DNA from: Candidatus Nomurabacteria bacterium
GTDB lineage: Bacteria > Patescibacteriota > Minisyncoccia > Phycocordibacterales > UBA9973
Length of the DNA stretch: 64,000 nt
Reading direction: 5' to 3'
NCBI GenBank assembly: GCA_963842815.1
Contig: CAWJHU010000001.1
Coordinates: forward strand, 264,708 to 328,707
How positions within the stretch are numbered: the first letter of the stretch is position 1; every line of letters starts with the position of its first letter. Shown here one piece after another: positions 1 to 64,000 of this stretch. The notes beneath the pieces were generated by a model. It saw nothing but the letters and a program-made list of their open reading frames with translations, was not told the origin of the DNA and did no database searches. A program made the translations under genes and the position numbers.

Positions 1-698
1 GAAATTAATCCGCCCTTTCTTTTTTTTATCGGCAAGTCTTCTTCCTCCCCGCCTGCATCAGCTATGATGAAAGCATTGCGGGCAGGCTCTTCCTCCTTAA
101 CTTTAATTTTTTCCTCCTTGGTTATGGACTTTTCCACTTCTTTTTCTTCATCTTCATTTAGAGTTGATTCGGGTTTCTCTTTTTTTCTTCTGATAAAATT
201 CCAAATATTTTTCAAAAATGGGGCAAGGTCAGGTCTTGCGTCAAACATTACCAGAATTGAAATTATTAAAATTGCGCCCAGGAAAATTATGCTTGCATAA
301 ACATCAAAAAGAGAAACAAAAGGTGTTGATAAAATTCTCCCCAAAAGTCCGCCGGCATGTTCCTGCGAAACCACATCTATCATGCCGAGGCCGGAAAGCA
401 AAAACATTGTTCCGCTCAGGGCGCGGGTCCATCCGATGTTCGGAGTTTCTGATTTTATAAACGAAAACCCAAGCAGGAGAAAAAGAAGAGGAAGAAGAAT
501 ATATCCAATGCCCAAAAAATAATCCAAAATCTCGTAAGCATTTTTGCCGGCGACTCCTCCCATATCAAACATAGACATGAAAAGAAATAGTGCCAACACG
601 AAGAAAAGAATTGCCCAAATGGTGTGCTTGGTTTCGGTTTTTAATTTATTTATTGAGGAGTTATTTTTAGAAAATTTCTGCTTGTCTTTTTTTGCCAT
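1..698 (-). CDS. FtsK/SpoIIIE-family DNA translocase, N-terminal polytopic membrane domain plus acidic/Lys-rich linker (partial; ATPase domain would lie beyond position 1)
   Basis: Reverse-strand ATG at 698-696 opens a stop-free frame to the window edge (MAKKDKQKFSKNNSSINKLKTETKHTIWAILFFVLALFLFMSMFDMGGVAGKNAYEILDYFLGIGYILLPLLFLLLGF...). Several hydrophobic helices are followed by a charged linker, as in FtsK N-termini. It is absent from the ORF track because no stop falls in the window. Confidence 0.45.
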   Translation of the reverse strand, partial: MAKKDKQKFSKNNSSINKLKTETKHTIWAILFFVLALFLFMSMFDMGGVAGKNAYEILDYFLGIGYILLPLLFLLLGFSFIKSETPNIGWTRALSGTMFLLSGLGMIDVVSQEHAGGLLGRILSTPFVSLFDVYASIIFLGAILIISILVMFDARPDLAPFLKNIWNFIRRKKEKPESTLNEDEEKEVEKSITKEEKIKVKEEEPARNAFIIADAGGEEEDLPIKKRKGGLI

Positions 699-882
699 AC
701 AGCTATTTTAACACAAATTACCCATATCAAAAAGACAGATTATTATTTTATACTGCACGGATATTTTTTTGCTAAAAAATTCCTCGTGCTCGCGCCGTCG
801 CGCTCCCAAGGCAGTCTTAAACAACAATCTGTCTTTTTTAAAATTTGTATTTTTGCTTGCATTTTTATTTGTCCTATATATA

Positions 883-1716
883 ATGGACAGCATGTTAGGG
901 GAAAATAAAAACCTAAAAGACACCTCTAAAGATTCCATAAAAGACACTTCTTCTGCCTCCACTTCTTTGACTATGCCTTGGCGAGACCAAGCAGGGTATT
1001 TTAATAAAATAAACAAACTCATTACTGCCCTCTACATAGTAACAGACACGATGGAAAAAGATGAGCCACTGCGTCTAAAGTTAAGGACATTTGGAGTTGA
1101 AATTCTATCAGACATTGCTTCCTTGCCCAAAGGGACATTTGGCAACCTTGATGAAAAAATTACTGCAATTTTGTCCCTTTTGAATATTGCTTTTGACGTT
1201 AGAATGGTCTCTGAAATGAACTTCAATATCCTCAAAAAAGAGTTTTTGGAAATGAAGCAATCTATCCAAGAATTCACTAAACGCAATAATGCTTGGCTGG
1301 AAGAGTTCATAAATACTTCCTCTCCTTTTCAGGGGAAGACTGAGGAGGGGTTCTTGAAAAATTCACCTCACCCCAACCCTCTCCTGATAAAGGAGAGGGG
1401 GCAAGAAATTTCTAAAGGACAGGGTACCAGAATCGGTGTCCAAAAGGGAAGTACTTTAATGAAAGCTTTAAACAAGGTTGAAAGTGGAAATAACAATTTT
1501 GAAATAATAAAGAAGCAAAGAAGAGAATCAATAATAAAAATCATAAAAAATAAACCTATCGGCGCAAGCATAAAGGACATCATTCTTGCCGTTAGAAATC
1601 TCGGAGAAGAGATGGGAGAGAAAACCCTTCAAAGGGAGCTTGTCTCTATGGTAAAGGACAATGTCCTTAAGAAAACCGGAGAGAAACGTTGGTCTCTATA
1701 TTTTATAAATAGTTAG
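883..1716 (+). CDS. hypothetical protein with C-terminal winged-helix-like segment; carries an in-frame REP-A palindrome (alternative upstream start at 769)
   Basis: ORF 769..1716 in the track. ATG at 883 lies directly after TATATAAT; the C-terminus (GASIKDIILAVRNLGEEMGEKTLQRELVSMVKDNVLKKTGEKRWSLYFI) looks like a wHTH. Residues NSPHPNPLLIKERGQ are encoded by the palindromic repeat at 1366-1401. Confidence 0.4.
   Translation: MDSMLGENKNLKDTSKDSIKDTSSASTSLTMPWRDQAGYFNKINKLITALYIVTDTMEKDEPLRLKLRTFGVEILSDIASLPKGTFGNLDEKITAILSLLNIAFDVRMVSEMNFNILKKEFLEMKQSIQEFTKRNNAWLEEFINTSSPFQGKTEEGFLKNSPHPNPLLIKERGQEISKGQGTRIGVQKGSTLMKALNKVESGNNNFEIIKKQRRESIIKIIKNKPIGASIKDIILAVRNLGEEMGEKTLQRELVSMVKDNVLKKTGEKRWSLYFINS
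1366..1401. repeat. REP-A nested palindrome copy (CCTCACCC..CCCTCTCC-loop-GGAGAGGG), in-frame inside CDS 883..1716
   Basis: cacctcaccccaaccctctcctgataaaggagaggggg shares its core with copies at 5871, 6010, 6591 and 21676. Confidence 0.6.
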
Positions 1717-2098
1717 GGCCTAAATTATTTATTTTAAAAACCGCGCATATTTGCCTGTTGGCAAATTGCTATGCTCGGCTACCCGCCTGCGCAATGCTTT
1801 TTAAAACAAACAATTTAGGCCCTATAAAAGCACCTTTTTGGGCCGTTTCCCCGTATACTCTTAAAGAGCCCGAATGACATAGTTTTTTATATTTGCATTT
1901 TAACTAAAATTATGTAAAAATAGGCTTATGGATACATGGCTTTTTAAAGCCTAATTTCGTCAAGAAAAACGAGCTTGCTCCTTTTGGGCGAGTTATCCAC
2001 ATAATATGTTGCTCTTCCTTAGAGCTATATATTATAATGTTTGAGTGATTACAGGTTATGCACTGAGAAGTGTGTTCTGTATTCGCAAATTGTATTTG

Positions 2099-2140
2099 TT
2101 TTCGTTCACGATTACATCGAAATAATCGTGAACGAAAACA
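2099..2140. repeat. 16-bp perfect inverted repeat hairpin (TTTTCGTTCACGATTA / TAATCGTGAACGAAAA, 8-nt loop) in a 640-bp intergenic region
   Basis: Read directly from the sequence at 2099-2140, upstream of the large surface-protein gene; candidate regulatory or ncRNA structure. Confidence 0.4.
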
Positions 2141-2356
2141 ACCAATCAAAGGTCGCAATTTTTGATTGGCTAAGGGCATGGTCATTGAAAATAAAATAGT
2201 TTTTTGTTTTCAATGTATTAGTTTAAATCTGTTCATTGTTTGATGTCCGTCGCATTATTAATTGTTTTAATTATAAGTTATAGGCGGATAAAAAATAATG
2301 ATAGAAAAATACGCTTTTAGTTTTGTCGAAACTAATTAATGGCGTAGAAAAAAAAT

Positions 2357-5300
2357 ATGAGTAAATTATTAAAAACAAAATTTCTTCTTGGAATTGCGAT
2401 ATTCGCACTTGCTGCTGTTGTAACAACTTCAGCTAATGCCGCTATCACTTCCACATTGAAGAAAGGAATGAGAAGCGCTCAAGTCACAGAACTTCAGAAA
2501 GACTTGAACGTAACTCCAGCTACAGGTTACTTTGGTAATCTTACGTTAGCTGCAGTCAAGGCTTTTCAATCAGCTCACGGTTTAACCGCTGATGGAATCT
2601 TTGGCGCAAAGTCTCGTGCGGTATTATCAGGTGGTACAGTTTCAACTACGTTTCCGGCAGGTTGCACGTCAACCGCAGGATTCAGTTCTCTAACTGGCAC
2701 TCCATGCAATGGCAGCACGAGCACTGTAGTTTCAAATCCTACAGGTCCTCTATCAGTGCAATTAGCTTCTGACAACCCAGCTTCCGGAGTGTTGGTCGGA
2801 GGTCAAGCAACAGGAGACTTGATGCATTTTACTTTCAGCGGTTCTGGAACAATCAACAACATTACACTTCAACGCACAGGTATTACAGCAAACACTGCTC
2901 TTACAAATGTATACCTTTACAATGGAGCATCTCGCATTACAGACTCAGCTTCTGTTAATACGAACGGTGTGATTAGTTTCAACGGTGTCAATTTCCCAGT
3001 AAATGGTTCAGCAGTTATTTCTGTCAAAGCTGATATTGATTCCACCTTGACTGGCGGAACAGTCGGCGTAGCTCTTACTGGTTACACAGTAGCCGGTTCA
3101 ACTAGCGCTACAGTAGCAAATATCTCTGGTAACTTAATGAGCATTACTACAGGAACAAATATCCTCGGTAGTGTTAATTTTTCCACGATAGCTGGCACTA
3201 CTCCTGCTGTTAATGCCGGAGTTTCCCAATATATTCTTTGGACTGATTCAGTACAAGTTAGTACTCACTCCGTCTTAGTGAAGAGCGCGTCTTTCCACTT
3301 TGTCGGTTCAGCTCCAACTGATTCATTGGCAAATGTTGGACTCTTTATTGATGGATCTAAAGTCGCATCTTCAACCGGTATAAATTCACTCGGTTATGTG
3401 GTGTTTGACTTAAGTTCAGTTCCATTCAGTCTAGCGACTGGTTCGCACACAGTGGATGTTCGAGGTGATATCATTAAAGGTTCTTACAGAAGCATTCAAC
3501 TCACTTTGCAGAATGCCGGTGACTTCATGGCTACCGATTCTCAAATTGGCGTAAACATTGCTTCCAAATACAACAACTTGGCGTTTGCCCCAGCTGCTGG
3601 CCCAGCCATCAGTGTCAATCAGGGAACGCTTTCTTTCCAACTTGATCCTACCTTCACTACCATGACAAATGTCACAGGTGGCGCAACCAATGCTTTGATT
3701 GGTAAATACACAGTCTCAGCTTACGGGGAAGATATGAAGATTCAGACTATTGTGCTTACTCCTACCCTTGCTGGTACGGACAATACAAGCGCAAGAAGCA
3801 TAAATAATGTTCAGCTCTTCTACAACGGTTCACAAGTTGGTTCAGCTCAGAGTTATGTATCTACAGCTCTTACCTTTAACCTTGGATCTTCCTTTATTGT
3901 TCCAGCCGGAACAGTTGGCACATTTGAGGTTCATGCGGATATGATAGATGCAGGTGGTGACAATTACATTACTGATACGATTCAAGTCACTTCAGCATCT
4001 GTCACAGTTGCTCAAGGTATGAATTCACTTCAGACGACTACTGCAGCTATCCCTGATTCTACAATCTTGACTGCTGTAACAGGAACACTTTCTGTTGCCG
4101 CAAACAGTGGATATACAGCACAGTCATTCAATCCAAACACAGCTAATGCGAAGATTGCATCATTTGTTCTTCAAAATCAGACTTCTTCTGAGTCAGTTCG
4201 TGTTACGAACTTGAAGATAGGAGTAACTGAAACAGATGCAACTTCCACAAACCTTACAAACTTGAAGACATCTGAAACATCCGGTTCAGGAGCAACTCCA
4301 ATCGCTCTTGCCACAGCAGCTTCTACTGTTGAATCAGTAAACAACTTCTCAGTTGACTTTACTCTTGCACCAGGTGCAACTAAAGTAGTTGATGTGTTTG
4401 CTGATATCGGTGCTGATGTTGCTAATACCATAGCTACCCGTTTATCGGTTACAGCTCGTGGAGCAAGTTCAAATGTTAGTGCTGATCAAAACGATAAAGC
4501 AGGACAAGCCATTACTGTCGCTACTGGAACATTCGCAAACGCAGGAGTAGTTATCTCTTCTACCTCACAACCACAACTCGTGGCTGCTGGTAGTACAGGT
4601 GCTACTGATGCTACAGTTGCAACATACAACTTCAAGTCAGCAAGCGGTTCAGCAACCGTTTCTGAACTTAAGTTCTTGATTACGACCACAGGTGCTCATC
4701 TTTCCGTATCTTCAGTTCGTGTCGGTTCAGTTAGCGCTCCTGTCGTATCAAATATTGCTTACTTGACTAGTCTTAACATCGCAGTTCCAAATGGAGGCTC
4801 CGGTGTTAATGTCCCTGTCTACTTCACTTATGGTCCTGTAGGTACAAACGGAAACACTTCCGGTGATACATCCGAAGTTGAAATGACATACATTAAATAC
4901 ACAGTTGGTGGAACAACTGGTACATTAGTAGGTGGTAGTGCAACTGCAGGGGCAACAGCCGCTGCTACTGGCACTTTGCTTGCAACAGCAACCGCAGGAA
5001 CATTGCCTGCACTTCTCGCAACGGCAGCCGATATTACTGTTAGTTCAAATGCATTATTGCAACCGGGTATGAGGGTTATCGTTTATAACTCTTCCGTCTC
5101 TGCTACTATTCCTGATTCTATCGCTGAAGTTCAATCGCTTTCAGGCACAGCACATGTAAATCTTGTAAGCTTGAAATTAGGTACAGCTGCTCTTGGTGCT
5201 ACATCTACTCTTAACTTCTTCTCAGTACCTATGAACCCAACTTATCCATCTGTTTCAGGTGGAGTTGCTACAGTTGGAAATGGTAAGAGTCGCGATATGG

Positions 5301-5857
5301 CTGGAATTACGGTATTAGGTGGTTCTACTTCTGGTCTTGCTGCTATGCAAATAGTAGGTTCTAAGCCATCTTTGGCAGTCATTGATGCAACCACTTTGCT
5401 TACCAATGGTTTGGTAAAAGTCGGTTCAGTTTCAGTTGCCGCGGATCCTAAGGGTGATATCTCAGTAAGTGCGATTCCTCTTCTCTTCGCTTCAACTGGA
5501 AATGTAGCATCTACTTTGGCAAATGATGGAACGATTGTAGTAAAGAATGCTGCTGATAACAGTACTATTTCTACATCGATTACCGATATCCATGTCTTAA
5601 CAGGAGGGCTAACCGATGGTACCGCAACAGTCAACTTTACTGGTGGTTACACAGTAACCGCTGGCAACACTGTTACCTTTGATATCTATGTCAATACGAC
5701 TGGTGTCACAGGCGGTCCTAGCGCAAATGCTCTATCAATGAAGCTTGGTACAAACACTTCATTCGTATGGACAGATATTGCTGGAAGTGCTACAAGCACA
5801 ACCACAGGTAAACTTATCTACAACTACCCAACCAACTCTTCAGTCATTAACGACTAA
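2357..5857 (+). CDS. large secreted surface protein: signal peptide, N-terminal peptidoglycan-binding (PG_binding_1-like) domain, Cys-bounded loop motif, then ~1000 aa Thr/Ser/Gly/Ala-rich repetitive beta-rich region
   Basis: 1166-aa ORF with N-terminal hydrophobic leader. LKKGMRSAQVTELQKDLNVTPATGYFGNLTLAAVKAFQSAHGLTADGIFGAKS matches the PG-binding fold; GCTSTAGFSSLTGTPC motif follows; then low-complexity repetitive sequence. Confidence 0.65.
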   Translation: MSKLLKTKFLLGIAIFALAAVVTTSANAAITSTLKKGMRSAQVTELQKDLNVTPATGYFGNLTLAAVKAFQSAHGLTADGIFGAKSRAVLSGGTVSTTFPAGCTSTAGFSSLTGTPCNGSTSTVVSNPTGPLSVQLASDNPASGVLVGGQATGDLMHFTFSGSGTINNITLQRTGITANTALTNVYLYNGASRITDSASVNTNGVISFNGVNFPVNGSAVISVKADIDSTLTGGTVGVALTGYTVAGSTSATVANISGNLMSITTGTNILGSVNFSTIAGTTPAVNAGVSQYILWTDSVQVSTHSVLVKSASFHFVGSAPTDSLANVGLFIDGSKVASSTGINSLGYVVFDLSSVPFSLATGSHTVDVRGDIIKGSYRSIQLTLQNAGDFMATDSQIGVNIASKYNNLAFAPAAGPAISVNQGTLSFQLDPTFTTMTNVTGGATNALIGKYTVSAYGEDMKIQTIVLTPTLAGTDNTSARSINNVQLFYNGSQVGSAQSYVSTALTFNLGSSFIVPAGTVGTFEVHADMIDAGGDNYITDTIQVTSASVTVAQGMNSLQTTTAAIPDSTILTAVTGTLSVAANSGYTAQSFNPNTANAKIASFVLQNQTSSESVRVTNLKIGVTETDATSTNLTNLKTSETSGSGATPIALATAASTVESVNNFSVDFTLAPGATKVVDVFADIGADVANTIATRLSVTARGASSNVSADQNDKAGQAITVATGTFANAGVVISSTSQPQLVAAGSTGATDATVATYNFKSASGSATVSELKFLITTTGAHLSVSSVRVGSVSAPVVSNIAYLTSLNIAVPNGGSGVNVPVYFTYGPVGTNGNTSGDTSEVEMTYIKYTVGGTTGTLVGGSATAGATAAATGTLLATATAGTLPALLATAADITVSSNALLQPGMRVIVYNSSVSATIPDSIAEVQSLSGTAHVNLVSLKLGTAALGATSTLNFFSVPMNPTYPSVSGGVATVGNGKSRDMAGITVLGGSTSGLAAMQIVGSKPSLAVIDATTLLTNGLVKVGSVSVAADPKGDISVSAIPLLFASTGNVASTLANDGTIVVKNAADNSTISTSITDIHVLTGGLTDGTATVNFTGGYTVTAGNTVTFDIYVNTTGVTGGPSANALSMKLGTNTSFVWTDIAGSATSTTTGKLIYNYPTNSSVIND

Positions 5858-5870
5858 CAAGTTAGATTTA

Positions 5871-5915
5871 CCTCTCCCAACCCTCTCCTTATTAAGGAGA
5901 GGGCGAAGGGTGAGG
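5871..5915. repeat. REP-A nested palindrome copy
   Basis: cctctcccaaccctctccttattaaggagagggcgaagggtgagg lies immediately downstream of the stop of the 2357..5857 gene. Confidence 0.6.
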
Positions 5916-5980
5916 TCGGGAGTTTAGAATCTTAGTAAATAAATAGCATTAAGTAGTCGATTACTTAAAGCACAAAAAAA

Positions 5981-6006
5981 ACCACCCTTCGGGGTGGTTT
6001 TTTTGT
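5981..6006 (+). terminator. Rho-independent terminator (ACCACCC-TTCG-GGGTGGT + T-run)
   Basis: GC-rich 7-bp stem with a TTCG loop followed by ten T-rich bases. Confidence 0.7.
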
Positions 6007-6009
6007 TTG

Positions 6010-6074
6010 CCTCACCCGGCATTCTGCCACCCTCTCCATTTTAATAAAACGGAGAGGGGAAAAGGGGGGTGAGG
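6010..6074. repeat. REP-A nested palindrome copy (full form: CCTCACCC...CCCTCTCC A/T-loop GGAGAGGG...GGGTGAGG)
   Basis: cctcacccggcattctgccaccctctccattttaataaaacggagaggggaaaaggggggtgagg. Confidence 0.6.
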
Positions 6075-6181
6075 TATATTTTCGGGGAAAGGTCTTGCCT
6101 TAAAGAGAGCCCAAAGGCAAGTCCTTGAGGAGAAAATGAGTTAATTTGCGTTTTTTATTTGTGTTATGATATACTTTAAAT

Positions 6182-6397
6182 ATGGTTAAACATAATTTTA
6201 CAGCTGTATACAAAAAAAGTGGAAAATGGTTTTTAGGTTGGGTAGAAGAAATTCCTGGCGTTAATACTCAAGGAAAAACCCTAAAAGAAACAAAAGCAAA
6301 TTTACTTGAAGCAACCAAATTAATCATTGAAACAAATCGTTCTATAAATACCAAGCAAAGGAACCTTATAAAAGAACCTTTGATTTTCGCTTTTTAA
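6182..6397 (+). CDS. hicB: HicB-family antitoxin (UPF0150-type N-terminal domain only)
   Basis: 71 aa; FTAVYKKSGKWFLGWVEEIPGVNTQGKTLKETKANLLEATKLIIE matches the HicB/UPF0150 pattern (Y.A...E..GGy.a.vPdlPGc.TqGdTleEa..nl.eAi). A HicA-like gene follows after a 4-bp gap. Confidence 0.6.
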   Translation: MVKHNFTAVYKKSGKWFLGWVEEIPGVNTQGKTLKETKANLLEATKLIIETNRSINTKQRNLIKEPLIFAF

Positions 6398-6401
6398 GAG
6401 T

Positions 6402-6587
6402 ATGAAAAGAATTGATTTTTTAAAATTCATAACCAAACAGGGTTGTGTTTTTCTTCGTCAAGGGGCTAAGCATAGTGTTTATTTTAACCCTATGACAAAC
6501 AGGTCTTCAACAATACCAAGACACAACGAAATTGATAATTTTCTCGTCAAAAAAATCAGCAATGATTTAGGAATACCCAAACCATAG
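6402..6587 (+). CDS. hicA: HicA-family mRNA-interferase toxin
   Basis: 61 aa; ...FLKFITKQGCVFLRQGAKHSVYFNP...STIPRHNEID...ISNDLGIP matches the HicA/YcfA pattern (l..l.k.Gw.lvRqkGSHh.f.hp...g..tvP.H...). Confidence 0.6.
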   Translation: MKRIDFLKFITKQGCVFLRQGAKHSVYFNPMTNRSSTIPRHNEIDNFLVKKISNDLGIPKP

Positions 6588-6590
6588 AAT

Positions 6591-6637
6591 CCCCCTCCTT
6601 TACCACCCCCAACCCCCTCCTTAATTAAGGAGGGAAG
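6591..6637. repeat. REP-A variant palindrome (CCCCCTCC-TTAATTAA-GGAGGG)
   Basis: ccccctcctttaccacccccaaccccctccttaattaaggagggaag lies directly after the hicA stop. Confidence 0.5.
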
Positions 6638-6857
6638 TTATCCACATATCATATTTCACCTCATTTTTTAATGATTATGCTATAATATATGCGTCGAGTT
6701 TTGTGCTCAAAAACTTTAGATTTTATTATTTATTAACAAATTTAGAATATGAATCCCGTTAGAAATTCGCTAATCGGGAGAATATTATAAACATAAAAAT
6801 TATCTGTCTTTATGTATATGGAAATTATATGTACGGATGGTATGATTTCTAAACGGG

Positions 6858-9446
6858 ATGAAATTAACTTTAAAAAACGTTTTTCTTTCGGTCGGAATTT
6901 TCGCTTTCACTCTTGCCTTGGCTGGAGCTATTTCAGTAAACCAAGCGCAAGCGGCAGCGCTATGTACAGCTAAAGCTATTGGCGTTTGGAGTGCGTCTAC
7001 TACGTGGACTTGTACCGGTACTACTGATACCACTCCAACTGCAAGTGACCCTGTAGTAATTGCTTCCGGTTTTACTGTGACTGTGGATGGAATGGATGCC
7101 GCTGCGTCTGTTAATATTAACAATGCCGGAGCAGCCACGGGCATAACTATTAGTGGTGGAAATTCTCTCACAGTATCGGGTGCAGTAAACTTAAACGCTC
7201 CATCAGCGGGAGGTACTACTACTCTGGCTGTTGGTATCGGCACATTAACTGTCGGCACCGTCGGCACTCCGGCTAATTTGACTATTACCGCAGGAGATGC
7301 AACTGAAATTTCAACTGTCACTCTTGGCACTACTGGAACCATAACTGTTCACGGCAGTATTGCTTTCGGCGGAGATGCTACGGCTGCCAGATTAGCCGTC
7401 ACAGGCGCCGGCGCAATTAGCGTCACGGGAGATTTTGGTTCTAATGGAACTTTAACTGGTGGCACTAGTACGATTACTTTTAACGGAACCGGCGCCCAAG
7501 CAATGGGAACTTACACAACATACAAAAATGTTACTATTGCCGGAACTGCTAACACAGTAACTGCAGCTGGGGCAACAACTGTTGGTACTGTACTTACTGT
7601 TACGACCGGTACTTTAGATTTGGCGGACAGTACCTTTACGGTAACGGGAGCCACAAGTATTGCCAGCGGAGGAACATTAAAATTTTCTTCTCCAACCAAC
7701 CTTAAAACTTTCACGGGTGATGTAACTAACGCAGGCATTTGGAATGAAACAGCTGCTACTGCTATTACTTTTGCCGGCAGTTTGACTAATACCGGTACAT
7801 ATACAGCAAGCTCAGGTGTACATACATTTTCTGGAGGAAGTAAAACTATTACCGGCACCGGAACTGCTGCTATTTCCATTCCAAATTTGACTATTTCCGG
7901 AGCAACAACTAATAGTGGTATATTAACCGTTTCCGCTGATTTGGCTGGTGCTAGCTCTTTGACGAATGACGCGGGAGCTACTCTAAATATCGGAGGTGTT
8001 TCAGATATCACTACTCTCATTCCAGCGGCAAGCGCCAATACTATTAATTATAATGGTACAGGACAAACCGTACACGCGGCAGGCACCAATGCTTACTGGC
8101 ACTTAGGTTTCGGTGGTACAGGAGCAATTGCTCTTCCAGGTTCGGTTGGCGGAATAAGCGGGAATTTGGAACTTTCTAATACAGCTAATTTAACTACGGG
8201 GGCTAATCTCACAATCGCAGGCACAGTACACGTTGCCACTGGGAGCACTCTCACTGTCGGAGCATATACTCTTTCCGTTGGTGGAACTACTACTATTGAC
8301 CAGAACGGGTCATTAGTATTTTCATCAGTTACCAACCCTGGCAAAACTTTCACAGGCGCGGTTACGGTCAATGGTGTTTGGAATGAAGCGTACGCTGTTA
8401 CTCCAACCTTTCATGCCGGTTTGACGAACAATGCTACCACATGGACAGCAAGCACCGGAGTACACACATTCAACGGAACTGCTCAAATTATTACTGGGAA
8501 TACTGCCACGGTTATTCCAAGTGTAACTATTACCGGAACAACAACCAATAATGGGACATTAACTGTCGGCACGGCTTTGGTTTGCACGGCAGCCCTCACT
8601 AACGGCACTACTGGTGTTTTGAATATCGGTGGCACGTCTTCCGGTACATTGGCGGCAGCTACATCTGGCAACACTGTTGTTTACTATAAAACTGACGTGC
8701 AGACAGTTTTGGCGCCATCAACAAGTTATTACAATCTTACTTTGAATGGCACTGGAGACAAAACTCTTACTAACATCGCAGTCTCTAACACGCTAACTGT
8801 AAGTGGAGCAATAGCGGATTTGGAAACCACGGGTTCAACAGCCAAATATTTGACATTAGGAAATGTTTTGATGCGCGCAGGTGTTTGGGGCGCAACTGGC
8901 TCTGGCGCAACTTATGTAAATGATACTTATTTTTACGGCAACGCAAAACTTACAGTTGCCTCTGGTAGAAAAATTTCCGCTACGGGAGATATAGATACAA
9001 CTCCTACACCAACAGTTACAAGTTCAGGTACAACAACAACCACTACCACCACAACAACCACCCCAACTACGACAACTACCACTACGGCAACTGCTCCAGG
9101 TCTTATTATCACTGCAGTTCCAAATGCAGTAGCCATCCCCGGCTGTGACAATAGGACCACTGGCTTCAGCACCACCACCGGCGTATCCTGCGCAGGAAAC
9201 GCAGGCACGGGCGTAACAGCTACTTACAACCTCGGTACGGTCACCTTGAAAAACGGAAGCAGAGGAGCAGCCGTTATGGAATTGCAAAGATTCCTGAATG
9301 ATAAATTAAGTCTAGGCTTGGCAGTAGATGGGAAACTAGGCCCGAAGACAATTGCTGTCATCAAGAAATGGCAAAAAGCCCAAGGCTTGGTAGCCGATGG
9401 TCTTGTGGGAGCGAAGACTAAAGCGAAAATGCTCGCAACTCAATAA
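6858..9446 (+). CDS. large secreted surface protein: signal peptide, long Gly/Thr/Ala-rich parallel-beta-helix-like repeats, poly-Thr linker, Cys-bounded motif and C-terminal peptidoglycan-binding domain
   Basis: 862-aa ORF. Repeated TVTGA../TLNIGG.. units; TTTTTTTTTTTPTTTTTTTATAP linker encoded at 9040-9100; GCDNRTTGFSTTTGVSC motif; C-terminal LKNGSRGAAVMELQRFLNDKLSLGLAVDGKLGPKTIAVIKKWQKAQGLVADGLVGAKT reads as PG_binding_1-like. Confidence 0.65.
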   Translation: MKLTLKNVFLSVGIFAFTLALAGAISVNQAQAAALCTAKAIGVWSASTTWTCTGTTDTTPTASDPVVIASGFTVTVDGMDAAASVNINNAGAATGITISGGNSLTVSGAVNLNAPSAGGTTTLAVGIGTLTVGTVGTPANLTITAGDATEISTVTLGTTGTITVHGSIAFGGDATAARLAVTGAGAISVTGDFGSNGTLTGGTSTITFNGTGAQAMGTYTTYKNVTIAGTANTVTAAGATTVGTVLTVTTGTLDLADSTFTVTGATSIASGGTLKFSSPTNLKTFTGDVTNAGIWNETAATAITFAGSLTNTGTYTASSGVHTFSGGSKTITGTGTAAISIPNLTISGATTNSGILTVSADLAGASSLTNDAGATLNIGGVSDITTLIPAASANTINYNGTGQTVHAAGTNAYWHLGFGGTGAIALPGSVGGISGNLELSNTANLTTGANLTIAGTVHVATGSTLTVGAYTLSVGGTTTIDQNGSLVFSSVTNPGKTFTGAVTVNGVWNEAYAVTPTFHAGLTNNATTWTASTGVHTFNGTAQIITGNTATVIPSVTITGTTTNNGTLTVGTALVCTAALTNGTTGVLNIGGTSSGTLAAATSGNTVVYYKTDVQTVLAPSTSYYNLTLNGTGDKTLTNIAVSNTLTVSGAIADLETTGSTAKYLTLGNVLMRAGVWGATGSGATYVNDTYFYGNAKLTVASGRKISATGDIDTTPTPTVTSSGTTTTTTTTTTTPTTTTTTTATAPGLIITAVPNAVAIPGCDNRTTGFSTTTGVSCAGNAGTGVTATYNLGTVTLKNGSRGAAVMELQRFLNDKLSLGLAVDGKLGPKTIAVIKKWQKAQGLVADGLVGAKTKAKMLATQ

Positions 9447-9465
9447 TTATTATTAGAAACAATTT

Positions 9466-9486
9466 CCCCTGACCCTGGGTCAGGGG
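9466..9486. repeat. REP-B palindrome copy (CCCCTGACCCTGGGTCAGGGG) followed by T-run; likely also acts as terminator
   Basis: Perfect 21-bp palindrome 20 bp after the stop at 9446, followed by attttgttttgtt. Confidence 0.7.
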
Positions 9487-9532
9487 ATTTTGTTTTGTTG
9501 CCTTTTTTAATTTTTTTGGTATAATAACCACT

Positions 9533-10021
9533 ATGAAAAACTCAAAGGGCAAGAATGTGTGGATAGGAGTGGCCGTGATATTAGTTGTAGCCATAATTGT
9601 TTTTCTGTTCAGTTTGTTAAAAAAGGAAACCGTCGGAGTAGATGGAATAATTTCACCCAACAGTAACAATACTGCTCTTTTTCCTCCGTCAACCCTAGAT
9701 ACCAGCGGTAGCTCTGTCCAAGGAACAAAACCAATCTCTATTTCTTATATTGATGCCTTGGCAAAATATGCCAATAAAAGAATTCAATTGGATAAAAATT
9801 GTCAGGCTTTTCCAAACACTGTTACCTACAAAGACAACACGGGAATTATGATAGACAACCGTTCTCCGGAAGTTCGCACGATAAAAATCGGAACAAGCTT
9901 TACGATAAAAGCTTGGGGATTTAAAATAATTACTCTGCCCAACGTTGTTCTCCAATCAAAAACCATCTTCGTTGATTGCGATAAATCTCTAAACGTAGCC
10001 ACCATTCTCGTCCAGGAATAA
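9533..10021 (+). CDS. hypothetical membrane-anchored/secreted protein
   Basis: 162-aa ORF with an N-terminal TM helix (VWIGVAVILVVAIIVFLFSLL) and no recognisable domain. Confidence 0.4.
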   Translation: MKNSKGKNVWIGVAVILVVAIIVFLFSLLKKETVGVDGIISPNSNNTALFPPSTLDTSGSSVQGTKPISISYIDALAKYANKRIQLDKNCQAFPNTVTYKDNTGIMIDNRSPEVRTIKIGTSFTIKAWGFKIITLPNVVLQSKTIFVDCDKSLNVATILVQE

Positions 10022-10105
10022 AAACTAAAATTCCCCTGACCCAGGGTCAGGGGAAGAGAGGTTTTCCACATAATTTAAGGCACTTGTAATGTTATAATAA
10101 GTAGA

Positions 10106-10810
10106 ATGACATATAGAAAAACTCCTCTAATGTCTGGAGAATATTTTCATGTTTATAATAGAGGGAACAGTAAACAAGAAATTTTTTTAGATGATGAAGA
10201 TAGGAGTCGTTTTGTAAAATTACTTTACCTTTCCAATTCAAAAAAGTATATTAATTTCCGTGACGATATAGTAGGGCAAAAAATAGACGCTTTTGATTTT
10301 GGAAGAGGAGAACCCGTTGTATTCATTGGTGCATGGGTTTTAATGCCTAACCATTTTCATATTTACATAACTTCCCCTGACCCTGGGTCAGGGGAAACAG
10401 AAGAAAGCAAGAAAAATAAGAGGAATAAAGAAAATATTGCCTTTTTTATGAATAAACTTTGCTCAAGTTACGCTAAATATTTTAATAAAAAATATAGCCG
10501 TACAGGGTCTCTTTTTGAAGGGCCATTCAAATCTACTCATATTGAGGACGATAGTCAGGCGAAATATCTTTTTTCATATATACATCTTAATCCAATAAAA
10601 CTCATTGACTCAGGATGGAAAGATAATGGTATTAGTAATATAAAAACGGCGTTAGAACACTTGAATACATACAAGTGGAGTAGTTATCAAGATCATCGTG
10701 GGGTTTTAAGGAAAGAAAATAAAATTCTTAAATTAAATTCTTTTCCTGAATATTTTTCTGATATAAAAGATTTTGATTCAGAAATTATTTCTTGGTTGCA
10801 ATATATGTAA
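10106..10810 (+). CDS. REP-associated tyrosine transposase (RAYT), IS200/IS605 Y1 transposase family; contains an in-frame REP-B insertion
   Basis: GEYFHVYNRG, HUH motif in LMPNHFHIYI and catalytic Tyr region YIHLNPIK. SPDPGSG between the HUH and Tyr motifs is encoded by the palindrome at 10374-10394. A paralogue lies at 36636..37322. Confidence 0.7.
   Translation: MTYRKTPLMSGEYFHVYNRGNSKQEIFLDDEDRSRFVKLLYLSNSKKYINFRDDIVGQKIDAFDFGRGEPVVFIGAWVLMPNHFHIYITSPDPGSGETEESKKNKRNKENIAFFMNKLCSSYAKYFNKKYSRTGSLFEGPFKSTHIEDDSQAKYLFSYIHLNPIKLIDSGWKDNGISNIKTALEHLNTYKWSSYQDHRGVLRKENKILKLNSFPEYFSDIKDFDSEIISWLQYM
10374..10394. repeat. REP-B palindrome copy inserted in-frame within the RAYT CDS
   Basis: cccctgaccctgggtcagggg encodes SPDPGSG; the paralogous RAYT2 lacks this segment. 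Confidence 0.7.
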
Positions 10811-10899
10811 ATAATTTTTCCCCTGACCCAGGGTCAGGGGAAGAGAGGTTTTCCACAGAAATTGTTGGGATTGGAATGTTTTTAGAATATAATTAGAGA

Positions 10900-11526
10900 A
10901 TGGAAAAAATAAAAATGTTCTTTGCTCACAAAATTTTTAAAATATTGAAGTGGGCTTTTTTAATTTTGGTCGGATTATATTTAATTCTGATTATCGGTCG
11001 GGTAATTTTTTTGAACAACAAAGCCAAAACAGATGCGCAAGTGATAAAAATTCATAATACCAAACTTACTCTGGATGATGTAATGGGCAAAAATCTTCCG
11101 CCAGACCCGGGGGCCCTAGCTGATGCGACCGTGCAGGGGATTGATGCAAATAATAACGGTATTCGGGATGACGTTGAACTGGCTATTTTTAATGCGTATC
11201 CAAATTCTGCCAAAACCCGCGCCGTGCTTTTGCAGTATGCGCTGGCGTTGCAGATGGAGTTTGCACAATCAATAATAAATAAAGAAATAGTAACAGTGGT
11301 CGCAGAAAAAACATCTGCTGGATATTATTGTATTAGTCAAATAACTTCCAGAGTAGATATGAAAAAGTTTATTGAAATTGGTGATAAATTACACAACTTT
11401 ATTGAAAATAAACAAATAAATACAGAAGAAAGAAAAAAAGCTGAAACAGATTTTTATAAAGGCAACCTTGGTAGTTATGAATTACCTTCCGAATGTGATA
11501 TAGACTTAAATAAATTACAAAATTAA
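10900..11526 (+). CDS. hypothetical membrane-anchored protein
   Basis: 208-aa ORF with an N-terminal TM segment (ILKWAFLILVGLYLILIIGRVIFL); no recognised domain. Confidence 0.4.
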   Translation: MEKIKMFFAHKIFKILKWAFLILVGLYLILIIGRVIFLNNKAKTDAQVIKIHNTKLTLDDVMGKNLPPDPGALADATVQGIDANNNGIRDDVELAIFNAYPNSAKTRAVLLQYALALQMEFAQSIINKEIVTVVAEKTSAGYYCISQITSRVDMKKFIEIGDKLHNFIENKQINTEERKKAETDFYKGNLGSYELPSECDIDLNKLQN

Positions 11527-11538
11527 TTTTTATTTTTT

Positions 11539-14500
11539 ATGAAATTAAAATCAGTAATCATATTATTGTTGTTTTTGTTACCACATTTACTTTTTGCCTC
11601 AACTTGTTCCAGTAATGGTTACACAGTCCTAACTGTTAATGGAATATTTACTGATGAAACTGGAGCAAAGAAAAATTCTGATAAACTGAAATATTATTTT
11701 GAAAATACTTACAACAACCAACCACTTATCGTTGATTTTCTTTATAATCAAACCCACCTCGCCGGTTTTGGGGATGTTATTGACTATGTAAAACAAGGGT
11801 TTTTTGATCAAAAATCGGATTATGACCTGGTGGAAATGCTGAATGACGCCAGTCAAAAAGTCACAACTCAAAAACTTCTCCTCGTTGCCCACTCTCAGGG
11901 CAATTTTTATGCCAATAACTTTTATGATAAAACTGCGTCACAGCCTGGAGGAGTTCCGAGCCAATCTATCGGTGTGTATGGTGTAGCCACTCCTGCCAAT
12001 CGTGTGGCCGGCGGAGGAAGATATTTAACTTCCGATACGGATAAAATTATTGCTGGTTTGGTCGGAGGTACTTTGGCTAGAACTATTATGTCGCCTAACG
12101 CACACATTGTTTTGCAAGAGGGTGATGACAAAAATGGGCATGATTTTTCCGGTGTTTATTTAAAATATCAAAGCGACAAAATTGTTTCCGATATTAAATC
12201 ATCCCTTGATAAACTTCAAAATAATGACGAGCAGGAATCGCAGGACCCTTGTATTTCTCCGCCGGAACTTACCGTTTTTCATAAGGCAGAAGGTGTGGCT
12301 CTTACGTCCGCTGATTTTCTTATAAATAACACAAAAAATGCTGCCGTTTATATTGGAAATGGCATATACAATACCGGCTTGGCGATTGGTAATGCTTTTT
12401 CGGGATTATTTGCCAATGTAGCCGAAATTTTGCCAAGTGGCAATAGTTTGACGACCCTTTCTCCCGATGTTTTGGAACCGACGGATAATCCTTTGGCAAG
12501 TTCTTTCCCGAATTCTTCTGTAAATCAGGAGCAGACATCAGAAATAATAGGAGAAACAGTTACAATTCCAACCACGGAGGCAACGCCTCCGTATACAGAA
12601 AATGTGACGAGTGACAAAATAATAACTACAACCGAATCCATTCCTGTTTCCAATATTCCCAAAGACGAAGAACCAATTTTTGAATTTCGCCGGGGTAATA
12701 ATGGCGCATCAATATCTCAGTCTGAATCCCAATCTGAAACTAAATCCGGGACAGGTTCATCCGGAGAAGAACAGGGAGGACAAGGAGGAAATAATAATTC
12801 ATCAGCTCCGGATATTATTCCTCCAATTATCACCCTGCTCGGCAATAATCCCGAAGTGGTTGTAAAAGGTTCTGCGTACACTGATGCCGGCATTATGGTT
12901 ACTGATGCAGTTGATAGCGCACCCACTTTCACAATGGAAGGAACGGTAAATATCAATACTGTCGGTGTTTACACTATTACCTATACCGCAAAAGATTCTT
13001 CCCAAAATATCGCTACCGCAACACGCACGGTGATAGTTGATGATGGGGCAAAATTAAATAGTCCTAATTTTGTCACTGTCTCCGGCAACTATGCCTATGT
13101 GGTTTCAAGCGCCGGCAATTCTTTTGAAATTATAGATATTTCCAATCCTTCCACTCTAGTGCATAAAAGTTCTCTAGTGCACAACAACGACAACATACAA
13201 CTTTATTCTCCCGGAGGAGTTGCCGTTTCCGGTGATTATGCTTACGTAGTTTCTTACAGTAATAATTTAAATGTTATTGATATCAGCAATCCTCTTTTAC
13301 CTACTATTAAAAGCACTTTAAAAAACGGCGATGGCGGGGCGCAACTTATTCATCCGAATTTTATAACTATTTCCGGCAATTACGCATATATTATTTCCTA
13401 TGGAGGACAGAATGTTGAAATAGTGGATATTTCCGACCCGATTTATCCTGCCCACAAAGGTTCGTATTATATAAATTCGCTTTCCGCGCCGACTTCTTTA
13501 TTTGTTTCCGGCAATTATATGTATTTGACATTTTCTGTTGTAGGGCAAAGCAGCGGAGGTCTTCAAATTTTAGATATTTCTAATCCAGCGCAGCCTGTTT
13601 TAAAAAGCACCGTGAATGATGGTTCCGGTGGAGCAACCATTTCCAATCCGCAATTCGTTTTTGTCTCCGGCAACTATGCTTATATTGCTTCTCGAGGGAC
13701 CAACACTCTTGAAATTATTGATGTTTCAAATCCCGGTTCACCGATTCACAAAGGAAAAATAACCGTTGGTGTTGCCCCGATTTCCGTATCCATTTCCGGC
13801 AATTATGCCTATGTAGCTTCTTTTGTCGGGAGCGCCCTTGAGGTCATAGATATTTCTGACCCAACTAATCCTATTCACAAAGGGAGTTTAGCGAATGGCG
13901 TTTATAATTCGGCTCTTTCTTACCCAACTTCTATTTTTATTTCCGGCAACCTTGCTTATATTTCTTCTTCAATGAGCAAAGCCTTGGAAGTTGTAAATAT
14001 TTCCGACCCGGCTAATCCGATTCATTTAAACAAAATATTAAATGGCGAATTTAATCATACAGACCCGCCTGTCATAATCCCTTCAGCTCCTCCGGCAGAT
14101 ACTACTCCGCCTGTAATTTCTGCGCTTTCTATTTCTCCGTCGCCGGCTGTTTCCGGCTATGCGAAAATTGGCGACACCATAACCCTTTCCATCACCGCTG
14201 ATTCTGCGGGATATACGGCGAAGGCTATCAGCATTAATAATGTTTCCGTAACAAATTTTACCGATAATGGAAATGGGATGTATACAGCTACCTACACTGT
14301 TTCATCCGGAGATAATGATGTGGTTTCCGGCACTATTCCTGTCAGTGTTGTTTTGACTGATGCGGCTGGAAATTCAAATATTGCATATACCACAGTGATA
14401 GCAAATAAATTAAAAATTGACGCCCATGAACCGATTCTCATTTTTGCCAATGTTACTTCAGCGACTACTATCGATGCCACATTCAGCGAAGATATTGATG

Positions 14501-14736
14501 GAAAAACAGTCAATTCTACCGGCACTGAATTTACAGTTTCAGGGCATCCGGTTTTGAGCGCTCATGAATTAGAAGGTGTCGTGACGTTAACTCTCGGAAC
14601 GGCTATCGGAGCAGGGGAAAAACCCGATGTCACATTTCAAAGTACTTTATTTAAAGATGTTGCCGGCAATGAAGCCATAAGTCCGGCCACGGTAACGGCA
14701 ATAAATGACGTGATTTCTCCTCCGTCTTTGGAATAA
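11539..14736 (+). CDS. large secreted protein: N-terminal alpha/beta-hydrolase (lipase/esterase-like, GxSxG = AHSQG), Ig-like (DUF5011/HYR-like) domain, ~8 LVIVD-type beta-propeller repeats, C-terminal Ig-like domains
   Basis: Signal peptide; LLLVAHSQGNFYANNFYD nucleophile elbow; PPIITLLGNNPEVVVKGSAYTDAGI...GVYTITYTAKDSSQNIATATRTVIV; repeated SGNYAYVxSxxxNxLEIIDISNPxxPxHKGS units. Confidence 0.6.
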   Translation: MKLKSVIILLLFLLPHLLFASTCSSNGYTVLTVNGIFTDETGAKKNSDKLKYYFENTYNNQPLIVDFLYNQTHLAGFGDVIDYVKQGFFDQKSDYDLVEMLNDASQKVTTQKLLLVAHSQGNFYANNFYDKTASQPGGVPSQSIGVYGVATPANRVAGGGRYLTSDTDKIIAGLVGGTLARTIMSPNAHIVLQEGDDKNGHDFSGVYLKYQSDKIVSDIKSSLDKLQNNDEQESQDPCISPPELTVFHKAEGVALTSADFLINNTKNAAVYIGNGIYNTGLAIGNAFSGLFANVAEILPSGNSLTTLSPDVLEPTDNPLASSFPNSSVNQEQTSEIIGETVTIPTTEATPPYTENVTSDKIITTTESIPVSNIPKDEEPIFEFRRGNNGASISQSESQSETKSGTGSSGEEQGGQGGNNNSSAPDIIPPIITLLGNNPEVVVKGSAYTDAGIMVTDAVDSAPTFTMEGTVNINTVGVYTITYTAKDSSQNIATATRTVIVDDGAKLNSPNFVTVSGNYAYVVSSAGNSFEIIDISNPSTLVHKSSLVHNNDNIQLYSPGGVAVSGDYAYVVSYSNNLNVIDISNPLLPTIKSTLKNGDGGAQLIHPNFITISGNYAYIISYGGQNVEIVDISDPIYPAHKGSYYINSLSAPTSLFVSGNYMYLTFSVVGQSSGGLQILDISNPAQPVLKSTVNDGSGGATISNPQFVFVSGNYAYIASRGTNTLEIIDVSNPGSPIHKGKITVGVAPISVSISGNYAYVASFVGSALEVIDISDPTNPIHKGSLANGVYNSALSYPTSIFISGNLAYISSSMSKALEVVNISDPANPIHLNKILNGEFNHTDPPVIIPSAPPADTTPPVISALSISPSPAVSGYAKIGDTITLSITADSAGYTAKAISINNVSVTNFTDNGNGMYTATYTVSSGDNDVVSGTIPVSVVLTDAAGNSNIAYTTVIANKLKIDAHEPILIFANVTSATTIDATFSEDIDGKTVNSTGTEFTVSGHPVLSAHELEGVVTLTLGTAIGAGEKPDVTFQSTLFKDVAGNEAISPATVTAINDVISPPSLE

Positions 14737-14754
14737 AGCCCCGTCGGGTGTTTT

Positions 14755-14774
14755 CCCTGACCCTGGGTCAGGGG
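14755..14774. repeat. REP-B palindrome copy (one C short)
   Basis: ccctgaccctgggtcagggg lies 19 bp after the stop at 14736. Confidence 0.65.
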
Positions 14775-14787
14775 AAACACAAAAAAA

Positions 14788-14823
14788 GGGGCTTTTGAAA
14801 AAGTCCCTTTTTCAAAAGCCCCT
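14788..14823. terminator. bidirectional Rho-independent terminator (GGGGCTTTTGAAAAAG/CTTTTTCAAAAGCCCC hairpin flanked by A- and T-runs)
   Basis: 16-bp perfect stem lying between convergent genes 11539..14736 (+) and 14830..15219 (-). Confidence 0.7.
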
Positions 14824-14829
14824 AATGAG

Positions 14830-15219
14830 TTAATCCCATGTGAATTTTTTTAAATCGTGTCTTGCTGCCCAAAAAAACAAAACATTAAAAAACAGCAAGA
14901 ACAGTAAAACTAAGGGAAGATAAATTACGTTATCCTTTATTGAAAAAATAAAAGACAACATCAGAGAAAGAGAACAAGCTAAAAAGAAAACAAGTTTTAG
15001 ACACTTAATTCTGACACACATAAGTCCCCAAAACAGGAAAAAAAATTTTGTCCCATTTTCATTTTTTATAACGTATTTCTTCAGATCTGATATCTTCCTG
15101 GCTGGTAAGTACTCTCTTGTCCAGTATTTTTCAGCCATCTTCGAGGAAATAAAAAATGAAAAAATTCCCAAAAGATTGATAGCAAAAGCAGAAACATAAA
15201 CCACAATATTATTTTCCAC
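14830..15219 (-). CDS. hypothetical small polytopic membrane protein
   Basis: 129-aa ORF with several hydrophobic segments; its stop abuts the bidirectional terminator. The ORF at 15236..15439 (-) may be a related upstream fragment. Confidence 0.3.
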   Translation of the reverse strand: MENNIVVYVSAFAINLLGIFSFFISSKMAEKYWTREYLPARKISDLKKYVIKNENGTKFFFLFWGLMCVRIKCLKLVFFLACSLSLMLSFIFSIKDNVIYLPLVLLFLLFFNVLFFWAARHDLKKFTWD

Positions 15220-15904
15220 AGCAATTCCTTTCTTTTTATATTTTCTTGAATTTTTTTAGTACACTCGTGGCCCAAAAGTCTAACCCGATATTAAGGCTTA
15301 AAAGCAATATTGAAACAATAAAAATAAAAAGCATTTCATTTCTGAAAATAAATCCGAAAGCACACGACAGTACGCCATAATTATAGTAATTATTACTTTT
15401 GTTTACAGCTTGCAGACCATTCACAAATAGCCATTTCATTATTGTTTTTTTCTATAGTTCACAAAAACGAAAGACTCCAACAAGGAAAGTTCACGTATTC
15501 CCGCTTGGTATTCTTTTTTTGCCAACCATATAAAACAATTTAAACTTAACACACCCTTTAGGCTCAAAAGAGTGAATCCTCCCCAAAAAATAAAAAGAAA
15601 TAAATTCAGTGACATTTTTATACCCTCCTTTTTTTATTGACAGAGAACAAATTAATTAGTTTGTTCTATTATATTACATTTTTGTCTTTTGTCAAATAAA
15701 CTTATAGGAAATACTTATGTTATAATCAAGACTAATGGCAAAACATTTTTTTAAAACATTGGTTATCTTTTTGGTAATTATAGTCCTGGGGCTCATTGGT
15801 ATATTTTTAACAAGCAATTCCGGCGGAAACGGAAGCTCGGCGAATACGCCCAATAATCAAGTGGAAGTTGCAAAATAAAAATATTGTGCTATCCTATAAA
15901 TACC

Positions 15905-16032
15905 GCAAAGAAAATAGGCACAGAAATTTTTCTGGATAAGTCCTGTTTAGTGGGTCGATATCTCTCTGTCTCGGACAGGAGAAATACTTGCGGCGAAAGC
16001 CGTTTTTTTGTTTAAAATTATCGAAAAAAATT
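15905..16032 (+). promoter_or_regulatory. putative structured leader of the rplJ-rplL operon (candidate L10 autoregulatory leader)
   Basis: About 130-nt untranslated region before rplJ containing paired segments (gtcctgtttagtgggtcgatatctctctgtctcggacaggag). Call is by position only; no covariance model was run. Confidence 0.25.
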
Positions 16033-16512
16033 ATGTTACAAAAATCAAAAAAAGAAGAAATGGTAAAAGACCTTGAAAAAGCTATCAAGGGTTCTGAATC
16101 TGTTGTTTTCGTAAATTTTCACGGAATGAAGGTGAGCGACGAAACAATTCTTCGCAGAGGATTGAGAGACCAGGGAGTGGGTTATAAAATTTCCAGAAAA
16201 ACTTTACTAAGACGCGCCCTGACCAAAAAAGCTGAAGGAGAAACACCGGAGCTTACGGGTGAAGTCGCCATGGCTTATTCTAAAGACCAAACCGCATCTC
16301 CACGCGAAATTTATAATTTTCAAAAAACTCACAAGGGTCTTTTGGAGATTCTGGGGGGAATTTTTGAAGGAAAATTCGTGGGCAAAGAAAAAATGATGGA
16401 AATAGCCACCATTCCTTCCAGGGAAGTGCTACTTGGCAAAATTGCCTTCCTGCTCAAATCTCCCATACAACGTTTGGCCATCGCAGTTAATGAAGTTGCC
16501 AAGAAAAAATAA
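16033..16512 (+). CDS. rplJ: 50S ribosomal protein L10
   Basis: MLQKSKKEEMVKDLEKAIKGSESVVFVNFHGMKVSDETILRRGLRDQG... is the typical L10 N-terminus, and the gene sits immediately upstream of rplL. The track ORF begins at 15988; ATG at 16033 is preferred. Confidence 0.85.
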   Translation: MLQKSKKEEMVKDLEKAIKGSESVVFVNFHGMKVSDETILRRGLRDQGVGYKISRKTLLRRALTKKAEGETPELTGEVAMAYSKDQTASPREIYNFQKTHKGLLEILGGIFEGKFVGKEKMMEIATIPSREVLLGKIAFLLKSPIQRLAIAVNEVAKKK

Positions 16513-16537
16513 TTATCAATTAATTTAAAAAAATATC

Positions 16538-16903
16538 ATGTCAAAATTTGATTCATTTATGAAAGACCTTGAAGGCGCATCAGTTTTGGAACTGAATGAG
16601 CTTGTAAAGGCGATAGAAGAAAAGTTTGGAGTTTCCGCAGCCGCTGTGGCCGCCGTTGGTCCTGCTGCAGGCGCTCCAGCAGAAGAGGAAAAAGATTCGT
16701 TTACCGTTGTGCTTGCTTCAGCCGGTGAACAAAAAATAGCCGTAATGAAAGTCGTCAAAGAAGCCCTAGGCCTCGGTTTGAAAGAAGCGAAAGATTTAGT
16801 GGATGCTGCTCCTTCCACCTTGAAAGAGGGGATGAAGAAAGCTGAAGCCGAAGATATCAAGAAAAAAATTGAAGCAGCCGGAGGAAAAATTGAACTCAAA
16901 TAA
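16538..16903 (+). CDS. rplL: 50S ribosomal protein L7/L12
   Basis: 121 aa: N-terminal dimerisation helix, Ala/Pro/Glu hinge ([19 protein letters not shown]), C-terminal domain ...[27 protein letters not shown]...[10 protein letters not shown]. Confidence 0.95.
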
Positions 16904-16943
16904 ATACTTGTTTTTTGCCTAAAAAGCGTTATTATATACGCAT

Positions 16944-17525
16944 ATGGAAATTCTAGGGAAAATATTGGGTAGTCCGGCCAGAGTGAAAATAATGCGCCTT
17001 TTTCTGTTGAATTCCAAGGTTGGTTTTAGCCGAAAAGATATCAAAAAAAGAAGCCGAGTAAGTTCCAATATCGTAAGCCGGGAAATTAAGCTCTTGGCCT
17101 CTGTTGGTTTTGTTAAGAAGCATGGCAAAGTCTGGTTTTTTAACCCGCTTTTTAAATATGGCGGAGAACTGGACAAACTTTTGGTAAATTCCGATAGTTT
17201 GGATAAAAAAACCATTGTGGATAATTTTAGAAAAGTTGGAAGAGTAAAATTTTTACTGGTTTCCGGTATTTTTATTAAAAACAAGGATACCAGAGTAGAT
17301 TTGCTGATTGTGGGGGATAGGATGAAAAAAAGTAAAATTGAAGAGGAAGTGCGCAAGCTTGAAGCGGAAATAGGAACAGAACTTTCCTACGCTATTTTTG
17401 ATACGAAGGAATTTATTTACCGATTGGACATGTACGATAAGCTCGTGCGAGACATTCTTGATTTTCCCCACGAAGTTATTTTCCAAGCTAAAGAGTTATC
17501 CACACAGACTTCAAAAAAAGCCTAG
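16944..17525 (+). CDS. hypothetical protein with N-terminal winged-helix DNA-binding domain and a possible nucleotidyltransferase-like C-terminal region
   Basis: ILGSPARVKIMRLFLLNSKVGFSRKDIKK... reads as wHTH; the later VSGIFIKNKDTRVDLLIVGD resembles a minimal NTase motif only weakly. Confidence 0.35.
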   Translation: MEILGKILGSPARVKIMRLFLLNSKVGFSRKDIKKRSRVSSNIVSREIKLLASVGFVKKHGKVWFFNPLFKYGGELDKLLVNSDSLDKKTIVDNFRKVGRVKFLLVSGIFIKNKDTRVDLLIVGDRMKKSKIEEEVRKLEAEIGTELSYAIFDTKEFIYRLDMYDKLVRDILDFPHEVIFQAKELSTQTSKKA

Positions 17526-17603
17526 AAATTGGTATAATAAACTCATAACTTTTAAAAGGTCGAAACTTAAAAAGTCTTATTAATTAACGTTTTTTTATTT
17601 ATT

Positions 17604-18302
17604 ATGACTAATATTTGGTTAACCTGGGGCGATGTTTTTAATGCGTCACTGCAAAATTTATGGTGGGGCTTTATCCAATTCGCTCCGAAACTCATTTTAG
17701 CTATCGTCTTTTTTGTTATCGGCTGGGTTTTGGGTTCTCTCATCGCCAAAGCCTTTGAACAGGTCTTCAAAGCTTTAAAGATAGACAGTTTTTTCCGTTC
17801 TATTAAGGTAGATAATTTTTTTAGAAAAGCGGGTATGAATCTTAACTCCGGACATTTTGTCGGAGAAGTGGTAAAGTGGTTTGTCATTATTATTTTCCTT
17901 CTTCCTTCCCTTAACCTGATTGGTCTGGATTCCATTGCATCTTTCTTGGAAAATGACGTGTTAGGATTTTTGCCGAAAGTTGTCGTAGCTGCCTTTGTCC
18001 TAATCATTGCTACCATTGTTGCTGATTTTCTTTCCAAAACGATTGTGGCCGGTTCTCGCGCCATGAATCTTAAGTCAGCCAATATGCTTGGCTCTTTGGC
18101 AAAATATGTTATCTGGGTATTTGCCTTCATTATTGCCCTGGGTCAATTGGGAATTGCCGAAGGTTATATGAATATTCTCTTTACCGGTATAATCGGAATG
18201 CTTGCCATCGGTGGCGCTCTGGCTTTTGGCTTGGGTGGCAAAGATGCAGCAGCTCGATTTATTGCAAAAATCGGCGAAGATATGTCTCACAAGGAATACT
18301 AA
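17604..18302 (+). CDS. membrane protein of the conserved-TM-helix repeat family (MscS-associated N-terminal-like)
   Basis: 232 aa with 4-5 TM helices and repeated IxxxxxIIGWVLGSLIAKAFEQ-type helices resembling the conserved-TM-helix repeat. Confidence 0.4.
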   Translation: MTNIWLTWGDVFNASLQNLWWGFIQFAPKLILAIVFFVIGWVLGSLIAKAFEQVFKALKIDSFFRSIKVDNFFRKAGMNLNSGHFVGEVVKWFVIIIFLLPSLNLIGLDSIASFLENDVLGFLPKVVVAAFVLIIATIVADFLSKTIVAGSRAMNLKSANMLGSLAKYVIWVFAFIIALGQLGIAEGYMNILFTGIIGMLAIGGALAFGLGGKDAAARFIAKIGEDMSHKEY

Positions 18303-18337
18303 AAAATAGCTTTAATTTAAGGTTTATTTTAGAAAAA

Positions 18338-18364
18338 AGATGTCCCCAGTTGACATCTTTTTTC
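18338..18364 (+). terminator. Rho-independent terminator (AAGATGTC-CCCAGTT-GACATCTT + T-run)
   Basis: Hairpin followed by TTTTTT, about 35 bp after the stop at 18302. Confidence 0.6.
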
Positions 18365-19152
18365 GTTCTGATATACTCTTTTAATCAGTATGAATATCAC
18401 AAGAAACAGTTTAAAAAGGCGGTTTTAAGCAGGCTTTCTTTTGTCTGTTGGCCGCCTGAAAGGCGGTTTTTTTGTTCACAGTAAGGCTTGAATATTGACA
18501 ACTTAAATCCTGTTCTGGCTTTCGAGGGTCTTTTCAAAGTGCCAGAGACAGGAAAAAATTCTAAAAAATTATTTCCGAGCGGTCGGTTCAATAATTTTTT
18601 TTGAGTTTTGTTTTACCCTGATGTAATGTCAGGGTTGTGGTTTGTAAATTTCTTAACAGGAAATTTAAGGGCGTACGGTGGATGCCTTGACTTTAAGAGG
18701 CGATGAAGGACGTGGCGTTGCTGCGATAAGCTTCGGGGAGGTGCTTAGCTACCTTTGATCCGGAGATTTCCGAATGGGGAAACCCTATCAAGTAAACCTT
18801 GATAATTTTGATCTTTATGCTCAAAATGCGCACCCTGGGAAGTGAAACATCTTAGTACCAGGTGGAAAAGAGACAAATATGAATTTCCCTAGTAGCGGCG
18901 AGCGAAAAGGAAAAAGCCCAAACCGTTCTCGCAAGAGAGCGGGGTTGTAAGATGACAATTTTTATTTAATTAAAGAAGAGTCAAAAAATAAATTATTAGT
19001 TGAAGTTGCTGGAAAGCGACACCATAGGAGGTGATAGTCCCGTAAACGAAAATAATTTATCTCTTTTATTGTTATTCTTGAGTACCCCAGGACATGAATG
19101 GCCGGGGGGAATCCGGCGGAACTAACCGCTAAGGCTAAATACTCTTAAAGAT

Positions 19153-19189
<37 letters not shown>

Positions 19190-19877
19190 CAGCCCGATTA
19201 GGGCGGTGAAATAGACCTGAACCCGTATGTCTACAAGGAGTCGAAGCTAGGTATTTATATCTAGACGACGGCGTGCCTATTGAAGAATGAGCCAACGAGT
19301 TTATTCATATTGCAAGGCTAAGCTGGCTAAAACAGCGCAGCCAAAGGGAAACCGAGTGTTAATAGCGCGAATGAGTAGTATGCATAAGACCCGAAGCCAG
19401 GTGAGCTTGCCATGAGCAGGATGAAGTTCGTCGAAAGACGAATGGAGGTCCGAACCGGTAGATCGTTCAACGTCTTCGGATGACTTGTGGTAAGGAGTGA
19501 AAAGCTAATCGAACCTGGTAATAGCTGGTTCTCTCCGAAATAGCTTTAGGGCTAGCGTCGAGTGTTTTTTCTGGGGGTAGAGCACTGGAAGGTTCGGACA
19601 GGTCGAAAGATCGCTGAACCTATCAAACTCCGAATACCAGAAACCAAAGCTCGGCAGTTAGGCTATGGGGGCGAAGCTCCATTAGCCAAAAGGGAAACAG
19701 CCCAGATCTCAAAATAAGGTCCCTAAATTTATGCTAAGTGTAAAATAAGAAGGTGAAATTTCTCTGACAATGAGGAGGTTGGCTTAGAAGCAGCCATCCT
19801 TTAAAGATAGCGTAACAGCTCACTCATCTAGAGATTTTGCGTCGAAAATAATTGGGGCTAAGCATAGTACCGAATTT

Positions 19878-20222
19878 GAGGATTCGTGAACTTCATAGAG
19901 GAAAAGTTTTTTTTTGTTCTTTGTTTTTATTTTCTTGCTCGGGTAGCTCAAGCGGTGGAGCATTGGATTTTCTTTATAGTCCAAAGGTTGTGGGTTCAAG
20001 TCCCATCCCGGGTACGAAAAGAGGCCATCAGCGATTGGTCTCTTGCTAGATAGATATTGAGAAACTACTATGTCAATTTGATTGAAGCGCAAATAGAACT
20101 TCATGATTTTGATATAGGCAGGTGAGATCCCTGCTCTAGCACTAATTTATTGGCAAACTTTTTTAAAAATTTAATTTTAAAAAAGTTTGCCTCTTCTATG
20201 AAGTTCACGAATGGTAGGAGAG
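19878..20222 (+). other. intervening sequence / expansion in 23S helix 45 (~345 nt) closed by a 20-bp stem; contains a tRNA-like segment and a perfect 40-bp AT-rich hairpin
   Basis: Insertion follows ACCGAATT, where E. coli has the short helix 45. attcgtgaacttcatagagg (19883-19902) pairs with cctcttctatgaagttcacgaat (20194-20216). Internal gggtagctcaagcggtggagca...ggttcaagtccca at 19936-20010 resembles tRNA D- and T-arms. ggcaaacttttttaaaaatttaattttaaaaaagtttgcc spans 20146-20187. Confidence 0.5.
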
Positions 20223-20932
20223 TGTTCCACTCTGCTGTGAAGCAGGACTCGTGAGAGCCTGTGGAGCGTGTGGAAGTAAGAATGTTGGCACAAGTAACCG
20301 CAATGATGCTGAGAACGCATCACGTCGAAAGATCAAGGTTTCCTTGGTAATGTCAATCAGCCAAGGGTTAGTCGGGCCTAAGGGAATGGCGAAAGCCGTA
20401 CTCGATGGACAGCAGGTTAATATTCCTGCACTTCTGTATTTTGTGATGGGAGGACGGAGCGCAGTATGTATTGCTCATTATTGGATTTGAAGTTTGTTTA
20501 TTAAGAATGTTGCATAGGAAAATCCGTGCATTGCCTTTAAGTGGCGCATTCAAGAGAAATGAAAAGTTTTCGACTTCGGTCGAAGGATAATGATACAAAG
20601 CGCGCTTCCAAGAAAAATCTCTAAACTTAAAAATATAGAATCCGTACCGCAAACCGACACAGGTGATCAGGTCGAGTAGACCAAGACGAACGAGTGAGTG
20701 GTCCCCAAGGAACTCGGCAAAAAAGCAGCCGTAACTTCGGGATAAGGCTTGCCCCATATTCTATGTTATGGGGCCGCAGCGAAAGTTTCTCTGGCAACTG
20801 TTTACCAAAAACACAGCTCCCTGCGAACTCGCAAGAGGATGTATAGGGGGTGACACCTGACCAATGCCAGAAGGTCAAATATCGACGGTGCTATGGTCGC
20901 AAGATTGTAGTGCATGATTGATATAAGCCCTG

Positions 20933-20975
<43 letters not shown>

Positions 20976-21630
20976 ACCTTGTCGGGTAAGTTCCGACGCG
21001 CACGAATGGTGTAATGACTGGAGAACTGTCTCGGGGACCAGCTCGGTGAAAATACAATGCCGGTGAAGATGCCGGTTAAGTGCAGTTAGACGAAAAGACC
21101 CTAGAAGCTTTACTATAACTTGATATTGAGCATGTTTTTGGACTGCGTAGCATAGATGGGAGAGGTTTGATGTGTTCGTTTTCGGATGAATTCTACTCGT
21201 CAGTGAAATACCATTCTTTTTGAAGGCATGTTCTAACCAATACGGCAAAAACGTATTGAGACAGTATCTGGTGGATAGTTTTACTGGGGCTGTACCCTCC
21301 TAAAAAGTAAAGGAGGGGTTTAAAGGTCAGCTAGGCGCGAATGGAAACCGTGCCGATAGTGTAATGGCACAAGCTGGCTTGACTGTAAGAGGTACATCTC
21401 AAGCAGGTGGGAAACCAGAACATAGTGATCCGACCATACGCATTAGATGCGGTGGAAGATCAACGGATAAAAGCTACTCTAGGGATAACAGGCTAGTTCC
21501 GCCTAAGAGTTCATATCGACGGCGGAGTTCGGCACCTCGATGTCGGCTCACCTTAGCGCGGCGGTGGAGAAGCTGCCAAGCGTTTGGCTGTTCGCCAATT
21601 AAAAAGGTACGCGAGCTGGGTTCAGACCGT

Positions 21631-21970
21631 TTAGAACCTCACTCGCCCTAACGGATCTTCTCCATGAAATTTCAAGGAGAGGGCTGGGGTGAGGGTTAAA
21701 CAGTTTGAACCCTCAGAGGAAGAAAATTTATTACGAAATTAGAACTGTTATAAATTGAAATCAATCATTGCTAAGTTTTAGCAATCACGGCGGCGCTTTG
21801 TAGAAATACAAAGTGAGCAAGCTAACTTATATCGGAGAAACCCAATTCGCGAAAGCGAAGGACAACGCCGAGGGAAGAGTTATTTACTCACCCGTAGAGA
21901 CTGAATGTTAGCAATCTCGCAATAGATTAATGTCACAGTCCAATCCCATAAGTAATTATGGACGTAGATG
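21631..21970 (+). ncRNA. ORF-less group-I-like intron in 23S rRNA at the position homologous to E. coli ~2593 (I-CreI/I-CeuI homing-site region)
   Basis: Exon sequence GGGTTCAGACCGT | CGTGAGACAGGTTGG is interrupted by 340 nt. The 5' exon ends in T and the insert ends in G (omega-G). Candidate P7 pairing GAGACTG/CAGTCC and a GCGAAAGC GNRA hairpin are present. No ORF of 60 aa or more lies inside. Confidence 0.55.
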
Positions 21971-22301
21971 CGTGAGACAGGTTGGTCTCCTATCTACTGC
22001 ACTCGTTGATTCTTGAGAAGATTTGTTTCTAGTACGAGAGGACCGAAATGAACTGACCTCTGGTGTACGAGCTCTCCTGCCAAGGGCAATGCTCGGTAGC
22101 TATGTCGGGATTGGATAACCTCTGAAAGCATCTAAGAGGGAAGCCAGCTTCAAGATTAGGAATCGTTAAGAACCGTGAGAGATGATCACGTTGATAGGCT
22201 TTAAGTGTAAGCGCAGTAATGCGTTGAGCTGAGAAGTACTAATGTTTCGATTCCTGTTAAGAAATTTGCAAACCACAAAAAATAATAAACTTGAATATAG
22301 T

Positions 22302-22413
22302 GTTCTGGTGCTTTGACGATGGAGAAACATCTCTTCCCATTCCGAACAGAGCAATTAAGCCCATTAGTACCGATGATAGTCCCTTGGGGCGAAAGTAGGT
22401 AAGCGCCAGAACA
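22302..22413 (+). rRNA. rrf: 5S ribosomal RNA
   Basis: gttctggtgctttgacgatggagaaacatctcttcccattccgaacagagcaattaagccc...gcgccagaaca has terminal helix pairing and the CCGAACAGAG motif, 40 nt after the 23S 3' end. Confidence 0.85.
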
Positions 22414-22574
22414 ATGTATTTAAGGTCATATGATAGTTCCGAGGGGTGAGAAGCGAATACTTGGAGCTTCGCAAGTCCGGAGCGCGACGGCGCGAGGAGG
22501 GGTCGCGAGCAAAATCAGTAGATTTTGACTTGTGATAAAGTAGGCTATCGCCAACACTGAGCATTTGATTAAAA

Positions 22575-22606
22575 AAGCACACTTAAAAAAGTGTGCTTTT
22601 TGCGTT
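22575..22606 (+). terminator. Rho-independent terminator after the rRNA operon (AGCACACTT-loop-AAGTGTGCT + T-run)
   Basis: aaaaaagcacacttaaaaaagtgtgctttttgcg. Confidence 0.65.
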
Positions 22607-22744
22607 ATGTATATAAATTTTTTAAATTTTAGACAAAAAAATACCCTGATTTCTTATTCAGAAACCAGGGCATCGAAGAAAACAAAAATATATTTGCCTG
22701 AATATCTTACGGGATATCCAGGACTTTGCAATGCTCGGAAAATA

Positions 22745-22849
22745 CGTTAGCCTGTGAGGATTGCAGCGACGTTTCCGAATTGATCAATGGTTTTCGCCTC
22801 CATAGTACAAGCCACAATAGTGGCCGGAGTAAAACAAGTGATATACTTC
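22745..22849 (-). CDS. possible small ORF (34 aa, MKYITCFTPATIVACTMEAKTIDQFGNVAAILTG) with strong Shine-Dalgarno (GGAGGA, 7-nt spacer)
   Basis: Only SD-preceded ORF in the 670-bp intergenic stretch 22607-23277; too short for the ORF track. Confidence 0.2.
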
Positions 22850-23277
22850 ATAAAAAATCCTCCATATGTTGAAGATAAAACTAGGTTTGAAAAAAATATG
22901 TGGATTGTGAATTCACACCCAATTGTTCTTTTTCAAACGAAAACAGGATAAGTTTTTTTATACCGCATATGGGTATTTGTTTTTCATCCTAGTTATTTTC
23001 GTTTTAGGACAAATGAAAAAGAACAAAATCAGGCTGATTAAGATACTACTCTTTGGCTTCATGAAAGTCAAATGAAAAATGTGCAAAAAAATACCCCGAC
23101 CAATCAGTTGCCCACTGTTCTGGCCGAGGTACATAAGGAGTTTTAACTATTGAAAAGAACGAACCTCTTCCTTAACTCTCGGAGGAAAAGATTAGGTTCA
23201 TTTAAATAATACATTTATTTTTAAAAAAGTCAAATAAAAAAGTGGAAATCTGATGAGCAAAAAGGTATAATACTTTT

Positions 23278-24060
23278 ATGACCTGGGCGCTTAGAAGACA
23301 ACTTTTTTATGTAACAGTTTTAATTATATTTTTTGTGGCGCTTGGATTTCTGATAATTTCTCCATATGTAAATAAATTGCCGACTTGCGCGGATGGAAAA
23401 CAAAACGGAGATGAAACGGGCATAGATTGTGGAGGCTCTTGTTCCACAGCTTGTACTTTTCAGGTGGACCAAATTTCTATTTTATGGGCCCGTACCTTTG
23501 AAGTGATTCCCGGACGCTACAATGCAGTCGCCTATCTTGAAAATCACAACAGAAGCGCGGCCATTGATAAAATAAGCTACAGATTTCGTTTTGCCGATAA
23601 GAATAATATTTACATAGGCAAGAGAGAAGGGGAGACTTTCATTCCGCCGTCGGGGAAATTTGCTATTTTTGAGCCTGGCATCGGCGTGGGAAATTCCATT
23701 CCTGTTTACACAACTTTTGAATTTACCGAAGTACCTCTATGGAATAATGTTTCGGAGGATAAATTAAACCAATTAAAAGTGTCGGTTTCCAATATAAAAC
23801 TGGAAAATCAAGACACAAAACCGCATTTGTCCGCTGTCATCAAAAACGACTCTCTTTTTACCATTCCGGAAGTAGGAGTGGTAGCGCTTTTATATGATGA
23901 AAATGGCAATGCCATCTCCGCCAGCCGGACCTATTTGGATGTCTTGAACGGGGAGCAAAGCCAAGATGTTAATTTTACCTGGCCGGAACCGATGCCGGGA
24001 AATGTGATTGCCGAGGAAATAATTCCGATGTACAACATTTTTTCGGTTAAATTGAAATAA
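23278..24060 (+). CDS. hypothetical membrane-anchored protein (N-terminal TM, extracytoplasmic Cys-rich segment)
   Basis: 260-aa ORF, 4 bp upstream of ftsW; no recognised domain. Confidence 0.4.
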   Translation: MTWALRRQLFYVTVLIIFFVALGFLIISPYVNKLPTCADGKQNGDETGIDCGGSCSTACTFQVDQISILWARTFEVIPGRYNAVAYLENHNRSAAIDKISYRFRFADKNNIYIGKREGETFIPPSGKFAIFEPGIGVGNSIPVYTTFEFTEVPLWNNVSEDKLNQLKVSVSNIKLENQDTKPHLSAVIKNDSLFTIPEVGVVALLYDENGNAISASRTYLDVLNGEQSQDVNFTWPEPMPGNVIAEEIIPMYNIFSVKLK

Positions 24061-24063
24061 AAA

Positions 24064-25194
24064 ATGGCACAAAAAGTTTTAAAAAGAATAGATTGGCTCT
24101 TGGTTTTTTTTGTGGTTCCCATAATCTTGGCCGGTCTTTTCACCATGAAGTCATTTATTCCTCAGGAAAATACGATTAATTTTTTTGATAAGCAGATTAT
24201 CTGGATTATTTTATCTCTTTTTGTTTTTTTCGCTTTTTCTTTTATTGATTTTGGATTTTTGCGTCGGACGGATGTATTGGTGGCTTTATTTTTGATATTT
24301 TGTGGGTTACTCATCATTTTATTTATTATCGGCCATTTGGTAAATGGAGCCCAAAGCTGGTTTTCTTTCGGCGTTTTTTCATTTCAGCCTGCGGATATGA
24401 TGAAGCTTGTGCTTATTCTCATTTTAGCCAAATACTTTTCTCGCCGGCATGTGGAAATCCGGGACATCAAGCATATTTTTATTTCCGGGTTCTATGCTTT
24501 TATTCCTTTTGTTTTGATTTTGCTCCAGCCTGATTTTGGTTCGGCCATGGTTATATTTTTTATATGGCTCGGTATGGTGCTGGTTTCCGGAATTTCTAAA
24601 ATGCATCTGCTTTTTGTTTTTTTATCAGGGGCAATTATTTTTGCTTCTCTTTGGGTCTTTGCTTTTGCCCCATATCAGAAAGAGCGCATTTTGAGTTTTA
24701 TAAATCCGTTGGCGGACATCCATGCCTCCGGCTATAACGCTTCCCAATCCACCATTGCCGTCGGCTCCGGGCAGGTTTTAGGCAAGGGCTTGGGTTTTGG
24801 CACCCAATCGCGATTAAAATTCTTACCGGAACCCCAAACCGATTTTATTTTTGCCGCCTTCTCCGAAGAATGGGGATTTGTTGGTTCCTGTTTTCTTCTT
24901 TTACTTTTTGGGCTCGTTCTTTGGAGAATTCTCCATTGCGCTTCCCTTGAGGCTTCTAATTTTGAAATGCTTTTTGGCATAGGAATTGCTATTTTTTTTA
25001 TGAGTCATATACTCATAAACATTGGCATGAATATAGGGCTCTTGCCGGTAACGGGCATTCCGTTGCCGTTTATGAGTTATGGAGGTTCGCATTTGCTTAC
25101 TGAATTTATGGCGCTTGGAATTTTAATGAGCATGCGCAAATATGCCAGGCCGGCGCACCGAGACGATATGAAGAATGAATTTTTGGGGATATAA
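24064..25194 (+). CDS. ftsW: SEDS-family peptidoglycan glycosyltransferase (FtsW/RodA)
   Basis: About 10 TM helices; conserved QPDFGSAMV, SGYNASQSTIAVGSGQVLGKGLGFGTQS, FIFAAFSEEWGFVG and GLLPVTGIPLPFMSYGGS segments. Confidence 0.85.
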   Translation: MAQKVLKRIDWLLVFFVVPIILAGLFTMKSFIPQENTINFFDKQIIWIILSLFVFFAFSFIDFGFLRRTDVLVALFLIFCGLLIILFIIGHLVNGAQSWFSFGVFSFQPADMMKLVLILILAKYFSRRHVEIRDIKHIFISGFYAFIPFVLILLQPDFGSAMVIFFIWLGMVLVSGISKMHLLFVFLSGAIIFASLWVFAFAPYQKERILSFINPLADIHASGYNASQSTIAVGSGQVLGKGLGFGTQSRLKFLPEPQTDFIFAAFSEEWGFVGSCFLLLLFGLVLWRILHCASLEASNFEMLFGIGIAIFFMSHILINIGMNIGLLPVTGIPLPFMSYGGSHLLTEFMALGILMSMRKYARPAHRDDMKNEFLGI

Positions 25195-25197
25195 ATT

Positions 25198-25219
25198 TTC
25201 CCTGTCCCCGGGTCAGGGA
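25198..25219. repeat. degenerate REP-B copy (TCCCTGTCCCCGGGTCAGGGA)
   Basis: Imperfect palindrome related to CCCCTGACCCNGGGTCAGGGG, 4 bp after the ftsW stop. Confidence 0.45.
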
Positions 25220-25230
25220 AAAATAAAATT

Positions 25231-26064
25231 ATGCAAATTATTGACGGTAAAAAAATAAGAGATAAAATTTTAGCTGAAGTAAAAAAAGAAGTTGTAGTTT
25301 TGCCTTTTCAGCCCATTTTTTGTGATGTTCTGGTGGGGGAAGACCCTTCTTCGGTGCAATATATTAAAATGAAAGCGAAAACTGCCGAGTCTGTGGGTAT
25401 AAAATTTCACAATGCTTCTTTCCCGCGCGATATAAGTACGGAAGATTTAATAAAAGAAATAAAAATTTTAAATAAAATACCTAATATGTGTGGAATTATT
25501 GTGCAACTTCCGCTGCCAGAAACGCTTAATTCTAGAAAAATCTTAGATGCCATTGACCCATCTCTAGATGTTGATTGTCTAGGAACGATAGCAAGTGAAG
25601 AATTTTACAGTGGCAAAACCACAACAGGGAGTTCCCCCACTGCTCTTGCCTGCTTGAAATTATTGGACCTTACCGGTATTTCTCTGGAAAATAAAAAAAT
25701 AGCAGTTTTAGGACAGGGAGATTTAGTAGGCAAACCGACGGTCGCCCTGCTCCAATTCCGCGGTTTTCAGCCGGATATTATAATAAGTACAAGCGAAAAC
25801 AAGGAGAGAATTATAAAAGAAGCGGATATTATAATTTCTGGTATGGGTAAAAGTAAATATATTAAAGGTGATATGATAAAAAAGGGGGCAGTGCTGATAG
25901 ATGCGGGAACTTCTGAGTCTGAAGGTGGAATTGTGGGAGATATTGATTTTGAATCCGTAAAAAATGTGGCAAGTTTTATTTCTCCTGTGCCTGGAGGAGT
26001 AGGTCCGGTAACAGTAGCAATGCTTCTTAATAATGTGCTTAATGTGGCGAAAAATAAACAATGA
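25231..26064 (+). CDS. folD: bifunctional methylenetetrahydrofolate dehydrogenase/cyclohydrolase
   Basis: IIDGKKIRDKILAEV, VGEDPSSVQYIKMK, IVQLPLPE, VLGQGDLVGKP, GGVGPVTVAMLL motifs. Confidence 0.85.
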   Translation: MQIIDGKKIRDKILAEVKKEVVVLPFQPIFCDVLVGEDPSSVQYIKMKAKTAESVGIKFHNASFPRDISTEDLIKEIKILNKIPNMCGIIVQLPLPETLNSRKILDAIDPSLDVDCLGTIASEEFYSGKTTTGSSPTALACLKLLDLTGISLENKKIAVLGQGDLVGKPTVALLQFRGFQPDIIISTSENKERIIKEADIIISGMGKSKYIKGDMIKKGAVLIDAGTSESEGGIVGDIDFESVKNVASFISPVPGGVGPVTVAMLLNNVLNVAKNKQ

Positions 26065-26585
26065 ATAACGCAATATTTTTCTTTTTTTATAATTTAGCTC
26101 ATCAATCAGTTTTTTTTGACAAGCTGGTTATTTTCTTTGCCGTTTATTTTCCGTATATTGTGATTTTATCGGCTGCAATTTTTTTACTTTTTCATCATGA
26201 AGTTTTCTCCTCTGAAAAACCGCCCAAAGCCTTTGCGCAAAAATGGAAAGAAATTTTTGCGGTGTTTTTTTCTGGCATAGCCGCCTGGGCTTTGGCCTAT
26301 GGATTGAAATATTTATTCCATATAAGCCGTCCATTCGTCCAATTTCCCAATATTCATCCTCTTTTTTTAGAAACGGATTATTCTTTTCCCTCAGGACACG
26401 CCACTTTTTTTATGGCGCTGGCGCTGGCTTTATTTTTTAGCCATAAAAAAGCCGGCTACTGGTTTATATTATTTGCTCTGCTTATAGGCATTGCTAGAAT
26501 TATCGCAGGAGTTCATTTCCCGATGGATATTTTAGGTGGATTTATCTTGGGTTTTATCATTGCATTTTTCTTAAAAAATGTGTAG
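26061..26585 (+). CDS. PAP2-family phosphatase (undecaprenyl-diphosphatase-like)
   Basis: KYLFHISRP, PSGHA and ARIIAGVHFPMD correspond to the three PAP2 signature motifs; polytopic membrane protein. Confidence 0.8.
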   Translation: MNNAIFFFFYNLAHQSVFFDKLVIFFAVYFPYIVILSAAIFLLFHHEVFSSEKPPKAFAQKWKEIFAVFFSGIAAWALAYGLKYLFHISRPFVQFPNIHPLFLETDYSFPSGHATFFMALALALFFSHKKAGYWFILFALLIGIARIIAGVHFPMDILGGFILGFIIAFFLKNV

Positions 26586-26600
26586 AATGGCTGTATCTTT

Positions 26601-27962
26601 ATGTGGAAAAAAATTATTTCTATATTAATTGTGCTTATTTTAGGAGCTGCGGTGGCTTTTTTTGTTTTTAAATCAGAGCCTAAATTGAACCCTAATTTTG
26701 CCCAGGAAAGCTCTTTTTTCAAGAGTTTTCCGTTTCGCCTAGGCCTTGACCTTTCCGGCGGAAGCCATTTGATTTATAAAGCAGATATCAGCGGGGTGCA
26801 GGCGGGAGACGTTTCCGCTTCAATGGATGCCTTGCGTGATGTGATAGAACGCAGAGTAAATCTTTTCGGCGTCTCCGAACCGGTAGTCCAAGTGCAAAAT
26901 AGCGGATTTGTTTCCGGTTCTGATGAAAAATTAATAGTGGACCTTCCGGGAGTGACGGATGTAGAAAAAGCGACAGCCATGATTGGACAAACTCCGCTTT
27001 TGGAATTCAAAGTTGAAGCTCCAGCTGGAACGCCCCAAAAAGCGACAGTAGATAAAAATGGGAAAGTGACTGCGGACATAGGTTCTCAGTTTGTTTCCAC
27101 TCAACTTACCGGCAGGTATTTAAAAAAGGCTACTCTTGAATTTGACCAGACTACCCGCGCGCCGCAGGTAAGTTTGCAATTTGACGATACTGGCACAAAA
27201 CTTTTTGACCAAATTACAAAAGATAATGTGGGGAAAATAGTAGCCATCTATTTGGACGGAGCGCCTATTTCCACTCCGGTTGTAAAAGAAGAAATTCCGA
27301 ATGGTCAGGCTGTCATCTCCGGCAGTTTTACCCCGGCTGAAGGAAAGCTCTTGGTGGGCAGATTGAATTCCGGCGCCCTTCCGGTACCTATTTCATTATT
27401 GTCCAGACAAACCATAGGAGCGACACTGGGTGGCGATGCTGTTAATGCCGGAGTAAAAGCGGCTATTATTGGATTCCTGATTGTTGCCTTGTTTTTAATT
27501 CTTTGGTATCGCTTGCCAGGATTTATCGCTGTGCTTGCTTTATGCATATACATAACCATAGTGCTTGCTCTGTTTAAATTGCTTCCGGTCACTCTGACGG
27601 CAGCCGGTATTGCGGGATTTATTATTTCCATAGGTATAGCCGTGGATGCCAACATTCTTATTTTTGAACGAGTAAAGGAAGAATTGCGTTCCGGTCGTAC
27701 CATTGCCGATGCCGTTTCTGCGGGTTTTCAAAGAGCTTGGTCTTCTATCCGAGACTCAAATATTTCCAGCATTATTTCTGCCATTATTCTTTTCTGGTTT
27801 GGAACTTCTTTAATCAAAGGATTTGCCCTGACCCTAGGTATGGGAGTTTTGGTCTCAATGTTTTCGGCCATCATGATTTCCAGAATTTTCCTTTCGGGAC
27901 TTATTTTTATCGGTGAAGGCAAGGTCGCCAGATTTTTATTTTCAAGCGGATTTAGCAAATAA
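26601..27962 (+). CDS. secD: protein translocase subunit SecD
   Basis: N-terminal TM, LGLDLSGGSHLIY, large periplasmic domain, C-terminal 5-TM bundle with IGATLGGDAV. Confidence 0.85.
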   Translation: MWKKIISILIVLILGAAVAFFVFKSEPKLNPNFAQESSFFKSFPFRLGLDLSGGSHLIYKADISGVQAGDVSASMDALRDVIERRVNLFGVSEPVVQVQNSGFVSGSDEKLIVDLPGVTDVEKATAMIGQTPLLEFKVEAPAGTPQKATVDKNGKVTADIGSQFVSTQLTGRYLKKATLEFDQTTRAPQVSLQFDDTGTKLFDQITKDNVGKIVAIYLDGAPISTPVVKEEIPNGQAVISGSFTPAEGKLLVGRLNSGALPVPISLLSRQTIGATLGGDAVNAGVKAAIIGFLIVALFLILWYRLPGFIAVLALCIYITIVLALFKLLPVTLTAAGIAGFIISIGIAVDANILIFERVKEELRSGRTIADAVSAGFQRAWSSIRDSNISSIISAIILFWFGTSLIKGFALTLGMGVLVSMFSAIMISRIFLSGLIFIGEGKVARFLFSSGFSK

Positions 27963-27973
27963 TTCATAAAAAT

Positions 27974-28870
27974 ATGTTTATTATAAAAAACAAAAAAATA
28001 TTTATAAGCATCTCAACGATTTTAGTTTTGATTTCAGTCGTTTTGCTTTTTGTGTTTCCTCTGCACATCGGAATTGATTTCAAGGGGGGGGCGCTGACGG
28101 AAGTCGCCTATACAGGTTCTCGGCCGGCCCAAGCCGATTTGGATACGGCATTCAAGGCGATTAATTTTGGCCCTGTGCTTATTCAACCGACGGGAGATTC
28201 AGGATACATTGTAAAATCTTTAGACCTTAGCGAAGCCCAACACTCTCTGCTTTTAAGCACTCTTTCACAAGGGGGCAAAAGTCCACTGGAAGAAAAGAAT
28301 TTCAATTCCATCGGGCCTTCCGTCGGACAGGAACTTACCAGAAAAGCAATCATTGCCATCATTTTGGTTTCACTTGGGATTATCTTTTTTATTGCTTTCG
28401 CTTTCAGAAAAGTTTCCAAGCCGGTTTCTTCCTGGAAATATGGAGTAATTGCTGTCATAACCCTTCTGCATGACGTGATGATTCCAATCGGACTTTTCGC
28501 AATTCTAAGCCATTTTTACGGAGCAGAAGTAGATACTTTATTTGTGGTGGCAGCCCTTACCATTTTAGGATTATCGGTTTCCGATACCATAGTTATTTTT
28601 GACAGAATCAGGGAAAATTTAAGAAATAGGATTGAAAATAATTTCAGCGACACCGTCGGTAAAAGTTTGGACCAATCATATATGCGTTCCATTTTCACTT
28701 CACTTACGGTCATCATTGTTCTGTTGTCTCTTTTCTTCTTCGGCCCGGAATCCACCAAATATTTTGCGCTGATGCTCACTGCCGGCATGTTTTTCGGAAC
28801 CTATTCCTCTATTTTCCTTGCCTCTCCGCTGCTTGTTTTGATTGAAGAGTGGCAAAGTAAAAAGAAATAA
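27974..28870 (+). CDS. secF: protein translocase subunit SecF
   Basis: GIDFKGGA, SIGPSVGQELTRKA and 6-TM architecture; immediately downstream of secD. Confidence 0.85.
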   Translation: MFIIKNKKIFISISTILVLISVVLLFVFPLHIGIDFKGGALTEVAYTGSRPAQADLDTAFKAINFGPVLIQPTGDSGYIVKSLDLSEAQHSLLLSTLSQGGKSPLEEKNFNSIGPSVGQELTRKAIIAIILVSLGIIFFIAFAFRKVSKPVSSWKYGVIAVITLLHDVMIPIGLFAILSHFYGAEVDTLFVVAALTILGLSVSDTIVIFDRIRENLRNRIENNFSDTVGKSLDQSYMRSIFTSLTVIIVLLSLFFFGPESTKYFALMLTAGMFFGTYSSIFLASPLLVLIEEWQSKKK

Positions 28871-28894
28871 TTATTAATTAATAATAAAATACAC

Positions 28895-29476
28895 ATGGAA
28901 CAAAATTTTTGGCAGAAAAATAAAACGCTTGTAATTGTTTTAGTTGTAATTATTGTTTTGGCAATTTGGATTGTGGGGAAATATAATTCTTTTGTGGTTC
29001 AAAATGAAGCCATCACCAACCAATGGGCGCAGGTGGAGGCTCAACTACAAAGACGTTTTGATTTGATTCCGAATGTTATTAACACGGTTAAAGGCATAAC
29101 CAAGCAAGAACAAACCGTATTTTCACAATTGGCAGAAGCTCGCACACATTACGCCGGTTCCACTACCGTGGACCAAAAAGCAGCGGCAGCCGGAGAAGTG
29201 GAATCATCTTTGGGAAGACTTTTACTTATTACCGAAAATTATCCACAGCTCCAATCTTCCCAATCCTTTCGTGATTTGACTGTGGAGCTAGAAGGTACCG
29301 AAAACAGGATTTCGGTGGAAAGGATGAAATATAACGATTTGGTAAAAAGCTTAAATGCCAGCATTAAGATGTTCCCAAGTTCTGCCATCGCTTCTATTTT
29401 TGGGGTAAAAGAACGTTCTTATTTTGAAGTAGCAAGCGGGGCAGAGGCGGTTCCTAAAGTGGATTTTAGCCAATAG
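28895..29476 (+). CDS. lemA: LemA-family protein
   Basis: N-terminal TM then NEAITNQWAQVEAQLQRRFDLIPN...YAGSTT...ENYPQLQSSQSF...ENRISVERMKYND, matching the LemA pattern. Confidence 0.8.
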   Translation: MEQNFWQKNKTLVIVLVVIIVLAIWIVGKYNSFVVQNEAITNQWAQVEAQLQRRFDLIPNVINTVKGITKQEQTVFSQLAEARTHYAGSTTVDQKAAAAGEVESSLGRLLLITENYPQLQSSQSFRDLTVELEGTENRISVERMKYNDLVKSLNASIKMFPSSAIASIFGVKERSYFEVASGAEAVPKVDFSQ

Positions 29477-29485
29477 CACAACCCA

Positions 29486-30220
29486 ATGAAAAGATTTCCT
29501 TTTCTTTTATTTTTCTTGCAGATTTTTGCGTTTTTTGTTGGGGTCCGCGTGAGCTCGGCTTTTGATATTCCAAATAAACCGCAGAGTTTTGTAAATGATT
29601 ACACCAATACTCTTTCCGCGGAAGACAAAAATTCTCTGGAAAATAAAATTTCAAATTTTGAAAAACAAACTAGCGATGAAATTGCCGTAGTCATAGTTCC
29701 TTCTTTGGACGGAGACACGGTTGAAAATGTCGCTCAAAATATTTTTACGAAGTGGAGCATAGGCAAAAAAGATAAAAATAACGGAGTGTTGCTTTTGGTG
29801 GCTATGGCGGAACACAAAACTCGCATTCACACTGGTTACGGAGTGGAAGGGGATTTGACCGACCTTGCCACTTCTTATATTCAAAGTGAAATTATTACTC
29901 CCGCCTTTCAAGCAGGAGACTATTACTCCGGAATCAACGGAGCAGTAGATAAAATAATTGAAACTCTCAATGGAAATAATATCGTGCCGGAGAACTATAC
30001 TCCGCAAAAAGAAATAAATATAAATTGGTGGAAAATAACTGCTTTTTTAATATTTTTTATTGTTATGGCAATCTTAAATAGAAAATCCAAATCAAAATGG
30101 TGGTGGATATTTTTAGGGCGTGGCGGTGGCGGAGGATTTGGTGGCGGTTCCGGAAGTGGTGGTTTTGGAGGATTTGGTGGCGGTGGTTCCGGTGGCGGTG
30201 GTTCGTCCGGTTCCTGGTAA
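29486..30220 (+). CDS. TPM-domain (TLP18.3/Psb32/MOLO-1 family) protein with TM helix and C-terminal Gly-rich tail
   Basis: FVNDYTNTLSAEDKNSLENKISNFEKQTSDEIAVV...GVLLLVAMAEHKTRIHTGYG; C-terminal GRGGGGGFGGGSGSGGFGGFGGGGSGGGGSSGSW. The LemA-TPM gene pair is a conserved arrangement. Confidence 0.75.
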   Translation: MKRFPFLLFFLQIFAFFVGVRVSSAFDIPNKPQSFVNDYTNTLSAEDKNSLENKISNFEKQTSDEIAVVIVPSLDGDTVENVAQNIFTKWSIGKKDKNNGVLLLVAMAEHKTRIHTGYGVEGDLTDLATSYIQSEIITPAFQAGDYYSGINGAVDKIIETLNGNNIVPENYTPQKEININWWKITAFLIFFIVMAILNRKSKSKWWWIFLGRGGGGGFGGGSGSGGFGGFGGGGSGGGGSSGSW

Positions 30221-30259
30221 AGTTTCTATTTTCTCCTTTATTTTGTTATACTTTAACCA

Positions 30260-30768
30260 TGCAGGATAAATTTTTCGGTTCAAAATTAAACAGCGTTTTG
30301 CTTCTAATTCTCATTATTTTAGTGGCTGGGGCCATATATATTATGCTTCAAAATAAAGAAACATACCTGAATATTTTTGGTATTTCCCCTGACCCTGGGT
30401 CAGGGGAACAAGAGCCGGTGCAGAACAAAGATGGAATTTTAGGGAACAAGGATGATTTAATTTCTTTTTCCATTTCACCTTACACTAAAGTTCATGGAAT
30501 TTTGTCCTATAGGGGAGTGATTCAAGGCGGATATTTTTTTGAAGGCAATATTTTGATAAACATTCTTGATGCTAAAAAAAATATTTTAAAGAAAAGCAAT
30601 GCAGTTGCTAAGACAGAATGGACGACATCAGGATCAGTCAATTTCGAAGGAAATGTTGATTTTACCGGACTTCCAAAAGGTTCTGCTTATTTTGAAATCC
30701 ATAACGACAACGCTTCCGGCCTTCCGAAAAATGATAAATCCATTTTAATCCCAATTATTATTGAATAA
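30260..30768 (+). CDS. hypothetical membrane-anchored protein carrying an in-frame REP-B palindrome
   Basis: Preferred start MQDKFFGSKL at 30260; the track ORF 30097..30768 begins inside the upstream gene. N-terminal TM; ISPDPGSGE is encoded by the palindrome at 30386-30406. Confidence 0.45.
30386..30406. repeat. REP-B palindrome copy in-frame in CDS
   Basis: cccctgaccctgggtcagggg. Confidence 0.7.
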
Positions 30769-30776
30769 GAAATACC

Positions 30777-31049
30777 ATGGAAATTAAAGACATAGAAAAT
30801 CTGGCGGAACTGGCAAAAATTGAATTATCCGATAAAGAAAAAGAAACTTTCCTGAAAGATTTGGATGGTATTTTGGATTATGTTAAACAGGTAAGTGGGG
30901 TAAAAGTGAAAGATTCTGAGGTAAAATACAAAAATAAAAATGTTTGGCGGGAGGATGAGTTAAAATCTCCTGTTTTTTCTTCTGATTTGATAATTAAACA
31001 ATTTCCGGATTCGCAGGATGGATTTTTAAAAGTGAAGAAGATTTTATGA
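30777..31049 (+). CDS. gatC: Asp-tRNA(Asn)/Glu-tRNA(Gln) amidotransferase subunit C
   Basis: 90 aa with typical GatC N-terminus MEIKDIENLAELAKIELSDKEKETFLKDLDGILDYVKQV; overlaps gatA start by 4 nt. Confidence 0.75.
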   Translation: MEIKDIENLAELAKIELSDKEKETFLKDLDGILDYVKQVSGVKVKDSEVKYKNKNVWREDELKSPVFSSDLIIKQFPDSQDGFLKVKKIL

Positions 31050-32509
31050 TAGATATAAAAAATCTGACAATAGAAAAAGCCGGAGAAATGCTGAAAAAAG
31101 GAGAATTAACTTCGGTGGATTTAGTGTCGGCCTGTTTGAAAAATATAGAAGAAAAAAATAAGGAACTGAATATTTTTTTGGAAGTATTCAGCGATGCTTT
31201 AGAACAGGCTAAAAAGGCGGATGAAATAATAAAGTCGGGCAAAGGAACAAAACTCACAGGCATACCTCTTGCCATTAAAGACAATATTTTAATAACCGGA
31301 CGCAAGGTGAGTTCCGGTTCCAAAATGCTGGAAAATTATGTGGGAAGTTATGATGCTTTTGTCATTAAGAAACTAAAAGAAGCAGGGGCAATTTTTATGG
31401 GCAGAACCAATATGGATGAATTTGCCATGGGCTCTTCTACGGAAAATTCCGCCTATGGGCCGACCAAAAATCCGCTTGACCCATCTCGAGTTCCGGGCGG
31501 TTCTTCCGGTGGTTCGGCTGCAGCCGTGGCTTCCGGTATGGTCCTAGGAGCCTTGGGCTCCGACACAGGGGGTTCTATTCGCCAACCGGCATCTTTTTGC
31601 GGGATAGTGGGAATGAAGCCTACCTATGGCGCAGTTTCGCGTTCCGGGCTTACGGCCATGTCTTCTTCGCTTGACCAAATAGGTCCTTTTGCCAAAACTT
31701 CCGAGGACGCAAAAATAATTTTTGATTGTATAGCGGGATATGACGAGATGGATTCCACTTCTCTCAATATAGACTTCGCCAGCCGAAGCATTTCTTCAGG
31801 TCCTCGGATCTCCGGGGCCCCAACCCCGGCCAGACCATTCAGAAATGCTTCGGCTGGCTGTGTCATCGGCATTCCCCGAGACTTTTTGAAAGAAGGAGTT
31901 GATGTCGAAGTTTTGAAAAATTTTGAAGAAACAGTAGAAAAATTAAAAAATAAAGGATACAAAATAAAAGATGTTGCAATGCCGTATTTAAAATATTCTT
32001 TGCCGGTTTATTACATCATCATGCCGGCGGAAGTTTCCACCAATCTCTCGCGTTTAGATGGAGTTCGCTATGGACTTCGAAAGGAAGGAGAAAATATTTT
32101 TGACAGCTATAAAAAAAGCAGGTCGGCTGGGTTCGGCTCTGAAACAAAAAGAAGAATTATTCTAGGCACCTATGTTTTGTCTCACGGATATTATGATGCC
32201 TATTACAATAAAGCTTGGGAAGTCCGTCGAGCCATCATGAAAGAATACGAAAATGTCTTTAGAGAAGTAGATTTTGTAATGACTCCTACGGCACCTACTA
32301 GCGCATTTAAATTTGGCGAGAAAAAAGACCCTTTGCAAATGTATTTGGAAGATATTTTTACCGTGTCAGCCAATTTAACCGGCCTGCCTTCTATTTCTAT
32401 TCCTTCAGGATTTTCTTCTTCAAAATTGCCATTCGGCATAGAATTTACCGGACCTCTTTATTCCGATGCGTCCTTGTTTGCCATTGAAAAAGATTTAAGA
32501 GATAATTAA
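31046..32509 (+). CDS. gatA: Asp-tRNA(Asn)/Glu-tRNA(Gln) amidotransferase subunit A (amidase signature family)
   Basis: IPLAIKDNI, GGSSGGSAAAVASG amidase signature, catalytic Ser region SIRQPASFCGIVGMKPTYG. Confidence 0.85.
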   Translation: MIDIKNLTIEKAGEMLKKGELTSVDLVSACLKNIEEKNKELNIFLEVFSDALEQAKKADEIIKSGKGTKLTGIPLAIKDNILITGRKVSSGSKMLENYVGSYDAFVIKKLKEAGAIFMGRTNMDEFAMGSSTENSAYGPTKNPLDPSRVPGGSSGGSAAAVASGMVLGALGSDTGGSIRQPASFCGIVGMKPTYGAVSRSGLTAMSSSLDQIGPFAKTSEDAKIIFDCIAGYDEMDSTSLNIDFASRSISSGPRISGAPTPARPFRNASAGCVIGIPRDFLKEGVDVEVLKNFEETVEKLKNKGYKIKDVAMPYLKYSLPVYYIIMPAEVSTNLSRLDGVRYGLRKEGENIFDSYKKSRSAGFGSETKRRIILGTYVLSHGYYDAYYNKAWEVRRAIMKEYENVFREVDFVMTPTAPTSAFKFGEKKDPLQMYLEDIFTVSANLTGLPSISIPSGFSSSKLPFGIEFTGPLYSDASLFAIEKDLRDN

Positions 32510-32513
32510 GCAT

Positions 32514-33152
32514 ATGTATAACACAGCAGATACCTTTAATAATACCAACCCTCTCATCCAAAATTCTTTTCTTGGTTCCAAATATTTTAATCCGGACTAT
32601 TTGTTCAATCAGGGAGTTAATTTTTTAAGCCATACTTTTACCGCAACAACGTTGGAGGTTTTTTATATCATACTTTCCGTCCTGGCTATATTTTTTATTG
32701 GCGTTATTGTTTATTCCACAATTAGAATGTTTGAAATTAGAGAGAAAGAAGAACAAGTTCACTTGCATCATGAAATTGAAGAATATGCGCACAAGCAAGC
32801 TGAAAAAGAAAAGGAAGCGCAGGGGGCAGGGGTGTTTAAAAACGAGCGATGGAAAAAAGTTTTGGATTATCTTTTTTCCGCAAGTGAAAATGATTGGAAA
32901 CTCGCGGTCATTGAAGCGGATTCCATGCTTTTTGACCTGCTCACTCAACTGGGATTCAAGGGAGAGACCCTGGGAGACAGATTGAAAGAAGCCAATCAGA
33001 ACAATTTTCGCAGTATCAGTTCTGCCTGGGAGGCGCACAATGTAAGAAATAGAATAGCTCACGAAGGCGTCTCTTTTGAACTTTCTCTGCGCGAAGCAAA
33101 AAGAGTAATTGCCCTATATGAGCAGATTTTTCAAGAATTCGGGTATATTTAA
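32514..33152 (+). CDS. membrane-anchored hypothetical protein with C-terminal HEPN-like helical domain (Rx4H motif RNRIAH)
   Basis: TM helix FYIILSVLAIFFIGVIVYSTI; C-terminal KLAVIEADSMLFDLLTQLG...AWEAHNVRNRIAHEG...REAKRVIALYEQIF resembles HEPN/DUF4145-type domains. Confidence 0.4.
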   Translation: MYNTADTFNNTNPLIQNSFLGSKYFNPDYLFNQGVNFLSHTFTATTLEVFYIILSVLAIFFIGVIVYSTIRMFEIREKEEQVHLHHEIEEYAHKQAEKEKEAQGAGVFKNERWKKVLDYLFSASENDWKLAVIEADSMLFDLLTQLGFKGETLGDRLKEANQNNFRSISSAWEAHNVRNRIAHEGVSFELSLREAKRVIALYEQIFQEFGYI

Positions 33153-33226
33153 AAAATAAAAGCCGGTTTACTTTTTCAATAATTTGAGATAGAATAAAAA
33201 GTGCCTTTTAAGGGCATTTTATTTAT

Positions 33227-33297
33227 AGCGGGGTAGAGAAGAGGTATCTCGTAAGGCTCATAACCTTAAGACTCTGGTTCGATTCCAGACCCCGCAA
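33227..33297 (+). tRNA. tRNA-Met (anticodon CAT), initiator-like (A1.A72 mismatch; close overall resemblance to bacterial tRNA-fMet)
   Basis: AGCGGGG...GTAAGG-CTCATAA-CCTTAAG...CTGGTTCGATTCCAGACCCCGCAA gives anticodon loop CTCATAA and an unpaired 1:72 position. Confidence 0.55.
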
Positions 33298-33348
33298 CAA
33301 TCCGGCCAAGTGACATGGCAAAATCACTATTGTCGGAATAATCAAACT

Positions 33349-33421
33349 GTCGGGGTAGCTCAGTTGGTAGAGCACAGGACTCATAAGCCTGGGGTCGTGG
33401 GTTCGATCCCCACCTCCGACA
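33349..33421 (+). tRNA. tRNA-Met (anticodon CAT; elongator Met or lysidine-modified Ile2 cannot be distinguished)
   Basis: GTCGGGGTAGCTCAGTTGGTAGAGCACAGGACTCATAAGCCTGGGGTCGTGGGTTCGATCCCCACCTCCGACA folds into a cloverleaf with a 7-bp acceptor stem and anticodon loop CTCATAA. Confidence 0.6.
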
Positions 33422-33440
33422 CCCTCAAAAAGAGGAAATT

Positions 33441-33514
33441 GCGATCGTAGCTCAACTGGTTAGAGCACCCGCCTGTCACGCGGGAGGTTGCCGGTTCAAA
33501 TCCGGTCGGTCGCG
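33441..33514 (+). tRNA. tRNA-Asp (anticodon GTC)
   Basis: GCGATCGTAGCTCAACTGGTTAGAGCACCCGCCTGTCACGCGGGAGGTTGCCGGTTCAAATCCGGTCGGTCGCG has anticodon stem CCCGC/GCGGG and loop CTGTCAC. Confidence 0.7.
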
Positions 33515-33541
33515 CCCTGAACCATATGCTATAATAAAAAT

Positions 33542-33781
33542 ATGAAAATCCAAGTGTTAGGTTCTGGTTGCAATACCTGTAAAAAACTATATGAAATAAC
33601 TCAAAAAGCTATAGCTGAATTGGATTTAAATGAGAACGTTGAATATATTACTGATGTTCAAAGGATAGTAGCTATGGGTTTAATGCAAAGCCCTGTTTTG
33701 GCTATAAATGATAAACCAGCTTTAGTTGGTTTTACTTCTGATTTAGAAAAAATAAAAAAATTAATTCAAGAGAACATGTAA
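33542..33781 (+). CDS. thioredoxin-fold CxxC protein (MTH895/TM0996-like redox-active disulfide protein family)
   Basis: 79 aa, MKIQVLGSGCNTCKKLYEITQKAIAEL...VAMGLMQSPVLAINDKPALVGF. These small proteins are typically encoded next to YraQ/ArsP-type permeases. Confidence 0.55.
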   Translation: MKIQVLGSGCNTCKKLYEITQKAIAELDLNENVEYITDVQRIVAMGLMQSPVLAINDKPALVGFTSDLEKIKKLIQENM

Positions 33782-33783
33782 TT

Positions 33784-34750
33784 ATGGATATTTTTTACCC
33801 CATACAATTGCTTGCTGACTGGCTTACTTATTCTATTTTTAATATTGTTCCAAAAACTCTTCTGGCCAGCGCTGTGAATTTTTTCATCTTTGACACAATC
33901 AAAATATTTCTCTTGTTATCGGTAATTATTTTTACTGTTTCAATAATCAGATCATATCTTCCACCAGAGAAAATACGAGCCATCTCTGTCTCATAAAAAC
34001 AAATATGTAGGCAATATTCTGGCTTCGCTGTTGGGAATTATTACTCCTTTTTGTTCCTGTTCTGCTATTCCTTTATTTCTAGGATTTATTCAAGCAGGCG
34101 TTCCGCTTGGGACGACTTTTTCTTTTCTTGTAGCCTCGCCAATGATCAACGAAGTAGCATTAGTGTTGCTTTTAGGATTATTTGGCTGGAAGATTGTCCT
34201 TATCTACATCATAAGCGGATTTAATTATTTCTATTTTGTCGGGGATAGTTATAGGCAAATTAAAAGTGGAAAATTTAGTTGAACCATTTGTCTATCAAAA
34301 TTCAGTAAACGGCAATATTGATTTACCAAATATGTCTCGTCAAGAAAGAATCACTTATGCCAAAGATTACACATAAGATATTATTAAAAAAGTTTGGCTT
34401 ACATCCTAATCGGTATTGGAGTTGGTGCTTGGATACACGGTTATATTCCGGCTGATTTTTTGGCTCAATATGCAGGAAGTGGCAAATGGTATGCCGTACC
34501 TCTGGCTGTACTTATAGGCATTCCTCTATATTCAAACGCTGCTGGAATTATCCCCCTTGTGTCTGCTTTGACTGAGAAAGGAGTATCCATGGGTACCACG
34601 CTTGCTTTTATGATGTCCGTCACCGCTTTGTCTCTGCCAGAATTTATGATTTTGAAAAAGGTGATGAAAATTAAATTAATTTTCATTTTCGCTGGAATAG
34701 TGGCCTTTGGTATTATTTTTACCGGGTATCTCTTTAATTTAGTTTTATAA
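33784..34750 (+). pseudogene. YraQ/UPF0718 (ArsP-like) permease, disrupted into at least 3 reading-frame fragments
   Basis: Fragments 33784..33996, 34031..34282 and 34394..34750 together span the family (..PPEKIR.., GIITPFCSCSAIPLFLGFIQAGVPLGTTFSFLVASPMINEV, then AVPLAVLIGIPLYSNAAGIIPLVSALTEKGVSMGTTLAFMMSVTALSLPEFMILKKV). They are separated by a frameshift near 33990-34030 and a stop-containing gap at 34283-34393. Confidence 0.5.
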
Positions 34751-34796
34751 CTATACTTCATGAAGATTTCATTCGTAGTATAATACTATATAAAGT

Positions 34797-35465
34797 ATGA
34801 AAATATTAGTAGTTGAAGACAATAAAAAACTGGCGGAAAATTTAAAACAGGGATTAATGCAGGAAGGCTACGCCGTGGATGTGATTGAAGAAGGGATGGC
34901 TGCCGAACGCCGTATTTTAATTAATCGGGACGAATATGATTTGGTAATTTTAGACAGAATGCTTCCGGGCAAGGATGGCGTATCTGTCTGCACTTTTTGG
35001 CGAGAGAACGGGGTGGTGGTTCCAATTTTAATGCTTACTGCCTTGAATACCACGGACGACAAAATTGTGGGCTTAGACGCAGGAGCAGATGATTATCTGG
35101 CCAAGCCCTTTGCTTTCAAAGAACTTCTGGCCCGCATTCATGCGCTATTGCGACGCCCAAAACAATCTTTTCCTGATATACTTAATTTTGAAGATATCAG
35201 TGTAAATACCACAAGCAGAATAGTAACCCACAAAAATAAGCCCATTTCTCTTACTCTGAAAGAATTTATGGTCCTTGAATATCTGATGCGCAATGAAAAC
35301 AAAGTGGTTACCCGGGACGAACTCTATTCTCACGCCTGGGATTTCGCGGATTCATCTTTTAGCAATACGGTGGACGTGCATATAAAAAATCTGAGAAAAA
35401 AAATTCACGACAATGCAAAAATTATACAAACAATTCGCGGGGTGGGCTACAAGATGGGAAATTAA
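34797..35465 (+). CDS. OmpR-family two-component response regulator (receiver + winged-helix)
   Basis: MKILVVEDNKKLAENLKQGL...DLVILDRMLPGKDG phospho-acceptor region; C-terminal ...VDVHIKNLRKKI...IQTIRGVGYKM. Confidence 0.85.
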   Translation: MKILVVEDNKKLAENLKQGLMQEGYAVDVIEEGMAAERRILINRDEYDLVILDRMLPGKDGVSVCTFWRENGVVVPILMLTALNTTDDKIVGLDAGADDYLAKPFAFKELLARIHALLRRPKQSFPDILNFEDISVNTTSRIVTHKNKPISLTLKEFMVLEYLMRNENKVVTRDELYSHAWDFADSSFSNTVDVHIKNLRKKIHDNAKIIQTIRGVGYKMGN

Positions 35466-36435
35466 TAATAGGATTGACGAGTTTTTTACTGCGCGACTGG
35501 GACTCACGCTTTATTATTTGATTACCGCCATAATAATTTTAGGCGGTTCGAGCGTCATTACCTATAATGCCATTCTTTCTAATTTTACCGAATCAATTTT
35601 GGAAAGGGGATTTGACCCGTATATTTTTCAAGCCATCATCGCCGATGCCAGGGCTATTTTGTTGGACCGTTTTATAACCATAGATACCATAATCATCCTG
35701 CTTACCGTGGTGGCAGCCTTTTTGCTTACCAGCAGAACGCTTAAACCCATTAAATCCAATATGGATAAACAAAAAAGATTCATTGCCGATGCTTCCCACG
35801 AACTGCGCACTCCCACAGCGGTAGTTATTTCCGGATTGGAAGTTGCCCTGAGCAATAAAAAATTGGATTTTCCTACGGCTAAAAAAACGCTGGAAAATAC
35901 CCTGGAAGAAATGAGAGAATTTTCAAAACTGAGCAATTATTTGTTGGACATATCAAAAAACGATGCCCGGGTTAAAATAGAATATGAGCTAGTTCATATC
36001 AATGAACTAATAAAATCCATTATAGAAAAAAGCAAAAATCTAGCCAAACTCAAAGAAATAAATATTGAAGCAAAAATAGAATCGCCAGCAACTGTTTATG
36101 GAAATAAAATTGAACTGAGCCGAGTATTTTATAATATTCTGGACAATGCCATTAAATATACTTCTCCCAGGGGAACAATAACCATTTCGGATAAAATTTC
36201 CCTGAATAAATATATACTAACTGTCAGCGATAATGGCAACGGCATCCCCAAAGATATTATTGGCAAAATATTTGAACCATTTTTCCGCGGAGAAGCGTCC
36301 CGAAGCATGGAAGGAGCGGGTCTGGGACTTACTTTGTCAAAAAAAATTATTGAAAATCATAAAGGAACAATTTCCATAAAAAGCGAAGAAAATAAAGGAA
36401 CCAATGTGATAATTTCTCTGCCGATTCATTCATAG
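35413..36435 (+). CDS. sensor histidine kinase (HisKA + HATPase_c), partner of the preceding regulator
   Basis: Two N-terminal TM helices; H-box FIADASHELRTP; N-box ILDNAIKYT; G1 DNGNGIP; G2 GAGLGLTLSKKIIENHKG. Start at 35413 overlaps the regulator gene by 53 nt. Confidence 0.85.
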   Translation: MQKLYKQFAGWATRWEINNRIDEFFTARLGLTLYYLITAIIILGGSSVITYNAILSNFTESILERGFDPYIFQAIIADARAILLDRFITIDTIIILLTVVAAFLLTSRTLKPIKSNMDKQKRFIADASHELRTPTAVVISGLEVALSNKKLDFPTAKKTLENTLEEMREFSKLSNYLLDISKNDARVKIEYELVHINELIKSIIEKSKNLAKLKEINIEAKIESPATVYGNKIELSRVFYNILDNAIKYTSPRGTITISDKISLNKYILTVSDNGNGIPKDIIGKIFEPFFRGEASRSMEGAGLGLTLSKKIIENHKGTISIKSEENKGTNVIISLPIHS

Positions 36436-36595
36436 TGATTTCATCTGGCAAACATACAATGTATGCATACACTAGGGTCGGGGTGTACGTTAGCAAGAGA
36501 AAGCAAAATAAAATAAGTTTGTTTTTTATGTAATAAAATCTCTAGCCAAAAACTAGGGATTTTATTATTTTAGGAAGTTGGAGTTGTTGTTGTAA

Positions 36596-37316
36596 CTACG
36601 GAGGCGTTGCCTCCGTAGCCGTCTCCGTGGATGAATTATTCGTCGTTAAAACTTAGCCATTCAAACAGCTCTTTTTTATAATCAGTCAGTTTTTTAAAAT
36701 AAGCGGGAAATTCTGATGGATTTATAATTTTAAATTTTCCATCTTTGTATTCTTCCATGCTTGAATATGGATATTCAAAAACATATTGTAAAAGTTTCGT
36801 TAAAGGTTTGTTTCTTTCTTCTTTCCAATTTTTGTCTATCAATTTAGCGGGATTTAAATGTATATAGGAATATATGTATTTTAAATATCTATCGTTGTTT
36901 ATGTGGATTGATTTAAATACTCCTTCATATAATTTGCCTGTTCGTTCATATTTTTTATTGAAATACATTGAATAACTAGTCATTAATTTATGTATGTATT
37001 TAGAAATTCCATTTTCTGTCTTTTCACGAACAAGAATATGAAAATGATTTGGCATTAAGCAATATGCTCCTATATTAACTATAGTTTTTCCACGATCAAA
37101 ATTTTTGCCAATATTTCTTAACTCTATACTTTTTGTTGTATTACAAATATGCATTAAAAACAAAAAGTGCTCATAATCTTTTTTATCTATAAAAATAACC
37201 CTTTTTTCCGTTCCACGATTATATAAATGATAATACTCGTTTGGAGCGAAAGATTGTTTTCTTAAGGCCATTTGTTGATTATAACAAAAGGGGACTACGG
37301 AGGCAACGCCTCCGTG
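36596..37316 (-). mobile_element. REP-RAYT unit 2: second Y1 (RAYT-like) transposase gene bracketed by REP-C palindromes (ACGGAGGC-GTT/AAC-GCCTCCGT) and by an imperfect ~25-bp direct repeat of the adjacent gene terminus
   Basis: CTACGGAGGCGTTGCCTCCGTAG at 36596-36618 and CTACGGAGGCAACGCCTCCGTG at 37295-37316. ttaggaagttggagttgttgttgtaac (36571-36597) matches ttaagaggtcggagttgttgttgtagt (37325-37351) at 22 of 25 positions. Confidence 0.6.
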
Positions 37317-37322
37317 TCTCAT
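36636..37322 (-). CDS. REP-associated tyrosine transposase (RAYT), IS200/IS605 Y1 family, paralogue of 10106..10810 (likely true start MALRKQ at 37271; the first 17 codons of the track ORF are encoded by the REP-C palindrome)
   Basis: NEYYHLYNRG, HUH motif CLMPNHFHILV, Tyr region YIHLNPAKL; the Tyr-rich C-terminal tail resembles RAYT1. Confidence 0.7.
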   Translation of the reverse strand: MRHGGVASVVPFCYNQQMALRKQSFAPNEYYHLYNRGTEKRVIFIDKKDYEHFLFLMHICNTTKSIELRNIGKNFDRGKTIVNIGAYCLMPNHFHILVREKTENGISKYIHKLMTSYSMYFNKKYERTGKLYEGVFKSIHINNDRYLKYIYSYIHLNPAKLIDKNWKEERNKPLTKLLQYVFEYPYSSMEEYKDGKFKIINPSEFPAYFKKLTDYKKELFEWLSFNDE

Positions 37323-37327
37323 GACTA

Positions 37328-40267
37328 TTAAGAGGTCGGAGTTGTTGTTGTAGTGGTATCTGTTGCTGGCGTTGTAGTTGTATCTGTTGAAGAATTGGTA
37401 TCGGTAGAAGTTGTATCTGAAGGTGGGGTGGTTGTATCTGTACTTTCCGTAGTTGTGGTGCTTCCTACCGTTACGGTTCTAGTGACCGGCGTTGCCGAAT
37501 GTCCGACCGAATCTGTTGCAGTGTAGGTGATGGTGTAAGTGCCGGCAGTGGATGTGTCAACCGAACCGTTTACCACCACAGCCACATCACCTTCTTTTTC
37601 TGTGGCTACTGCTCCGGCTTCATTATAAGTTGCTCCGATATCCAAGACTACTGTTGTTTCTCCGTTGAGAGTAATAACCGGTACATCCACATCTCCGGAA
37701 GAAATCGTTCCACCTGCTAAGGTAGAACTATCTGATGACGGAGGCAACGCCTCCGTAATGGGGGTGGTAGAAATAAGTGCTGTAGCTGGGGCGCATTCTC
37801 CGAGCGTGGTTTTAGCTTCTCCGTTTACTATAGAGAAACAATTTGGATTGCCGTTTGCTTCATCATAAAGAGTTATGCCGGTAGGTTTTTCCGGACTTCC
37901 GATTTTCAATGCATCCACCACTAAAGATTTCATATAAGCTACGCCGTCTTGAACTTTTACCAGCGCGTCGCTGAAGAAAGAAACAGCATCTTGGCCGAGC
38001 GTGTCGGTAATAATTTGGCCTTTATTCAAATTTTCTATTTGCAGATTTAATTCTTTGATGGAAGCCATTAATAATCCATTCACTGATACTTGGTCAATGG
38101 TATTACCCCACATAAATGCCGGGTCAACTTCATCAGCTATAAATCCGATGCGAACTTTAGCCAGAGGAGAATCGGTGCCATAACCATTAACTTCGTTTTT
38201 ATAACGGAAAGTGTGAAGCGGCGCAGTTAGCACCATATTGAGAGCATCGCTATAATCAGTGTAATCTTTGATATCTTGTTTTGTATTTCTGGTGGAAGTT
38301 TGAGTGCCGATAACTATGCCGGATGTATCATTGGCGCTGGAAGGAGCGGAGTCGCTAACTCTCATATTTCCGGCAGAATCTTGCCAAACATAGCCGGCTC
38401 CGCCGGATTTGTTTAGGAAATTAATAGAACCGGCGGCAGGATCGGTAGTATTTATATTTATACCAAGAGTAATTGTTGGTCCGGCTGTTCCGTCACCTAA
38501 ATCGGAAGAGCCGATTTCTAATACGGTGCTTGGTGTTGCCGTCCCGATACCGATGTTGCCTGAAGAATCAACGACCAGATTTTTCTCTCCGATGGTTAAA
38601 GTATCGGCCGTTAATTTGCCGGTAAAACTAGCGTCGCCATTTTCATTCAAAGTAAAAATATCCGCGCCATTTTGGTTTTTAAAAATCAAACCTTCCGGAT
38701 TACCCGGGCCCTCGGTGATTTTAAAGTTGTTGGCAAAAACTACATCGCCGAAGAACTGGGCGGTTGAAGTGGTGCTATTATTGCCGAGCTGAATCTCACT
38801 AGAGGAAATACCTAAACCAACTTGGTAAGAAGTAGGGGTCGTAGTTAAATTGCCATTGGAATCAACATAATATATTGAACCTGGGGTTAAACCTGTCAAA
38901 CCGTCAGCCACTCCGGAAATAATTACCGGCACACTTTGCCCAGATGAGGTGGTAGTTTTTACTATGCCGACAAATTTTCCAGATGAAGAATAATTAATAA
39001 TAGACTCGCCACTAGTACTGCCACCTCTATTATAAATTACCACGAAATGGGAGGAATCAAGATTGGCTATGGAAATATAATTAGTAGTAGTAGTGCCATT
39101 AAATATAACAGCCGCATTAGGGTAAGTAATAGTTGTACCGGAAGAAACTAGTCCTACTATACTGGCACCATAACCACTAATATTGGCATAAGCTACTGCA
39201 AAATGAGTGGCATCAAGCATTGCCACAGAAATATATGAGGTGGTAGCAGAATTAAAAGCAAGAATTGCACCGTAAGTAATAGTCGTACCGGAAATTGAAC
39301 CTGCTCTGGCAGCACCAAAATCGGTAGCATTATACCAAGCCACCACAAAGTGGGTGGTATCAAGCGTTGCCACGGAATTATATGTAGTGGTAGCATTGGA
39401 CGAAAATTGAACAGGTGTTGTGCCGTAAGTAATGGTGGTGCCAGAAATAGAATTCGCTTTGGCCCAACCGTAACCGGTACTGGTAACCGTATAAGCCACC
39501 ACGAAATTATTGGCACCAAAGGCGGCTACTGAAATATTTGAACAGGCAACAGACCCATCAAAACTAGAAGCTGCAGTAAAAAAGGAAAAGGTTGTACCGG
39601 AAGAAATTAATCCCACCCTGGCAGCACCATAATCGGTAGCATTATACCAAGCCACTACGAAACTAGAAGAACTAAGCGTGGCTACGGAAATATATGAAGT
39701 GGCAACAGAAGCCGAAAATTGAACAGCTGCACCGTAGGCAATGACATTACCGCTGGAAACGGTACCTATAATGGCAGTACCATAAGTGGTACCATTATAA
39801 TAAGCTACCACGAAACTAGAAGAACTAAGCGCAGATACGGAAATATAGGTAGTGGTAGTACCATTGAATGTAAGAGGTGAACCATAAGAAATAGTTGTGC
39901 CGGAAATTGAGCCGATAACGGCGAGGCCAAGGCTGTTTTTAGTATCTGCATAAGCCACCACGAAGTGAGTGGAATCAAGTACAGCTGCAGAAAAAGGGCT
40001 TGTTGGGTTAATATCTGTAAATGCAGCAACTACACCATAAGAAGAAATGGTCGTGTCGCCGTTAGTAAGACCCACAATAGCATTGCCATAATTGTTAGTA
40101 CCAGCGGAATAGTTTGCCACAAAATGGGTGGAATCAAGTGCGGCTATGGAATCATAATCATTACTAGAAACAGAATAAAAAGCAACACCTGCGCCGGTAG
40201 TAATAGTTGTACCGGAGACCAGTCCCACCCTAGCGGCGTGAATATTATTCGCATAATAGTTTACCAC
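37328..40267 (-). CDS. C-terminal part of a giant tail-fibre-like surface protein: ~14 tandem ~45-aa beta repeats, intramolecular-chaperone (Peptidase_S74-like) domain, Ig-like (DUF5011/HYR-like) domain, Thr/Ser-rich tail; probably one gene with 40245..43883, split by a 1-nt frameshift
   Basis: Repeats of type YG.A.VG..SGTTITYG...F....TTYISVA.LDS.HFVVAY. Chaperone-like segment NTKQDIKDYTDYSDALNMVLTAPLHTFRYKNE...RIGFIADEVDPAFMWGN...SVNGLLMASIKELNLQI matches the C-terminal intramolecular chaperone of phage tail fibres/endosialidases. In-frame REP-C copy at 37737-37758. Confidence 0.6.
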   Translation of the reverse strand: MVNYYANNIHAARVGLVSGTTITTGAGVAFYSVSSNDYDSIAALDSTHFVANYSAGTNNYGNAIVGLTNGDTTISSYGVVAAFTDINPTSPFSAAVLDSTHFVVAYADTKNSLGLAVIGSISGTTISYGSPLTFNGTTTTYISVSALSSSSFVVAYYNGTTYGTAIIGTVSSGNVIAYGAAVQFSASVATSYISVATLSSSSFVVAWYNATDYGAARVGLISSGTTFSFFTAASSFDGSVACSNISVAAFGANNFVVAYTVTSTGYGWAKANSISGTTITYGTTPVQFSSNATTTYNSVATLDTTHFVVAWYNATDFGAARAGSISGTTITYGAILAFNSATTSYISVAMLDATHFAVAYANISGYGASIVGLVSSGTTITYPNAAVIFNGTTTTNYISIANLDSSHFVVIYNRGGSTSGESIINYSSSGKFVGIVKTTTSSGQSVPVIISGVADGLTGLTPGSIYYVDSNGNLTTTPTSYQVGLGISSSEIQLGNNSTTSTAQFFGDVVFANNFKITEGPGNPEGLIFKNQNGADIFTLNENGDASFTGKLTADTLTIGEKNLVVDSSGNIGIGTATPSTVLEIGSSDLGDGTAGPTITLGININTTDPAAGSINFLNKSGGAGYVWQDSAGNMRVSDSAPSSANDTSGIVIGTQTSTRNTKQDIKDYTDYSDALNMVLTAPLHTFRYKNEVNGYGTDSPLAKVRIGFIADEVDPAFMWGNTIDQVSVNGLLMASIKELNLQIENLNKGQIITDTLGQDAVSFFSDALVKVQDGVAYMKSLVVDALKIGSPEKPTGITLYDEANGNPNCFSIVNGEAKTTLGECAPATALISTTPITEALPPSSDSSTLAGGTISSGDVDVPVITLNGETTVVLDIGATYNEAGAVATEKEGDVAVVVNGSVDTSTAGTYTITYTATDSVGHSATPVTRTVTVGSTTTTESTDTTTPPSDTTSTDTNSSTDTTTTPATDTTTTTTPTS
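37737..37758. repeat. REP-C palindrome copy in-frame within the giant gene (encodes ..TEALPPS..)
   Basis: gacggaggcaacgcctccgtaa. Confidence 0.65.
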
Positions 40268-43200
40268 AAAATGAGCAGTATCGAGTGCATCTACAGAAGG
40301 GTGATAGCAAGTAACACCACCACCAGGCGAAAATATAACACCTGCGCTGGGTAGTAATAGTTGTACCGGAGACTAGTCCTACCCTAGCGGTACCGTAATT
40401 ACTGTTGTCATCATAAACCATCACGAAATGAGCGGAGTCAAGCTTGGCCAGAGAAAAATTTTGTATACTGGTGGCAGTGGAAGAAAGAGATGCCGTGGGA
40501 AAGGAAAAGGTTGTACCGGAAGAAATTAATCCCACCATAGTGTAACCTTTGTAATCGCTAGTAGTAGTATTAGAAAAACCCACCACAAAGTGGGCAGAAT
40601 CAAGCGCAACTACGGCAATATAAGTAGTAGTAGTGCCATTAAATATAACACCTGAACCAAAAGAAGAAATAGTTATATTGCCATCAGTAACACCCACCTT
40701 AGCCGTACCCCAATGATTGGCAGTATCATCATAAGCTACCGCAAAATAAGTAGAGCTAATCGCGGCTACAGAAATATAACTATTGGTAGTAGAATTGAAA
40801 TTTTTAATTCCGCCAAAAGAGGAAATAGTTACAGAACCGTCAGTAGTACCCACTATAGCATTGCCGTAAGTGCTTGCGTCATTATAAGCCACTACGAAAT
40901 GAGTGGAATTAAGTGCAGATACGGAAATACAAGTAGTGGTATTAGTATTGAAAATAAAAGGTATACCAAAAGTAATAGTTGTACCAGAAACTGAACCAAC
41001 AATAGCTGTACCATAACTATTGGAATCAGTATAAGTTACCACGAAATGGGAGGAATCAAGCTTGGTTGCGTAAGTAGAAGTTACTCTAACGAGAGAAGGA
41101 ATTTTAGTGATTGAGCTTGAAGATATTCCTCCAGGAAAGGCACCACCACTCTTCTTTACTTGATTGTTAATATATTGGACAACATCTCCGGCATTTAGAT
41201 TTTCGCCGGCGGTAAAGTTTTCGGTGAGTTGTTTAAGATTATCCCAACTCATAACGCCAGAACCGTTGGTGGTAAGAGCTTGTCCGCTTGTGCCGTCAGC
41301 GCTAGGCAAAGTATAGGTAGTTGAACCTGCGGCAGCAGCGGCAGTCAGCCCGACATATCCGGAACCTGAACCATCTAAGCGAAGAGCTCCATTCACATCC
41401 AATTTACTCCCTGGCGTCGTTGTTCCAATCCCCACATTGCCCGCGTAGGTTCCTGCTCCGAAGAAACTGGCGATGGTCGTTCCGCCACTGTTTCCGCCTT
41501 TGATGTAAACTGCGTCACCAGAACCAGTCCCGCTGGTGCTGGTAAGAGAAAGAGTGCTTCCTCCCGCTGTGCCACCGTAAATAATAGGAGTAGTGGCAGA
41601 GGTAGTGAAGGTTGGAGTGACAATGGTCGGTGAACCAGAAAAGACTACATTGGTACTTGTTGTTCCAGCTGTCCCTGTTGCACTGGTAAGGTAATTTAAT
41701 TTGGTAGAAGTGGAAGTCAAAGCCACCGCTTCATTCACATTCGGAGAAGTCAAAGTTTTGTTGGTTAAGGTCTGGGTTCCATCTATGGTAACTACGCTGG
41801 TGGCAGTATTTGTCGGAGTGGTAATTTTCAAGGTTCCGGTGCCGAGAGTGAGTATGCCGGAAGTATGGGTCAAAACTACATTGGAGTTGGCATAATTAAT
41901 GACCGCCCCGCTGGCCAGAAACAAATCGGAGAAATTGTGGGTGATATCTCCCAAAGGCGCGCCGTCATCCGAGGTTGGAGATATTTCGGTGGTGATGGTG
42001 GGGGTGGTAAGGACGGGACTTTCCAAAAAAGCAAAAGTTTTTCTAGCAGCGCCGGTAGTAATAGTTCCATAATATTTATCTGTTAAAAATTCCACTGCTC
42101 CAGCTTCTGGGGCCGACAGAAGCGTTCCGCTGGTAAATTTTAACGGAGAGCTTCCGGCTGTTGCCGTGCCGGCTCTTAAATCAAGAGTTGCTGTGGGCGC
42201 AGAAGCCCCCAAACCGATGCCCACATTGCCATTTGTTCCAACCAAACGAAAATTTGTGGTGCCACCACTGCTGGCAATTGCCAAGCCACCGTCTTCCGGA
42301 GCAGTAATATTTCCTCTGCTGGTCGGATAACCGAAATATATTGCTCCCGCTTGGTCAAGAACGGCATTGCGGGTATATACATCATAGCCTCCATTCACTG
42401 TGATATCTCCGTTGGTAGTAATTCCACCATTCACATCCAAAGTATCGCCCGGATTGGTTGTTCCGATGCCCACATTGCCAGCCTTAAAATAAATGCCGGT
42501 GGTAGAAGAGGGGCCGATCCAGGATTCAGCCGGAGTGATGAGAGGATTGATTTGATTAAAGGTGTTGGAGGTATTTGTATAGACTCCATTGGTTACCGAG
42601 CCGGCATTTCCGGAAATACTTGAATCGGTAAAGGCGAATTGTTTTCTGGCCGCACCGGTAGTAATGGTTCCATAAAATTTATCGCTGTTGAATTCTACCG
42701 CCCCAGCCTCGGGGGCTGAGAGAAGAGTTCCGTCAGTGAATTTCAGTGGCGCAGTTCCTGCTGAAGCTGTGCCTGCTTTCAAGTTAAGAACTGCGGAAGG
42801 GGAAGGAACGCCGACGCCTACATTGCCCGCAGAATTAACCACAAGCTTTGCCGTGCCGTCTGTTATTAAGGATAACATTCCCGCTCCGTCCCCTCCGATG
42901 CCGGTGGTTCCGTCGGAAGCAATTCCGAATGAGGTTCTGTTAATGGTAGGATTATTATCTGCCGCAAATTGTCCAGTAGTAACAAAATTGCCTCCGCCGG
43001 TTATATAGGCCACTCTGGTGGATGCGCTATTCCATTCCATAATAGAATTGCCGTCAGTGCTGTTGCTTCGAACCACCAGAGCGGTAGGTCCGATGCCCGT
43101 CCCGCTTAAATCGCGAAACCATAAGCCGGTGCCCGGATAATCTTTTGATTCTACGCTTAGAGCGCTTGTTGACCCGGTAGGAATAGTAATGCCATTTTTA

Positions 43201-43883
43201 AAATCTTGGGCCTGAGAAGTTGCGCCTGTAATCGAACCATCCGCCAGCAGAACGCCGGACACATCACTACCGGCGATCGTATCCCAAGCGGGAATAGCAC
43301 CATTAGTGCCATCACCTGTCATCCTAAGGAATTTTTTTGTAATGGTTGTGTTTGGAGTTAGAAGGGTAGTGGTATTTGTGTCCGATTGATATGGAATAGA
43401 GCCAAGCAGGGTAGTGGGATTTCCGCCAATGATATTCAATGCGGTTTCGGACACTACAGCAGCAGGAACAGCGCCAAGTTTTTTGCGTGGAACCATTTCT
43501 CCATCGCTTTCAATATTCACGCCCAAATAAAGTGTTTGGTTGAAATTAACTCCGGTCAGGGGAGTAACTTCTCCCAACATCACGCTAAAGAGTCCGCTGG
43601 TCACTTGCACTTTATCTCCTCCGGTCCTGGTTTCTGTCCACAAAAGATGTGCGGGTGAATCGCTTAAAGTCGGGTCATTATACAATTTAAATTCCATACT
43701 GTAAGTGCCGTTTGGAACAGCTATCCCGAGACTGTTGGTAAGTTTACCCTGATAATTTATTTGCTTATTTATCTGAGCGGAAACATTTGTGAATGGGGAA
43801 AGTATAAAAATTAAAATAAACAAACAACAAATTAAAAAATTTATTAAATAAAATCTTTCTTTTTTTGTAAATAAAATCTTCAT
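40245..43883 (-). CDS. N-terminal part of the giant tail-fibre-like surface protein (signal/anchor, internally duplicated ~200-aa modules, start of the ~45-aa repeat array)
   Basis: N-terminal MKILFTKKERFYLINFLICCLFILIFILSPFTNVSAQ; duplicated blocks AGTAPLKFTDGTLLSAPEAGAVEFNSDKFYGTITTGAARKQFAF / AGSSPLKFTSGTLLSAPEAGAVEFLTDKYYGTITTGAARKTFAF. The last ~45 aa (QRRCYIFAWWWCYLL...) are out-of-frame sequence after a 1-nt insertion near 40343. Confidence 0.6.
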   Translation of the reverse strand: MKILFTKKERFYLINFLICCLFILIFILSPFTNVSAQINKQINYQGKLTNSLGIAVPNGTYSMEFKLYNDPTLSDSPAHLLWTETRTGGDKVQVTSGLFSVMLGEVTPLTGVNFNQTLYLGVNIESDGEMVPRKKLGAVPAAVVSETALNIIGGNPTTLLGSIPYQSDTNTTTLLTPNTTITKKFLRMTGDGTNGAIPAWDTIAGSDVSGVLLADGSITGATSQAQDFKNGITIPTGSTSALSVESKDYPGTGLWFRDLSGTGIGPTALVVRSNSTDGNSIMEWNSASTRVAYITGGGNFVTTGQFAADNNPTINRTSFGIASDGTTGIGGDGAGMLSLITDGTAKLVVNSAGNVGVGVPSPSAVLNLKAGTASAGTAPLKFTDGTLLSAPEAGAVEFNSDKFYGTITTGAARKQFAFTDSSISGNAGSVTNGVYTNTSNTFNQINPLITPAESWIGPSSTTGIYFKAGNVGIGTTNPGDTLDVNGGITTNGDITVNGGYDVYTRNAVLDQAGAIYFGYPTSRGNITAPEDGGLAIASSGGTTNFRLVGTNGNVGIGLGASAPTATLDLRAGTATAGSSPLKFTSGTLLSAPEAGAVEFLTDKYYGTITTGAARKTFAFLESPVLTTPTITTEISPTSDDGAPLGDITHNFSDLFLASGAVINYANSNVVLTHTSGILTLGTGTLKITTPTNTATSVVTIDGTQTLTNKTLTSPNVNEAVALTSTSTKLNYLTSATGTAGTTSTNVVFSGSPTIVTPTFTTSATTPIIYGGTAGGSTLSLTSTSGTGSGDAVYIKGGNSGGTTIASFFGAGTYAGNVGIGTTTPGSKLDVNGALRLDGSGSGYVGLTAAAAAGSTTYTLPSADGTSGQALTTNGSGVMSWDNLKQLTENFTAGENLNAGDVVQYINNQVKKSGGAFPGGISSSSITKIPSLVRVTSTYATKLDSSHFVVTYTDSNSYGTAIVGSVSGTTITFGIPFIFNTNTTTCISVSALNSTHFVVAYNDASTYGNAIVGTTDGSVTISSFGGIKNFNSTTNSYISVAAISSTYFAVAYDDTANHWGTAKVGVTDGNITISSFGSGVIFNGTTTTYIAVVALDSAHFVVGFSNTTTSDYKGYTMVGLISSGTTFSFPTASLSSTATSIQNFSLAKLDSAHFVMVYDDNSNYGTARVGLVSGTTITTQRRCYIFAWWWCYLLSPFCRCTRYCSFCGKLLCE

Positions 43884-43886
43884 TTA

Positions 43887-44267
43887 CTAATTTATTGCCT
43901 CTGGGTCGGGGGAGAGCGTTTTTTTTCCTTCCTCCAAAATTACTTTGCTATTTTTATCATGAAAATAAATTCCAAGCAGAAAAATACCCAGAAAAATAAT
44001 TCCGGTCAATATCAAAATTTTTTGGGTTCTTTTTCGGGAGAAAAATTCTCCAACGGCAAATTTTCTATGACGGATTTTTTGCTTAAAAATGTAATCTTTT
44101 ATCTCTTCTTCGGTGGTGAACCAATTGCCTCCGACTTTTTCGCCTTTTATCTCTCCTTTGCGGATTAAAGCGCTTAAATAGTCCGAATGATATCCGGTAA
44201 TCCTGGATGCCTGGCTCAGAGAGATAACTTTTTTAATATTTTCCATTTCTACAAAGATATATAACAA
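43887..44267 (-). CDS. small HTH (excisionase/MerR-like) DNA-binding protein with C-terminal TM helix
   Basis: KVISLSQASRITGYHSDYLSALIRKGEIKGEKVGGNWFTTEEEIKDYI is HTH-like; hydrophobic ILILTGIIFLGIFLLGIYF follows. Alternative start MENIKK at 44246. Confidence 0.4.
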   Translation of the reverse strand: MLYIFVEMENIKKVISLSQASRITGYHSDYLSALIRKGEIKGEKVGGNWFTTEEEIKDYIFKQKIRHRKFAVGEFFSRKRTQKILILTGIIFLGIFLLGIYFHDKNSKVILEEGKKTLSPDPEAIN

Positions 44268-44393
44268 CTTCTCGGGTACCCGATATGCAGAAAAATGGAA
44301 TCTCGGCTATCCGATATTTATTTATACCCTTATATTATAGTGGATAATGCACAGCATATCAACTAGTTATCCACAGATGGAGATTATTCTTAT

Positions 44394-45707
44394 CTAAGCC
44401 TTATTTTGTTGAGTTTTTTGCCTAGTTTTTAGGAAAAATCCTATTAAAAATAGTATTAACAAAATGACAATTATGTAAATATAGTAATCAATGTAAATAT
44501 TACCATAGGGCTCTTCAACCACTGGCGGTATGTTTTCTCTGACATTCAGCAATCCTTCGCTTATTATTGTTTGCACATCATCTTTATATCTAAAAATTTC
44601 CACGTTGTAAGTCCCGGCTTTTCCCAACGGGGGAATGACGCTCTGATAGCGTCCGCTGTCCAGATTAAATGAAAATAAATATTGTCCGAAGAGTTTTCCG
44701 TTTTCATCAGTGATGGTCATAAAGTCGTCCGGCAAAGTTTTTGAATTTGTATCAATGACAGTATCTTTGTCATTGTCTATGGTAATAGCTTTGGCGCTCA
44801 CAAGCGGTTCAACCAGCTGATTGTATTGGTGCGCGAAAAAAGTTCCGGTAATAAAAACTTGAAGCGGTATCACTTCCGCCGGTTTTTGCGGAGGAATTGC
44901 CTCCGGAGAATAAGCCACCTGGGAAGCTCCCACTCCCACCGAAAAATTTCCTTTGGTATCTCTGGCAAATAATACATAAAAATATTTTTTGCCTGGGATG
45001 ACATCTTTATCCAGAAATTTTTCTGTAGAACCCTCATAGATTAATTTTCCCCAAAATGGGTCTCCATAAAAACGGTCTTCATGCCGCATAATGCGGATGT
45101 AGGAAAAATTATTATCGGGCGGATTCTGCCAGGTAATGGTGATGCCGGAAATATCCGCCGAAGTTTTTACATTGCGGGGACTCAGCGGGAAAATCGTATT
45201 GACTAAAAATTTTGTGAAGAAATAGATCGGCTGGGAAATATTAATTTTTCCGCTGGTGTCCCGGCTTTCAATGGTAAAATAATACATCGTTCCCGCCTTG
45301 AGATTTATTATTTCCATTTTGTGCTCTCTGGCAAAAATAACACTTTCCAGAGTTCCTTCCTGAACTTCGGTGGTTTGGCCCCATTTTATGGTACTAATGG
45401 TGCTGAGAGAACTGTCCCAGGAAATAACTGCGCTTGTAAAGCTTGGTTCTATGGACAAATTATATAGATAGATATTTTGCTCCGGCAATATGGTCATTCC
45501 GCCCGGAGGAGAAGGAGGAGTGGGGGCGGCACAATCCACAGGACAGCTGAGCGCCGTTTCGCCGGGTTCACATAGGCCGTTATTATTGCATCCGCTTACT
45601 CCCAAATTTACCTGAATATCGTCTGAAGCCGCAAAAACAGGGACAATATTAGCCCCCAGTAAAGATGCCAAAAAAAAGACATAAATAATTTTTCCGAATC
45701 TCTTCAT
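44394..45707 (-). CDS. secreted protein with Cys-rich N-terminal region, two fibronectin-III-like domains and C-terminal TM anchor
   Basis: Signal peptide; ...SAVISWDSS...YYFTIESRDTSG and ...ITITWQNPPDNNFSYIRIMRHED...YFYVLFARDTKGN FN3-like units; C-terminal IYIIVILLILFLIGFFL. Confidence 0.45.
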   Translation of the reverse strand: MKRFGKIIYVFFLASLLGANIVPVFAASDDIQVNLGVSGCNNNGLCEPGETALSCPVDCAAPTPPSPPGGMTILPEQNIYLYNLSIEPSFTSAVISWDSSLSTISTIKWGQTTEVQEGTLESVIFAREHKMEIINLKAGTMYYFTIESRDTSGKINISQPIYFFTKFLVNTIFPLSPRNVKTSADISGITITWQNPPDNNFSYIRIMRHEDRFYGDPFWGKLIYEGSTEKFLDKDVIPGKKYFYVLFARDTKGNFSVGVGASQVAYSPEAIPPQKPAEVIPLQVFITGTFFAHQYNQLVEPLVSAKAITIDNDKDTVIDTNSKTLPDDFMTITDENGKLFGQYLFSFNLDSGRYQSVIPPLGKAGTYNVEIFRYKDDVQTIISEGLLNVRENIPPVVEEPYGNIYIDYYIYIIVILLILFLIGFFLKTRQKTQQNKA

Positions 45708-45719
45708 AACTCTTCTATC

Positions 45720-46499
45720 TTATAACGTTATGGCAGTTACAACAATCGGAGCGGAATAATTTCCTGCCGGCTGAATATGATTGGCTCCTGATTCCGCGCG
45801 AAAACGAACAGTCACCGCATCTCCGCTGGGGTCGGTTCTAACTGTTTTTTGAGCTATTATTTTCGGCGAAAGAGAAAGTCCGTCCCAGCATTTGCTTTGA
45901 GTTTCTTCCGTTCCAGTATTGCATGTTGAACTATTATTATTTAAAAAACGAGCCGAGGTATCTGTTCCTTCCGGAGAAAATCCAAAAGCCGATGTGGAAG
46001 GGTCAATGGAAAAATTATAATCAGGGTCCGGACTGCTTGCTGGCACATAATCCGCAAAAGAATTGGAACCGGAAGTAAGCGCCGGGGTGCTATCAGTTTT
46101 TATATTCATGCTATAGCCGGCGGAGTTGTCCGTGTTTATCTGCCAAACCAGTGTTCCTTCGCTGGCCTCGCCGTTTATTCCGCCCATTGGGGCCAATACC
46201 AAATCGGAAGGAATGGTAACAGCAATATAACTTTCCTGCATCTGCCAAAAACCTGCATGCATATAATAGGTGTTGCTGTTTGAATTTCCGGTGCCAACTT
46301 CTCCGGCCGTATCGCCAAGCTTATATATTGAACTGGAAGAATCTGCTCCGCCGGCATTGATGGAATCGGAAGTTATTTTATAGGTGTTGCTGTGCATGGC
46401 TTCTGCCAGGACTAGGTAAAAAGGCAGCATTAAGAAAAGAATAAGTGAAAAAAGTACGGCACTTCTTTTTTTGTAAAAAGGCATAATAATTTTTTTCAT
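45720..46499 (-). CDS. secreted beta-rich protein, paralogue of 47500..48342 (WxL-like candidate)
   Basis: Signal peptide; shared block GTLVWQINTDNSAGYSMNIKTDSTPALTSGSNSFADY (compare SSSWTVKTNSTNGYTLAVKASASPALVSGGNSFADY in the paralogue). Confidence 0.45.
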   Translation of the reverse strand: MKKIIMPFYKKRSAVLFSLILFLMLPFYLVLAEAMHSNTYKITSDSINAGGADSSSSIYKLGDTAGEVGTGNSNSNTYYMHAGFWQMQESYIAVTIPSDLVLAPMGGINGEASEGTLVWQINTDNSAGYSMNIKTDSTPALTSGSNSFADYVPASSPDPDYNFSIDPSTSAFGFSPEGTDTSARFLNNNSSTCNTGTEETQSKCWDGLSLSPKIIAQKTVRTDPSGDAVTVRFRAESGANHIQPAGNYSAPIVVTAITL

Positions 46500-46503
46500 T
46501 TTC

Positions 46504-47481
46504 TTATGGCTGTTTTTTTCTTAACTCAAAACGTGTCAAGAAATAGTAAGCGAGAGCGACAAGGAAAGCGAGAGAGACAAATCCCACAAGAAGTATCTTC
46601 CATGGAAGCACCCAGAAGGATAAATTTACATCCTGATATAAATCGCTGTATCCTTTATTCAAGTGAAGACTAGCCGTGTAATAGCCAAGGCTAAAACCGG
46701 CGGTCCAGTCCACATCTCTGTATCTGGTGGAATCCGGAAGCACGAAATAGGCATCTACCGGCAGTGAACTGACAACTTTGCCGAACATATTTTTGATGGT
46801 TATCATTCCGTAGGGAACAAGATGGACATTTCCTGTATTTTTATAGGCGATTTCAAATCCTTCCGGCCTTGCGTCGTAAAAAGCTTTCTGCGGTCCGATC
46901 AGTTTGAAACTTTCAACATTTCCTTCTTCTTTTCCTTCGCCGTTTATTTTAAGCAAAAAAAGCGAACCGATTCTGGAAATAATTCTCGTTTGCCCCTGCA
47001 CTTCGGCGGAGCCTCCGCTTGTCAAAGTGTCCGGTTCATTGGAAACAATAAGCGCTCCATAATATCCCCGCGGTTCGGCATTTTTGGGAACGGAGATGGT
47101 CACCGGAATGACAATTTTTTCTCCCAGCTCCAGAGAAAATTCGCTGATTTCAGGAACAATAAAATCTTTCAGAGAATATGGACTATGGGTATCGCCCAAA
47201 AGCACCACTGGCTGTTTCGGGTCGTCGGTTCCCACAAAATCTTCGGTGGTAAGTTTAAATTTAACGGTTTTATTTATACGGTTGGTGATGGTAATATTTT
47301 TCACCATGTTCTCTCCGGGATTCAAAAACACTTCCGTCTTTCCGGGTTCTACCACGAAATCATTTTGAGCAACCATATTTGTTTTGCTTTTTTGGAAAGC
47401 CGATGAATACCGAGGCGCAACAACACCACCAAGAATGATAGATATGGCGATTATATATAAAAATTTTTTCATATTAGACAA
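46504..47481 (-). CDS. secreted protein with C-terminal TM anchor (architecture like DUF916/DUF3324 CscA-type cell-surface proteins)
   Basis: 325 aa, signal peptide, beta-rich body, C-terminal ILLVGFVSLAFLVALAYYFL + RFELRKKQP. The DUF916 assignment is by architecture only. Confidence 0.4.
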   Translation of the reverse strand: MSNMKKFLYIIAISIILGGVVAPRYSSAFQKSKTNMVAQNDFVVEPGKTEVFLNPGENMVKNITITNRINKTVKFKLTTEDFVGTDDPKQPVVLLGDTHSPYSLKDFIVPEISEFSLELGEKIVIPVTISVPKNAEPRGYYGALIVSNEPDTLTSGGSAEVQGQTRIISRIGSLFLLKINGEGKEEGNVESFKLIGPQKAFYDARPEGFEIAYKNTGNVHLVPYGMITIKNMFGKVVSSLPVDAYFVLPDSTRYRDVDWTAGFSLGYYTASLHLNKGYSDLYQDVNLSFWVLPWKILLVGFVSLAFLVALAYYFLTRFELRKKQP

Positions 47482-47499
47482 AAGATAAACAGCTCCGAA

Positions 47500-48342
47500 T
47501 TATAATGCCGTAGCCGTGGCGGTAATGGTGGCAGTATAAGTTCCGGAAGGCGCGTAAACGGAATTTTGCGCTGCGGCAAAACAAATTGTCGTTGCGATGC
47601 CGGCATTAGGAGTAACGGCAGCTCTTGTGGCGATTGTATGGTTGGACATAGAAAACCCCGCATAATTTTGAGAGCCATCCGGTACGCCGGCTGAACCGCA
47701 GGATGCGGCTGTTCCCCATGTTCCCGTATCCGTGTCGGTACCGTAGGCTGAATATCCGAATTCTTTATTCCCAACGCCTACGCTCCAGGTTGCGGGCGTA
47801 CCTCCCGCATGATAATCGGCAAACGAATTGCCACCGCTTACCAAAGCCGGAGAAGCGGATGCTTTTACCGCCAGGGTATATCCGTTGGTTGAATTTGTTT
47901 TAACCGTCCAGGAAGAAGAACCGATTGCCGAGTCGCTGGCTACGCCGATATTAGGGGCCATCAAAACATCTGCGCCGGCCGAAATGGTAATGCCTGAAGT
48001 AACATCAAGAGTGACATGAACATCATTGGTGCCGGCGAACTCCGCGGTAACAGTTATGTCTCCTACCACTGTTAAATCTGTTCTTGCGGCCGTTAATACA
48101 TCATCGCTCCATTTTACAAATAAATAACCGGCATCCGGTACGGCTGTTACCTCTGTTCCATCTCCACCTGCAGTTACCGTTTGCGGATTACTGCCGGTAA
48201 TGGAACCGCCGGTTGTTGGAATATAGGTCAGTGTGTAGGAAGTGGCGGCTACCACAAGCGGATAAAATTGAACCACAAAAAAAGTAAAGAGAGCCGCAAA
48301 ACCCAGCACAATTTTTTTATTAAAATTTATTTTTATTTTCAT
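47500..48342 (-). CDS. secreted protein with Listeria-Bacteroides-type repeat (Flg_new-like) and WxL-like C-terminal region; paralogue of 45720..46499
   Basis: Signal peptide; LTYIPTTGGSITGSNPQTVTAGGDGTEVTAVPDAGYLFVKWSDDVLTAARTDLTVVGDITVTAEF repeat; shared C-terminal block with 45720..46499. Confidence 0.45.
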   Translation of the reverse strand: MKIKINFNKKIVLGFAALFTFFVVQFYPLVVAATSYTLTYIPTTGGSITGSNPQTVTAGGDGTEVTAVPDAGYLFVKWSDDVLTAARTDLTVVGDITVTAEFAGTNDVHVTLDVTSGITISAGADVLMAPNIGVASDSAIGSSSWTVKTNSTNGYTLAVKASASPALVSGGNSFADYHAGGTPATWSVGVGNKEFGYSAYGTDTDTGTWGTAASCGSAGVPDGSQNYAGFSMSNHTIATRAAVTPNAGIATTICFAAAQNSVYAPSGTYTATITATATAL

Positions 48343-48546
48343 TTTTATTTTTCCGATTTATTAAAATTAATTCTCAGTAATGAAGTATATAAAAAAAACT
48401 TTTCAAAACAAAGCGTTTTTATCCACTGAATCCACATTATCCACAGGTCCTATTTTGGGGATACATTTTGTAATCTTTCTTAAGAAAAAATTTTGCAAAA
48501 TAAGTCAAAATACACTAAGATGTTTTGGTAGCCGAGTTTTGATTTT

Positions 48547-48619
<73 letters not shown>

Positions 48620-48626
48620 CCGGCAG

Positions 48627-48733
48627 GGGACAAAAGTAATCTTTAAAATGTCCGCATAAAATTCTGCTGAATTTTTGCTCAGGACTCGGCCCGTCGGCCT
48701 CCGTAGCCATTTTAAAAATTACTTTTGTCCCCT
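48627..48733. repeat. structured inter-tRNA spacer closed by a perfect 15-bp inverted repeat (GGGGACAAAAGTAAT / ATTACTTTTGTCCCC); contains a REP-C half-site (CGGCCTCCGTAGCC)
   Basis: Read directly from the sequence; the stem brings the 3' end of tRNA-Thr(GGT) next to the 5' end of tRNA-Thr(CGT). Confidence 0.5.
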
Positions 48734-48734
48734 T

Positions 48735-48807
48735 GCCACCCTAGCTCAGTTGGTAGAGCACCGCTTTCGTAAAGCGGGGGTCCGCAGTTCAATCCTGCGG
48801 GGTGGCT
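48735..48807 (+). tRNA. tRNA-Thr (anticodon CGT)
   Basis: GCCACCCTAGCTCAGTTGGTAGAGCACCGCTTTCGTAAAGCGGGGGTCCGCAGTTCAATCCTGCGGGGTGGCT has anticodon stem CCGCT/AGCGG and loop TTCGTAA. Confidence 0.7.
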
Positions 48808-48808
48808 C

Positions 48809-49693
48809 ATGGATAATGAAAATTTAAAATTGGAAGAAGAAATAAAAAAGCTTGAAGAAGAAACTCAAGGAGTAAATTTTTGGAATGACAAAAATAAAGC
48901 GCAAGAAACATTAAAAAAAATTGCGGAACTCAAAGACAAACTTGCCGGCGCTGAAAAATACGACAAGGATAATGCCATCATTACCATAATTTCCGGCGCA
49001 GGGGGAGAAGACGCCGAAGATTTTGCCCGGATGCTTTTGGATATGTATATGAAATATGCCGAGAAAAAAAAATGGGAAATATTTTTTATCCACGAACACA
49101 AAAATGATAACGGCGGATACAGAAATGTTTCTTTTGAAATGCAAGGAAAGGGAGCCTACGGAATATTAAAAAAAGAGTCCGGAGTACATCGGATGGTGCG
49201 CATCTCGCCCTTTGACGCGAAAAAATTAAGGCATACTTCTTTTGTGCTGGTTGAAGTTCTGCCGAAATTTTCCAAGCTGGAAGAAAAAGATATTATCATC
49301 CCGGAACGTGACATAAGAATAGAATACAGCCGTTCCAGTGGTCCTGGCGGGCAGAATGTGAACAAAAGAGAGACGGCTGTCCGGCTTATTCATATTCCTA
49401 CTAATATTGCCGTGCATTCTTCCGAAGAACGGTCCCAGGAGCAGAATCGGGAACGGGCCATGTCCATCCTGCGGGCAAAAATTTTCAAAAAAGCCGAAGA
49501 AGAGAAAAAAAGCGTAGAAGAAAGTATGAAACTTAAGAATACGGAGATAGAATGGGGGAGTCAGATACGTTCCTATGTATTGCATCCCTATAAAATGGTT
49601 AAAGACCACCGCACTGGCGCAGAAACCTCTAATATAGATGAAGTTTTAGCCGGAAATCTTGATTTATTCATTGAGGCGGAGAAGAATTTGTGA
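48809..49693 (+). CDS. prfB: peptide chain release factor 2 (N-terminally short form; no programmed +1 frameshift site evident)
   Basis: SPF motif (RISPFDAKK), GGQ motif (SGPGGQNVNKRETAVRLIHIPT), C-terminal ...WGSQIRSYVLHPYKMVKDHRTG. The ORF starts 1 nt after tRNA-Thr and aligns to E. coli RF2 from about residue 40 onward. Confidence 0.75.
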   Translation: MDNENLKLEEEIKKLEEETQGVNFWNDKNKAQETLKKIAELKDKLAGAEKYDKDNAIITIISGAGGEDAEDFARMLLDMYMKYAEKKKWEIFFIHEHKNDNGGYRNVSFEMQGKGAYGILKKESGVHRMVRISPFDAKKLRHTSFVLVEVLPKFSKLEEKDIIIPERDIRIEYSRSSGPGGQNVNKRETAVRLIHIPTNIAVHSSEERSQEQNRERAMSILRAKIFKKAEEEKKSVEESMKLKNTEIEWGSQIRSYVLHPYKMVKDHRTGAETSNIDEVLAGNLDLFIEAEKNL

Positions 49694-49705
49694 TAGAATA
49701 AAAAG

Positions 49706-50386
49706 GTGATTTATTTTAACAACGTTTCAAAAATCTATAACAAAGATTCGGTGGCCTTGGATGATGTTACCTTGACCATTACGGCGGGGGAATTTGTTTC
49801 CATCGTAGGACATTCCGGTGCCGGCAAGACCACTCTCGTCAAAATGATTTTAGCAGACGACGTTCCGACCAATGGAACGGTTTTTTTTGAGTCCATAAAT
49901 GTATTTAAATTAAAAAACAAGGATTTAACCAAGCTGAGGAGAAGAATCGGCGTAGTCTTTCAGGATTTTAAATTGCTTCCCAATAAAACTGCCTATGAAA
50001 ATATCGCTTTTGCCATGGAGGCCGTTGGCAAGACCAATGAAGAAATAGAAAGCGATGTTCCTCATGTTCTGGAACTGGTTGATTTAAGCAACAGAATGTT
50101 TCATTTCCCCAATCAGATGTCCGGAGGGGAACAACAACGTTTGGCCATTGCCCGGGCCATCATTAATCAGCCGGAACTTATTATCGCCGATGAACCGACA
50201 GGGAATTTGGATGCCATCAACACATATGAGATAGTTCAAATTTTAAAGAAGATAAATGATTTAGGGACGACGGTTATTTTAACGACCCATAATCGCGGGG
50301 TGATTGATTCCATTAAAAAAAGAGTAATTACCATGGAAAAAGGCAAAATTATCAGAGATGACAAAGATGGGAAGTATGTTGTATAA
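49706..50386 (+). CDS. ftsE: cell-division ABC transporter ATP-binding protein FtsE
   Basis: Walker A GHSGAGKTT, ABC signature LSGGEQQR, Walker B LIIADEPTGNLD. Confidence 0.85.
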   Translation: MIYFNNVSKIYNKDSVALDDVTLTITAGEFVSIVGHSGAGKTTLVKMILADDVPTNGTVFFESINVFKLKNKDLTKLRRRIGVVFQDFKLLPNKTAYENIAFAMEAVGKTNEEIESDVPHVLELVDLSNRMFHFPNQMSGGEQQRLAIARAIINQPELIIADEPTGNLDAINTYEIVQILKKINDLGTTVILTTHNRGVIDSIKKRVITMEKGKIIRDDKDGKYVV

Positions 50387-50398
50387 TGGCTATTATCT

Positions 50399-51323
50399 AT
50401 GGTAATGATTGAACTAAAAAGAATAATAAAAGCGGGGTTCCTAAACTTTACCAGAAGCGGAATTATTTCTTGGGCGGCTGTCCTGGTGGTTACCATTACG
50501 CTTTCGGTTATTACCACGATTATTTTACTGCAGGCGGTTTTGCATTTTTCCTTGAACCAAATAAAAGACAAAGTGGATGTGACAATTTATTTTAATGTGG
50601 GCGCGCCGGAAAGCAGTATTTTGTCTTTAAAACAATCTCTGGAAGGTTTGCCGGAAGTGGCGCAGGTTTCCTACACCAGCGCGGATGATGCCCTGAAACT
50701 TTTCCGAGAGCGCCATCAGGGCGATTACTCCACCATTGCCGCTTTGGATGAGATACAAAATAATCCACTGGGAGGCTATCTCAATGTTAAGGCTAAAGAA
50801 ATTTCTCAATATGAAAGCATTGCCAATTTTCTGAAGTCGGAACAATGCGCTTGTTTCAGGCTCCACTTCCATCATAGATAAGGTAAATTATAATCAAAAT
50901 AAAATGGTTATAGACAGATTGAACAACATAATATCCGGCGCGCAAAAATTGGGTTTTCTGATAACGCTCATTTTGGTAATTATTTCCATCATTATTACTT
51001 TTAACACCATTCGGCTGACCATTTTTATTTCCAAAGAAGAAATAGGAGTAATGCGTTTAGTGGGGGCAAGCAAAATGCGAGTACGCGGGCCTTTTATGGT
51101 GGAGGGTGCTATTTATGGGATTATTGCCACAGTCATAACTCTGATTCTTTTCTTCCCGCTTACCATTTATCTGGGTCATAATATGGCCAGATTTTTAGGA
51201 CTCAATATTTATGATTATTATCTTTCTAATTTATTTCAAATTTTCATAATTATTTTATTATCAGGGGTTCTTTTGGGCGTGATTTCCAGTTTCTTTGCAA
51301 CTAGGAAATATTTAAATAAATAA
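50399..51323 (+). CDS. ftsX: cell-division permease FtsX, interrupted by a frameshift near 50840 (track ORFs 50399..50881 and 50904..51323)
   Basis: First ORF gives the N-terminal TM and periplasmic domain (..PEVAQVSYTSADDALKLFRERHQGDYSTIAALDE..NPLGGYLNVKAKE). Second gives the C-terminal 3-TM region (TFNTIRLTIFISKEEIGVMRLVGASKMRVRGPFMVEG). The -1 frame across 50840-50905 reads ..SNNALVSGSTSIIDKVNYNQNKMV.. and joins them. Confidence 0.6.
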
Positions 51324-51326
51324 AAA

Positions 51327-52973
51327 ATGTCAAAACAAACGAAATACATTTTTGTCATAGGAGGAGTTATTTCCGGAGTGGGGAAGGGTATAACTTCATC
51401 CTCTCTGGGACTTATTTTAAAAAATCGCGGGCTTTCGGTAACCGCCATAAAAATTGATCCTTATATTAATGTGGATGCCGGCACCATGAATCCTACCGAG
51501 CACGGAGAAGTTTTTGTGTTGAAAGACGGCGATGAAACGGACCAGGATATGGGCAATTACGAGAGATTTCTTGATATAAATTTGACTCGCATAAATTATA
51601 TGACCACAGGCCGGGTGTACAAGACCGTTATAGAAAAAGAACGCAATTTGGAATATAAAGGCAAGTGCGTGGAAGTGGTCCCGCATATTCCCCTTGAAGT
51701 CATCGGGCGTATTAAGGAAGCCGGTAAGAATGCCAAGGCGGATGTGGTGATCATTGAAATCGGAGGAACCGTCGGAGAATATCAGAATATGCTCTTTTTG
51801 GAAGCCGCCAGAATGATGAAGCTCGCATCCCCCAAGGATGTTTTTTTTGTCATGGTTTCCTATTTGCCCACGCCCCAAACGGTCGGCGAAATGAAAACCA
51901 AACCGACCCAGCATGCTGTCCGGGCGCTGAATGCTTCGGGTATTCAGCCGGATGTTTTAATAGCCCGAGCCAATGTCAGTCTGGATAAAAAAAGAAAAGA
52001 AAAAATTTCTCTTTTCTGCAACGTGCCGGCGGACAGAATAATTTCCGCTCCGGATGTTGATAGCATCTATGACATACCCCTTAATTTTGAAAAAGAAAAA
52101 CTTTCGGACAGGCTTTGCGATGTTCTGGGTGTTTCGGCCAAAAAACCGGACGCAAAAACCTGGAGAAAGTGGAAAAATTTTGCCAAACATTCGCACAACG
52201 GCCAAAAGACGGTGAAAATCGCCATGGTGGGAAAATATTTTGAAACGGGAGATTTTATCTTGTCCGATTCATATTTGTCCGTCATTGAAGCGCTCAAATA
52301 TTCCTGCTATATCCAGAATAGAAAACCGGTTTTAACCTGGCTCAATTCCGCCGATTTTGAGAAACCCGCCAAGCTGAAAGAATTAAAAAAATATGACGGC
52401 ATTATCATTCCCGGAGGCTTCGGCTCCCGGGGGGTGGAGGGAAATTTGAATGTTATAAAATTTGTCCGGGAAAATAAAATTCCTTACTTCGGCCTTTGCT
52501 ACGGAATGCAGATGATGGTCATAGAATACGCGCGTAATATTCTGAAATTGAAAGATGCCAATACCAGGGAAGTGAACCCCAGTTCAAAAAATCTGGTGAT
52601 AGACATTATGGAATCGCAGAAAGAAATTTTAAAAAATAATTTATATGGAGGCAGTATGCGTTTAGGGGAATACAAAGCAATTCTGCGGGATGGCACGGTG
52701 GCAAGAAATGCCTACGGAAAAAAGGAAATAATAGAAAGGCATCGCCATCGTTATGAGGTGAATCCCGCTTTCATCGGCGATTTGGAAGCCAAAGGGTTGA
52801 TATTCTCCGGCCGTTCCCCGGACGGACATTTAATGGAAATAGCCGAACTTCCGAAAAAGAAACATCCATTTTTCCTGGGTACCCAATTCCATCCGGAATT
52901 TCTTTCGCGCCCGCTGTCGCCTCATCCTCTTTTTACGGCTTTCATAAAAGCCTGCATTGATAAAAAGCGATGA
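51327..52973 (+). CDS. pyrG: CTP synthase
   Basis: KYIFVIGGVISGVGKGITSSSLGLILK N-terminus; glutamine amidotransferase domain with GLCYGMQ nucleophile and HRHRYEVN. Confidence 0.9.
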   Translation: MSKQTKYIFVIGGVISGVGKGITSSSLGLILKNRGLSVTAIKIDPYINVDAGTMNPTEHGEVFVLKDGDETDQDMGNYERFLDINLTRINYMTTGRVYKTVIEKERNLEYKGKCVEVVPHIPLEVIGRIKEAGKNAKADVVIIEIGGTVGEYQNMLFLEAARMMKLASPKDVFFVMVSYLPTPQTVGEMKTKPTQHAVRALNASGIQPDVLIARANVSLDKKRKEKISLFCNVPADRIISAPDVDSIYDIPLNFEKEKLSDRLCDVLGVSAKKPDAKTWRKWKNFAKHSHNGQKTVKIAMVGKYFETGDFILSDSYLSVIEALKYSCYIQNRKPVLTWLNSADFEKPAKLKELKKYDGIIIPGGFGSRGVEGNLNVIKFVRENKIPYFGLCYGMQMMVIEYARNILKLKDANTREVNPSSKNLVIDIMESQKEILKNNLYGGSMRLGEYKAILRDGTVARNAYGKKEIIERHRHRYEVNPAFIGDLEAKGLIFSGRSPDGHLMEIAELPKKKHPFFLGTQFHPEFLSRPLSPHPLFTAFIKACIDKKR

Positions 52974-53329
52974 ACCCCAAGCAAAAAAAAATAATAACCA
53001 TTGCCATAATTATTTTGGGCGTATTCTCCTGGATATACGTTGCTCTTGATATATATAGGCTGGAAAATAATCAAAATTTTCCCTGGCAAAATTATTACAA
53101 ACAACCTGTTTTAATCTCGGATATTTCCTCCTGGATGACCTTTGACTATATAAATAAAGTATTTAATTTGCCCCCGGCTTATCTGAAAGAAAAACTCCTG
53201 GTAAATGACACAAGGTATCCTCTTCTTACCCTAAGACAATATTCCAGAAGGACAAAAATCAGCACCAATGGATTTATTATAAACCTGCAGAACGCTGTCA
53301 AAGCATATCTGACACCTTCAACCCCTTAA
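52970..53329 (+). CDS. hypothetical membrane-anchored protein
   Basis: 119-aa ORF with N-terminal TM (IITIAIIILGVFSWIYVALDIY), overlapping the pyrG stop. Confidence 0.35.
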   Translation: MNPKQKKIITIAIIILGVFSWIYVALDIYRLENNQNFPWQNYYKQPVLISDISSWMTFDYINKVFNLPPAYLKEKLLVNDTRYPLLTLRQYSRRTKISTNGFIINLQNAVKAYLTPSTP

Positions 53330-53336
53330 AACTATA

Positions 53337-53933
53337 ATGAATGTCTTTCTTTCAGCCATATTATCCTATCTTTTACTCTATAAATACACAGCTCTTTTTG
53401 TTATAACTTTTTTGGCGTCTTTATTATTGCCTTTGCCTTCGGACACGGCCCTTTTAGCCACCGGAGCTTTTGCCGGACAGGGATTTCTGAACATATATGT
53501 TGTGATTTTTTTGGCGCTGGGAGGCAGTATTTTGGGGGATATCGCCGGTTTTTTGATTGCCCGCCGCTATGGCAAAGAATTTTTAATGAAAATAGGTCTC
53601 CGTAAAATGATAGCTTCGGAAAAATTTATCAGTCTGGAAAAATTTATTGATAAAAATTACGGTCCGACTATTTTTATTACCCGTTTTATCGGCCAGTTGG
53701 GGCCTCTGGTAAATATTCTGAGTGGCTTGTCGGACATAACATTTAAAGAATTTTTTTCTTATGCCGTAGCGGGGGAATTTACCAATACTATTATTCTGGG
53801 CGTAGCCGGATATTTTCTGGGAAGCGAATGGGAAGATTTTACCCTGGTTATTGAATTTGCCGGCGTGGCAATTATCGTTATGATTATTGCTTTTATTTTC
53901 GGTAAAATGTATTTCGGCAAACTCAAACACTAG
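53337..53933 (+). CDS. DedA/VTT-domain (SNARE-associated) family membrane protein
   Basis: PLPSDTALLATGAFAGQG..., GGSILGDIAGFLIARRYG, TIFITRFIGQLGPLVNILSG match the DedA family pattern. Confidence 0.75.
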   Translation: MNVFLSAILSYLLLYKYTALFVITFLASLLLPLPSDTALLATGAFAGQGFLNIYVVIFLALGGSILGDIAGFLIARRYGKEFLMKIGLRKMIASEKFISLEKFIDKNYGPTIFITRFIGQLGPLVNILSGLSDITFKEFFSYAVAGEFTNTIILGVAGYFLGSEWEDFTLVIEFAGVAIIVMIIAFIFGKMYFGKLKH

Positions 53934-53988
53934 CTAAAAAATGTTCCTTCATTAAGTCTTAATTTTTGTTTTATAGTATAATTACGAT

Positions 53989-54579
53989 ATGAAAACTATA
54001 AACAACAGAACAACCAAATATGAAATTGAAGATATTTTTTTAAAACGCTATTCGCCGAGGGCTTTTTCGGTGGAAATTCTTTCAGAAAACAAATTGATGG
54101 CTTTATTTGATGCCGCCCGCTGGGCTCCTTCTTCAAATAATATCCAGCCCTGGAGATTTTTATACGCCATACGCGGTACTTCCGACTTTGATTTATTTTT
54201 ATCTTTTCTGATGGAAAGCAACAGAGTTTGGTGCAAGAGCGCCGGAGCTTTGGTTATCGGCTTGTCTAAGAAAAATTCCGATGATGGAAAGTTTAATGCA
54301 AAACATTCCTTGGATACCGGTTCCGCCTGGGAAAATTTCGCCCTGCAGGCAACGGCCATGGGCCTAATTGCTCACGGAATGGGCGGATTTGACGGACAAT
54401 TATTGAGAGAAAAATTGAATATAAAAGAAGATTATGAAATAGAATTGATGATTGCCGTAGGCAAGCTCGGAAATGCCAAAGACCTGCCGGACTATTTACA
54501 AGAAAGGGAAAAACCCAGCGACAGGAAAAAACTTTCAGAAATTGTATTCAAAGGCGCAGAGGGAGCTAAAAAACTTTAA
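53989..54579 (+). CDS. nitroreductase-family protein
   Basis: RYSPRAF, ARWAPSSNNIQPWRFL and the later FMN-binding region are typical of the nitroreductase fold. Confidence 0.8.
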   Translation: MKTINNRTTKYEIEDIFLKRYSPRAFSVEILSENKLMALFDAARWAPSSNNIQPWRFLYAIRGTSDFDLFLSFLMESNRVWCKSAGALVIGLSKKNSDDGKFNAKHSLDTGSAWENFALQATAMGLIAHGMGGFDGQLLREKLNIKEDYEIELMIAVGKLGNAKDLPDYLQEREKPSDRKKLSEIVFKGAEGAKKL

Positions 54580-54836
54580 TACAAAGGCAAATCACCGTCT
54601 AAAAACCATCTATTTTGATATTTGACTAATTTTATTATTTCTCCGGATGAGAGTTTACATGTCCCATATGTATCTGTCTTTTCAAGTAGTTCCACACAAC
54701 CCCGAAATTTATAATAATTTTCAAATGAACTGTGGGCAATCCTTAAATAATTTATCCAATAAATACCAAAAGCAAGAAATATCAAAAACAGAACCGCAAC
54801 AAAAACTATATTTCTTTTTGTATAAAATTTTTGCAT
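54576..54836 (-). CDS. hypothetical small membrane protein
   Basis: 86-aa ORF with one TM helix (IVFVAVLFLIFLAFGIYWI); the 4-bp overlap with the nitroreductase stop is convergent. Confidence 0.3.
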   Translation of the reverse strand: MQKFYTKRNIVFVAVLFLIFLAFGIYWINYLRIAHSSFENYYKFRGCVELLEKTDTYGTCKLSSGEIIKLVKYQNRWFLDGDLPLY

Positions 54837-54838
54837 TG

Positions 54839-54909
54839 CTGGGAGACTTGGACTCGAACCAAGATAACATCCTCCAGAGGGATGTGTCCTACCATTAGAC
54901 GATCTCCCA
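54839..54909 (-). tRNA. tRNA-Gln (anticodon CTG)
   Basis: Reverse complement TGGGAGATCGTCTAATGGTAGGACACATCCCTCTGGAGGATGTTATCTTGGTTCGAGTCCAAGTCTCCCAG has a U1-A72 pair and G73 as in bacterial tRNA-Gln, with anticodon loop CTCTGGA. Confidence 0.65.
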
Positions 54910-54949
54910 ATGGCCTATATACAATAATACAAAATTAGCTTTTTATCAA

Positions 54950-55369
54950 ATGGATTTTATTTGCTATAATAAACCTATGAAATACTTTCACACGGCAATA
55001 TCGGTAAATAGTATAGAAAAATCGCAGGCATTTTATGAGTCGGTTTTTGGTTTAAAATTTCAATCAAAAGGGGGAAGACCAGAGCTCAAGATAAAATTTG
55101 TTAATTTGGAAGATGAAAGCGGAAATGTTATTGAACTTTTTGAACATGAAAATCCATTGCCATTAAAAGATGATTTGATGGATTTTCAGAAAGTGGGAAT
55201 TAAACATATTTCTTTTATTGTTGAAAATCTTGAAGAAGCGATAGAAAAAGCGACATCTTTTGGCGCCAAAATTGTTTGGCCCATAAAAGAGGGAATAACA
55301 GTCAAAAGACTCGCTTTCATTTCCGACCCAAATGGAATACCTATTGAATTGGTGGAATTAAAAGATTAA
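54950..55369 (+). CDS. VOC/glyoxalase-family protein (alternative start at 54977)
   Basis: MKYFHTAISVNSIEKSQAFYESVFGL...VGIKHISFIVENLEEAIEKA...PNGIPIELVE matches the glyoxalase fold. Confidence 0.65.
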   Translation: MDFICYNKPMKYFHTAISVNSIEKSQAFYESVFGLKFQSKGGRPELKIKFVNLEDESGNVIELFEHENPLPLKDDLMDFQKVGIKHISFIVENLEEAIEKATSFGAKIVWPIKEGITVKRLAFISDPNGIPIELVELKD

Positions 55370-55379
55370 TTATAAAAAT

Positions 55380-55844
55380 ATGAAAATTACTATTTGTGGT
55401 AGTATTGGGTTTTATAAAGAAATGGAATCTGCCAGAGATGAACTTTTAGAGCTTGGTCATGAGATAAAAATACCAGAATTAGCCCTTGAAGTTCCTAAGG
55501 AATTTGGAGGGGGCAAGAAAATGTATTTTGGTCAATACATTGAAGAAAACGGAGGCATTGATTCTTTTCCTGTTGGGAATAAAATATGGGATCTCAAAGA
55601 AAATGCAATAAGAGACCACTATGAAAAAATTAATTGGGCTGATGTGATTTTGGTAATTAATCAAGAGAAACGAGGTATCGCAGGATATATTGGCGGTAAT
55701 ACTCTTATTGAAATAAGGGTTGCTTTTTACTTTAAAAAACCAATTTTTATTTTAAATCCTGTGTCATCAGAACTTTCTTATAAACAAGAAATACTGGGCA
55801 TAAAACCAGTTATTTTGAATGGTAATTTAAATAATATTAAATAA
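55380..55844 (+). CDS. nucleoside 2-deoxyribosyltransferase-like / DNPH1-like N-glycosidase fold protein
   Basis: MKITICGSIGF (compare K-I-Y-L-A-G-P) at the N-terminus; C-terminal GNTLIEIRVAFYFKKPIFIL (compare sGTafEiGyAyalgKPvi, catalytic Glu). Confidence 0.45.
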   Translation: MKITICGSIGFYKEMESARDELLELGHEIKIPELALEVPKEFGGGKKMYFGQYIEENGGIDSFPVGNKIWDLKENAIRDHYEKINWADVILVINQEKRGIAGYIGGNTLIEIRVAFYFKKPIFILNPVSSELSYKQEILGIKPVILNGNLNNIK

Positions 55845-55848
55845 AATT

Positions 55849-56412
55849 ATGAATGATTATTTACAAATGTTAGAAATTGTTAACGAAAATGATAAAGTCA
55901 TTGGTCTTGAAAATCGTACAAAAATTCACAAAGAAGGGCTACTTCATCGTGAAATACACATTTGGTTTATTACCCCACAGGGGAAAATTATTTTTCAGCA
56001 TAGGGCAAAAGACAAAGACACATACCCCGATAAACTAGATGCAACCGTGGGGGGACACGTTGAACCCAATGCATCTTACGAAGAAACCGCCATTAAAGAA
56101 TGCAAAGAAGAAACAGGAATAAAAATAGACGTTAAAAAGCTTTTTTTTCTTGCGAAAATGAAAAAGAAAAGTTTTGATAAAGTAACCGGCTTAACAAATA
56201 ATACCATACGCAGTCAATACGCTTATTTATACGAGGGTTTAATAAAAGACTTACAAATTGAAAAGGGAAAGTCGGAAGGTTTTGAGGCCTGGAAAATTGA
56301 CGACTTATCAAATCTTTCTGAAAATGATAAAAGTAAATTCATCGGACTTATTCTCAACGAGGACATGTTAGCTCTTTTTAAAAAAGCAAAGGAAGCTCTA
56401 ATTAAAAAGTAG
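55849..56412 (+). CDS. NUDIX hydrolase
   Basis: Nudix box GGHVEPNASYEETAIKECKEETGI (Gx5Ex7REuxEExGu). Confidence 0.8.
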   Translation: MNDYLQMLEIVNENDKVIGLENRTKIHKEGLLHREIHIWFITPQGKIIFQHRAKDKDTYPDKLDATVGGHVEPNASYEETAIKECKEETGIKIDVKKLFFLAKMKKKSFDKVTGLTNNTIRSQYAYLYEGLIKDLQIEKGKSEGFEAWKIDDLSNLSENDKSKFIGLILNEDMLALFKKAKEALIKK

Positions 56413-56496
56413 CCTTATTTTGTAATAAATAAGTTACAACGTCGTACCAGACTCTCAACCAGAGATTTTAGCTAAAACTTGGTATAATAAAAGCAT

Positions 56497-57051
56497 ATGA
56501 AAATTAATATTTGGATAATGCTGAAGGACATATTGCCAGTTTTATTAATGTTTTGGCCTGTTTGGCTGGCCCTTATTATATTGTTTTTAACAAAGATACT
56601 ATTTGAAGTGGTTATTCCTAAATGGCGCAATAATAATCGTTTTTGGGCTGGTAAAAAATGGCGGTCTGATCGTGAACTTCTTCAGTCGCTTCAAAAATTA
56701 ACTCCTACGGAATTTGAAAATTATATAGCCAATCTATTCTCGCACTTAGGATACAATACAAAAGCTGTCGGGCAGTCGCACGATGGTGGTATTGACGTTG
56801 TTGTAGAGAAAAATAGAGTAGTAAATTACATTCAATGCAAAAAATATATTACAAGCACAGTTCCCGTAGGGGCAGTACGAGATTTTTATGGGGCTTTAGC
56901 TGATCATCTTGCAAATGGCAAAGGATATTTTATTACAACAAACAAATTTACTCTAGAGGCTGAAAATTTTGCGAAAGACAAACCAATTGAACTCATTGAT
57001 GGTCTGAAATTGATACACTATATTCATATGTACCAATCAAATAGTCGTTAA
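56497..57051 (+). CDS. membrane-anchored restriction-endonuclease-like (Mrr_cat, PD-(D/E)xK) protein
   Basis: Two N-terminal TM helices; FENYIANLFSHLGYNTKAVGQSHDGGIDVVVEKNRVVNYIQCKKY carries the D...E.K catalytic core. Confidence 0.7.
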   Translation: MKINIWIMLKDILPVLLMFWPVWLALIILFLTKILFEVVIPKWRNNNRFWAGKKWRSDRELLQSLQKLTPTEFENYIANLFSHLGYNTKAVGQSHDGGIDVVVEKNRVVNYIQCKKYITSTVPVGAVRDFYGALADHLANGKGYFITTNKFTLEAENFAKDKPIELIDGLKLIHYIHMYQSNSR

Positions 57052-57068
57052 TCTGCCATAATAAACCT

Positions 57069-57662
57069 ATGCAAACTGAAATTGAAGCCAAGTTTTTAAA
57101 TATAGAGTCCGATAAAATCAGAGCCAAATTAAAAGAAATAGGAGCTGTTTTGAAATACCCGGAGCGCCTTATGAAAAGAAAAGTTTTTGATTATCCGGAT
57201 GAAAGATTAAAAAAAGAAGGAGCTTGGGTGCGGGTTAGAGACGAGGGAGACGGGAAAATAACTTTAAGCTATAAAAAACTTATAGACAGAACTCTTCATG
57301 GCACGAAAGAAATAACCTTGGATGTAAGCGATTTTGAAACCATGTGCGATTTTCTTCAGGCTTGCGGATTTGATAGTAAATCATATCAAGAAACGAAAAG
57401 AGAAAAATGGATGCTTGGAAAATCGGAAATAACCATTGATACCTGGCCTTGGATACCGACTTTTGTAGAGGTAGAATCGGAAACGGAAGAGGATGTCCGC
57501 GAAGTTTCAAAATTACTGGGTTTTGATTGGGCCAAAGCACTTCATGGAAGCGTGGAGACGGTCTATCAGGCCCTATTTGATGTCACAGAAGACGAAATTG
57601 ATAGCTGGGAAGAGATTACATTTATTCCTGTCCCGAATTGGTTGGAAATTAAAAGAAGATAA
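57069..57662 (+). CDS. CYTH-domain protein (triphosphate tunnel metalloenzyme; class IV adenylate cyclase / thiamine-triphosphatase fold)
   Basis: Hallmark N-terminal EIEAKF motif (MQTEIEAKFLNI) plus later charged beta strands (WVRVRDEGDGKITLSYKK). Confidence 0.75.
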   Translation: MQTEIEAKFLNIESDKIRAKLKEIGAVLKYPERLMKRKVFDYPDERLKKEGAWVRVRDEGDGKITLSYKKLIDRTLHGTKEITLDVSDFETMCDFLQACGFDSKSYQETKREKWMLGKSEITIDTWPWIPTFVEVESETEEDVREVSKLLGFDWAKALHGSVETVYQALFDVTEDEIDSWEEITFIPVPNWLEIKRR

Positions 57663-57666
57663 TAAA

Positions 57667-57690
57667 AAGGCAGAATACTCTGCCTTTTTT
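57667..57690. terminator. bidirectional Rho-independent terminator (AAGGCAGA-ATAC-TCTGCCTT + T-run)
   Basis: Located between convergent genes 57069..57662 (+) and 57710..57985 (-). Confidence 0.65.
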
Positions 57691-57709
57691 GATAATACTT
57701 TTTAGAACT

Positions 57710-57985
57710 TTAATTCTTTTGAAAATTTTTCAAGAGAAGAATTTGGGGTGAATCGTTAATCTCTTCAGAATCCACCGGGGTATCCAATTTTAAATTTTTA
57801 GATAATTCAATAAATCCGTCTAAACTAAAAAGAACAGGAATTTTAGCGCCACAAGCAAGGCACTGGAATAGAAAAACATATCCGCACTCTTTCAATTCTA
57901 TTCTTATGGAAAGTACTGTTTGTCTTCCATTGCAAGTACATTTGGGGTCTAGGTAAATGACGTTGTTTTCCATTTGAACCTCCAA
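57710..57985 (-). CDS. hypothetical small Cys-containing protein (CxC...CxxC)
   Basis: 91-aa ORF ending at the bidirectional terminator; possible zinc-binding Cys pairs. Confidence 0.3.
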   Translation of the reverse strand: MEVQMENNVIYLDPKCTCNGRQTVLSIRIELKECGYVFLFQCLACGAKIPVLFSLDGFIELSKNLKLDTPVDSEEINDSPQILLLKNFQKN

Positions 57986-58073
57986 GATGTTGGTTATTTG
58001 TCAAAGGGGTTGGTTACTATAATTATAGCACTAACCCTATAAAAAATATGCTAGTATATATAATAATAAAAAA

Positions 58074-58727
58074 ATGTTTAAATTTATAAAAATAAATAAA
58101 ACAACCCAATGGCTTCTTTTAATTTCCATCATCGCCGTTATTTTTGACCTGGTCCGGGGCGATTTGTTAGGGAAGACAGGCATACTCTATTTGGTCTGGA
58201 ATCTTTTTTTGGCCTGGATACCCTATATTATTTCTTTGTGTTTTATAAAAAAAGAAATGCCCATAAAACGTTTTATTCCGATTTTTATTATCTGGCTTTT
58301 ATTTTTTCCCAATGCTCCCTATCTGGCCACCGATGTTCTGCATATAGTTTCAAGGAATTCGCCTTTGTTGTGGTATGATAGTTTGCTTTTCTTTTTCTTC
58401 GGCTGGATTGGTTTGCTTTTGGGAATGCTTTCGCTTTCCCATATGCATCAATACATAAAAAATCATTTCAGTTTTTGGCTTTCCGAGCTGAGTATTTTTT
58501 TAATTTGTTTTTTAGCGAGCTTCGGAATATATCTGGGCAGATTTGAAAGATGGAACAGCTGGGATGTTTTTATTAATCCGGTGGAAATAATAAAACACTC
58601 TGTTAATATTTCCGCCAATCTTGCATATACCAAAACTCCGGCGATGTTCATACTTGTTTTTACCGTCTTTATGTATTCGGTCTATAAAACGGTATCTGTT
58701 TTGCTTGGGCGCGAGGTTGAATCCTAA
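58074..58727 (+). CDS. hypothetical polytopic membrane protein
   Basis: 217 aa with about 6 predicted TM helices; no recognised motif. Confidence 0.4.
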   Translation: MFKFIKINKTTQWLLLISIIAVIFDLVRGDLLGKTGILYLVWNLFLAWIPYIISLCFIKKEMPIKRFIPIFIIWLLFFPNAPYLATDVLHIVSRNSPLLWYDSLLFFFFGWIGLLLGMLSLSHMHQYIKNHFSFWLSELSIFLICFLASFGIYLGRFERWNSWDVFINPVEIIKHSVNISANLAYTKTPAMFILVFTVFMYSVYKTVSVLLGREVES

Positions 58728-58748
58728 ATGTGCTATTATATTTAATAT

Positions 58749-59102
58749 ATGGAACCAAATACTTGTCCAGTTTGCCATCAGCCCATACTCCCTCAGTATT
58801 ATTTTTGCCCCAATTGCGGAACGAAATTAAATTCGGCTCCGCTTTCCACCACAGCCCAGACCCAAGCCTGGATATACGGACTGAGCCTTATTCTTCCCAT
58901 GTTCCTTTTTGTTTTTATAAAAAAATGGCCCGCAATAAAATATTTCAAATCCAGCGACCCGAAAGCAAAACAAATCGGCCAGGTAGCCTGGGCTATTTTG
59001 ATTATTTCCACTATTCTCACCATTTGGCTTGCCGTTGTCTGGACCCAACAAACAATCCAATCATCCATTGATAGCATCAATACTGATATAGGTAATTTCT
59101 AA
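58749..59102 (+). CDS. zinc-ribbon (CPxC...CPxC) membrane protein
   Basis: MEPNTCPVCHQPILPQYYFCPNCGTK followed by two TM helices. Confidence 0.45.
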   Translation: MEPNTCPVCHQPILPQYYFCPNCGTKLNSAPLSTTAQTQAWIYGLSLILPMFLFVFIKKWPAIKYFKSSDPKAKQIGQVAWAILIISTILTIWLAVVWTQQTIQSSIDSINTDIGNF

Positions 59103-59140
59103 TTTGCACCATTTTCTCCAATATATCGTATAATATATAT

Positions 59141-60994
59141 ATGAGATACAAAATATCTAGGCAGTCTATTTCGTTTTCACATTATTATTTATCTTTGTTT
59201 TTTATCGGTATTTTTGCGTTTTTAATGTTTGCTTCTCCTGTGCAGGCCACTACTCCTACGCTTACTCTTTCTCCCACCGGTGACGGGGATACGGTCAATG
59301 TGAATGTAACGGGCGACCCCAGCACCAGCGTCATTCTTTATTATATGAAAACCAATTACGGCCAGCAGATAAATCCCATTGGGACAACCAATGCAAATGG
59401 AATTCTGGCTACCACCATCAGCACCAGCACCTACGGCATTGTGGCCAATAGTTCGGTTTACATTACCATGGGCAGTTTGAATGGTCCACAATCGGCAACC
59501 GTTTCTTGGCCCATAGCTTCGGCTTTAATTTCAAGCAGCAACATGCTTTCTCTGAGCCAGACCGGCGTTGTTCTTTCCCTCGGGCAATCTTCCACCATCA
59601 CTGCCAGCAACATGAATTCCAGTTCGCTTTATTTATCAAACAATTCCACTCCGGCCATAGCCAACGTAAATATAAGCGGCAGCCAAATTACCATTTTGGC
59701 GAATAGTTATGGTTCAACGGTGGCTACCATTTGTTTGGTCAACAACAGTTCAAATTGCTCCAGCGTTTATATTACCGTTCAGAATTCCAGCGCTCAGCCG
59801 TTAACTTTCAGCCAAAATACGGTTTCCATGTATTCCGGACAAAGCATTTCCGTGCAAATATCCGGCGGTTCCGGGACCTACTCGGTATTTAATAACACAA
59901 GCCAGAATGGCGGGGTGGTGCAGACCAGTATTTCCGGTTCAAATATTACATTAACTACCACAAGCACTTCCGGTTCATCTTCCATCACCGTCTGTTCCAC
60001 CAATATGAGTTCCTGTGGAATTATAAATGTTACCATCGGCTCCGGAAGTTCTACCGCTATTTCTTTCAGCCAATCAAATCCGACGGTTGTCATCGGGCAA
60101 ACCACAAACGTGAGCGTCTATGGCCCGACCAGCAGTTTATTTTATGTTTCTTCAAATTCCAATCCGAGCATCGTACAAGCCAATTTATCCGGAACCACTT
60201 TAACTTTGATGGGAATTACAAATGGTTCTTCCACCATAAGCGTATGTTCTTCATCTAGCAATTGCGGGTCTCTGACGGTAACGGTTAATTATAGTTCCAC
60301 CAATGGCGGGGGATATCCTGTTCTAAGCCAGGACAATGTTTCTTTGGCGGTGGGTCAAACGTTGAATATTACAATTTCCGGAGGGTCAATGCCTTATAAT
60401 ATTCTTTCCACGACAAATAATATTTTTCAACCGACTTTAAACGTTAATATGCTTTCTATTTATGGCTTGGGTGCTGGTTCCGGAGCGATGAATGTATGTT
60501 CTTCCGGCGGAAATTGCGCCACTCTTTCGGTGACAGTGGGCAACAGCTCTTCTGCCGTCACCACATTGCCTGTCGGTTGTTATACGACGACGGGTTATAG
60601 CCAAACCACCGGCGTGCTTTGCAATTCCACCACCACTCCGGCTACAACTATTATTCCAACTGGCTGTACTTCTTCCACTTTATTTAGTACGATTACCGGA
60701 CAATCTTGTCCAAATTATGTTTACACATCCACCACCGCAACTACCACCACAAACACAACAACTTCCAGCACAACTACAACTTTTAAATTTACTTTACCGC
60801 TGAAACTGGGCTCAAGCGGTACGGAAGTAATTGAATTGCAAAAGAAATTAAAAACCCTTGGCTACTATAACGGCAAAGTTGACGGAGGATTCGGTCCTAT
60901 GATGGTCAAAGCGGTAAAAGCTTTCCAAAAAGCGCACAAGCTTGCCCAATTGGGCAGTGTTGGTCCGGGGACGAGAGCTTTGCTCAATAAATAA
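59141..60994 (+). CDS. secreted surface protein with repeated Ig-like (Big-like) Ser/Thr-rich domains, two Cys-bounded loop motifs and C-terminal peptidoglycan-binding domain
   Basis: Signal peptide; about 5 repeats of ~85 aa (..SQ..VS...GQS.....SGGSG.Y.......); CYTTTGYSQTTGVLC and CTSSTLFSTITGQSC motifs; C-terminal LKLGSSGTEVIELQKKLKTLGYYNGKVDGGFGPMMVKAVKAFQKAHKL. Confidence 0.6.
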   Translation: MRYKISRQSISFSHYYLSLFFIGIFAFLMFASPVQATTPTLTLSPTGDGDTVNVNVTGDPSTSVILYYMKTNYGQQINPIGTTNANGILATTISTSTYGIVANSSVYITMGSLNGPQSATVSWPIASALISSSNMLSLSQTGVVLSLGQSSTITASNMNSSSLYLSNNSTPAIANVNISGSQITILANSYGSTVATICLVNNSSNCSSVYITVQNSSAQPLTFSQNTVSMYSGQSISVQISGGSGTYSVFNNTSQNGGVVQTSISGSNITLTTTSTSGSSSITVCSTNMSSCGIINVTIGSGSSTAISFSQSNPTVVIGQTTNVSVYGPTSSLFYVSSNSNPSIVQANLSGTTLTLMGITNGSSTISVCSSSSNCGSLTVTVNYSSTNGGGYPVLSQDNVSLAVGQTLNITISGGSMPYNILSTTNNIFQPTLNVNMLSIYGLGAGSGAMNVCSSGGNCATLSVTVGNSSSAVTTLPVGCYTTTGYSQTTGVLCNSTTTPATTIIPTGCTSSTLFSTITGQSCPNYVYTSTTATTTTNTTTSSTTTTFKFTLPLKLGSSGTEVIELQKKLKTLGYYNGKVDGGFGPMMVKAVKAFQKAHKLAQLGSVGPGTRALLNK

Positions 60995-61017
60995 AAAATA
61001 AATTTTTTACTCTACTT

Positions 61018-62514
61018 TTATTCCACATGCACTTTTATATCAGTGCGTTCGTTTTTAAGTCTTAGAAAAAGAATAGTAAAAGACCCGAGAAAAACTATAA
61101 TGGAGGCAATCAAAAAAACATAATCATAGGCGTCAATCTGGGCCTTCAGCGCTATGAGCGTAATATATTTTTGAATAACGATGGGAATATGGCTGTGAAG
61201 TTTGCTTAGACTGTTGATATTTATCACGTTGCTGTTAATTCTATTATTCAATATGGTGGCAAAAATAGCGATGCCGAAAGCGCCGGAAATATTTCTTATC
61301 AAAGCAAGAATGGATGAAGCGATGCCGATTTCACTTTGGGGGACAACCGAGGCGATAATGTTGGTACGCTGAGCCATGCCGAAGCCAAGGCCGAAAGCCA
61401 TAACCGAAAGGGGAATTATAATCGCCAAGGCAGTTGATTTTGGGTCCAGACCGGTAAAAAGAAAAATACCCAGCGAAGCAACCAAGGTGCTGGCAAATAT
61501 TATATAACGAGACTGCACTTTTCCGGTGAGCATTCCACCCAAAGGAGAAGCCAGCATCATGGCCACGGCCATGGGCACAAAAAGATATCCGGACTGGGTT
61601 GCCGTATATCCGAGAAATGTCTGAGCAAAAATCGGCAGCAAAAAAACACCGCCCATCATGCCCATAAAGACGACAAAATTATTCAAAAGGGCATTAACGA
61701 AAGCCGGAATTTTGAAAAATTTAAGGTCCACAATAGGCTCCGAAGCTTTTTGTTCAATTTTAATAAAGACTCCCAGAAGTACAACAGTGAAAAAATAACA
61801 AATCATACTTCCTGCCGAGAACCATCCCCAGGTGGCCCCTTGGTCCAGCACCAGCACCAAAGCGGAGAGCATGCCTCCCAGAGTGAACGCTCCCCACCAA
61901 TCAAAGAATCTGGTTTTTATATTTGAACGCGATTCGTTGATGAAACGCATGGCCATAAGAATGCCTAGAATGCCGATGGGAAGATTCACCAAAAAAACCG
62001 AACGCCAGCCGAAGTTATCAATAAGCGGTCCGCCCAACAAAGGACCGAAGACCACTGCGGCCGCGAAAGAGGTGGACCAAATTCCCAACGCCTGAGCCCT
62101 TTCTTTTCCTTGTTTAAATGTTACTGCCAGAATAGCCATGGCTGTCGGATAATCTGCCGACCCGGCGATTGCCTGAATCACGCGAAAAATAATCATAGAA
62201 GAAAGATTCCAGGAAAGTCCGGCTAAAACTGACCCGAAAATAAAAATAGAAAATCCAATGATGTAAACTTTTTTTCGTCCGATGGTATCTCCCAATTTTC
62301 CCCAGATGGGGACGAAGACGGCATTGGCCAAAATATAAGCGGTGGCAATCCATCCGGCGGCGGAAACCGTAATGCCGAAGTCATTAATAATTTTAGGCAA
62401 AGCCAAATTCACGATGGTTTGGTCTAGCCTTCCCAGAAATGTCCCTATGATAACCGTGAGCAATATCCACCAACGCAAGTTTGAGCCTTCCTTTTTATTC
62501 TCATTCTCTTCCAT
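61018..62514 (-). CDS. MFS transporter, 14-TM drug:H+ antiporter (DHA2/EmrB-like)
   Basis: 498 aa; LGRLDQTIVNLALPKI, GKLGDTIGRKKV and 14 hydrophobic segments. Confidence 0.8.
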   Translation of the reverse strand: MEENENKKEGSNLRWWILLTVIIGTFLGRLDQTIVNLALPKIINDFGITVSAAGWIATAYILANAVFVPIWGKLGDTIGRKKVYIIGFSIFIFGSVLAGLSWNLSSMIIFRVIQAIAGSADYPTAMAILAVTFKQGKERAQALGIWSTSFAAAVVFGPLLGGPLIDNFGWRSVFLVNLPIGILGILMAMRFINESRSNIKTRFFDWWGAFTLGGMLSALVLVLDQGATWGWFSAGSMICYFFTVVLLGVFIKIEQKASEPIVDLKFFKIPAFVNALLNNFVVFMGMMGGVFLLPIFAQTFLGYTATQSGYLFVPMAVAMMLASPLGGMLTGKVQSRYIIFASTLVASLGIFLFTGLDPKSTALAIIIPLSVMAFGLGFGMAQRTNIIASVVPQSEIGIASSILALIRNISGAFGIAIFATILNNRINSNVININSLSKLHSHIPIVIQKYITLIALKAQIDAYDYVFLIASIIVFLGSFTILFLRLKNERTDIKVHVE

Positions 62515-62515
62515 T

Positions 62516-63160
62516 TTATTGTTCAGTGTAAACCGTTATCTTTGCAGACATCCCACTTTTCAATTCGGGATAATCCGCAACATTGAAACGTATTTTCACA
62601 TCAAATTTTTTGATTGGACGCTGGTCCGAAATACTGAAGACAACACTGGCATCATCCGAAACGGGACTGATTTGGTCCACCACGCCTTCATAGGTTTTGC
62701 CCGGAAAAGCATCTACGGAAAAAGTTGCCCGTTGTCCGGCCTGAAGATTGTTCAGTCCTTTGGTTTCTTCAATTTGTCCCACCACTTTCATTTCCTGGTC
62801 ATTCACAATGGAAACAATGCTTTGTCCCGGAGAAAAATAAGACCCCAAAACAAGAGGAGCGCTGGAAATAATGCCGGGTTCCTGGGTATAAATAATCTGC
62901 GAACCAACCAGGGCAATTTGCGAATTTGCCTGCACTCGGTCTCCCTCTTTTACATACAGAGCGTTCAAAGTTCCGGGCAAGGTCGGTGAAAGATTTATAA
63001 TTGGTGCATCCAAATATGAATTTTCAATAAATACGGTGCCTTTTTGTGTTTGCCAAAATAAAAACACAATAAGCAGGCCGAAAATAACCACGAAAGAAAT
63101 CAAACTATGCATCCAGGGTCTTTTTAAAATATGTATTTTGTTTTGATTATTATTTTCCAT
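62516..63160 (-). CDS. HlyD-family membrane-fusion (periplasmic adaptor) protein, short form with N-terminal TM and beta-barrel/lipoyl-like domains but no long coiled coil
   Basis: TM SLISFVVIFGLLIVFLFW; ..LYVKEGDRVQANSQIALV.., ..FSVDAFPGKTYEGVVDQISP..; 1-bp gap to the MFS gene. Confidence 0.6.
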   Translation of the reverse strand: MENNNQNKIHILKRPWMHSLISFVVIFGLLIVFLFWQTQKGTVFIENSYLDAPIINLSPTLPGTLNALYVKEGDRVQANSQIALVGSQIIYTQEPGIISSAPLVLGSYFSPGQSIVSIVNDQEMKVVGQIEETKGLNNLQAGQRATFSVDAFPGKTYEGVVDQISPVSDDASVVFSISDQRPIKKFDVKIRFNVADYPELKSGMSAKITVYTEQ

Positions 63161-63162
63161 TT

Positions 63163-64000
63163 TTAATTTGAAGAAGTTTTGCTGATAAATTCAATGGCTG
63201 GAGCGTTGGGTGTCGCTATTTGTCCGGGAGCAATGGCGATGGATAGCACAATTCCGTCCGAAGGAGCCGTAATAATAGTATTCTGATAAGCAGCTTGGGC
63301 AATTTGCACTGCGCCGGCGGCATTGTTCATTTGGGCTTGAGCGATGGCTATATCTTCCGGACGCGCAGAAGCTGTTAGGGCATCCAAAGAAGCGTTAGCT
63401 TGGTCGAGAGATGCCTGCGCATTTGAAATGACTTGATTTTTTGTTTCCAAAGCCGATTGATAGGCATTATAATTTGCCAAATAATTCGGCGCGGTATTGT
63501 TCGGAATAACAATATCCCAAGTTGTTCCAACATAGGGAGAAAATGAAGAAGGAAATTGTATAAAAAGTCCCGTATCGGCAATAGGTTCTTGTGCAGTTGT
63601 ACTTGCTGTACCTATTCCACTTACTATTCCAGAAATAGTAAAATAACCACCGCCCCCGGTTTGATAAACGGTAATAATTATTTTTCCTTCAATATCTTTG
63701 CTATAAGTTCCGCTTAAGAAAGGGGCAGTTAGGGAAGTGTTTCCTTCCGCTTTTGCCGTCAAAGTAGAATTTAAAAGATTTGTTTTGGCATTTGCCACCA
63801 ATAAATTTTGCTGATTGGTTGCTCCATTTAAATTAACCTGAGCTGTATTCACTGCTGCCTTGGCCACATCTATGGCCGGATTCGTCGCTCCGTTTTTAAC
63901 TTTTTGATAATTGGCTTGGGCTGTTTCATAGGCAGCTTTTGCCTGGGTCAAGGCGCCCAGCATATTTCCCGCGTCAATGGTTGCGAGCACTTGCCCTTTT
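63163..64000 (-). CDS. HlyD-family periplasmic adaptor protein with long coiled-coil hairpin (N-terminus beyond window end; partial)
   Basis: Ala/Gln/Asn-rich coiled coil (LDQANASLDALTASARPEDIAIAQAQMNNAAGAVQIAQAAYQNT) followed by barrel strand IITAPSDGIVLSIAIAPGQIATPNAPAIEF. The reading frame stays open to position 64000. Confidence 0.5.
   Translation of the reverse strand, partial: KGQVLATIDAGNMLGALTQAKAAYETAQANYQKVKNGATNPAIDVAKAAVNTAQVNLNGATNQQNLLVANAKTNLLNSTLTAKAEGNTSLTAPFLSGTYSKDIEGKIIITVYQTGGGGYFTISGIVSGIGTASTTAQEPIADTGLFIQFPSSFSPYVGTTWDIVIPNNTAPNYLANYNAYQSALETKNQVISNAQASLDQANASLDALTASARPEDIAIAQAQMNNAAGAVQIAQAAYQNTIITAPSDGIVLSIAIAPGQIATPNAPAIEFISKTSSN

What the first reader, a model, noticed from the sequence alone, without database searches (positions are those of the whole stretch)
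44394..48342. Four co-directional secreted proteins resembling a WxL/DUF916-type cell-surface complex cluster
Four minus-strand genes with 4-19 bp spacers encode four proteins. Two are secreted ~260-280 aa beta-rich paralogues sharing the block W-x-[IV]..N..GY[ST][LM].[IV]K..[ST]PAL[VT]SG.NSFADY. One is a 325-aa protein with signal peptide and C-terminal TM anchor. One is a Cys-rich, double FN3-like protein with C-terminal TM. This composition parallels the Firmicutes csc/WxL clusters (WxL proteins + DUF916/DUF3324 anchored protein + accessory), but there is no canonical WxL motif, LPXTG signal or sortase. It may be a divergent surface-complex system in a CPR-type envelope.
Basis: inference. 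Interest (0 to 1): 0.55.

Follow-up and report, generated by a model that had tools for sequence, protein, structure and literature searches.

The report
Compact donor-strand pilus operon in CPR
Four tightly packed genes of a Paceibacterota (CPR) genome most likely build a thin surface fibre: a shaft subunit, a tip subunit, a membrane-anchored chaperone and a membrane anchor. The set is a stripped-down relative of the recently described Pam pilus, and its chaperone turns out to be a distant homologue of the WxL-interacting protein of Firmicutes.

Summary
Four minus-strand genes (A 47500-48342, B 46504-47481, C 45720-46499, D 44394-45707) sit 18, 4 and 12 bp apart and all encode proteins with signal peptides. 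A and C share a C-terminal domain; B and D end in a transmembrane helix.

The order A(1-3 copies)-B-C-D is complete in 48 of 66 species-representative Paceibacterota loci.

- **B:** two Ig-like domains plus a TM helix. Its family profile matches E. faecium WxLIP (E 6e-11), and its N-domain matches DUF916 (hhalign 96.9%).
- **A and C:** not detectably WxL proteins. The modelled A domain resembles donor-strand-exchange pilins (Csu, TasA-like, Fim/Pap).
- **C family:** every member tested hits NCBIfam PamT, far below its cut-off.
- **A and D orthologues:** both start, right after the signal peptide, with a conserved V-x-V-x-L-x-V strand. C lacks it.
- **D:** otherwise a Cys knot, two FN3 domains and a TM helix, like PamR.

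Best reading: an usher-less, chaperone-assisted donor-strand-exchange pilus with tip C, shaft A, chaperone B and anchor D. It is a compact variant of the Pam pilus. No filament has been observed.

The parts
47500..48342 (-). Gene A: proposed shaft pilin (280 aa). Signal peptide, Flg_new_2 domain, conserved donor-like strand, pilin-like C-terminal domain.
   Evidence: ORF. 578 homologues, most about 215 aa and lacking the Flg_new insert. 1-3 tandem copies in related loci.
48034..48237 (-). A residues 36-103: Flg_new_2 (InlB B-repeat-like) domain, inserted between the signal peptide and the donor-like strand. Seen only in this genome's A.
   Evidence: Pfam PF18998 E 2.6e-13, 50.2 bits against a cut-off of 23.6. 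Orthologues go straight from the signal peptide to xTDxVVVTLDV. Poorly modelled by AF2.
47998..48030 (-). A residues 105-115 (TNDVHVTLDVT): conserved N-terminal extension, the proposed donor strand.
   Evidence: In 72 A-type sequences: V58/I7, V62, T63, L69, V70, then G69. No strand is assigned and confidence is low to moderate in the monomer model. Its role as donor strand is inferred.
47503..47997 (-). A residues 116-280: pilin-like beta-sandwich domain shared with C; one Cys pair (215, 254).
46504..47481 (-). Gene B: membrane-anchored two-domain WxLIP/PapD-like protein, the proposed pilin chaperone.
   Evidence: ORF. 757 close homologues and 5963 clusters at E<=1e-3 in the representative library. 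AF2 model: signal helix, two beta-sandwiches, C-terminal helix.
46966..47382 (-). B N-terminal Ig-like domain, homologous to DUF916 / WxLIP_PGBD. It includes a low-confidence loop (model residues 147-169) followed by the invariant S-R-I-G-S-x-F strand.
   Evidence: Profile against PDB EfmWxLIP1, E 6e-11. Pfam PF06030 in 34/52 members. hhalign N-domain 96.9%, E 1.5e-10, with shuffled controls at E>0.25. Invariant columns.
46615..46965 (-). B second Ig-like domain, in the position of DUF3324.
46528..46623 (-). B C-terminal transmembrane helix with a positive cytoplasmic tail.
   Evidence: Kyte-Doolittle 2.43 over model residues 283-314, then RFELRKKQP. AF2 helix 290-318.
45720..46499 (-). Gene C: PamT-like subunit (259 aa), the proposed tip. 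Signal peptide, conserved 55-aa N-terminal module, pilin-like domain. It lacks the V-x-V-T-L-x-V extension.
   Evidence: NCBIfam NF058579 PamT E 1.1e-11, 44.6 bits against a cut-off of 240. All 41 family members hit it. Confident hhalign alignment with A starts only at A 117 / C 91.
46236..46400 (-). C residues 34-88: conserved N-terminal module with three S-x-x-Y-K-[IL]-like repeats (MQSxTYKIxSDS..SSSxNYKLxDTLGE..SNSxNYxxHAGFWQ).
   Evidence: Alignment A4, many invariant columns. Function unknown.
44394..45707 (-). Gene D: PamR-like membrane anchor or terminator (437 aa).
   Evidence: ORF. Follows C in 48+ loci with a median spacer of 2 bp.
45597..45623 (-). D residues 29-37 (DDIQVNLGV): conserved N-terminal strand, the same pattern as the A extension. 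Proposed to plug the last pilin.
   Evidence: 54 D orthologues: I32/V9, V34/I15, L51, V45/I7, then G33 and C50.
45531..45590 (-). D residues 40-59: four-Cys module C-N-N-N-G-[IV]-C-E-x-G-E..C-P-x-D-C.
   Evidence: C50, C51, C49 and C50 of 54 conserved.
44886..45449 (-). D residues about 87-274: two tandem FN3 domains.
   Evidence: Pfam fn3 E 7.8e-7, and 25/31 orthologues. Profile hits titin 2e-14 and neogenin 8.5e-12 with 2-3 stretches.
44415..44507 (-). D C-terminal transmembrane helix.
   Evidence: Kyte-Doolittle 2.86 over residues 401-431, then KTRQKTQQNKA.
43887..44267 (-). Gene E: small HTH_17/excisionase-like protein with a C-terminal TM segment. It is syntenic but probably a separate transcription unit; role unknown (possibly a regulator).
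   Evidence: Pfam HTH_17 1.5e-4 and TIGR01764 7e-4, both below their cut-offs. TM 80-104. Detected in 37 of the 66 loci, directly after D in 32 with a median spacer of 176 bp. Best promoter-like site at 44362-44334.
37328..43883 (-). Genes F+G: giant secreted repeat protein ('tail-fibre-like'), apparently one gene split by a frameshift near 40,340. Associated with the cluster, not shown to be part of the fibre.
   Evidence: Frame analysis. Orthologues after E are 965-1422 aa, and the L001/L002 orthologue (997/976 aa) carries Peptidase_S74. The Pam paper reports a tail fibre-like gene next to pam operons.

Best explanation
The four genes encode a minimal, usher-less surface fibre assembled by donor-strand exchange. 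It is a compact Paceibacterota variant of the CPR Pam pilus.

1. All four proteins are exported by Sec.
2. B stays in the cytoplasmic membrane through its C-terminal helix. Its two Ig-like domains face outwards. It holds newly exported subunits by lending a strand to their incomplete beta-sandwich, as PapD-type chaperones do and as AlphaFold predicts for WxLIP with WxL.
3. C has the acceptor domain but no N-terminal extension, so it can only accept a strand and starts the fibre as its distal tip.
4. A carries the extension TDxV-V-V-T-L-x-V. Each incoming A inserts it into the previous subunit and displaces the chaperone strand, which makes the shaft. In this genome A also carries a Flg_new_2 domain ahead of that strand, so each shaft subunit would display an extra domain, as the N-terminal domains of PamA and PamB do.
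5. D carries the same kind of strand at its mature N-terminus but has no pilin domain. It can only donate, so it would end growth and tether the fibre to the membrane through a Cys-knot, two FN3 domains, a further beta-rich region and a TM helix.

Shown here: gene content, paralogy, topology signals, folds, the B-WxLIP and C-PamT homologies, the conserved strands and the synteny. Inferred: strand exchange, order of assembly, and the existence of a filament.
For: - **Operon and synteny.** 18/4/12-bp spacers. A(1-3)-B-C-D is complete in 48 of 66 GTDB species loci and 14 more are truncated but consistent, with B identity from 80% down to 37%.
- **Tip.** C and all 41 relatives tested hit NCBIfam CPR_pilus_PamT (best 6e-14). 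A relative in L003 matches over the whole model, 7-238 of 241. C lacks the extension.
- **Donor strand.** A near-invariant V-x-V-T-L-x-V sits right after the signal peptide in 72 A-type proteins, and [IV]-x-[VI]-[ND]-L-x-[VI] sits right after it in 54 D-type proteins. The segment is unstructured in the A monomer model.
- **Anchor.** D has two FN3 domains, a C-terminal TM helix and an N-terminal strand, which is the description of PamR.
- **Match to the published system.** The Pam paper describes membrane-anchored PapD-like chaperones, a tip subunit without a linker strand, an FnIII anchor and a neighbouring tail-fibre-like gene, in a pilus whose two main pilins were solved by cryo-EM.
Against: - No filament, complex or expression has been observed for this cluster.
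- The PamT hit is far below the family cut-off (44.6 against 240 bits).
- No sequence-level link to PamA, B, C, D, E or R could be tested.
- The B model has only moderate confidence (pLDDT 70, pTM 0.42), and generic Ig-like folds (factor XIII, RbmA, MSP) score as well as the chaperones do.
- Most A orthologues are single-domain. The nine-strand N-terminal domain that defines PamA and PamB is absent, and the Flg_new_2 domain here is a different fold.
- No ATP synthase genes were found among the window ORFs scanned with NCBIfam (not every ORF was scanned).
- The conserved N-terminal strands could simply be the first strand of each protein's own fold.
- The homologous WxLIP system is described as a static wall-bound complex, not a pilus.
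Confidence: 0.65

Rival explanations
1. A WxL/Csc-type static cell-surface complex. B (a WxLIP homologue) binds and stabilises the secreted proteins A and C at the cell surface by strand complementation. D is an accessory anchored protein. Nothing polymerises.
For: B is homologous to WxLIP/DUF916 and structurally closest to 9i1y among two-domain matches. The gene order paralogue-WxLIP-paralogue plus an anchored small protein, with a nearby HTH gene, matches real WxL loci L072-L080. A typical WxL cluster has one WxLIP, a small WxL and a large WxL with N-terminal extra domains, which recalls C and the Flg_new-bearing A.
Against: A and C are not detectably WxL proteins and have no W-x-L motif. 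C hits PamT. The A fold matches polymerising pilins. The same conserved N-terminal strand on A and on the membrane-anchored D, and its absence from C, is hard to explain without subunit-to-subunit strand donation. A is often tandemly duplicated. This rival may also not be truly distinct, since WxL proteins themselves have a mobile N-terminal strand.
Confidence: 0.2
2. A TasA-like or archaeal-bundling-pilus-like fibre that self-assembles by donor-strand exchange without a chaperone. B would be an unrelated envelope protein that merely travels with the genes.
Against: No Pfam or PDB sequence match to TasA/camelysin. B lies between A and C with 4-18 bp spacers in essentially every locus. B has the chaperone-like fold and is homologous to a protein predicted to donate a strand.
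Confidence: 0.07
3. Independent secreted or anchored envelope proteins (adhesins or wall-associated proteins) with Ig-like folds. They are co-transcribed but form no defined assembly.
Against: Fixed order and tight coupling hold down to 37% identity for B. The strand motif is shared between A and D. There are specific homologies to PamT and WxLIP.
Confidence: 0.05

Closest known systems
Pam pilus of Candidatus Mycosynbacter amalyticus (Saccharimonadia, CPR); Troman et al. 2026, bioRxiv 10.64898/2026.03.03.709456
   Same: It is CPR-specific and all components are Sec-exported. The pilins have a truncated Ig-like C-terminal domain that receives a strand from the next subunit. The PapD-like chaperones are held in the membrane by a C-terminal TM helix. 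The tip subunit (PamT) lacks a donor strand. The anchor (PamR) has an FnIII pair, a TM helix and an N-terminal strand. No usher or envelope-spanning machine is present, and a tail-fibre-like gene lies nearby. C is a sequence homologue of PamT.
   Different: - Only four genes are present: one chaperone instead of PamC+PamD, and one shaft pilin type (1-3 copies) instead of PamA, PamB and PamE.
- The shaft pilin is normally single-domain with an N-terminal extension, like classical fimbrial subunits, and lacks the nine-strand N-terminal domain. Here a Flg_new_2 domain takes that position.
- D has an extra Cys-knot and a third beta-rich region.
- The lineage is Paceibacterota, which the paper does not mention.
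- No ATP synthase genes were found among the window ORFs scanned.
- PamT similarity is far below the NCBIfam cut-off.
WxL / Csc cell-surface protein clusters of Firmicutes (WxLIP = DUF916+DUF3324+TM helix; small and large WxL proteins; LPXTG protein); PMC10599100, PMC9772566, PMC1534035
   Same: B is a true, remote homologue of WxLIP in its DUF916 domain, with the same overall build: signal peptide, two Ig-like domains and a TM helix. The gene order secreted paralogue - WxLIP - secreted paralogue is the same, and an anchored protein accompanies it. [quoted passage not shown]
   Different: A and C have no WxL motifs and no detectable WxL-domain similarity. The anchor is a TM helix rather than LPXTG and sortase. 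The host is a CPR bacterium, not a Firmicute. WxL clusters are described as peptidoglycan-bound complexes, not fibres. The DUF3324 match is weak (19.9%).
Chaperone-usher pili of Gram-negative bacteria, especially archaic Csu/CupE (SCPU) and alternate CFA/I types
   Same: The pilin-like fold of A is closest to CsuA/B, CfaE/B, the FimH pilin domain and CupE. The B fold matches EcpB, CfaA, FimC, CsuC and SafB. The N-terminal extension has alternating hydrophobic residues. The logic of tip first and terminator last is the same.
   Different: There is no outer membrane and no usher. The chaperone is membrane-anchored instead of soluble. There is no sequence similarity. The terminator is a membrane protein, not a pilin.
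TasA fibres, archaeal bundling pili and related DUF1102/cannulae fibres
   Same: These are donor-strand-complemented beta-sandwich subunits in organisms without an outer membrane, and they appear among the structural matches.
   Different: Those fibres have no dedicated chaperone or anchor genes of this kind. No sequence match was found.

Membership tests
Pam pilus system (CPR) | A PamT-family tip subunit | tested here: inconclusive
   NCBIfam NF058579 hits C at E 1.1e-11 but with 44.6 bits against an equivalog cut-off of 240. All 41 relatives hit it. That makes C a homologue, not an equivalog.
Pam pilus system (CPR) | Pilins with a truncated Ig-like C-terminal domain completed by a strand donated from the neighbouring subunit | tested here: inconclusive
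Pam pilus system (CPR) | [quoted passage not shown] | tested here: not met
   Most A orthologues are about 215 aa, with the signal peptide followed directly by the strand and the C-terminal domain. Window A has a 68-aa Flg_new_2 domain instead.
Pam pilus system (CPR) | PapD/FimC-like chaperone retained by a C-terminal TM helix (PamC/PamD) | tested here: met
Pam pilus system (CPR) | RbmA-like anchor: tandem FnIII, a C-terminal TM helix and an extra N-terminal strand (PamR) | tested here: met
   Two FN3 domains, a TM helix at 401-431 and a conserved N-terminal strand. Architecture only; D was not modelled.
Pam pilus system (CPR) | Sequence homology to PamA, PamB, PamC, PamD, PamE and PamR of M. 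amalyticus | not testable with these tools
   Those sequences could not be retrieved. No NCBIfam model other than PamT matched. PDB entries 25PZ and 25QA did not appear in any search.
Pam pilus system (CPR) | Restricted to CPR, with a conserved neighbourhood of a tail fibre-like gene and ATP synthase | tested here: inconclusive
   Most of the 66 loci carry CPR (Patescibacteria) names; a few record titles name non-CPR taxa. A tail-fibre-like gene follows in the window and in several loci. No ATP synthase was found among the window ORFs scanned.
WxL / Csc cluster | A WxLIP protein (DUF916 + DUF3324 + TM helix) | tested here: met
   DUF916: profile against EfmWxLIP1 E 6e-11, Pfam PF06030 in 34/52 relatives, hhalign 96.9%. 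DUF3324 is weak (19.9%). TM helix present. Window B alone does not reach Pfam significance.
WxL / Csc cluster | At least two proteins with a C-terminal WxL domain (dual W-x-L motif) | tested here: not met
   No Pfam WxL hit for A, C or 50 A-family members. hhalign of A and C against WxL gives 1.2% and 0.5%. No W-x-L motif. No WxL chain among the structural hits.
WxL / Csc cluster | LPXTG protein and sortase-dependent anchoring (common, not universal) | tested here: not met
   No C-terminal LPXTG or TLxTC motif in any window ORF of 80 aa or more. D is anchored by a TM helix.
Chaperone-usher pili | Outer-membrane usher | tested here: not met
   No large beta-barrel gene lies in or next to the cluster. 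None is called in the two fully annotated related loci L001/L002, and no extra gene fits between the tightly spaced A-D genes in the others.
Chaperone-usher pili | Two-domain PapD-like chaperone and Ig-like subunits with an N-terminal extension | tested here: inconclusive
   Fold-level resemblance only. No sequence similarity.
TasA / camelysin fibres | Peptidase_M73/TasA domain | tested here: not met
   No Pfam or PDB sequence hit. Only weak structural resemblance.

The most novel reading that the evidence does not exclude
The CPR pilus chaperone and the Firmicutes WxL-interacting protein would be one ancient family of membrane-anchored, strand-donating chaperones of bacteria without an outer membrane. 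The family here has about 6,000 clusters at 50% identity. On this reading the long-enigmatic WxL/Csc clusters are not static wall complexes. They would be relatives of an usher-less donor-strand-exchange assembly system, in which the mobile N-terminal strand plus Pro-rich linker of WxL proteins acts as a donor strand. The four-gene Paceibacterota operon (tip, shaft, chaperone, anchor) would be close to the minimal form of that system.
Probability: 0.3. Interest if true: 0.8.

Novelty: new variant of a known kind. Interest (0 to 1): 0.58.

Why it matters
CPR bacteria are tiny episymbionts that must attach to host cells, and most of their envelope proteins are unannotated.

- **Wider distribution.** If this operon builds a fibre, the Pam-type pilus extends well beyond Saccharimonadia and Microgenomatia. 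It reaches at least 48 Paceibacterota species representatives here, and the chaperone family counts thousands of clusters.
- **A minimal parts list.** The operon has one tip, one shaft, one chaperone and one anchor, with no usher and no ATPase. That is convenient for reconstitution.
- **How domains are added.** The Flg_new_2 insertion shows how display domains can be placed ahead of the donor strand. This suggests a route from single-domain pilins to the two-domain PamA/PamB type.
- **A link to WxL clusters.** The chaperone's homology to WxLIP (DUF916) connects the CPR pilus to the WxL clusters of enterococci, listeriae and lactobacilli. Their mechanism has been unclear since 2006, and the link offers a concrete, testable idea for it.
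- **Annotation.** All four proteins are currently labelled 'hypothetical'.

Tried and rejected
- **Direct searches with the window proteins.** Pfam and NCBIfam gave no WxL, DUF916 or DUF3324 hit. The DUF916 link appeared only with a family profile.
- **Sequence searches against the PDB.** Single sequences of A-D gave nothing useful. Profiles of the A and C families gave nothing at E<=10.
- **AFDB search.** The afdb50 fold library was not available, so B could not be compared with predicted WxLIP, PamC or PamD models.
- **Locus search with the divergent alignment.** The search for related loci with A3 failed for lack of a conserved stretch. A1 worked.
- **Other Pam models.** NCBIfam scans of the B, A and D families and of distant loci found no Pam model other than PamT.
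- **Pam paper supplement.** It holds no sequences, so no direct comparison with M. amalyticus PamA-E or PamR was possible.
- **WxL domain hypothesis for A and C.** Rejected at profile level. The only resemblance, a C-terminal G-x-Y-x-x-x-I strand, is not significant (E 0.04).
- **D against WxLIP.** The hhalign hit (85%, 13 columns) is a short spurious motif match.
- **ATP synthase neighbourhood.** None was found among the window ORFs scanned with NCBIfam.
- **Promoter and terminator scan.** It found no promoter-like site upstream of A and no terminator after D. The only strong promoter-like site lies in the D-E gap. Consensus scans may not apply to CPR.

Full report
**Observation.** The spacers are 18, 4 and 12 bp.

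A and C share a C-terminal domain of about 170 residues (BLASTP E 2e-22, 32% identity; profile-profile 99.7%).

A Kyte-Doolittle scan finds an N-terminal hydrophobic segment in all four proteins. It finds a C-terminal TM segment followed by basic residues only in B and D. D has four N-terminal cysteines and two FN3 domains. The window contains no W-x-L motif in A or C, no C-terminal LPXTG signal and no sortase signature.

**Context.** The window is a housekeeping region of a CPR genome, with rodA, folD, secDF and gatA further upstream of the cluster. Two tRNA-Thr genes, prfB, ftsE, ftsX and pyrG lie directly next to it. Exact copies of A, B and C occur on a 338-kb NCBI contig. Close relatives are named Nomurabacteria, Paceibacterota or Patescibacteria and are all annotated 'hypothetical protein'.

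**Conservation.** I scanned one genome per GTDB species with a B alignment, which returned 66 loci. I then searched their ORFs with the window proteins.
- 48 loci carry the complete order A(1-3 copies)-B-C-D.
- 14 loci are cut by contig ends but consistent with that order.
- 4 loci differ.
- B identity falls from 80% to 37% across this set.
- Median spacers are 17, 7 and 2 bp for A-B, B-C and C-D.
- A small HTH-plus-TM protein (E) was detected in 37 loci, directly after D in 32 of them at a median of 176 bp. A giant 'tail-fibre-like' protein (F) follows in 6 of the 66.

The block is therefore a conserved operon, with E and F as loosely attached neighbours. A profile search of 1.84 billion representatives found 5963 B-family clusters at E<=1e-3 and 493 at E<=1e-30, typically 300-335 aa long. 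More distant loci (L003/L004) hold two B-like genes interleaved with three pilin-like genes. One of these matches PamT over its whole length.

**Protein B.**
- *Model.* AlphaFold2 (pLDDT 70) gives a signal helix, two beta-sandwich domains and a C-terminal helix. Loops at 80-97 and 147-169 have low confidence.
- *Sequence homology.* B alone hits no Pfam family. A profile of 52 diverse relatives hits EfmWxLIP1 in the PDB at E 6e-11. 34 of those 52 proteins hit Pfam WxLIP_PGBD (DUF916) individually.
- *Direct test against real WxLIPs.* I fetched eight WxL loci from Firmicutes plasmids and ran hhalign. The full length gives 98.6%, E 1e-15, over 299 columns. The N-domain alone gives 96.9%, E 1.5e-10. 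The second domain alone gives only 19.9%, E 1e-3. Column-shuffled controls give E 0.15-0.58.

B is thus a remote but real homologue of WxLIP in its DUF916 domain. It has the same overall architecture and a chaperone-like fold. The WxLIP paper reports that AlphaFold predicts a disordered WxLIP hairpin to become a strand that completes the WxL beta-sandwich (PMC10599100). The low-confidence loop of B, followed by the invariant S-R-I-G-S-x-F strand, aligns to that part of WxLIP. That it is the donated strand is my inference.

**Proteins A and C.** The AF2 model of A is confident for residues 110-280 (pLDDT mostly above 90) and poor for the N-terminal part.
- *No WxL relation detected.* No WxL chain appears in those lists. 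There is no Pfam WxL hit, and hhalign against WxL proteins gives about 1%.
- *C and PamT.* C hits NCBIfam 'CPR-type pilus protein PamT' (E 1.1e-11, 44.6 bits, cut-off 240). So do all 41 relatives tested.

**The Pam pilus.** That hit led to the preprint describing the Pam pilus of Ca. Mycosynbacter amalyticus.
- Cryo-EM showed PamA and PamB filaments held together by donor-strand exchange.
- The operon also encodes PapD-like chaperones with a C-terminal TM helix (PamC, PamD).
- It encodes a tip subunit without a donor strand (PamT).
- It encodes an RbmA-like protein with two FnIII domains, a TM helix and an extra N-terminal strand (PamR), proposed to end and anchor the fibre.
- A tail-fibre-like gene is a conserved neighbour.

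The composition of the window cluster matches this description item by item.

**The strand motif.**
- Most A orthologues are only about 215 aa. Immediately after the signal peptide comes [AV]-T-D-x-V-[VIL]-V-T-L-x-V-[TD]-x-G-I-[TS]-I, and these positions are nearly invariant in 72 sequences.
- In 54 D orthologues the mature N-terminus is [IV]-x-[VI]-[ND]-L-x-[VI]-x-G-C-N-N-N-G-I-C-E. It stays conserved even where the rest of D has diverged to 23-30% identity.
- C has no such strand. Its confident alignment with A starts at the first strand of the shared domain, and a different, highly conserved 55-residue module precedes it.
- In the monomer model of A the strand is not part of the fold.

So there is an acceptor-only subunit, a donor-plus-acceptor subunit and a donor-only membrane protein. 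A tip-shaft-anchor fibre assembled by donor-strand exchange predicts exactly this pattern. In this genome A has acquired a Flg_new_2 domain (Pfam E 2.6e-13) exactly between the signal peptide and the strand. This gives the N-domain-linker-C-domain layout of PamA and PamB with an unrelated N-domain. The same protein is seen in an independent assembly.

**Mechanism proposed.**
1. All four proteins are exported by Sec.
2. B, anchored in the membrane, caps the groove of new subunits.
3. C nucleates the fibre.
4. A subunits add at the base, each inserting its strand into the previous subunit.
5. D inserts its strand last and ties the fibre to the membrane through its Cys-knot, FN3 stalk and TM helix.

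No usher or ATPase is needed. The parts, their folds, their homologies and the motif pattern are shown. The exchange, the order of assembly and the fibre itself are inferred. I put this reading at 0.65.

**Rivals.**
- *Static WxL-like surface complex (0.2).* It has real support through B and the gene order. It does not explain the pilin-like fold, the PamT homology or the shared strand on A and D. It may also not be a true alternative. Small WxL proteins from the fetched loci carry a short conserved strand and a Pro-rich linker right after their signal peptide. PMC9772566 describes that N-terminal strand as mobile.
- *Chaperone-free TasA-like fibre (0.07).*
- *Unconnected envelope proteins (0.05).*

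The last two fit the synteny and the B data poorly.

**Comparison and novelty.** The cluster works like, and is distantly related to, the Pam pilus. It fails one defining feature, the nine-strand N-domain of the major pilins. It has a reduced gene set and lies in a lineage that the paper does not mention. It shares a homologous WxLIP-type protein with WxL clusters but lacks WxL domains, LPXTG and sortase. I found no paper in the held library that links DUF916/WxLIP to pili or to CPR. I file it as a new variant of a known kind.

The most novel reading not excluded is that WxLIP and the CPR chaperone form one ancient family, and that WxL clusters themselves assemble by donor-strand exchange (probability about 0.3).

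**Limits.**
- The sequences of PamA-E and PamR could not be obtained.
- The AFDB library was unavailable.
- Only two structures could be predicted and none as a complex.
- The B model has moderate confidence.
- All functional statements rest on computation.

Noticed in passing
window 37328-43883 (minus strand), junction near 40,340: ORFs F (1212 aa) and G (979 aa) look like one secreted repeat protein of about 2,190 aa split by a frameshift. The repeat '..LDSAHFV..Y.D..YGTA.VG.VSGTTIT..' continues in the next frame, and the last ~35 residues of F are Cys/Trp-rich nonsense. Orthologues are single genes of 965-1422 aa, and the L001/L002 orthologue carries a Peptidase_S74 domain.
   Followed up: partly
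window 50399-51323 (plus strand), junction near 50,870: ftsX is split into two ORFs (160 and 139 aa) by a frameshift, whereas the orthologue in L001 is one 306-aa gene. With the F/G case, this suggests indel errors in the assembly, or pseudogenes.
   Followed up: partly
window 48034-48237 (A residues 36-103): A Flg_new_2 (InlB B-repeat-like) domain is inserted exactly between the signal peptide and the conserved strand of the shaft pilin. None of the 72 A-type proteins in the related loci has it. The nearest Flg_new sequences are in unrelated multi-repeat proteins (for example P0242).
   Followed up: partly
loci L072-L080 (Firmicutes plasmid WxL clusters): Small WxL proteins carry a short conserved beta-like strand right after the signal peptide (SNVSVSFVG, ADITFALD, GTIEFTPN, ATIKFLPG and others). 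In most of them a Pro-rich linker follows before the WxL domain. This layout looks like an N-terminal donor extension. The gene order is [LPXTG]-WxL-WxLIP-WxL(large)-[HTH].
   Followed up: partly
loci L003/L004 4683-10703; L069 4288-7891; L070 4937-7813: More distant clusters have two or three tandem B-like genes. In L003 these are interleaved with three pilin-like genes, one of which matches PamT over its full length. A 468-aa protein follows with a weak 'mosaic adhesive trimer' fibre N-domain hit. These larger versions resemble the multi-chaperone pam operon.
   Followed up: partly
window 43887-44267 and 44334-44362 (minus strand): A small protein with an excisionase/HTH_17-like N-terminus and a C-terminal TM segment was detected in 37 of the 66 loci, directly after D in 32. 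The best sigma-70-like site of the region (TTGATA-17-TATAAT) lies in the D-E gap. It may be a membrane-tethered regulator. WxL loci also have an HTH gene nearby.
   Followed up: no
window 36636-37322 (minus strand): The 228-aa ORF just downstream of G has a weak hit to REP-associated tyrosine transposase (NCBIfam E 7.5e-10, below cut-off).
   Followed up: no
window 45531-45590 (D residues 40-59): The four-Cys module C-N-N-N-G-I-C-E-x-G-E-x(4-6)-C-P-x-D-C is almost invariant in D orthologues and is duplicated in some (L048, L052, L053, L060, L061). It has no family assignment, only a weak DsbD_N hit.
   Followed up: no
window 46236-46400 (C residues 34-88): The N-terminal module of the PamT-like protein is the most conserved part of C. 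It has three S-x-x-Y-K-[IL]-like repeats ending in H-A-G-F-W-Q-M-Q. Its structure and role (adhesive tip or self-cap) are unknown.
   Followed up: no

Follow-up and report, generated by a model that had tools for sequence, protein, structure and literature searches.

Five genes lie close together on one strand, next to a tRNA-Gln gene, in the 64,000-nucleotide stretch of Candidatus Nomurabacteria DNA analysed here (the window), and they raise the question of whether so mixed a set acts as one system. An earlier note had offered two answers: a nucleotide-signalling defence or nucleotide-modification operon on a tRNA-linked island, or ordinary nucleotide-pool sanitation. We consider it reasonably probable, at about 0.68, that the cluster is a chance juxtaposition specific to its lineage, in a genome of Paceibacteria type (CPR/Patescibacteria), rather than a dedicated five-gene system, combining a house-cleaning/salvage core of a protein here called P2 and a NUDIX hydrolase (possibly with a CYTH enzyme), a solitary nuclease of the Mrr type and a VOC protein without relation to the rest.

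Layout and predicted promoters of the cluster

The arrangement first described for this locus is present, with five same-strand open reading frames separated by 10, 4, 84 and 17 nt, VOC, NUDIX, membrane-anchored Mrr and CYTH domains all recovered by Pfam, and a hairpin with a T-run at the cluster end (Table 1). The VOC frame opens at 54950, and its likely start is Met10 (54977), given that an independent gene call yields 130 aa and that the extended -10 box stops 6 nt short of it.

Table 1. Features of the cluster, in window coordinates
Feature	Position	Strand	Basis or remark
tRNA-Gln (anticodon CTG)	54838..54909	-	ARAGORN; 5' end towards cluster
Promoter-like site, TTATCA + 16 nt + TGCTATAAT (extended -10)	54943..54970	+	Top match of promoter scan
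VOC/glyoxalase-fold protein, 130 aa	54977..55369	+	Pfam Glyoxalase, 1.1e-13
P2, 154 aa, divergent NDT/DNPH1 superfamily, putative (d)NMP N-glycosidase	55380..55844	+	Structure and bridging profile match
NUDIX hydrolase, YfcD/DR0079-like clade	55849..56412	+	Pfam NUDIX, 7e-13; 4 nt after P2
TGGTATAAT, extended -10 box	56480..56488	+	8 nt upstream of Mrr ATG
Membrane-anchored Mrr_cat (PD-(D/E)xK) nuclease, 184 aa	56497..57051	+	Pfam Mrr_cat, 1.1e-28
TGCCATAAT, extended -10-like box	57054..57062	+	6 nt upstream of CYTH ATG
CYTH/triphosphate tunnel metalloenzyme, 197 aa	57069..57662	+	Pfam CYTH, 7.4e-13
Hairpin terminator, 11-bp stem, GGCAGA-GTAT-TCTGCC core flanked by A and T runs	57664..57689	.	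Between convergent genes

A TGnTATAAT-type box lies 6-8 nt ahead of the start codon of VOC, of Mrr and of CYTH, an arrangement found at just 0.7% of all ATGs in the whole window. The site upstream of VOC has 10 of 12 matches together with the TG, and its position immediately before the ATG suggests a leaderless transcript; leaderless starts are likewise predicted for Mrr (56497) and CYTH (57069). An 18-mer, TGCYATAATAAACCTATG, which includes TGCCATAAT, is common to the regions upstream of VOC and CYTH. If these boxes are active as putative promoters, as their sequence would predict, the cluster is not a simple tight operon: a common strand and short gaps hold for all five genes, but there are three extended -10 boxes, two of them at Mrr and CYTH, and the gene order is not conserved. 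Folding of the NUDIX-Mrr spacer gave no convincing terminator (z = -1.0), so that read-through and five-gene co-transcription are possible in this organism.

P2 and its pyrophosphatase partners

Neither the P2 sequence alone nor a profile of 64 sequences returned anything significant from Pfam, NCBIfam, PADLOC and the PDB. Foldseek placed it closest to NDT, BcmB and DNPH1, in a flavodoxin-like alpha/beta fold, and TIR-like and TIR NADase structures also came close in the fold searches. An hhalign comparison of the P2 profile with human DNPH1 (sequence verified against the PDB) was not significant (probability 1.5%), and since a direct match is missing the link was made through a paralogous, PF05014-positive domain: the N-terminal domain of protein P0149, which scores 43.3 bits on PF05014 (cut-off 28.8), matches the P2 profile with a probability of 97.9% (E = 6e-13). 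In P0142 and P0164 the P2 domain is likewise matched, weakly, by PF05014. On the strength of structure and this bridging profile match, P2 belongs to the NDT/DNPH1 fold as a divergent member, which bears out the original assignment as a deoxyribosyltransferase/DNPH1-fold N-glycosidase with a catalytic Glu in GNTLIEI.

The candidate nucleophile is Glu111, within GGNTLIEI, at the start of the helix that follows strand 4, as expected for the superfamily nucleophile; it is at least 90% conserved among 64 diverse relatives, in which Ser8 and Asn107 are near-invariant too. It aligns both with the conserved Glu of the NMEIGYA motif in the PF05014-positive domain, taken from the motif match to be the NDT catalytic Glu, and with Glu104 of DNPH1, which is the nucleophile in the mechanism of that enzyme (PMC10603095). 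The catalytic-triad Tyr is absent from P2, the position of DNPH1 Y24 (YFCGS) being occupied by Thr4 (TICGS). DNPH1 D80 aligns with His80, with Asp79 just before it, and the acid of the triad, unlike the Tyr, may thus be kept in P2. The N-terminal CGS loop, after strand 1, is common to P2 and DNPH1 and may take part in phosphate binding. P2 shares its flavodoxin-like fold with DNPH1/Rcl (2'-deoxynucleoside 5'-phosphate N-hydrolase), the MilB/BcmB CMP N-glycosidases and the PF05014 superfamily at large, and its proposed role, that of a monophosphate-acting sanitiser of the nucleotide pool, would equal that of DNPH1. Besides the missing direct sequence match and the exchange of Tyr for Thr4, P2 differs from DNPH1, MilB and BcmB in an N-x2-K-x-G-x2-GYIGGNT loop, an insert of ~30 residues (35-65) and a habitual coupling or fusion to NTP pyrophosphatases.

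The family is large, clustering at 50% identity leaving at least 951 groups, and is covered by no Pfam or NCBIfam model; a literature search found no published description of it. Its best 120 relatives are 73-84% identical and come from many Patescibacteria lineages, and at the single locus that allowed the comparison P2 was better conserved than CTP synthase (80% vs 67% identity). A scan of 2.9 million viral contigs found one relative only.

Gene neighbourhoods were surveyed at loci anchored on homologues of three of the five genes, P2, Mrr and CYTH, with open reading frames called by a simple heuristic and with counts drawn from related genomes, which are not independent events. The five-gene order is absent from all 80 P2, 80 Mrr and 8 CYTH loci so inspected. 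What does recur is an association of P2 with NTP pyrophosphatases. The gene upstream of P2 (n=72 loci) is a NUDIX hydrolase in 25 cases, DUF84 in 8, Maf in 2, CYTH in 2 and an inorganic pyrophosphatase in 1, and it is on the same strand and within 30 nt in 43/72; downstream (n=74) we found NUDIX (5), UDG (3), Maf (2), CYTH (2) and DUF84 (1). NUDIX genes flank P2 ~9 times as frequently as they flank Mrr (Fisher p = 1.6e-5, among related genomes). P2 also occurs fused to NUDIX (5 proteins), DUF84 (3), MazG (2) and Maf (1). Typing of the NUDIX partners against NCBIfam gave mixed matches, all sub-threshold, with 10 of the 72 upstream neighbours weakly resembling NAD diphosphatase models (26 bits vs a cut-off of 158). 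The 80 P2 loci each come from a different species; CYTH homologues lie within 6 kb in 5 of them, and at this distance there is no VOC or Mrr homologue at any of the 80. P2, NUDIX and, loosely, CYTH are the sole members of the cluster that recur together in related bacteria.

The NUDIX, CYTH, Mrr and VOC genes

The NUDIX protein of the window is well above the Pfam cut-off (49 bits vs 21), and carries a Nudix box of the form G-x5-A-x7-K-E-C-x-E-E-x-G-I, compared with the canonical GX5EX7REUXEEXGU. The E-E-x-G core is kept, while the first Glu is replaced by Ala and the Arg by Lys, as likewise in 6 homologues. Homologues with 48-66% identity adjoin P2 in 6 other species. Its closest PDB chains are those of Escherichia coli YfcD (2fkb) and Deinococcus DR0079 (1q27), and YfcD is also the best match in NCBIfam; the protein is unlike both in the Ala and Lys changes conserved in its subfamily and in falling far under the equivalog cut-off (65.4 bits vs 152). 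Assignment as isopentenyl-diphosphate isomerase type 1 (IDI) was rejected in the same way (55.8 bits vs 127). DR0079 is reported to favour cytosine (deoxy)nucleoside di- and triphosphates.

The CYTH protein (49 bits, cut-off 23) has the ExExK motif and every charged residue of the tunnel, as do bacterial and archaeal tunnel metalloenzymes such as Saci_0718 (PDB 7ns8) and the CyaB class IV cyclases; the suggested check of its acidic residues found all of them kept. Among 20 homologues E4, E6, R37, R55, R57, E59, K69, E108, R111, E112, E120, D124, E134 and E136 are invariant, while conservation of K8 is at least 90%. It differs from CyaB and known CYTH proteins in a conserved C-terminal extension of ~55 residues outside the Pfam match, and as a candidate class IV adenylate cyclase (CyaB, TIGR00318) it was rejected at 41.8 bits, below the equivalog cut-off of 57.95. 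Identity across Parcubacteria is 65-88%. Mrr and P2 are both absent from the 8 CYTH loci; NUDIX adjoins CYTH in 1/8 and lies within 3 kb in 4/8, the only gene of VOC type, annotated as Glyoxalase, is 3.3 kb upstream in locus L166, and other neighbours include DnaK/DnaJ, an ABC transporter, tRNA synthetases and an HD hydrolase.

The Mrr protein matches Mrr_cat with 100 bits, and a hydrophobic, presumptively transmembrane segment at residues ~12-40 is followed by a flank of charge +5, from which we infer a membrane tether and a catalytic domain on the cytoplasmic side. Like the Mrr-type type IV restriction endonucleases (PF04471) it has an intact catalytic domain with the D...D...QxK motif (D96, D100, Q113 and K115 are invariant among 22 homologues); unlike them, it has one TM helix in place of the N-terminal Mrr DNA-binding domain, residues 1-60 consisting only of the TM segment and a basic linker, and it is solitary, with neighbours that vary. 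Besides TM segment and nuclease domain no nucleotide-sensing domain was found, and the topoisomerase-type C4 zinc finger present at the C-terminus of most homologues is absent from the window protein. Homologues (n=946) are mostly from Patescibacteria, and a literature search found no published description of this TM-Mrr family. Within 4 kb of Mrr, P2, VOC and homologues of the window's NUDIX are missing from all 80 loci, and no neighbour family recurs (the commonest is seen 3 times among 109 neighbours). A two-gene Mrr-CYTH module was considered and rejected, the two genes co-occurring at 1/80 Mrr loci, ~950 bp apart, and at 0/8 CYTH loci. The protein is probably a solitary restriction-like or DNA-processing nuclease, widespread in Patescibacteria in neighbourhoods that are always different, and would here be expressed independently from its own promoter.

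All scores of the VOC protein against the NCBIfam YaeR-like and glyoxalase I models are under cut-off, and no VOC homologue was found near P2 or Mrr homologues elsewhere (80 loci each). It is probably an unrelated small-molecule enzyme that heads the P2-NUDIX transcript by chance.

A proposed house-cleaning core and the competing readings

How, then, should the proposal of a dedicated system be judged? A nucleotide-signalling anti-phage system, in which CYTH would make a cyclic or other nucleotide signal, NUDIX and P2 would tune or degrade it and the membrane-bound Mrr would be the effector, has on its side the common strand and single terminal terminator, the TIR-like aspect of the P2 fold, the few Mrr homologues that adjoin RhuM, GmrSD or Schlafen genes, and the matches of the Mrr domain to the type IV restriction (mREase_IV), ZorD and PDC-S02 models of PADLOC-DB v2. 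That defence-model scan, recommended in the earlier note, otherwise returned only a marginal NUDIX match (PDC-S07, 20 bits) and nothing for CYTH, P2 or VOC, the Mrr matches being to a generic domain. Mrr is without a sensor and CYTH under the cyclase cut-off; both carry their own predicted promoters; and CYTH and P2, at 65-88% identity across whole CPR classes, are highly conserved cellular genes, unlike fast-turnover defence genes, with the inspected CYTH loci lying among housekeeping genes. CYTH, P2 and the window's NUDIX are never adjacent to Mrr in its 80 loci, nor is CYTH beside Mrr in its 8, and such unlinking in relatives is what the earlier note itself had named as grounds for refuting its proposal. 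The defence reading does not stand for this locus, and we regard it as the least credible of all. Only marginally less improbable is the horizontal acquisition of the cluster, as a unit, in a tRNA-Gln-associated island. The tRNA gene does adjoin the cluster, and the G+C content of 31-36% is below the ~40% of the window; comparable dips occur elsewhere in the window, however, and the tRNA lies on the minus strand with its 5' end facing the cluster, whereas islands usually integrate at the 3' end. The 24-mer at the 3' end of the tRNA occurs once only in the window, leaving no att repeat, and no integrase or recombinase reading frame was found in 52.5-60.5 kb. P2 and CYTH are, moreover, conserved genes of the lineage, and synteny with a relative (L169) takes in the PG_binding gene that lies downstream of CYTH.

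The juxtaposition that we prefer leaves the sanitation alternative to be applied to part of the cluster, and it fits P2, NUDIX and probably CYTH. Most likely P2 and NUDIX, perhaps with CYTH, destroy abnormal nucleotides. We hypothesize that the core consists of P2 and NUDIX, translationally coupled 4 nt apart, with CYTH as a looser associate. An NTP pyrophosphatase or phosphatase, here the YfcD/DR0079-like NUDIX and in other genomes another NUDIX, DUF84/ITPase, Maf or MazG, would turn a (d)NTP or (d)NDP that is non-canonical or in excess into the monophosphate, and the CYTH tunnel enzyme may serve as a tri- or polyphosphatase. P2, with Glu111 as nucleophile, would then cut the N-glycosidic bond of that monophosphate, releasing the base and (deoxy)ribose 5-phosphate, such that re-phosphorylation would be blocked and the sugar phosphate recovered. 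For the family as a whole, the reading of P2 as an undescribed prokaryotic NDT/DNPH1 branch that takes this second house-cleaning step on (d)NMP from NUDIX, DUF84, Maf or MazG is put forward tentatively, at somewhat short of even odds. The alternative in which P2 instead exchanges bases as a genuine nucleoside 2-deoxyribosyltransferase, or works in salvage as a glycohydrolase of nucleosides or of NAD/ADP-ribose, seems to us unlikely: NDTs and TIR NADases are indeed among the nearest folds, CPR bacteria are generally described as salvage-dependent, and some upstream neighbours do resemble NAD diphosphatases, but those matches fall far under cut-off, the CGS loop is shared with DNPH1, and four unrelated families, with NMP or dNMP as their common product, take part in the fusions and tight coupling.

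These same fusions, to four unrelated families of NTP pyrophosphatases, provide a testable prediction for a widespread family. If the house-cleaning reading is true, P2 would be the bacterial equivalent of human DNPH1, and important for salvage in bacteria unable to make nucleotides. With that reading confirmed, nucleotide-pool sanitation in bacteria would gain a pyrophosphatase-plus-N-glycosidase route, which would help to account for the way in which ultrasmall bacteria auxotrophic for nucleotides recycle or detoxify those they scavenge.

Layout and transcription of the cluster

The ORF listing and Pfam matches largely confirm the five genes and their domains as the earlier note described them, P2, the 154-aa second protein, having no Pfam match. 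In cluster order the genes are separated by 10, 4, 84 and 17 nt, and an independent assembly (L001) holds an identical copy of the region, in which the VOC gene call starts at Met10 to give 130 aa.

Coordinates of features in and around the cluster (window numbering; ORFs from the ORF listing, with Pfam matches)
Feature	Position	Strand	Detail
tRNA-Gln(CTG)	54838-54909	-	
VOC ORF	54950-55369	+	Glyoxalase/VOC, 1.1e-13
VOC extended -10	Met10 at 54977		TGCTATAAT-AAACCT-ATG
P2 ORF	55380-55844	+	
NUDIX ORF	55849-56412	+	NUDIX, 7e-13
Mrr ORF	56497-57051	+	Mrr_cat, 1.1e-28
Mrr extended -10	start 56497		TGGTATAAT-N8-ATG
CYTH ORF	57069-57662	+	CYTH, 7.4e-13
CYTH extended -10	start 57069		TGCCATAAT-AAACCT-ATG
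Hairpin and T-run	57664-57689		separates CYTH from convergent minus-strand ORF
Cys-rich ORF	57710-57985	-	91 aa (CTCNG...CLACG), convergent with CYTH
DUF1361 gene	58074-58727		single 217-aa ORF
PG_binding_1 protein	59141-60994		617 aa, Ser/Thr-rich, repetitive; domain C-terminal

A -10 box lies 4-9 nt ahead of the start codon in 19 of the 62 ORF-called genes of the window, against a background of 4.9% of all ATG trinucleotides there, or 0.7% for a TGn-extended box. TATAAT-like boxes so near to starts recur window-wide (for example at 9533, 10106, 23278, 53989, 54977, 56497, 57069 and 59141), suggesting that leaderless transcription is widespread in this genome. Three of the five cluster genes (VOC, Mrr and CYTH) carry an extended box, that of VOC Met10 being the top-scoring match of the region in a promoter scan; the 18-mer TGCYATAATAAACCTATG is identical upstream of VOC Met10 and CYTH. 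Since P2 and NUDIX have no such box and follow closely on the preceding gene (10 nt after VOC and 4 nt after P2), the likely transcription units are VOC-P2-NUDIX, Mrr and CYTH. Folding of the 84-nt spacer upstream of Mrr gave no convincing terminator, so read-through into Mrr is possible.

Downstream, the Cys-rich ORF has a gene call in L001 too, and no match in Pfam, NCBIfam or PADLOC. The DUF1361 gene is split in L001, a Logan assembly of the same organism (3193-3842), which could be an assembly error or a strain-level frameshift. In one relative (L169, 7817-8594) the PG_binding_1 protein has a 62%-identical homologue ~3 kb to the downstream side of CYTH; synteny thus holds downstream of the cluster and not upstream of it.

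Linkage in relatives, and the defence and island readings

A one-genome-per-species scan found a P2 relative in 207 species, and 80 of these loci were retrieved and compared by tblastn with all window proteins. Homologues of VOC and Mrr occurred in none of the 80; in six, the gene directly upstream of P2 encoded a protein 48-66% identical to the window NUDIX. CYTH homologues were found in five loci, abutting P2 in three (L052, L070, L072) and two genes upstream of it in L064, with one further case in the Mrr locus set (L112). Among 80 metagenomic Mrr loci, P2, VOC and window-NUDIX homologues were absent within 4 kb, and a CYTH gene stood ~950 bp from Mrr in one; Mrr and P2 were absent from all eight CYTH contexts. 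The five-gene linkage proposed in the earlier note therefore does not hold across the P2, Mrr and CYTH loci, where the genes are unlinked, and Mrr and VOC are incidental neighbours of P2-NUDIX(-CYTH).

Mrr has one strongly hydrophobic segment (~residues 12-40) followed by a flank of net charge +5, a topology that most likely places the nuclease domain in the cytoplasm. Its membrane-anchored family has 946 homologues (among them P0272-P0390) of about 55-66% identity, mainly from Patescibacteria; most members carry at the C-terminus a topoisomerase-type C4 zinc finger (PF01396), which is missing from the window protein and a minority of others. The family has no conserved partner in the 80 metagenomic loci: the commonest families among 109 flanking genes (RhuM, NUDIX, SMC_N, AAA_22) appear only three times each, and defence-type genes are few (GmrSD_N and Schlafen, twice). 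PADLOC models match Mrr via its generic nuclease domain only (mREase_IV, PDC-S02, the ZorD C-terminus) and NUDIX marginally (20 bits), and none matches P2, CYTH or VOC; with the genes also unlinked in relatives, a defence operon is not supported. Nor is a tRNA-linked island: the cluster adjoins tRNA-Gln, on its 5' side, the tRNA 3' end has no second copy anywhere in the window, and the ORF listing and Pfam reveal no integrase-like ORF in 52.5-60.5 kb. Cluster G+C is 31-36%, with comparable dips elsewhere in the window.

CYTH has 2474 homologues across Parcubacteria (65-88% identity), and its neighbours in the eight contexts include DnaK-DnaJ, an ABC transporter (3/8), tRNA synthetases, TatC and an HD-domain gene that overlaps it; a NUDIX gene adjoins CYTH in one context and lies within 3 kb in four. 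In three relatives (L162-L164) a 591-593-aa transporter (ABC_membrane + ABC_tran) directly follows CYTH, DnaK-DnaJ preceding it in two, and in L166 CYTH and the HD-domain gene overlap by 8 nt. The window protein retains every charged tunnel residue but scores under the CyaB cyclase cut-off; it is probably a tri- or polyphosphatase, loosely tied to P2-NUDIX metabolism.

The P2 family

The sole new element of the cluster is the P2 family, which is without a family model and for which a literature search found no describing paper. P2 has 553 close homologues, the best 120 of them 73-84% identical, and the few with source names are Paceibacterota or Kaiserbacteria, which assigns the window to the Paceibacteria/Parcubacteria portion of the CPR; P2 is near-absent from viral contigs. 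In the one locus so compared (L011; P2 6001-6453, PyrG 11149-12447), identity to the window protein is 80% for P2 versus 67% for CTP synthase.

An AlphaFold model from 25 homologues (pLDDT 82.5) has a three-layer alpha/beta topology, for which Foldseek places nucleoside 2-deoxyribosyltransferases (NDTs) on top (E = 4.7e-4), followed by the CMP N-glycosidase BcmB, DNPH1 and YtoQ. PDB searches and a profile alignment with DNPH1 gave no significant direct sequence link to NDT/DNPH1. A bridge to PF05014 is provided by more NDT-like copies of P2, in tandem or fused. Tandem paralogues, or two-domain fusions with such a copy (GYLGT..LMELG), are frequent (loci L057 6001-6916, L079 6001-6881 and L040 3588-3908; proteins P0129, P0138, P0149 and P0234), and the 951 P2 clusters found by exhaustive search of representatives include multidomain proteins that pair P2 with a paralogous domain matching PF05014 in Pfam. 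Residues 1-115 of P0149 align with the P2 profile at 97.9% probability and score 43.3 bits on PF05014 (cut-off 28.8), pairing P2 Glu111 (GGNTLIEIG) with the conserved Glu of that domain (NSVNMEIGYA). Glu111, Ser8, Lys97, Tyr103, Gly105, Asn107 and Glu137 are at least 90% conserved in 64 diverse relatives.

In DNPH1 the nucleophile is Glu104, with Tyr24 and Asp80 (PMC10603095). P2 retains the catalytic-position Glu as well as the CGS loop, but Thr4 replaces the Tyr and Asp79-His80 lie where DNPH1 has its Asp; P2 is therefore a divergent member of the NDT/DNPH1 superfamily rather than a DNPH1 orthologue.

Gene context and proposed role of P2

Directly upstream of P2 (72 loci) the gene is NUDIX in 25, DUF84/NTPase_I-T in eight, Maf in two, CYTH in two and inorganic pyrophosphatase in one, and this neighbour is same-strand and within 30 nt in 43 of the 72; downstream (74 loci) it is NUDIX in five, uracil-DNA glycosylase in three, Maf and CYTH in two each and DUF84 in one. 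NUDIX flanks P2 about nine times as often as it flanks an Mrr gene (p = 1.6e-5, a value that overstates independence among related loci). P2 is also fused to NUDIX (five proteins), DUF84 (three), MazG (two) and Maf (one). The window NUDIX, whose deviant Nudix box is conserved in its subfamily, has as its closest matches YfcD of E. coli and DR0079 of Deinococcus, the latter with a reported preference for cytosine nucleotides.

NUDIX, DUF84, Maf and MazG have unrelated folds and a common product, nucleoside monophosphates from non-canonical or surplus triphosphates. DNPH1 removes the base from hmdUMP, and MilB/BcmB do the same for (hm)CMP. Because the four partner families have one product class, the simplest unifying mechanism would be that the partner makes a nucleoside monophosphate from which P2 then takes off the base. 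Gene context thus points to P2 as a likely (d)NMP N-glycosidase, and the nucleotide-pool sanitation that the earlier note offered as an alternative is supported, for P2-NUDIX(-CYTH), by linkage and fusions.
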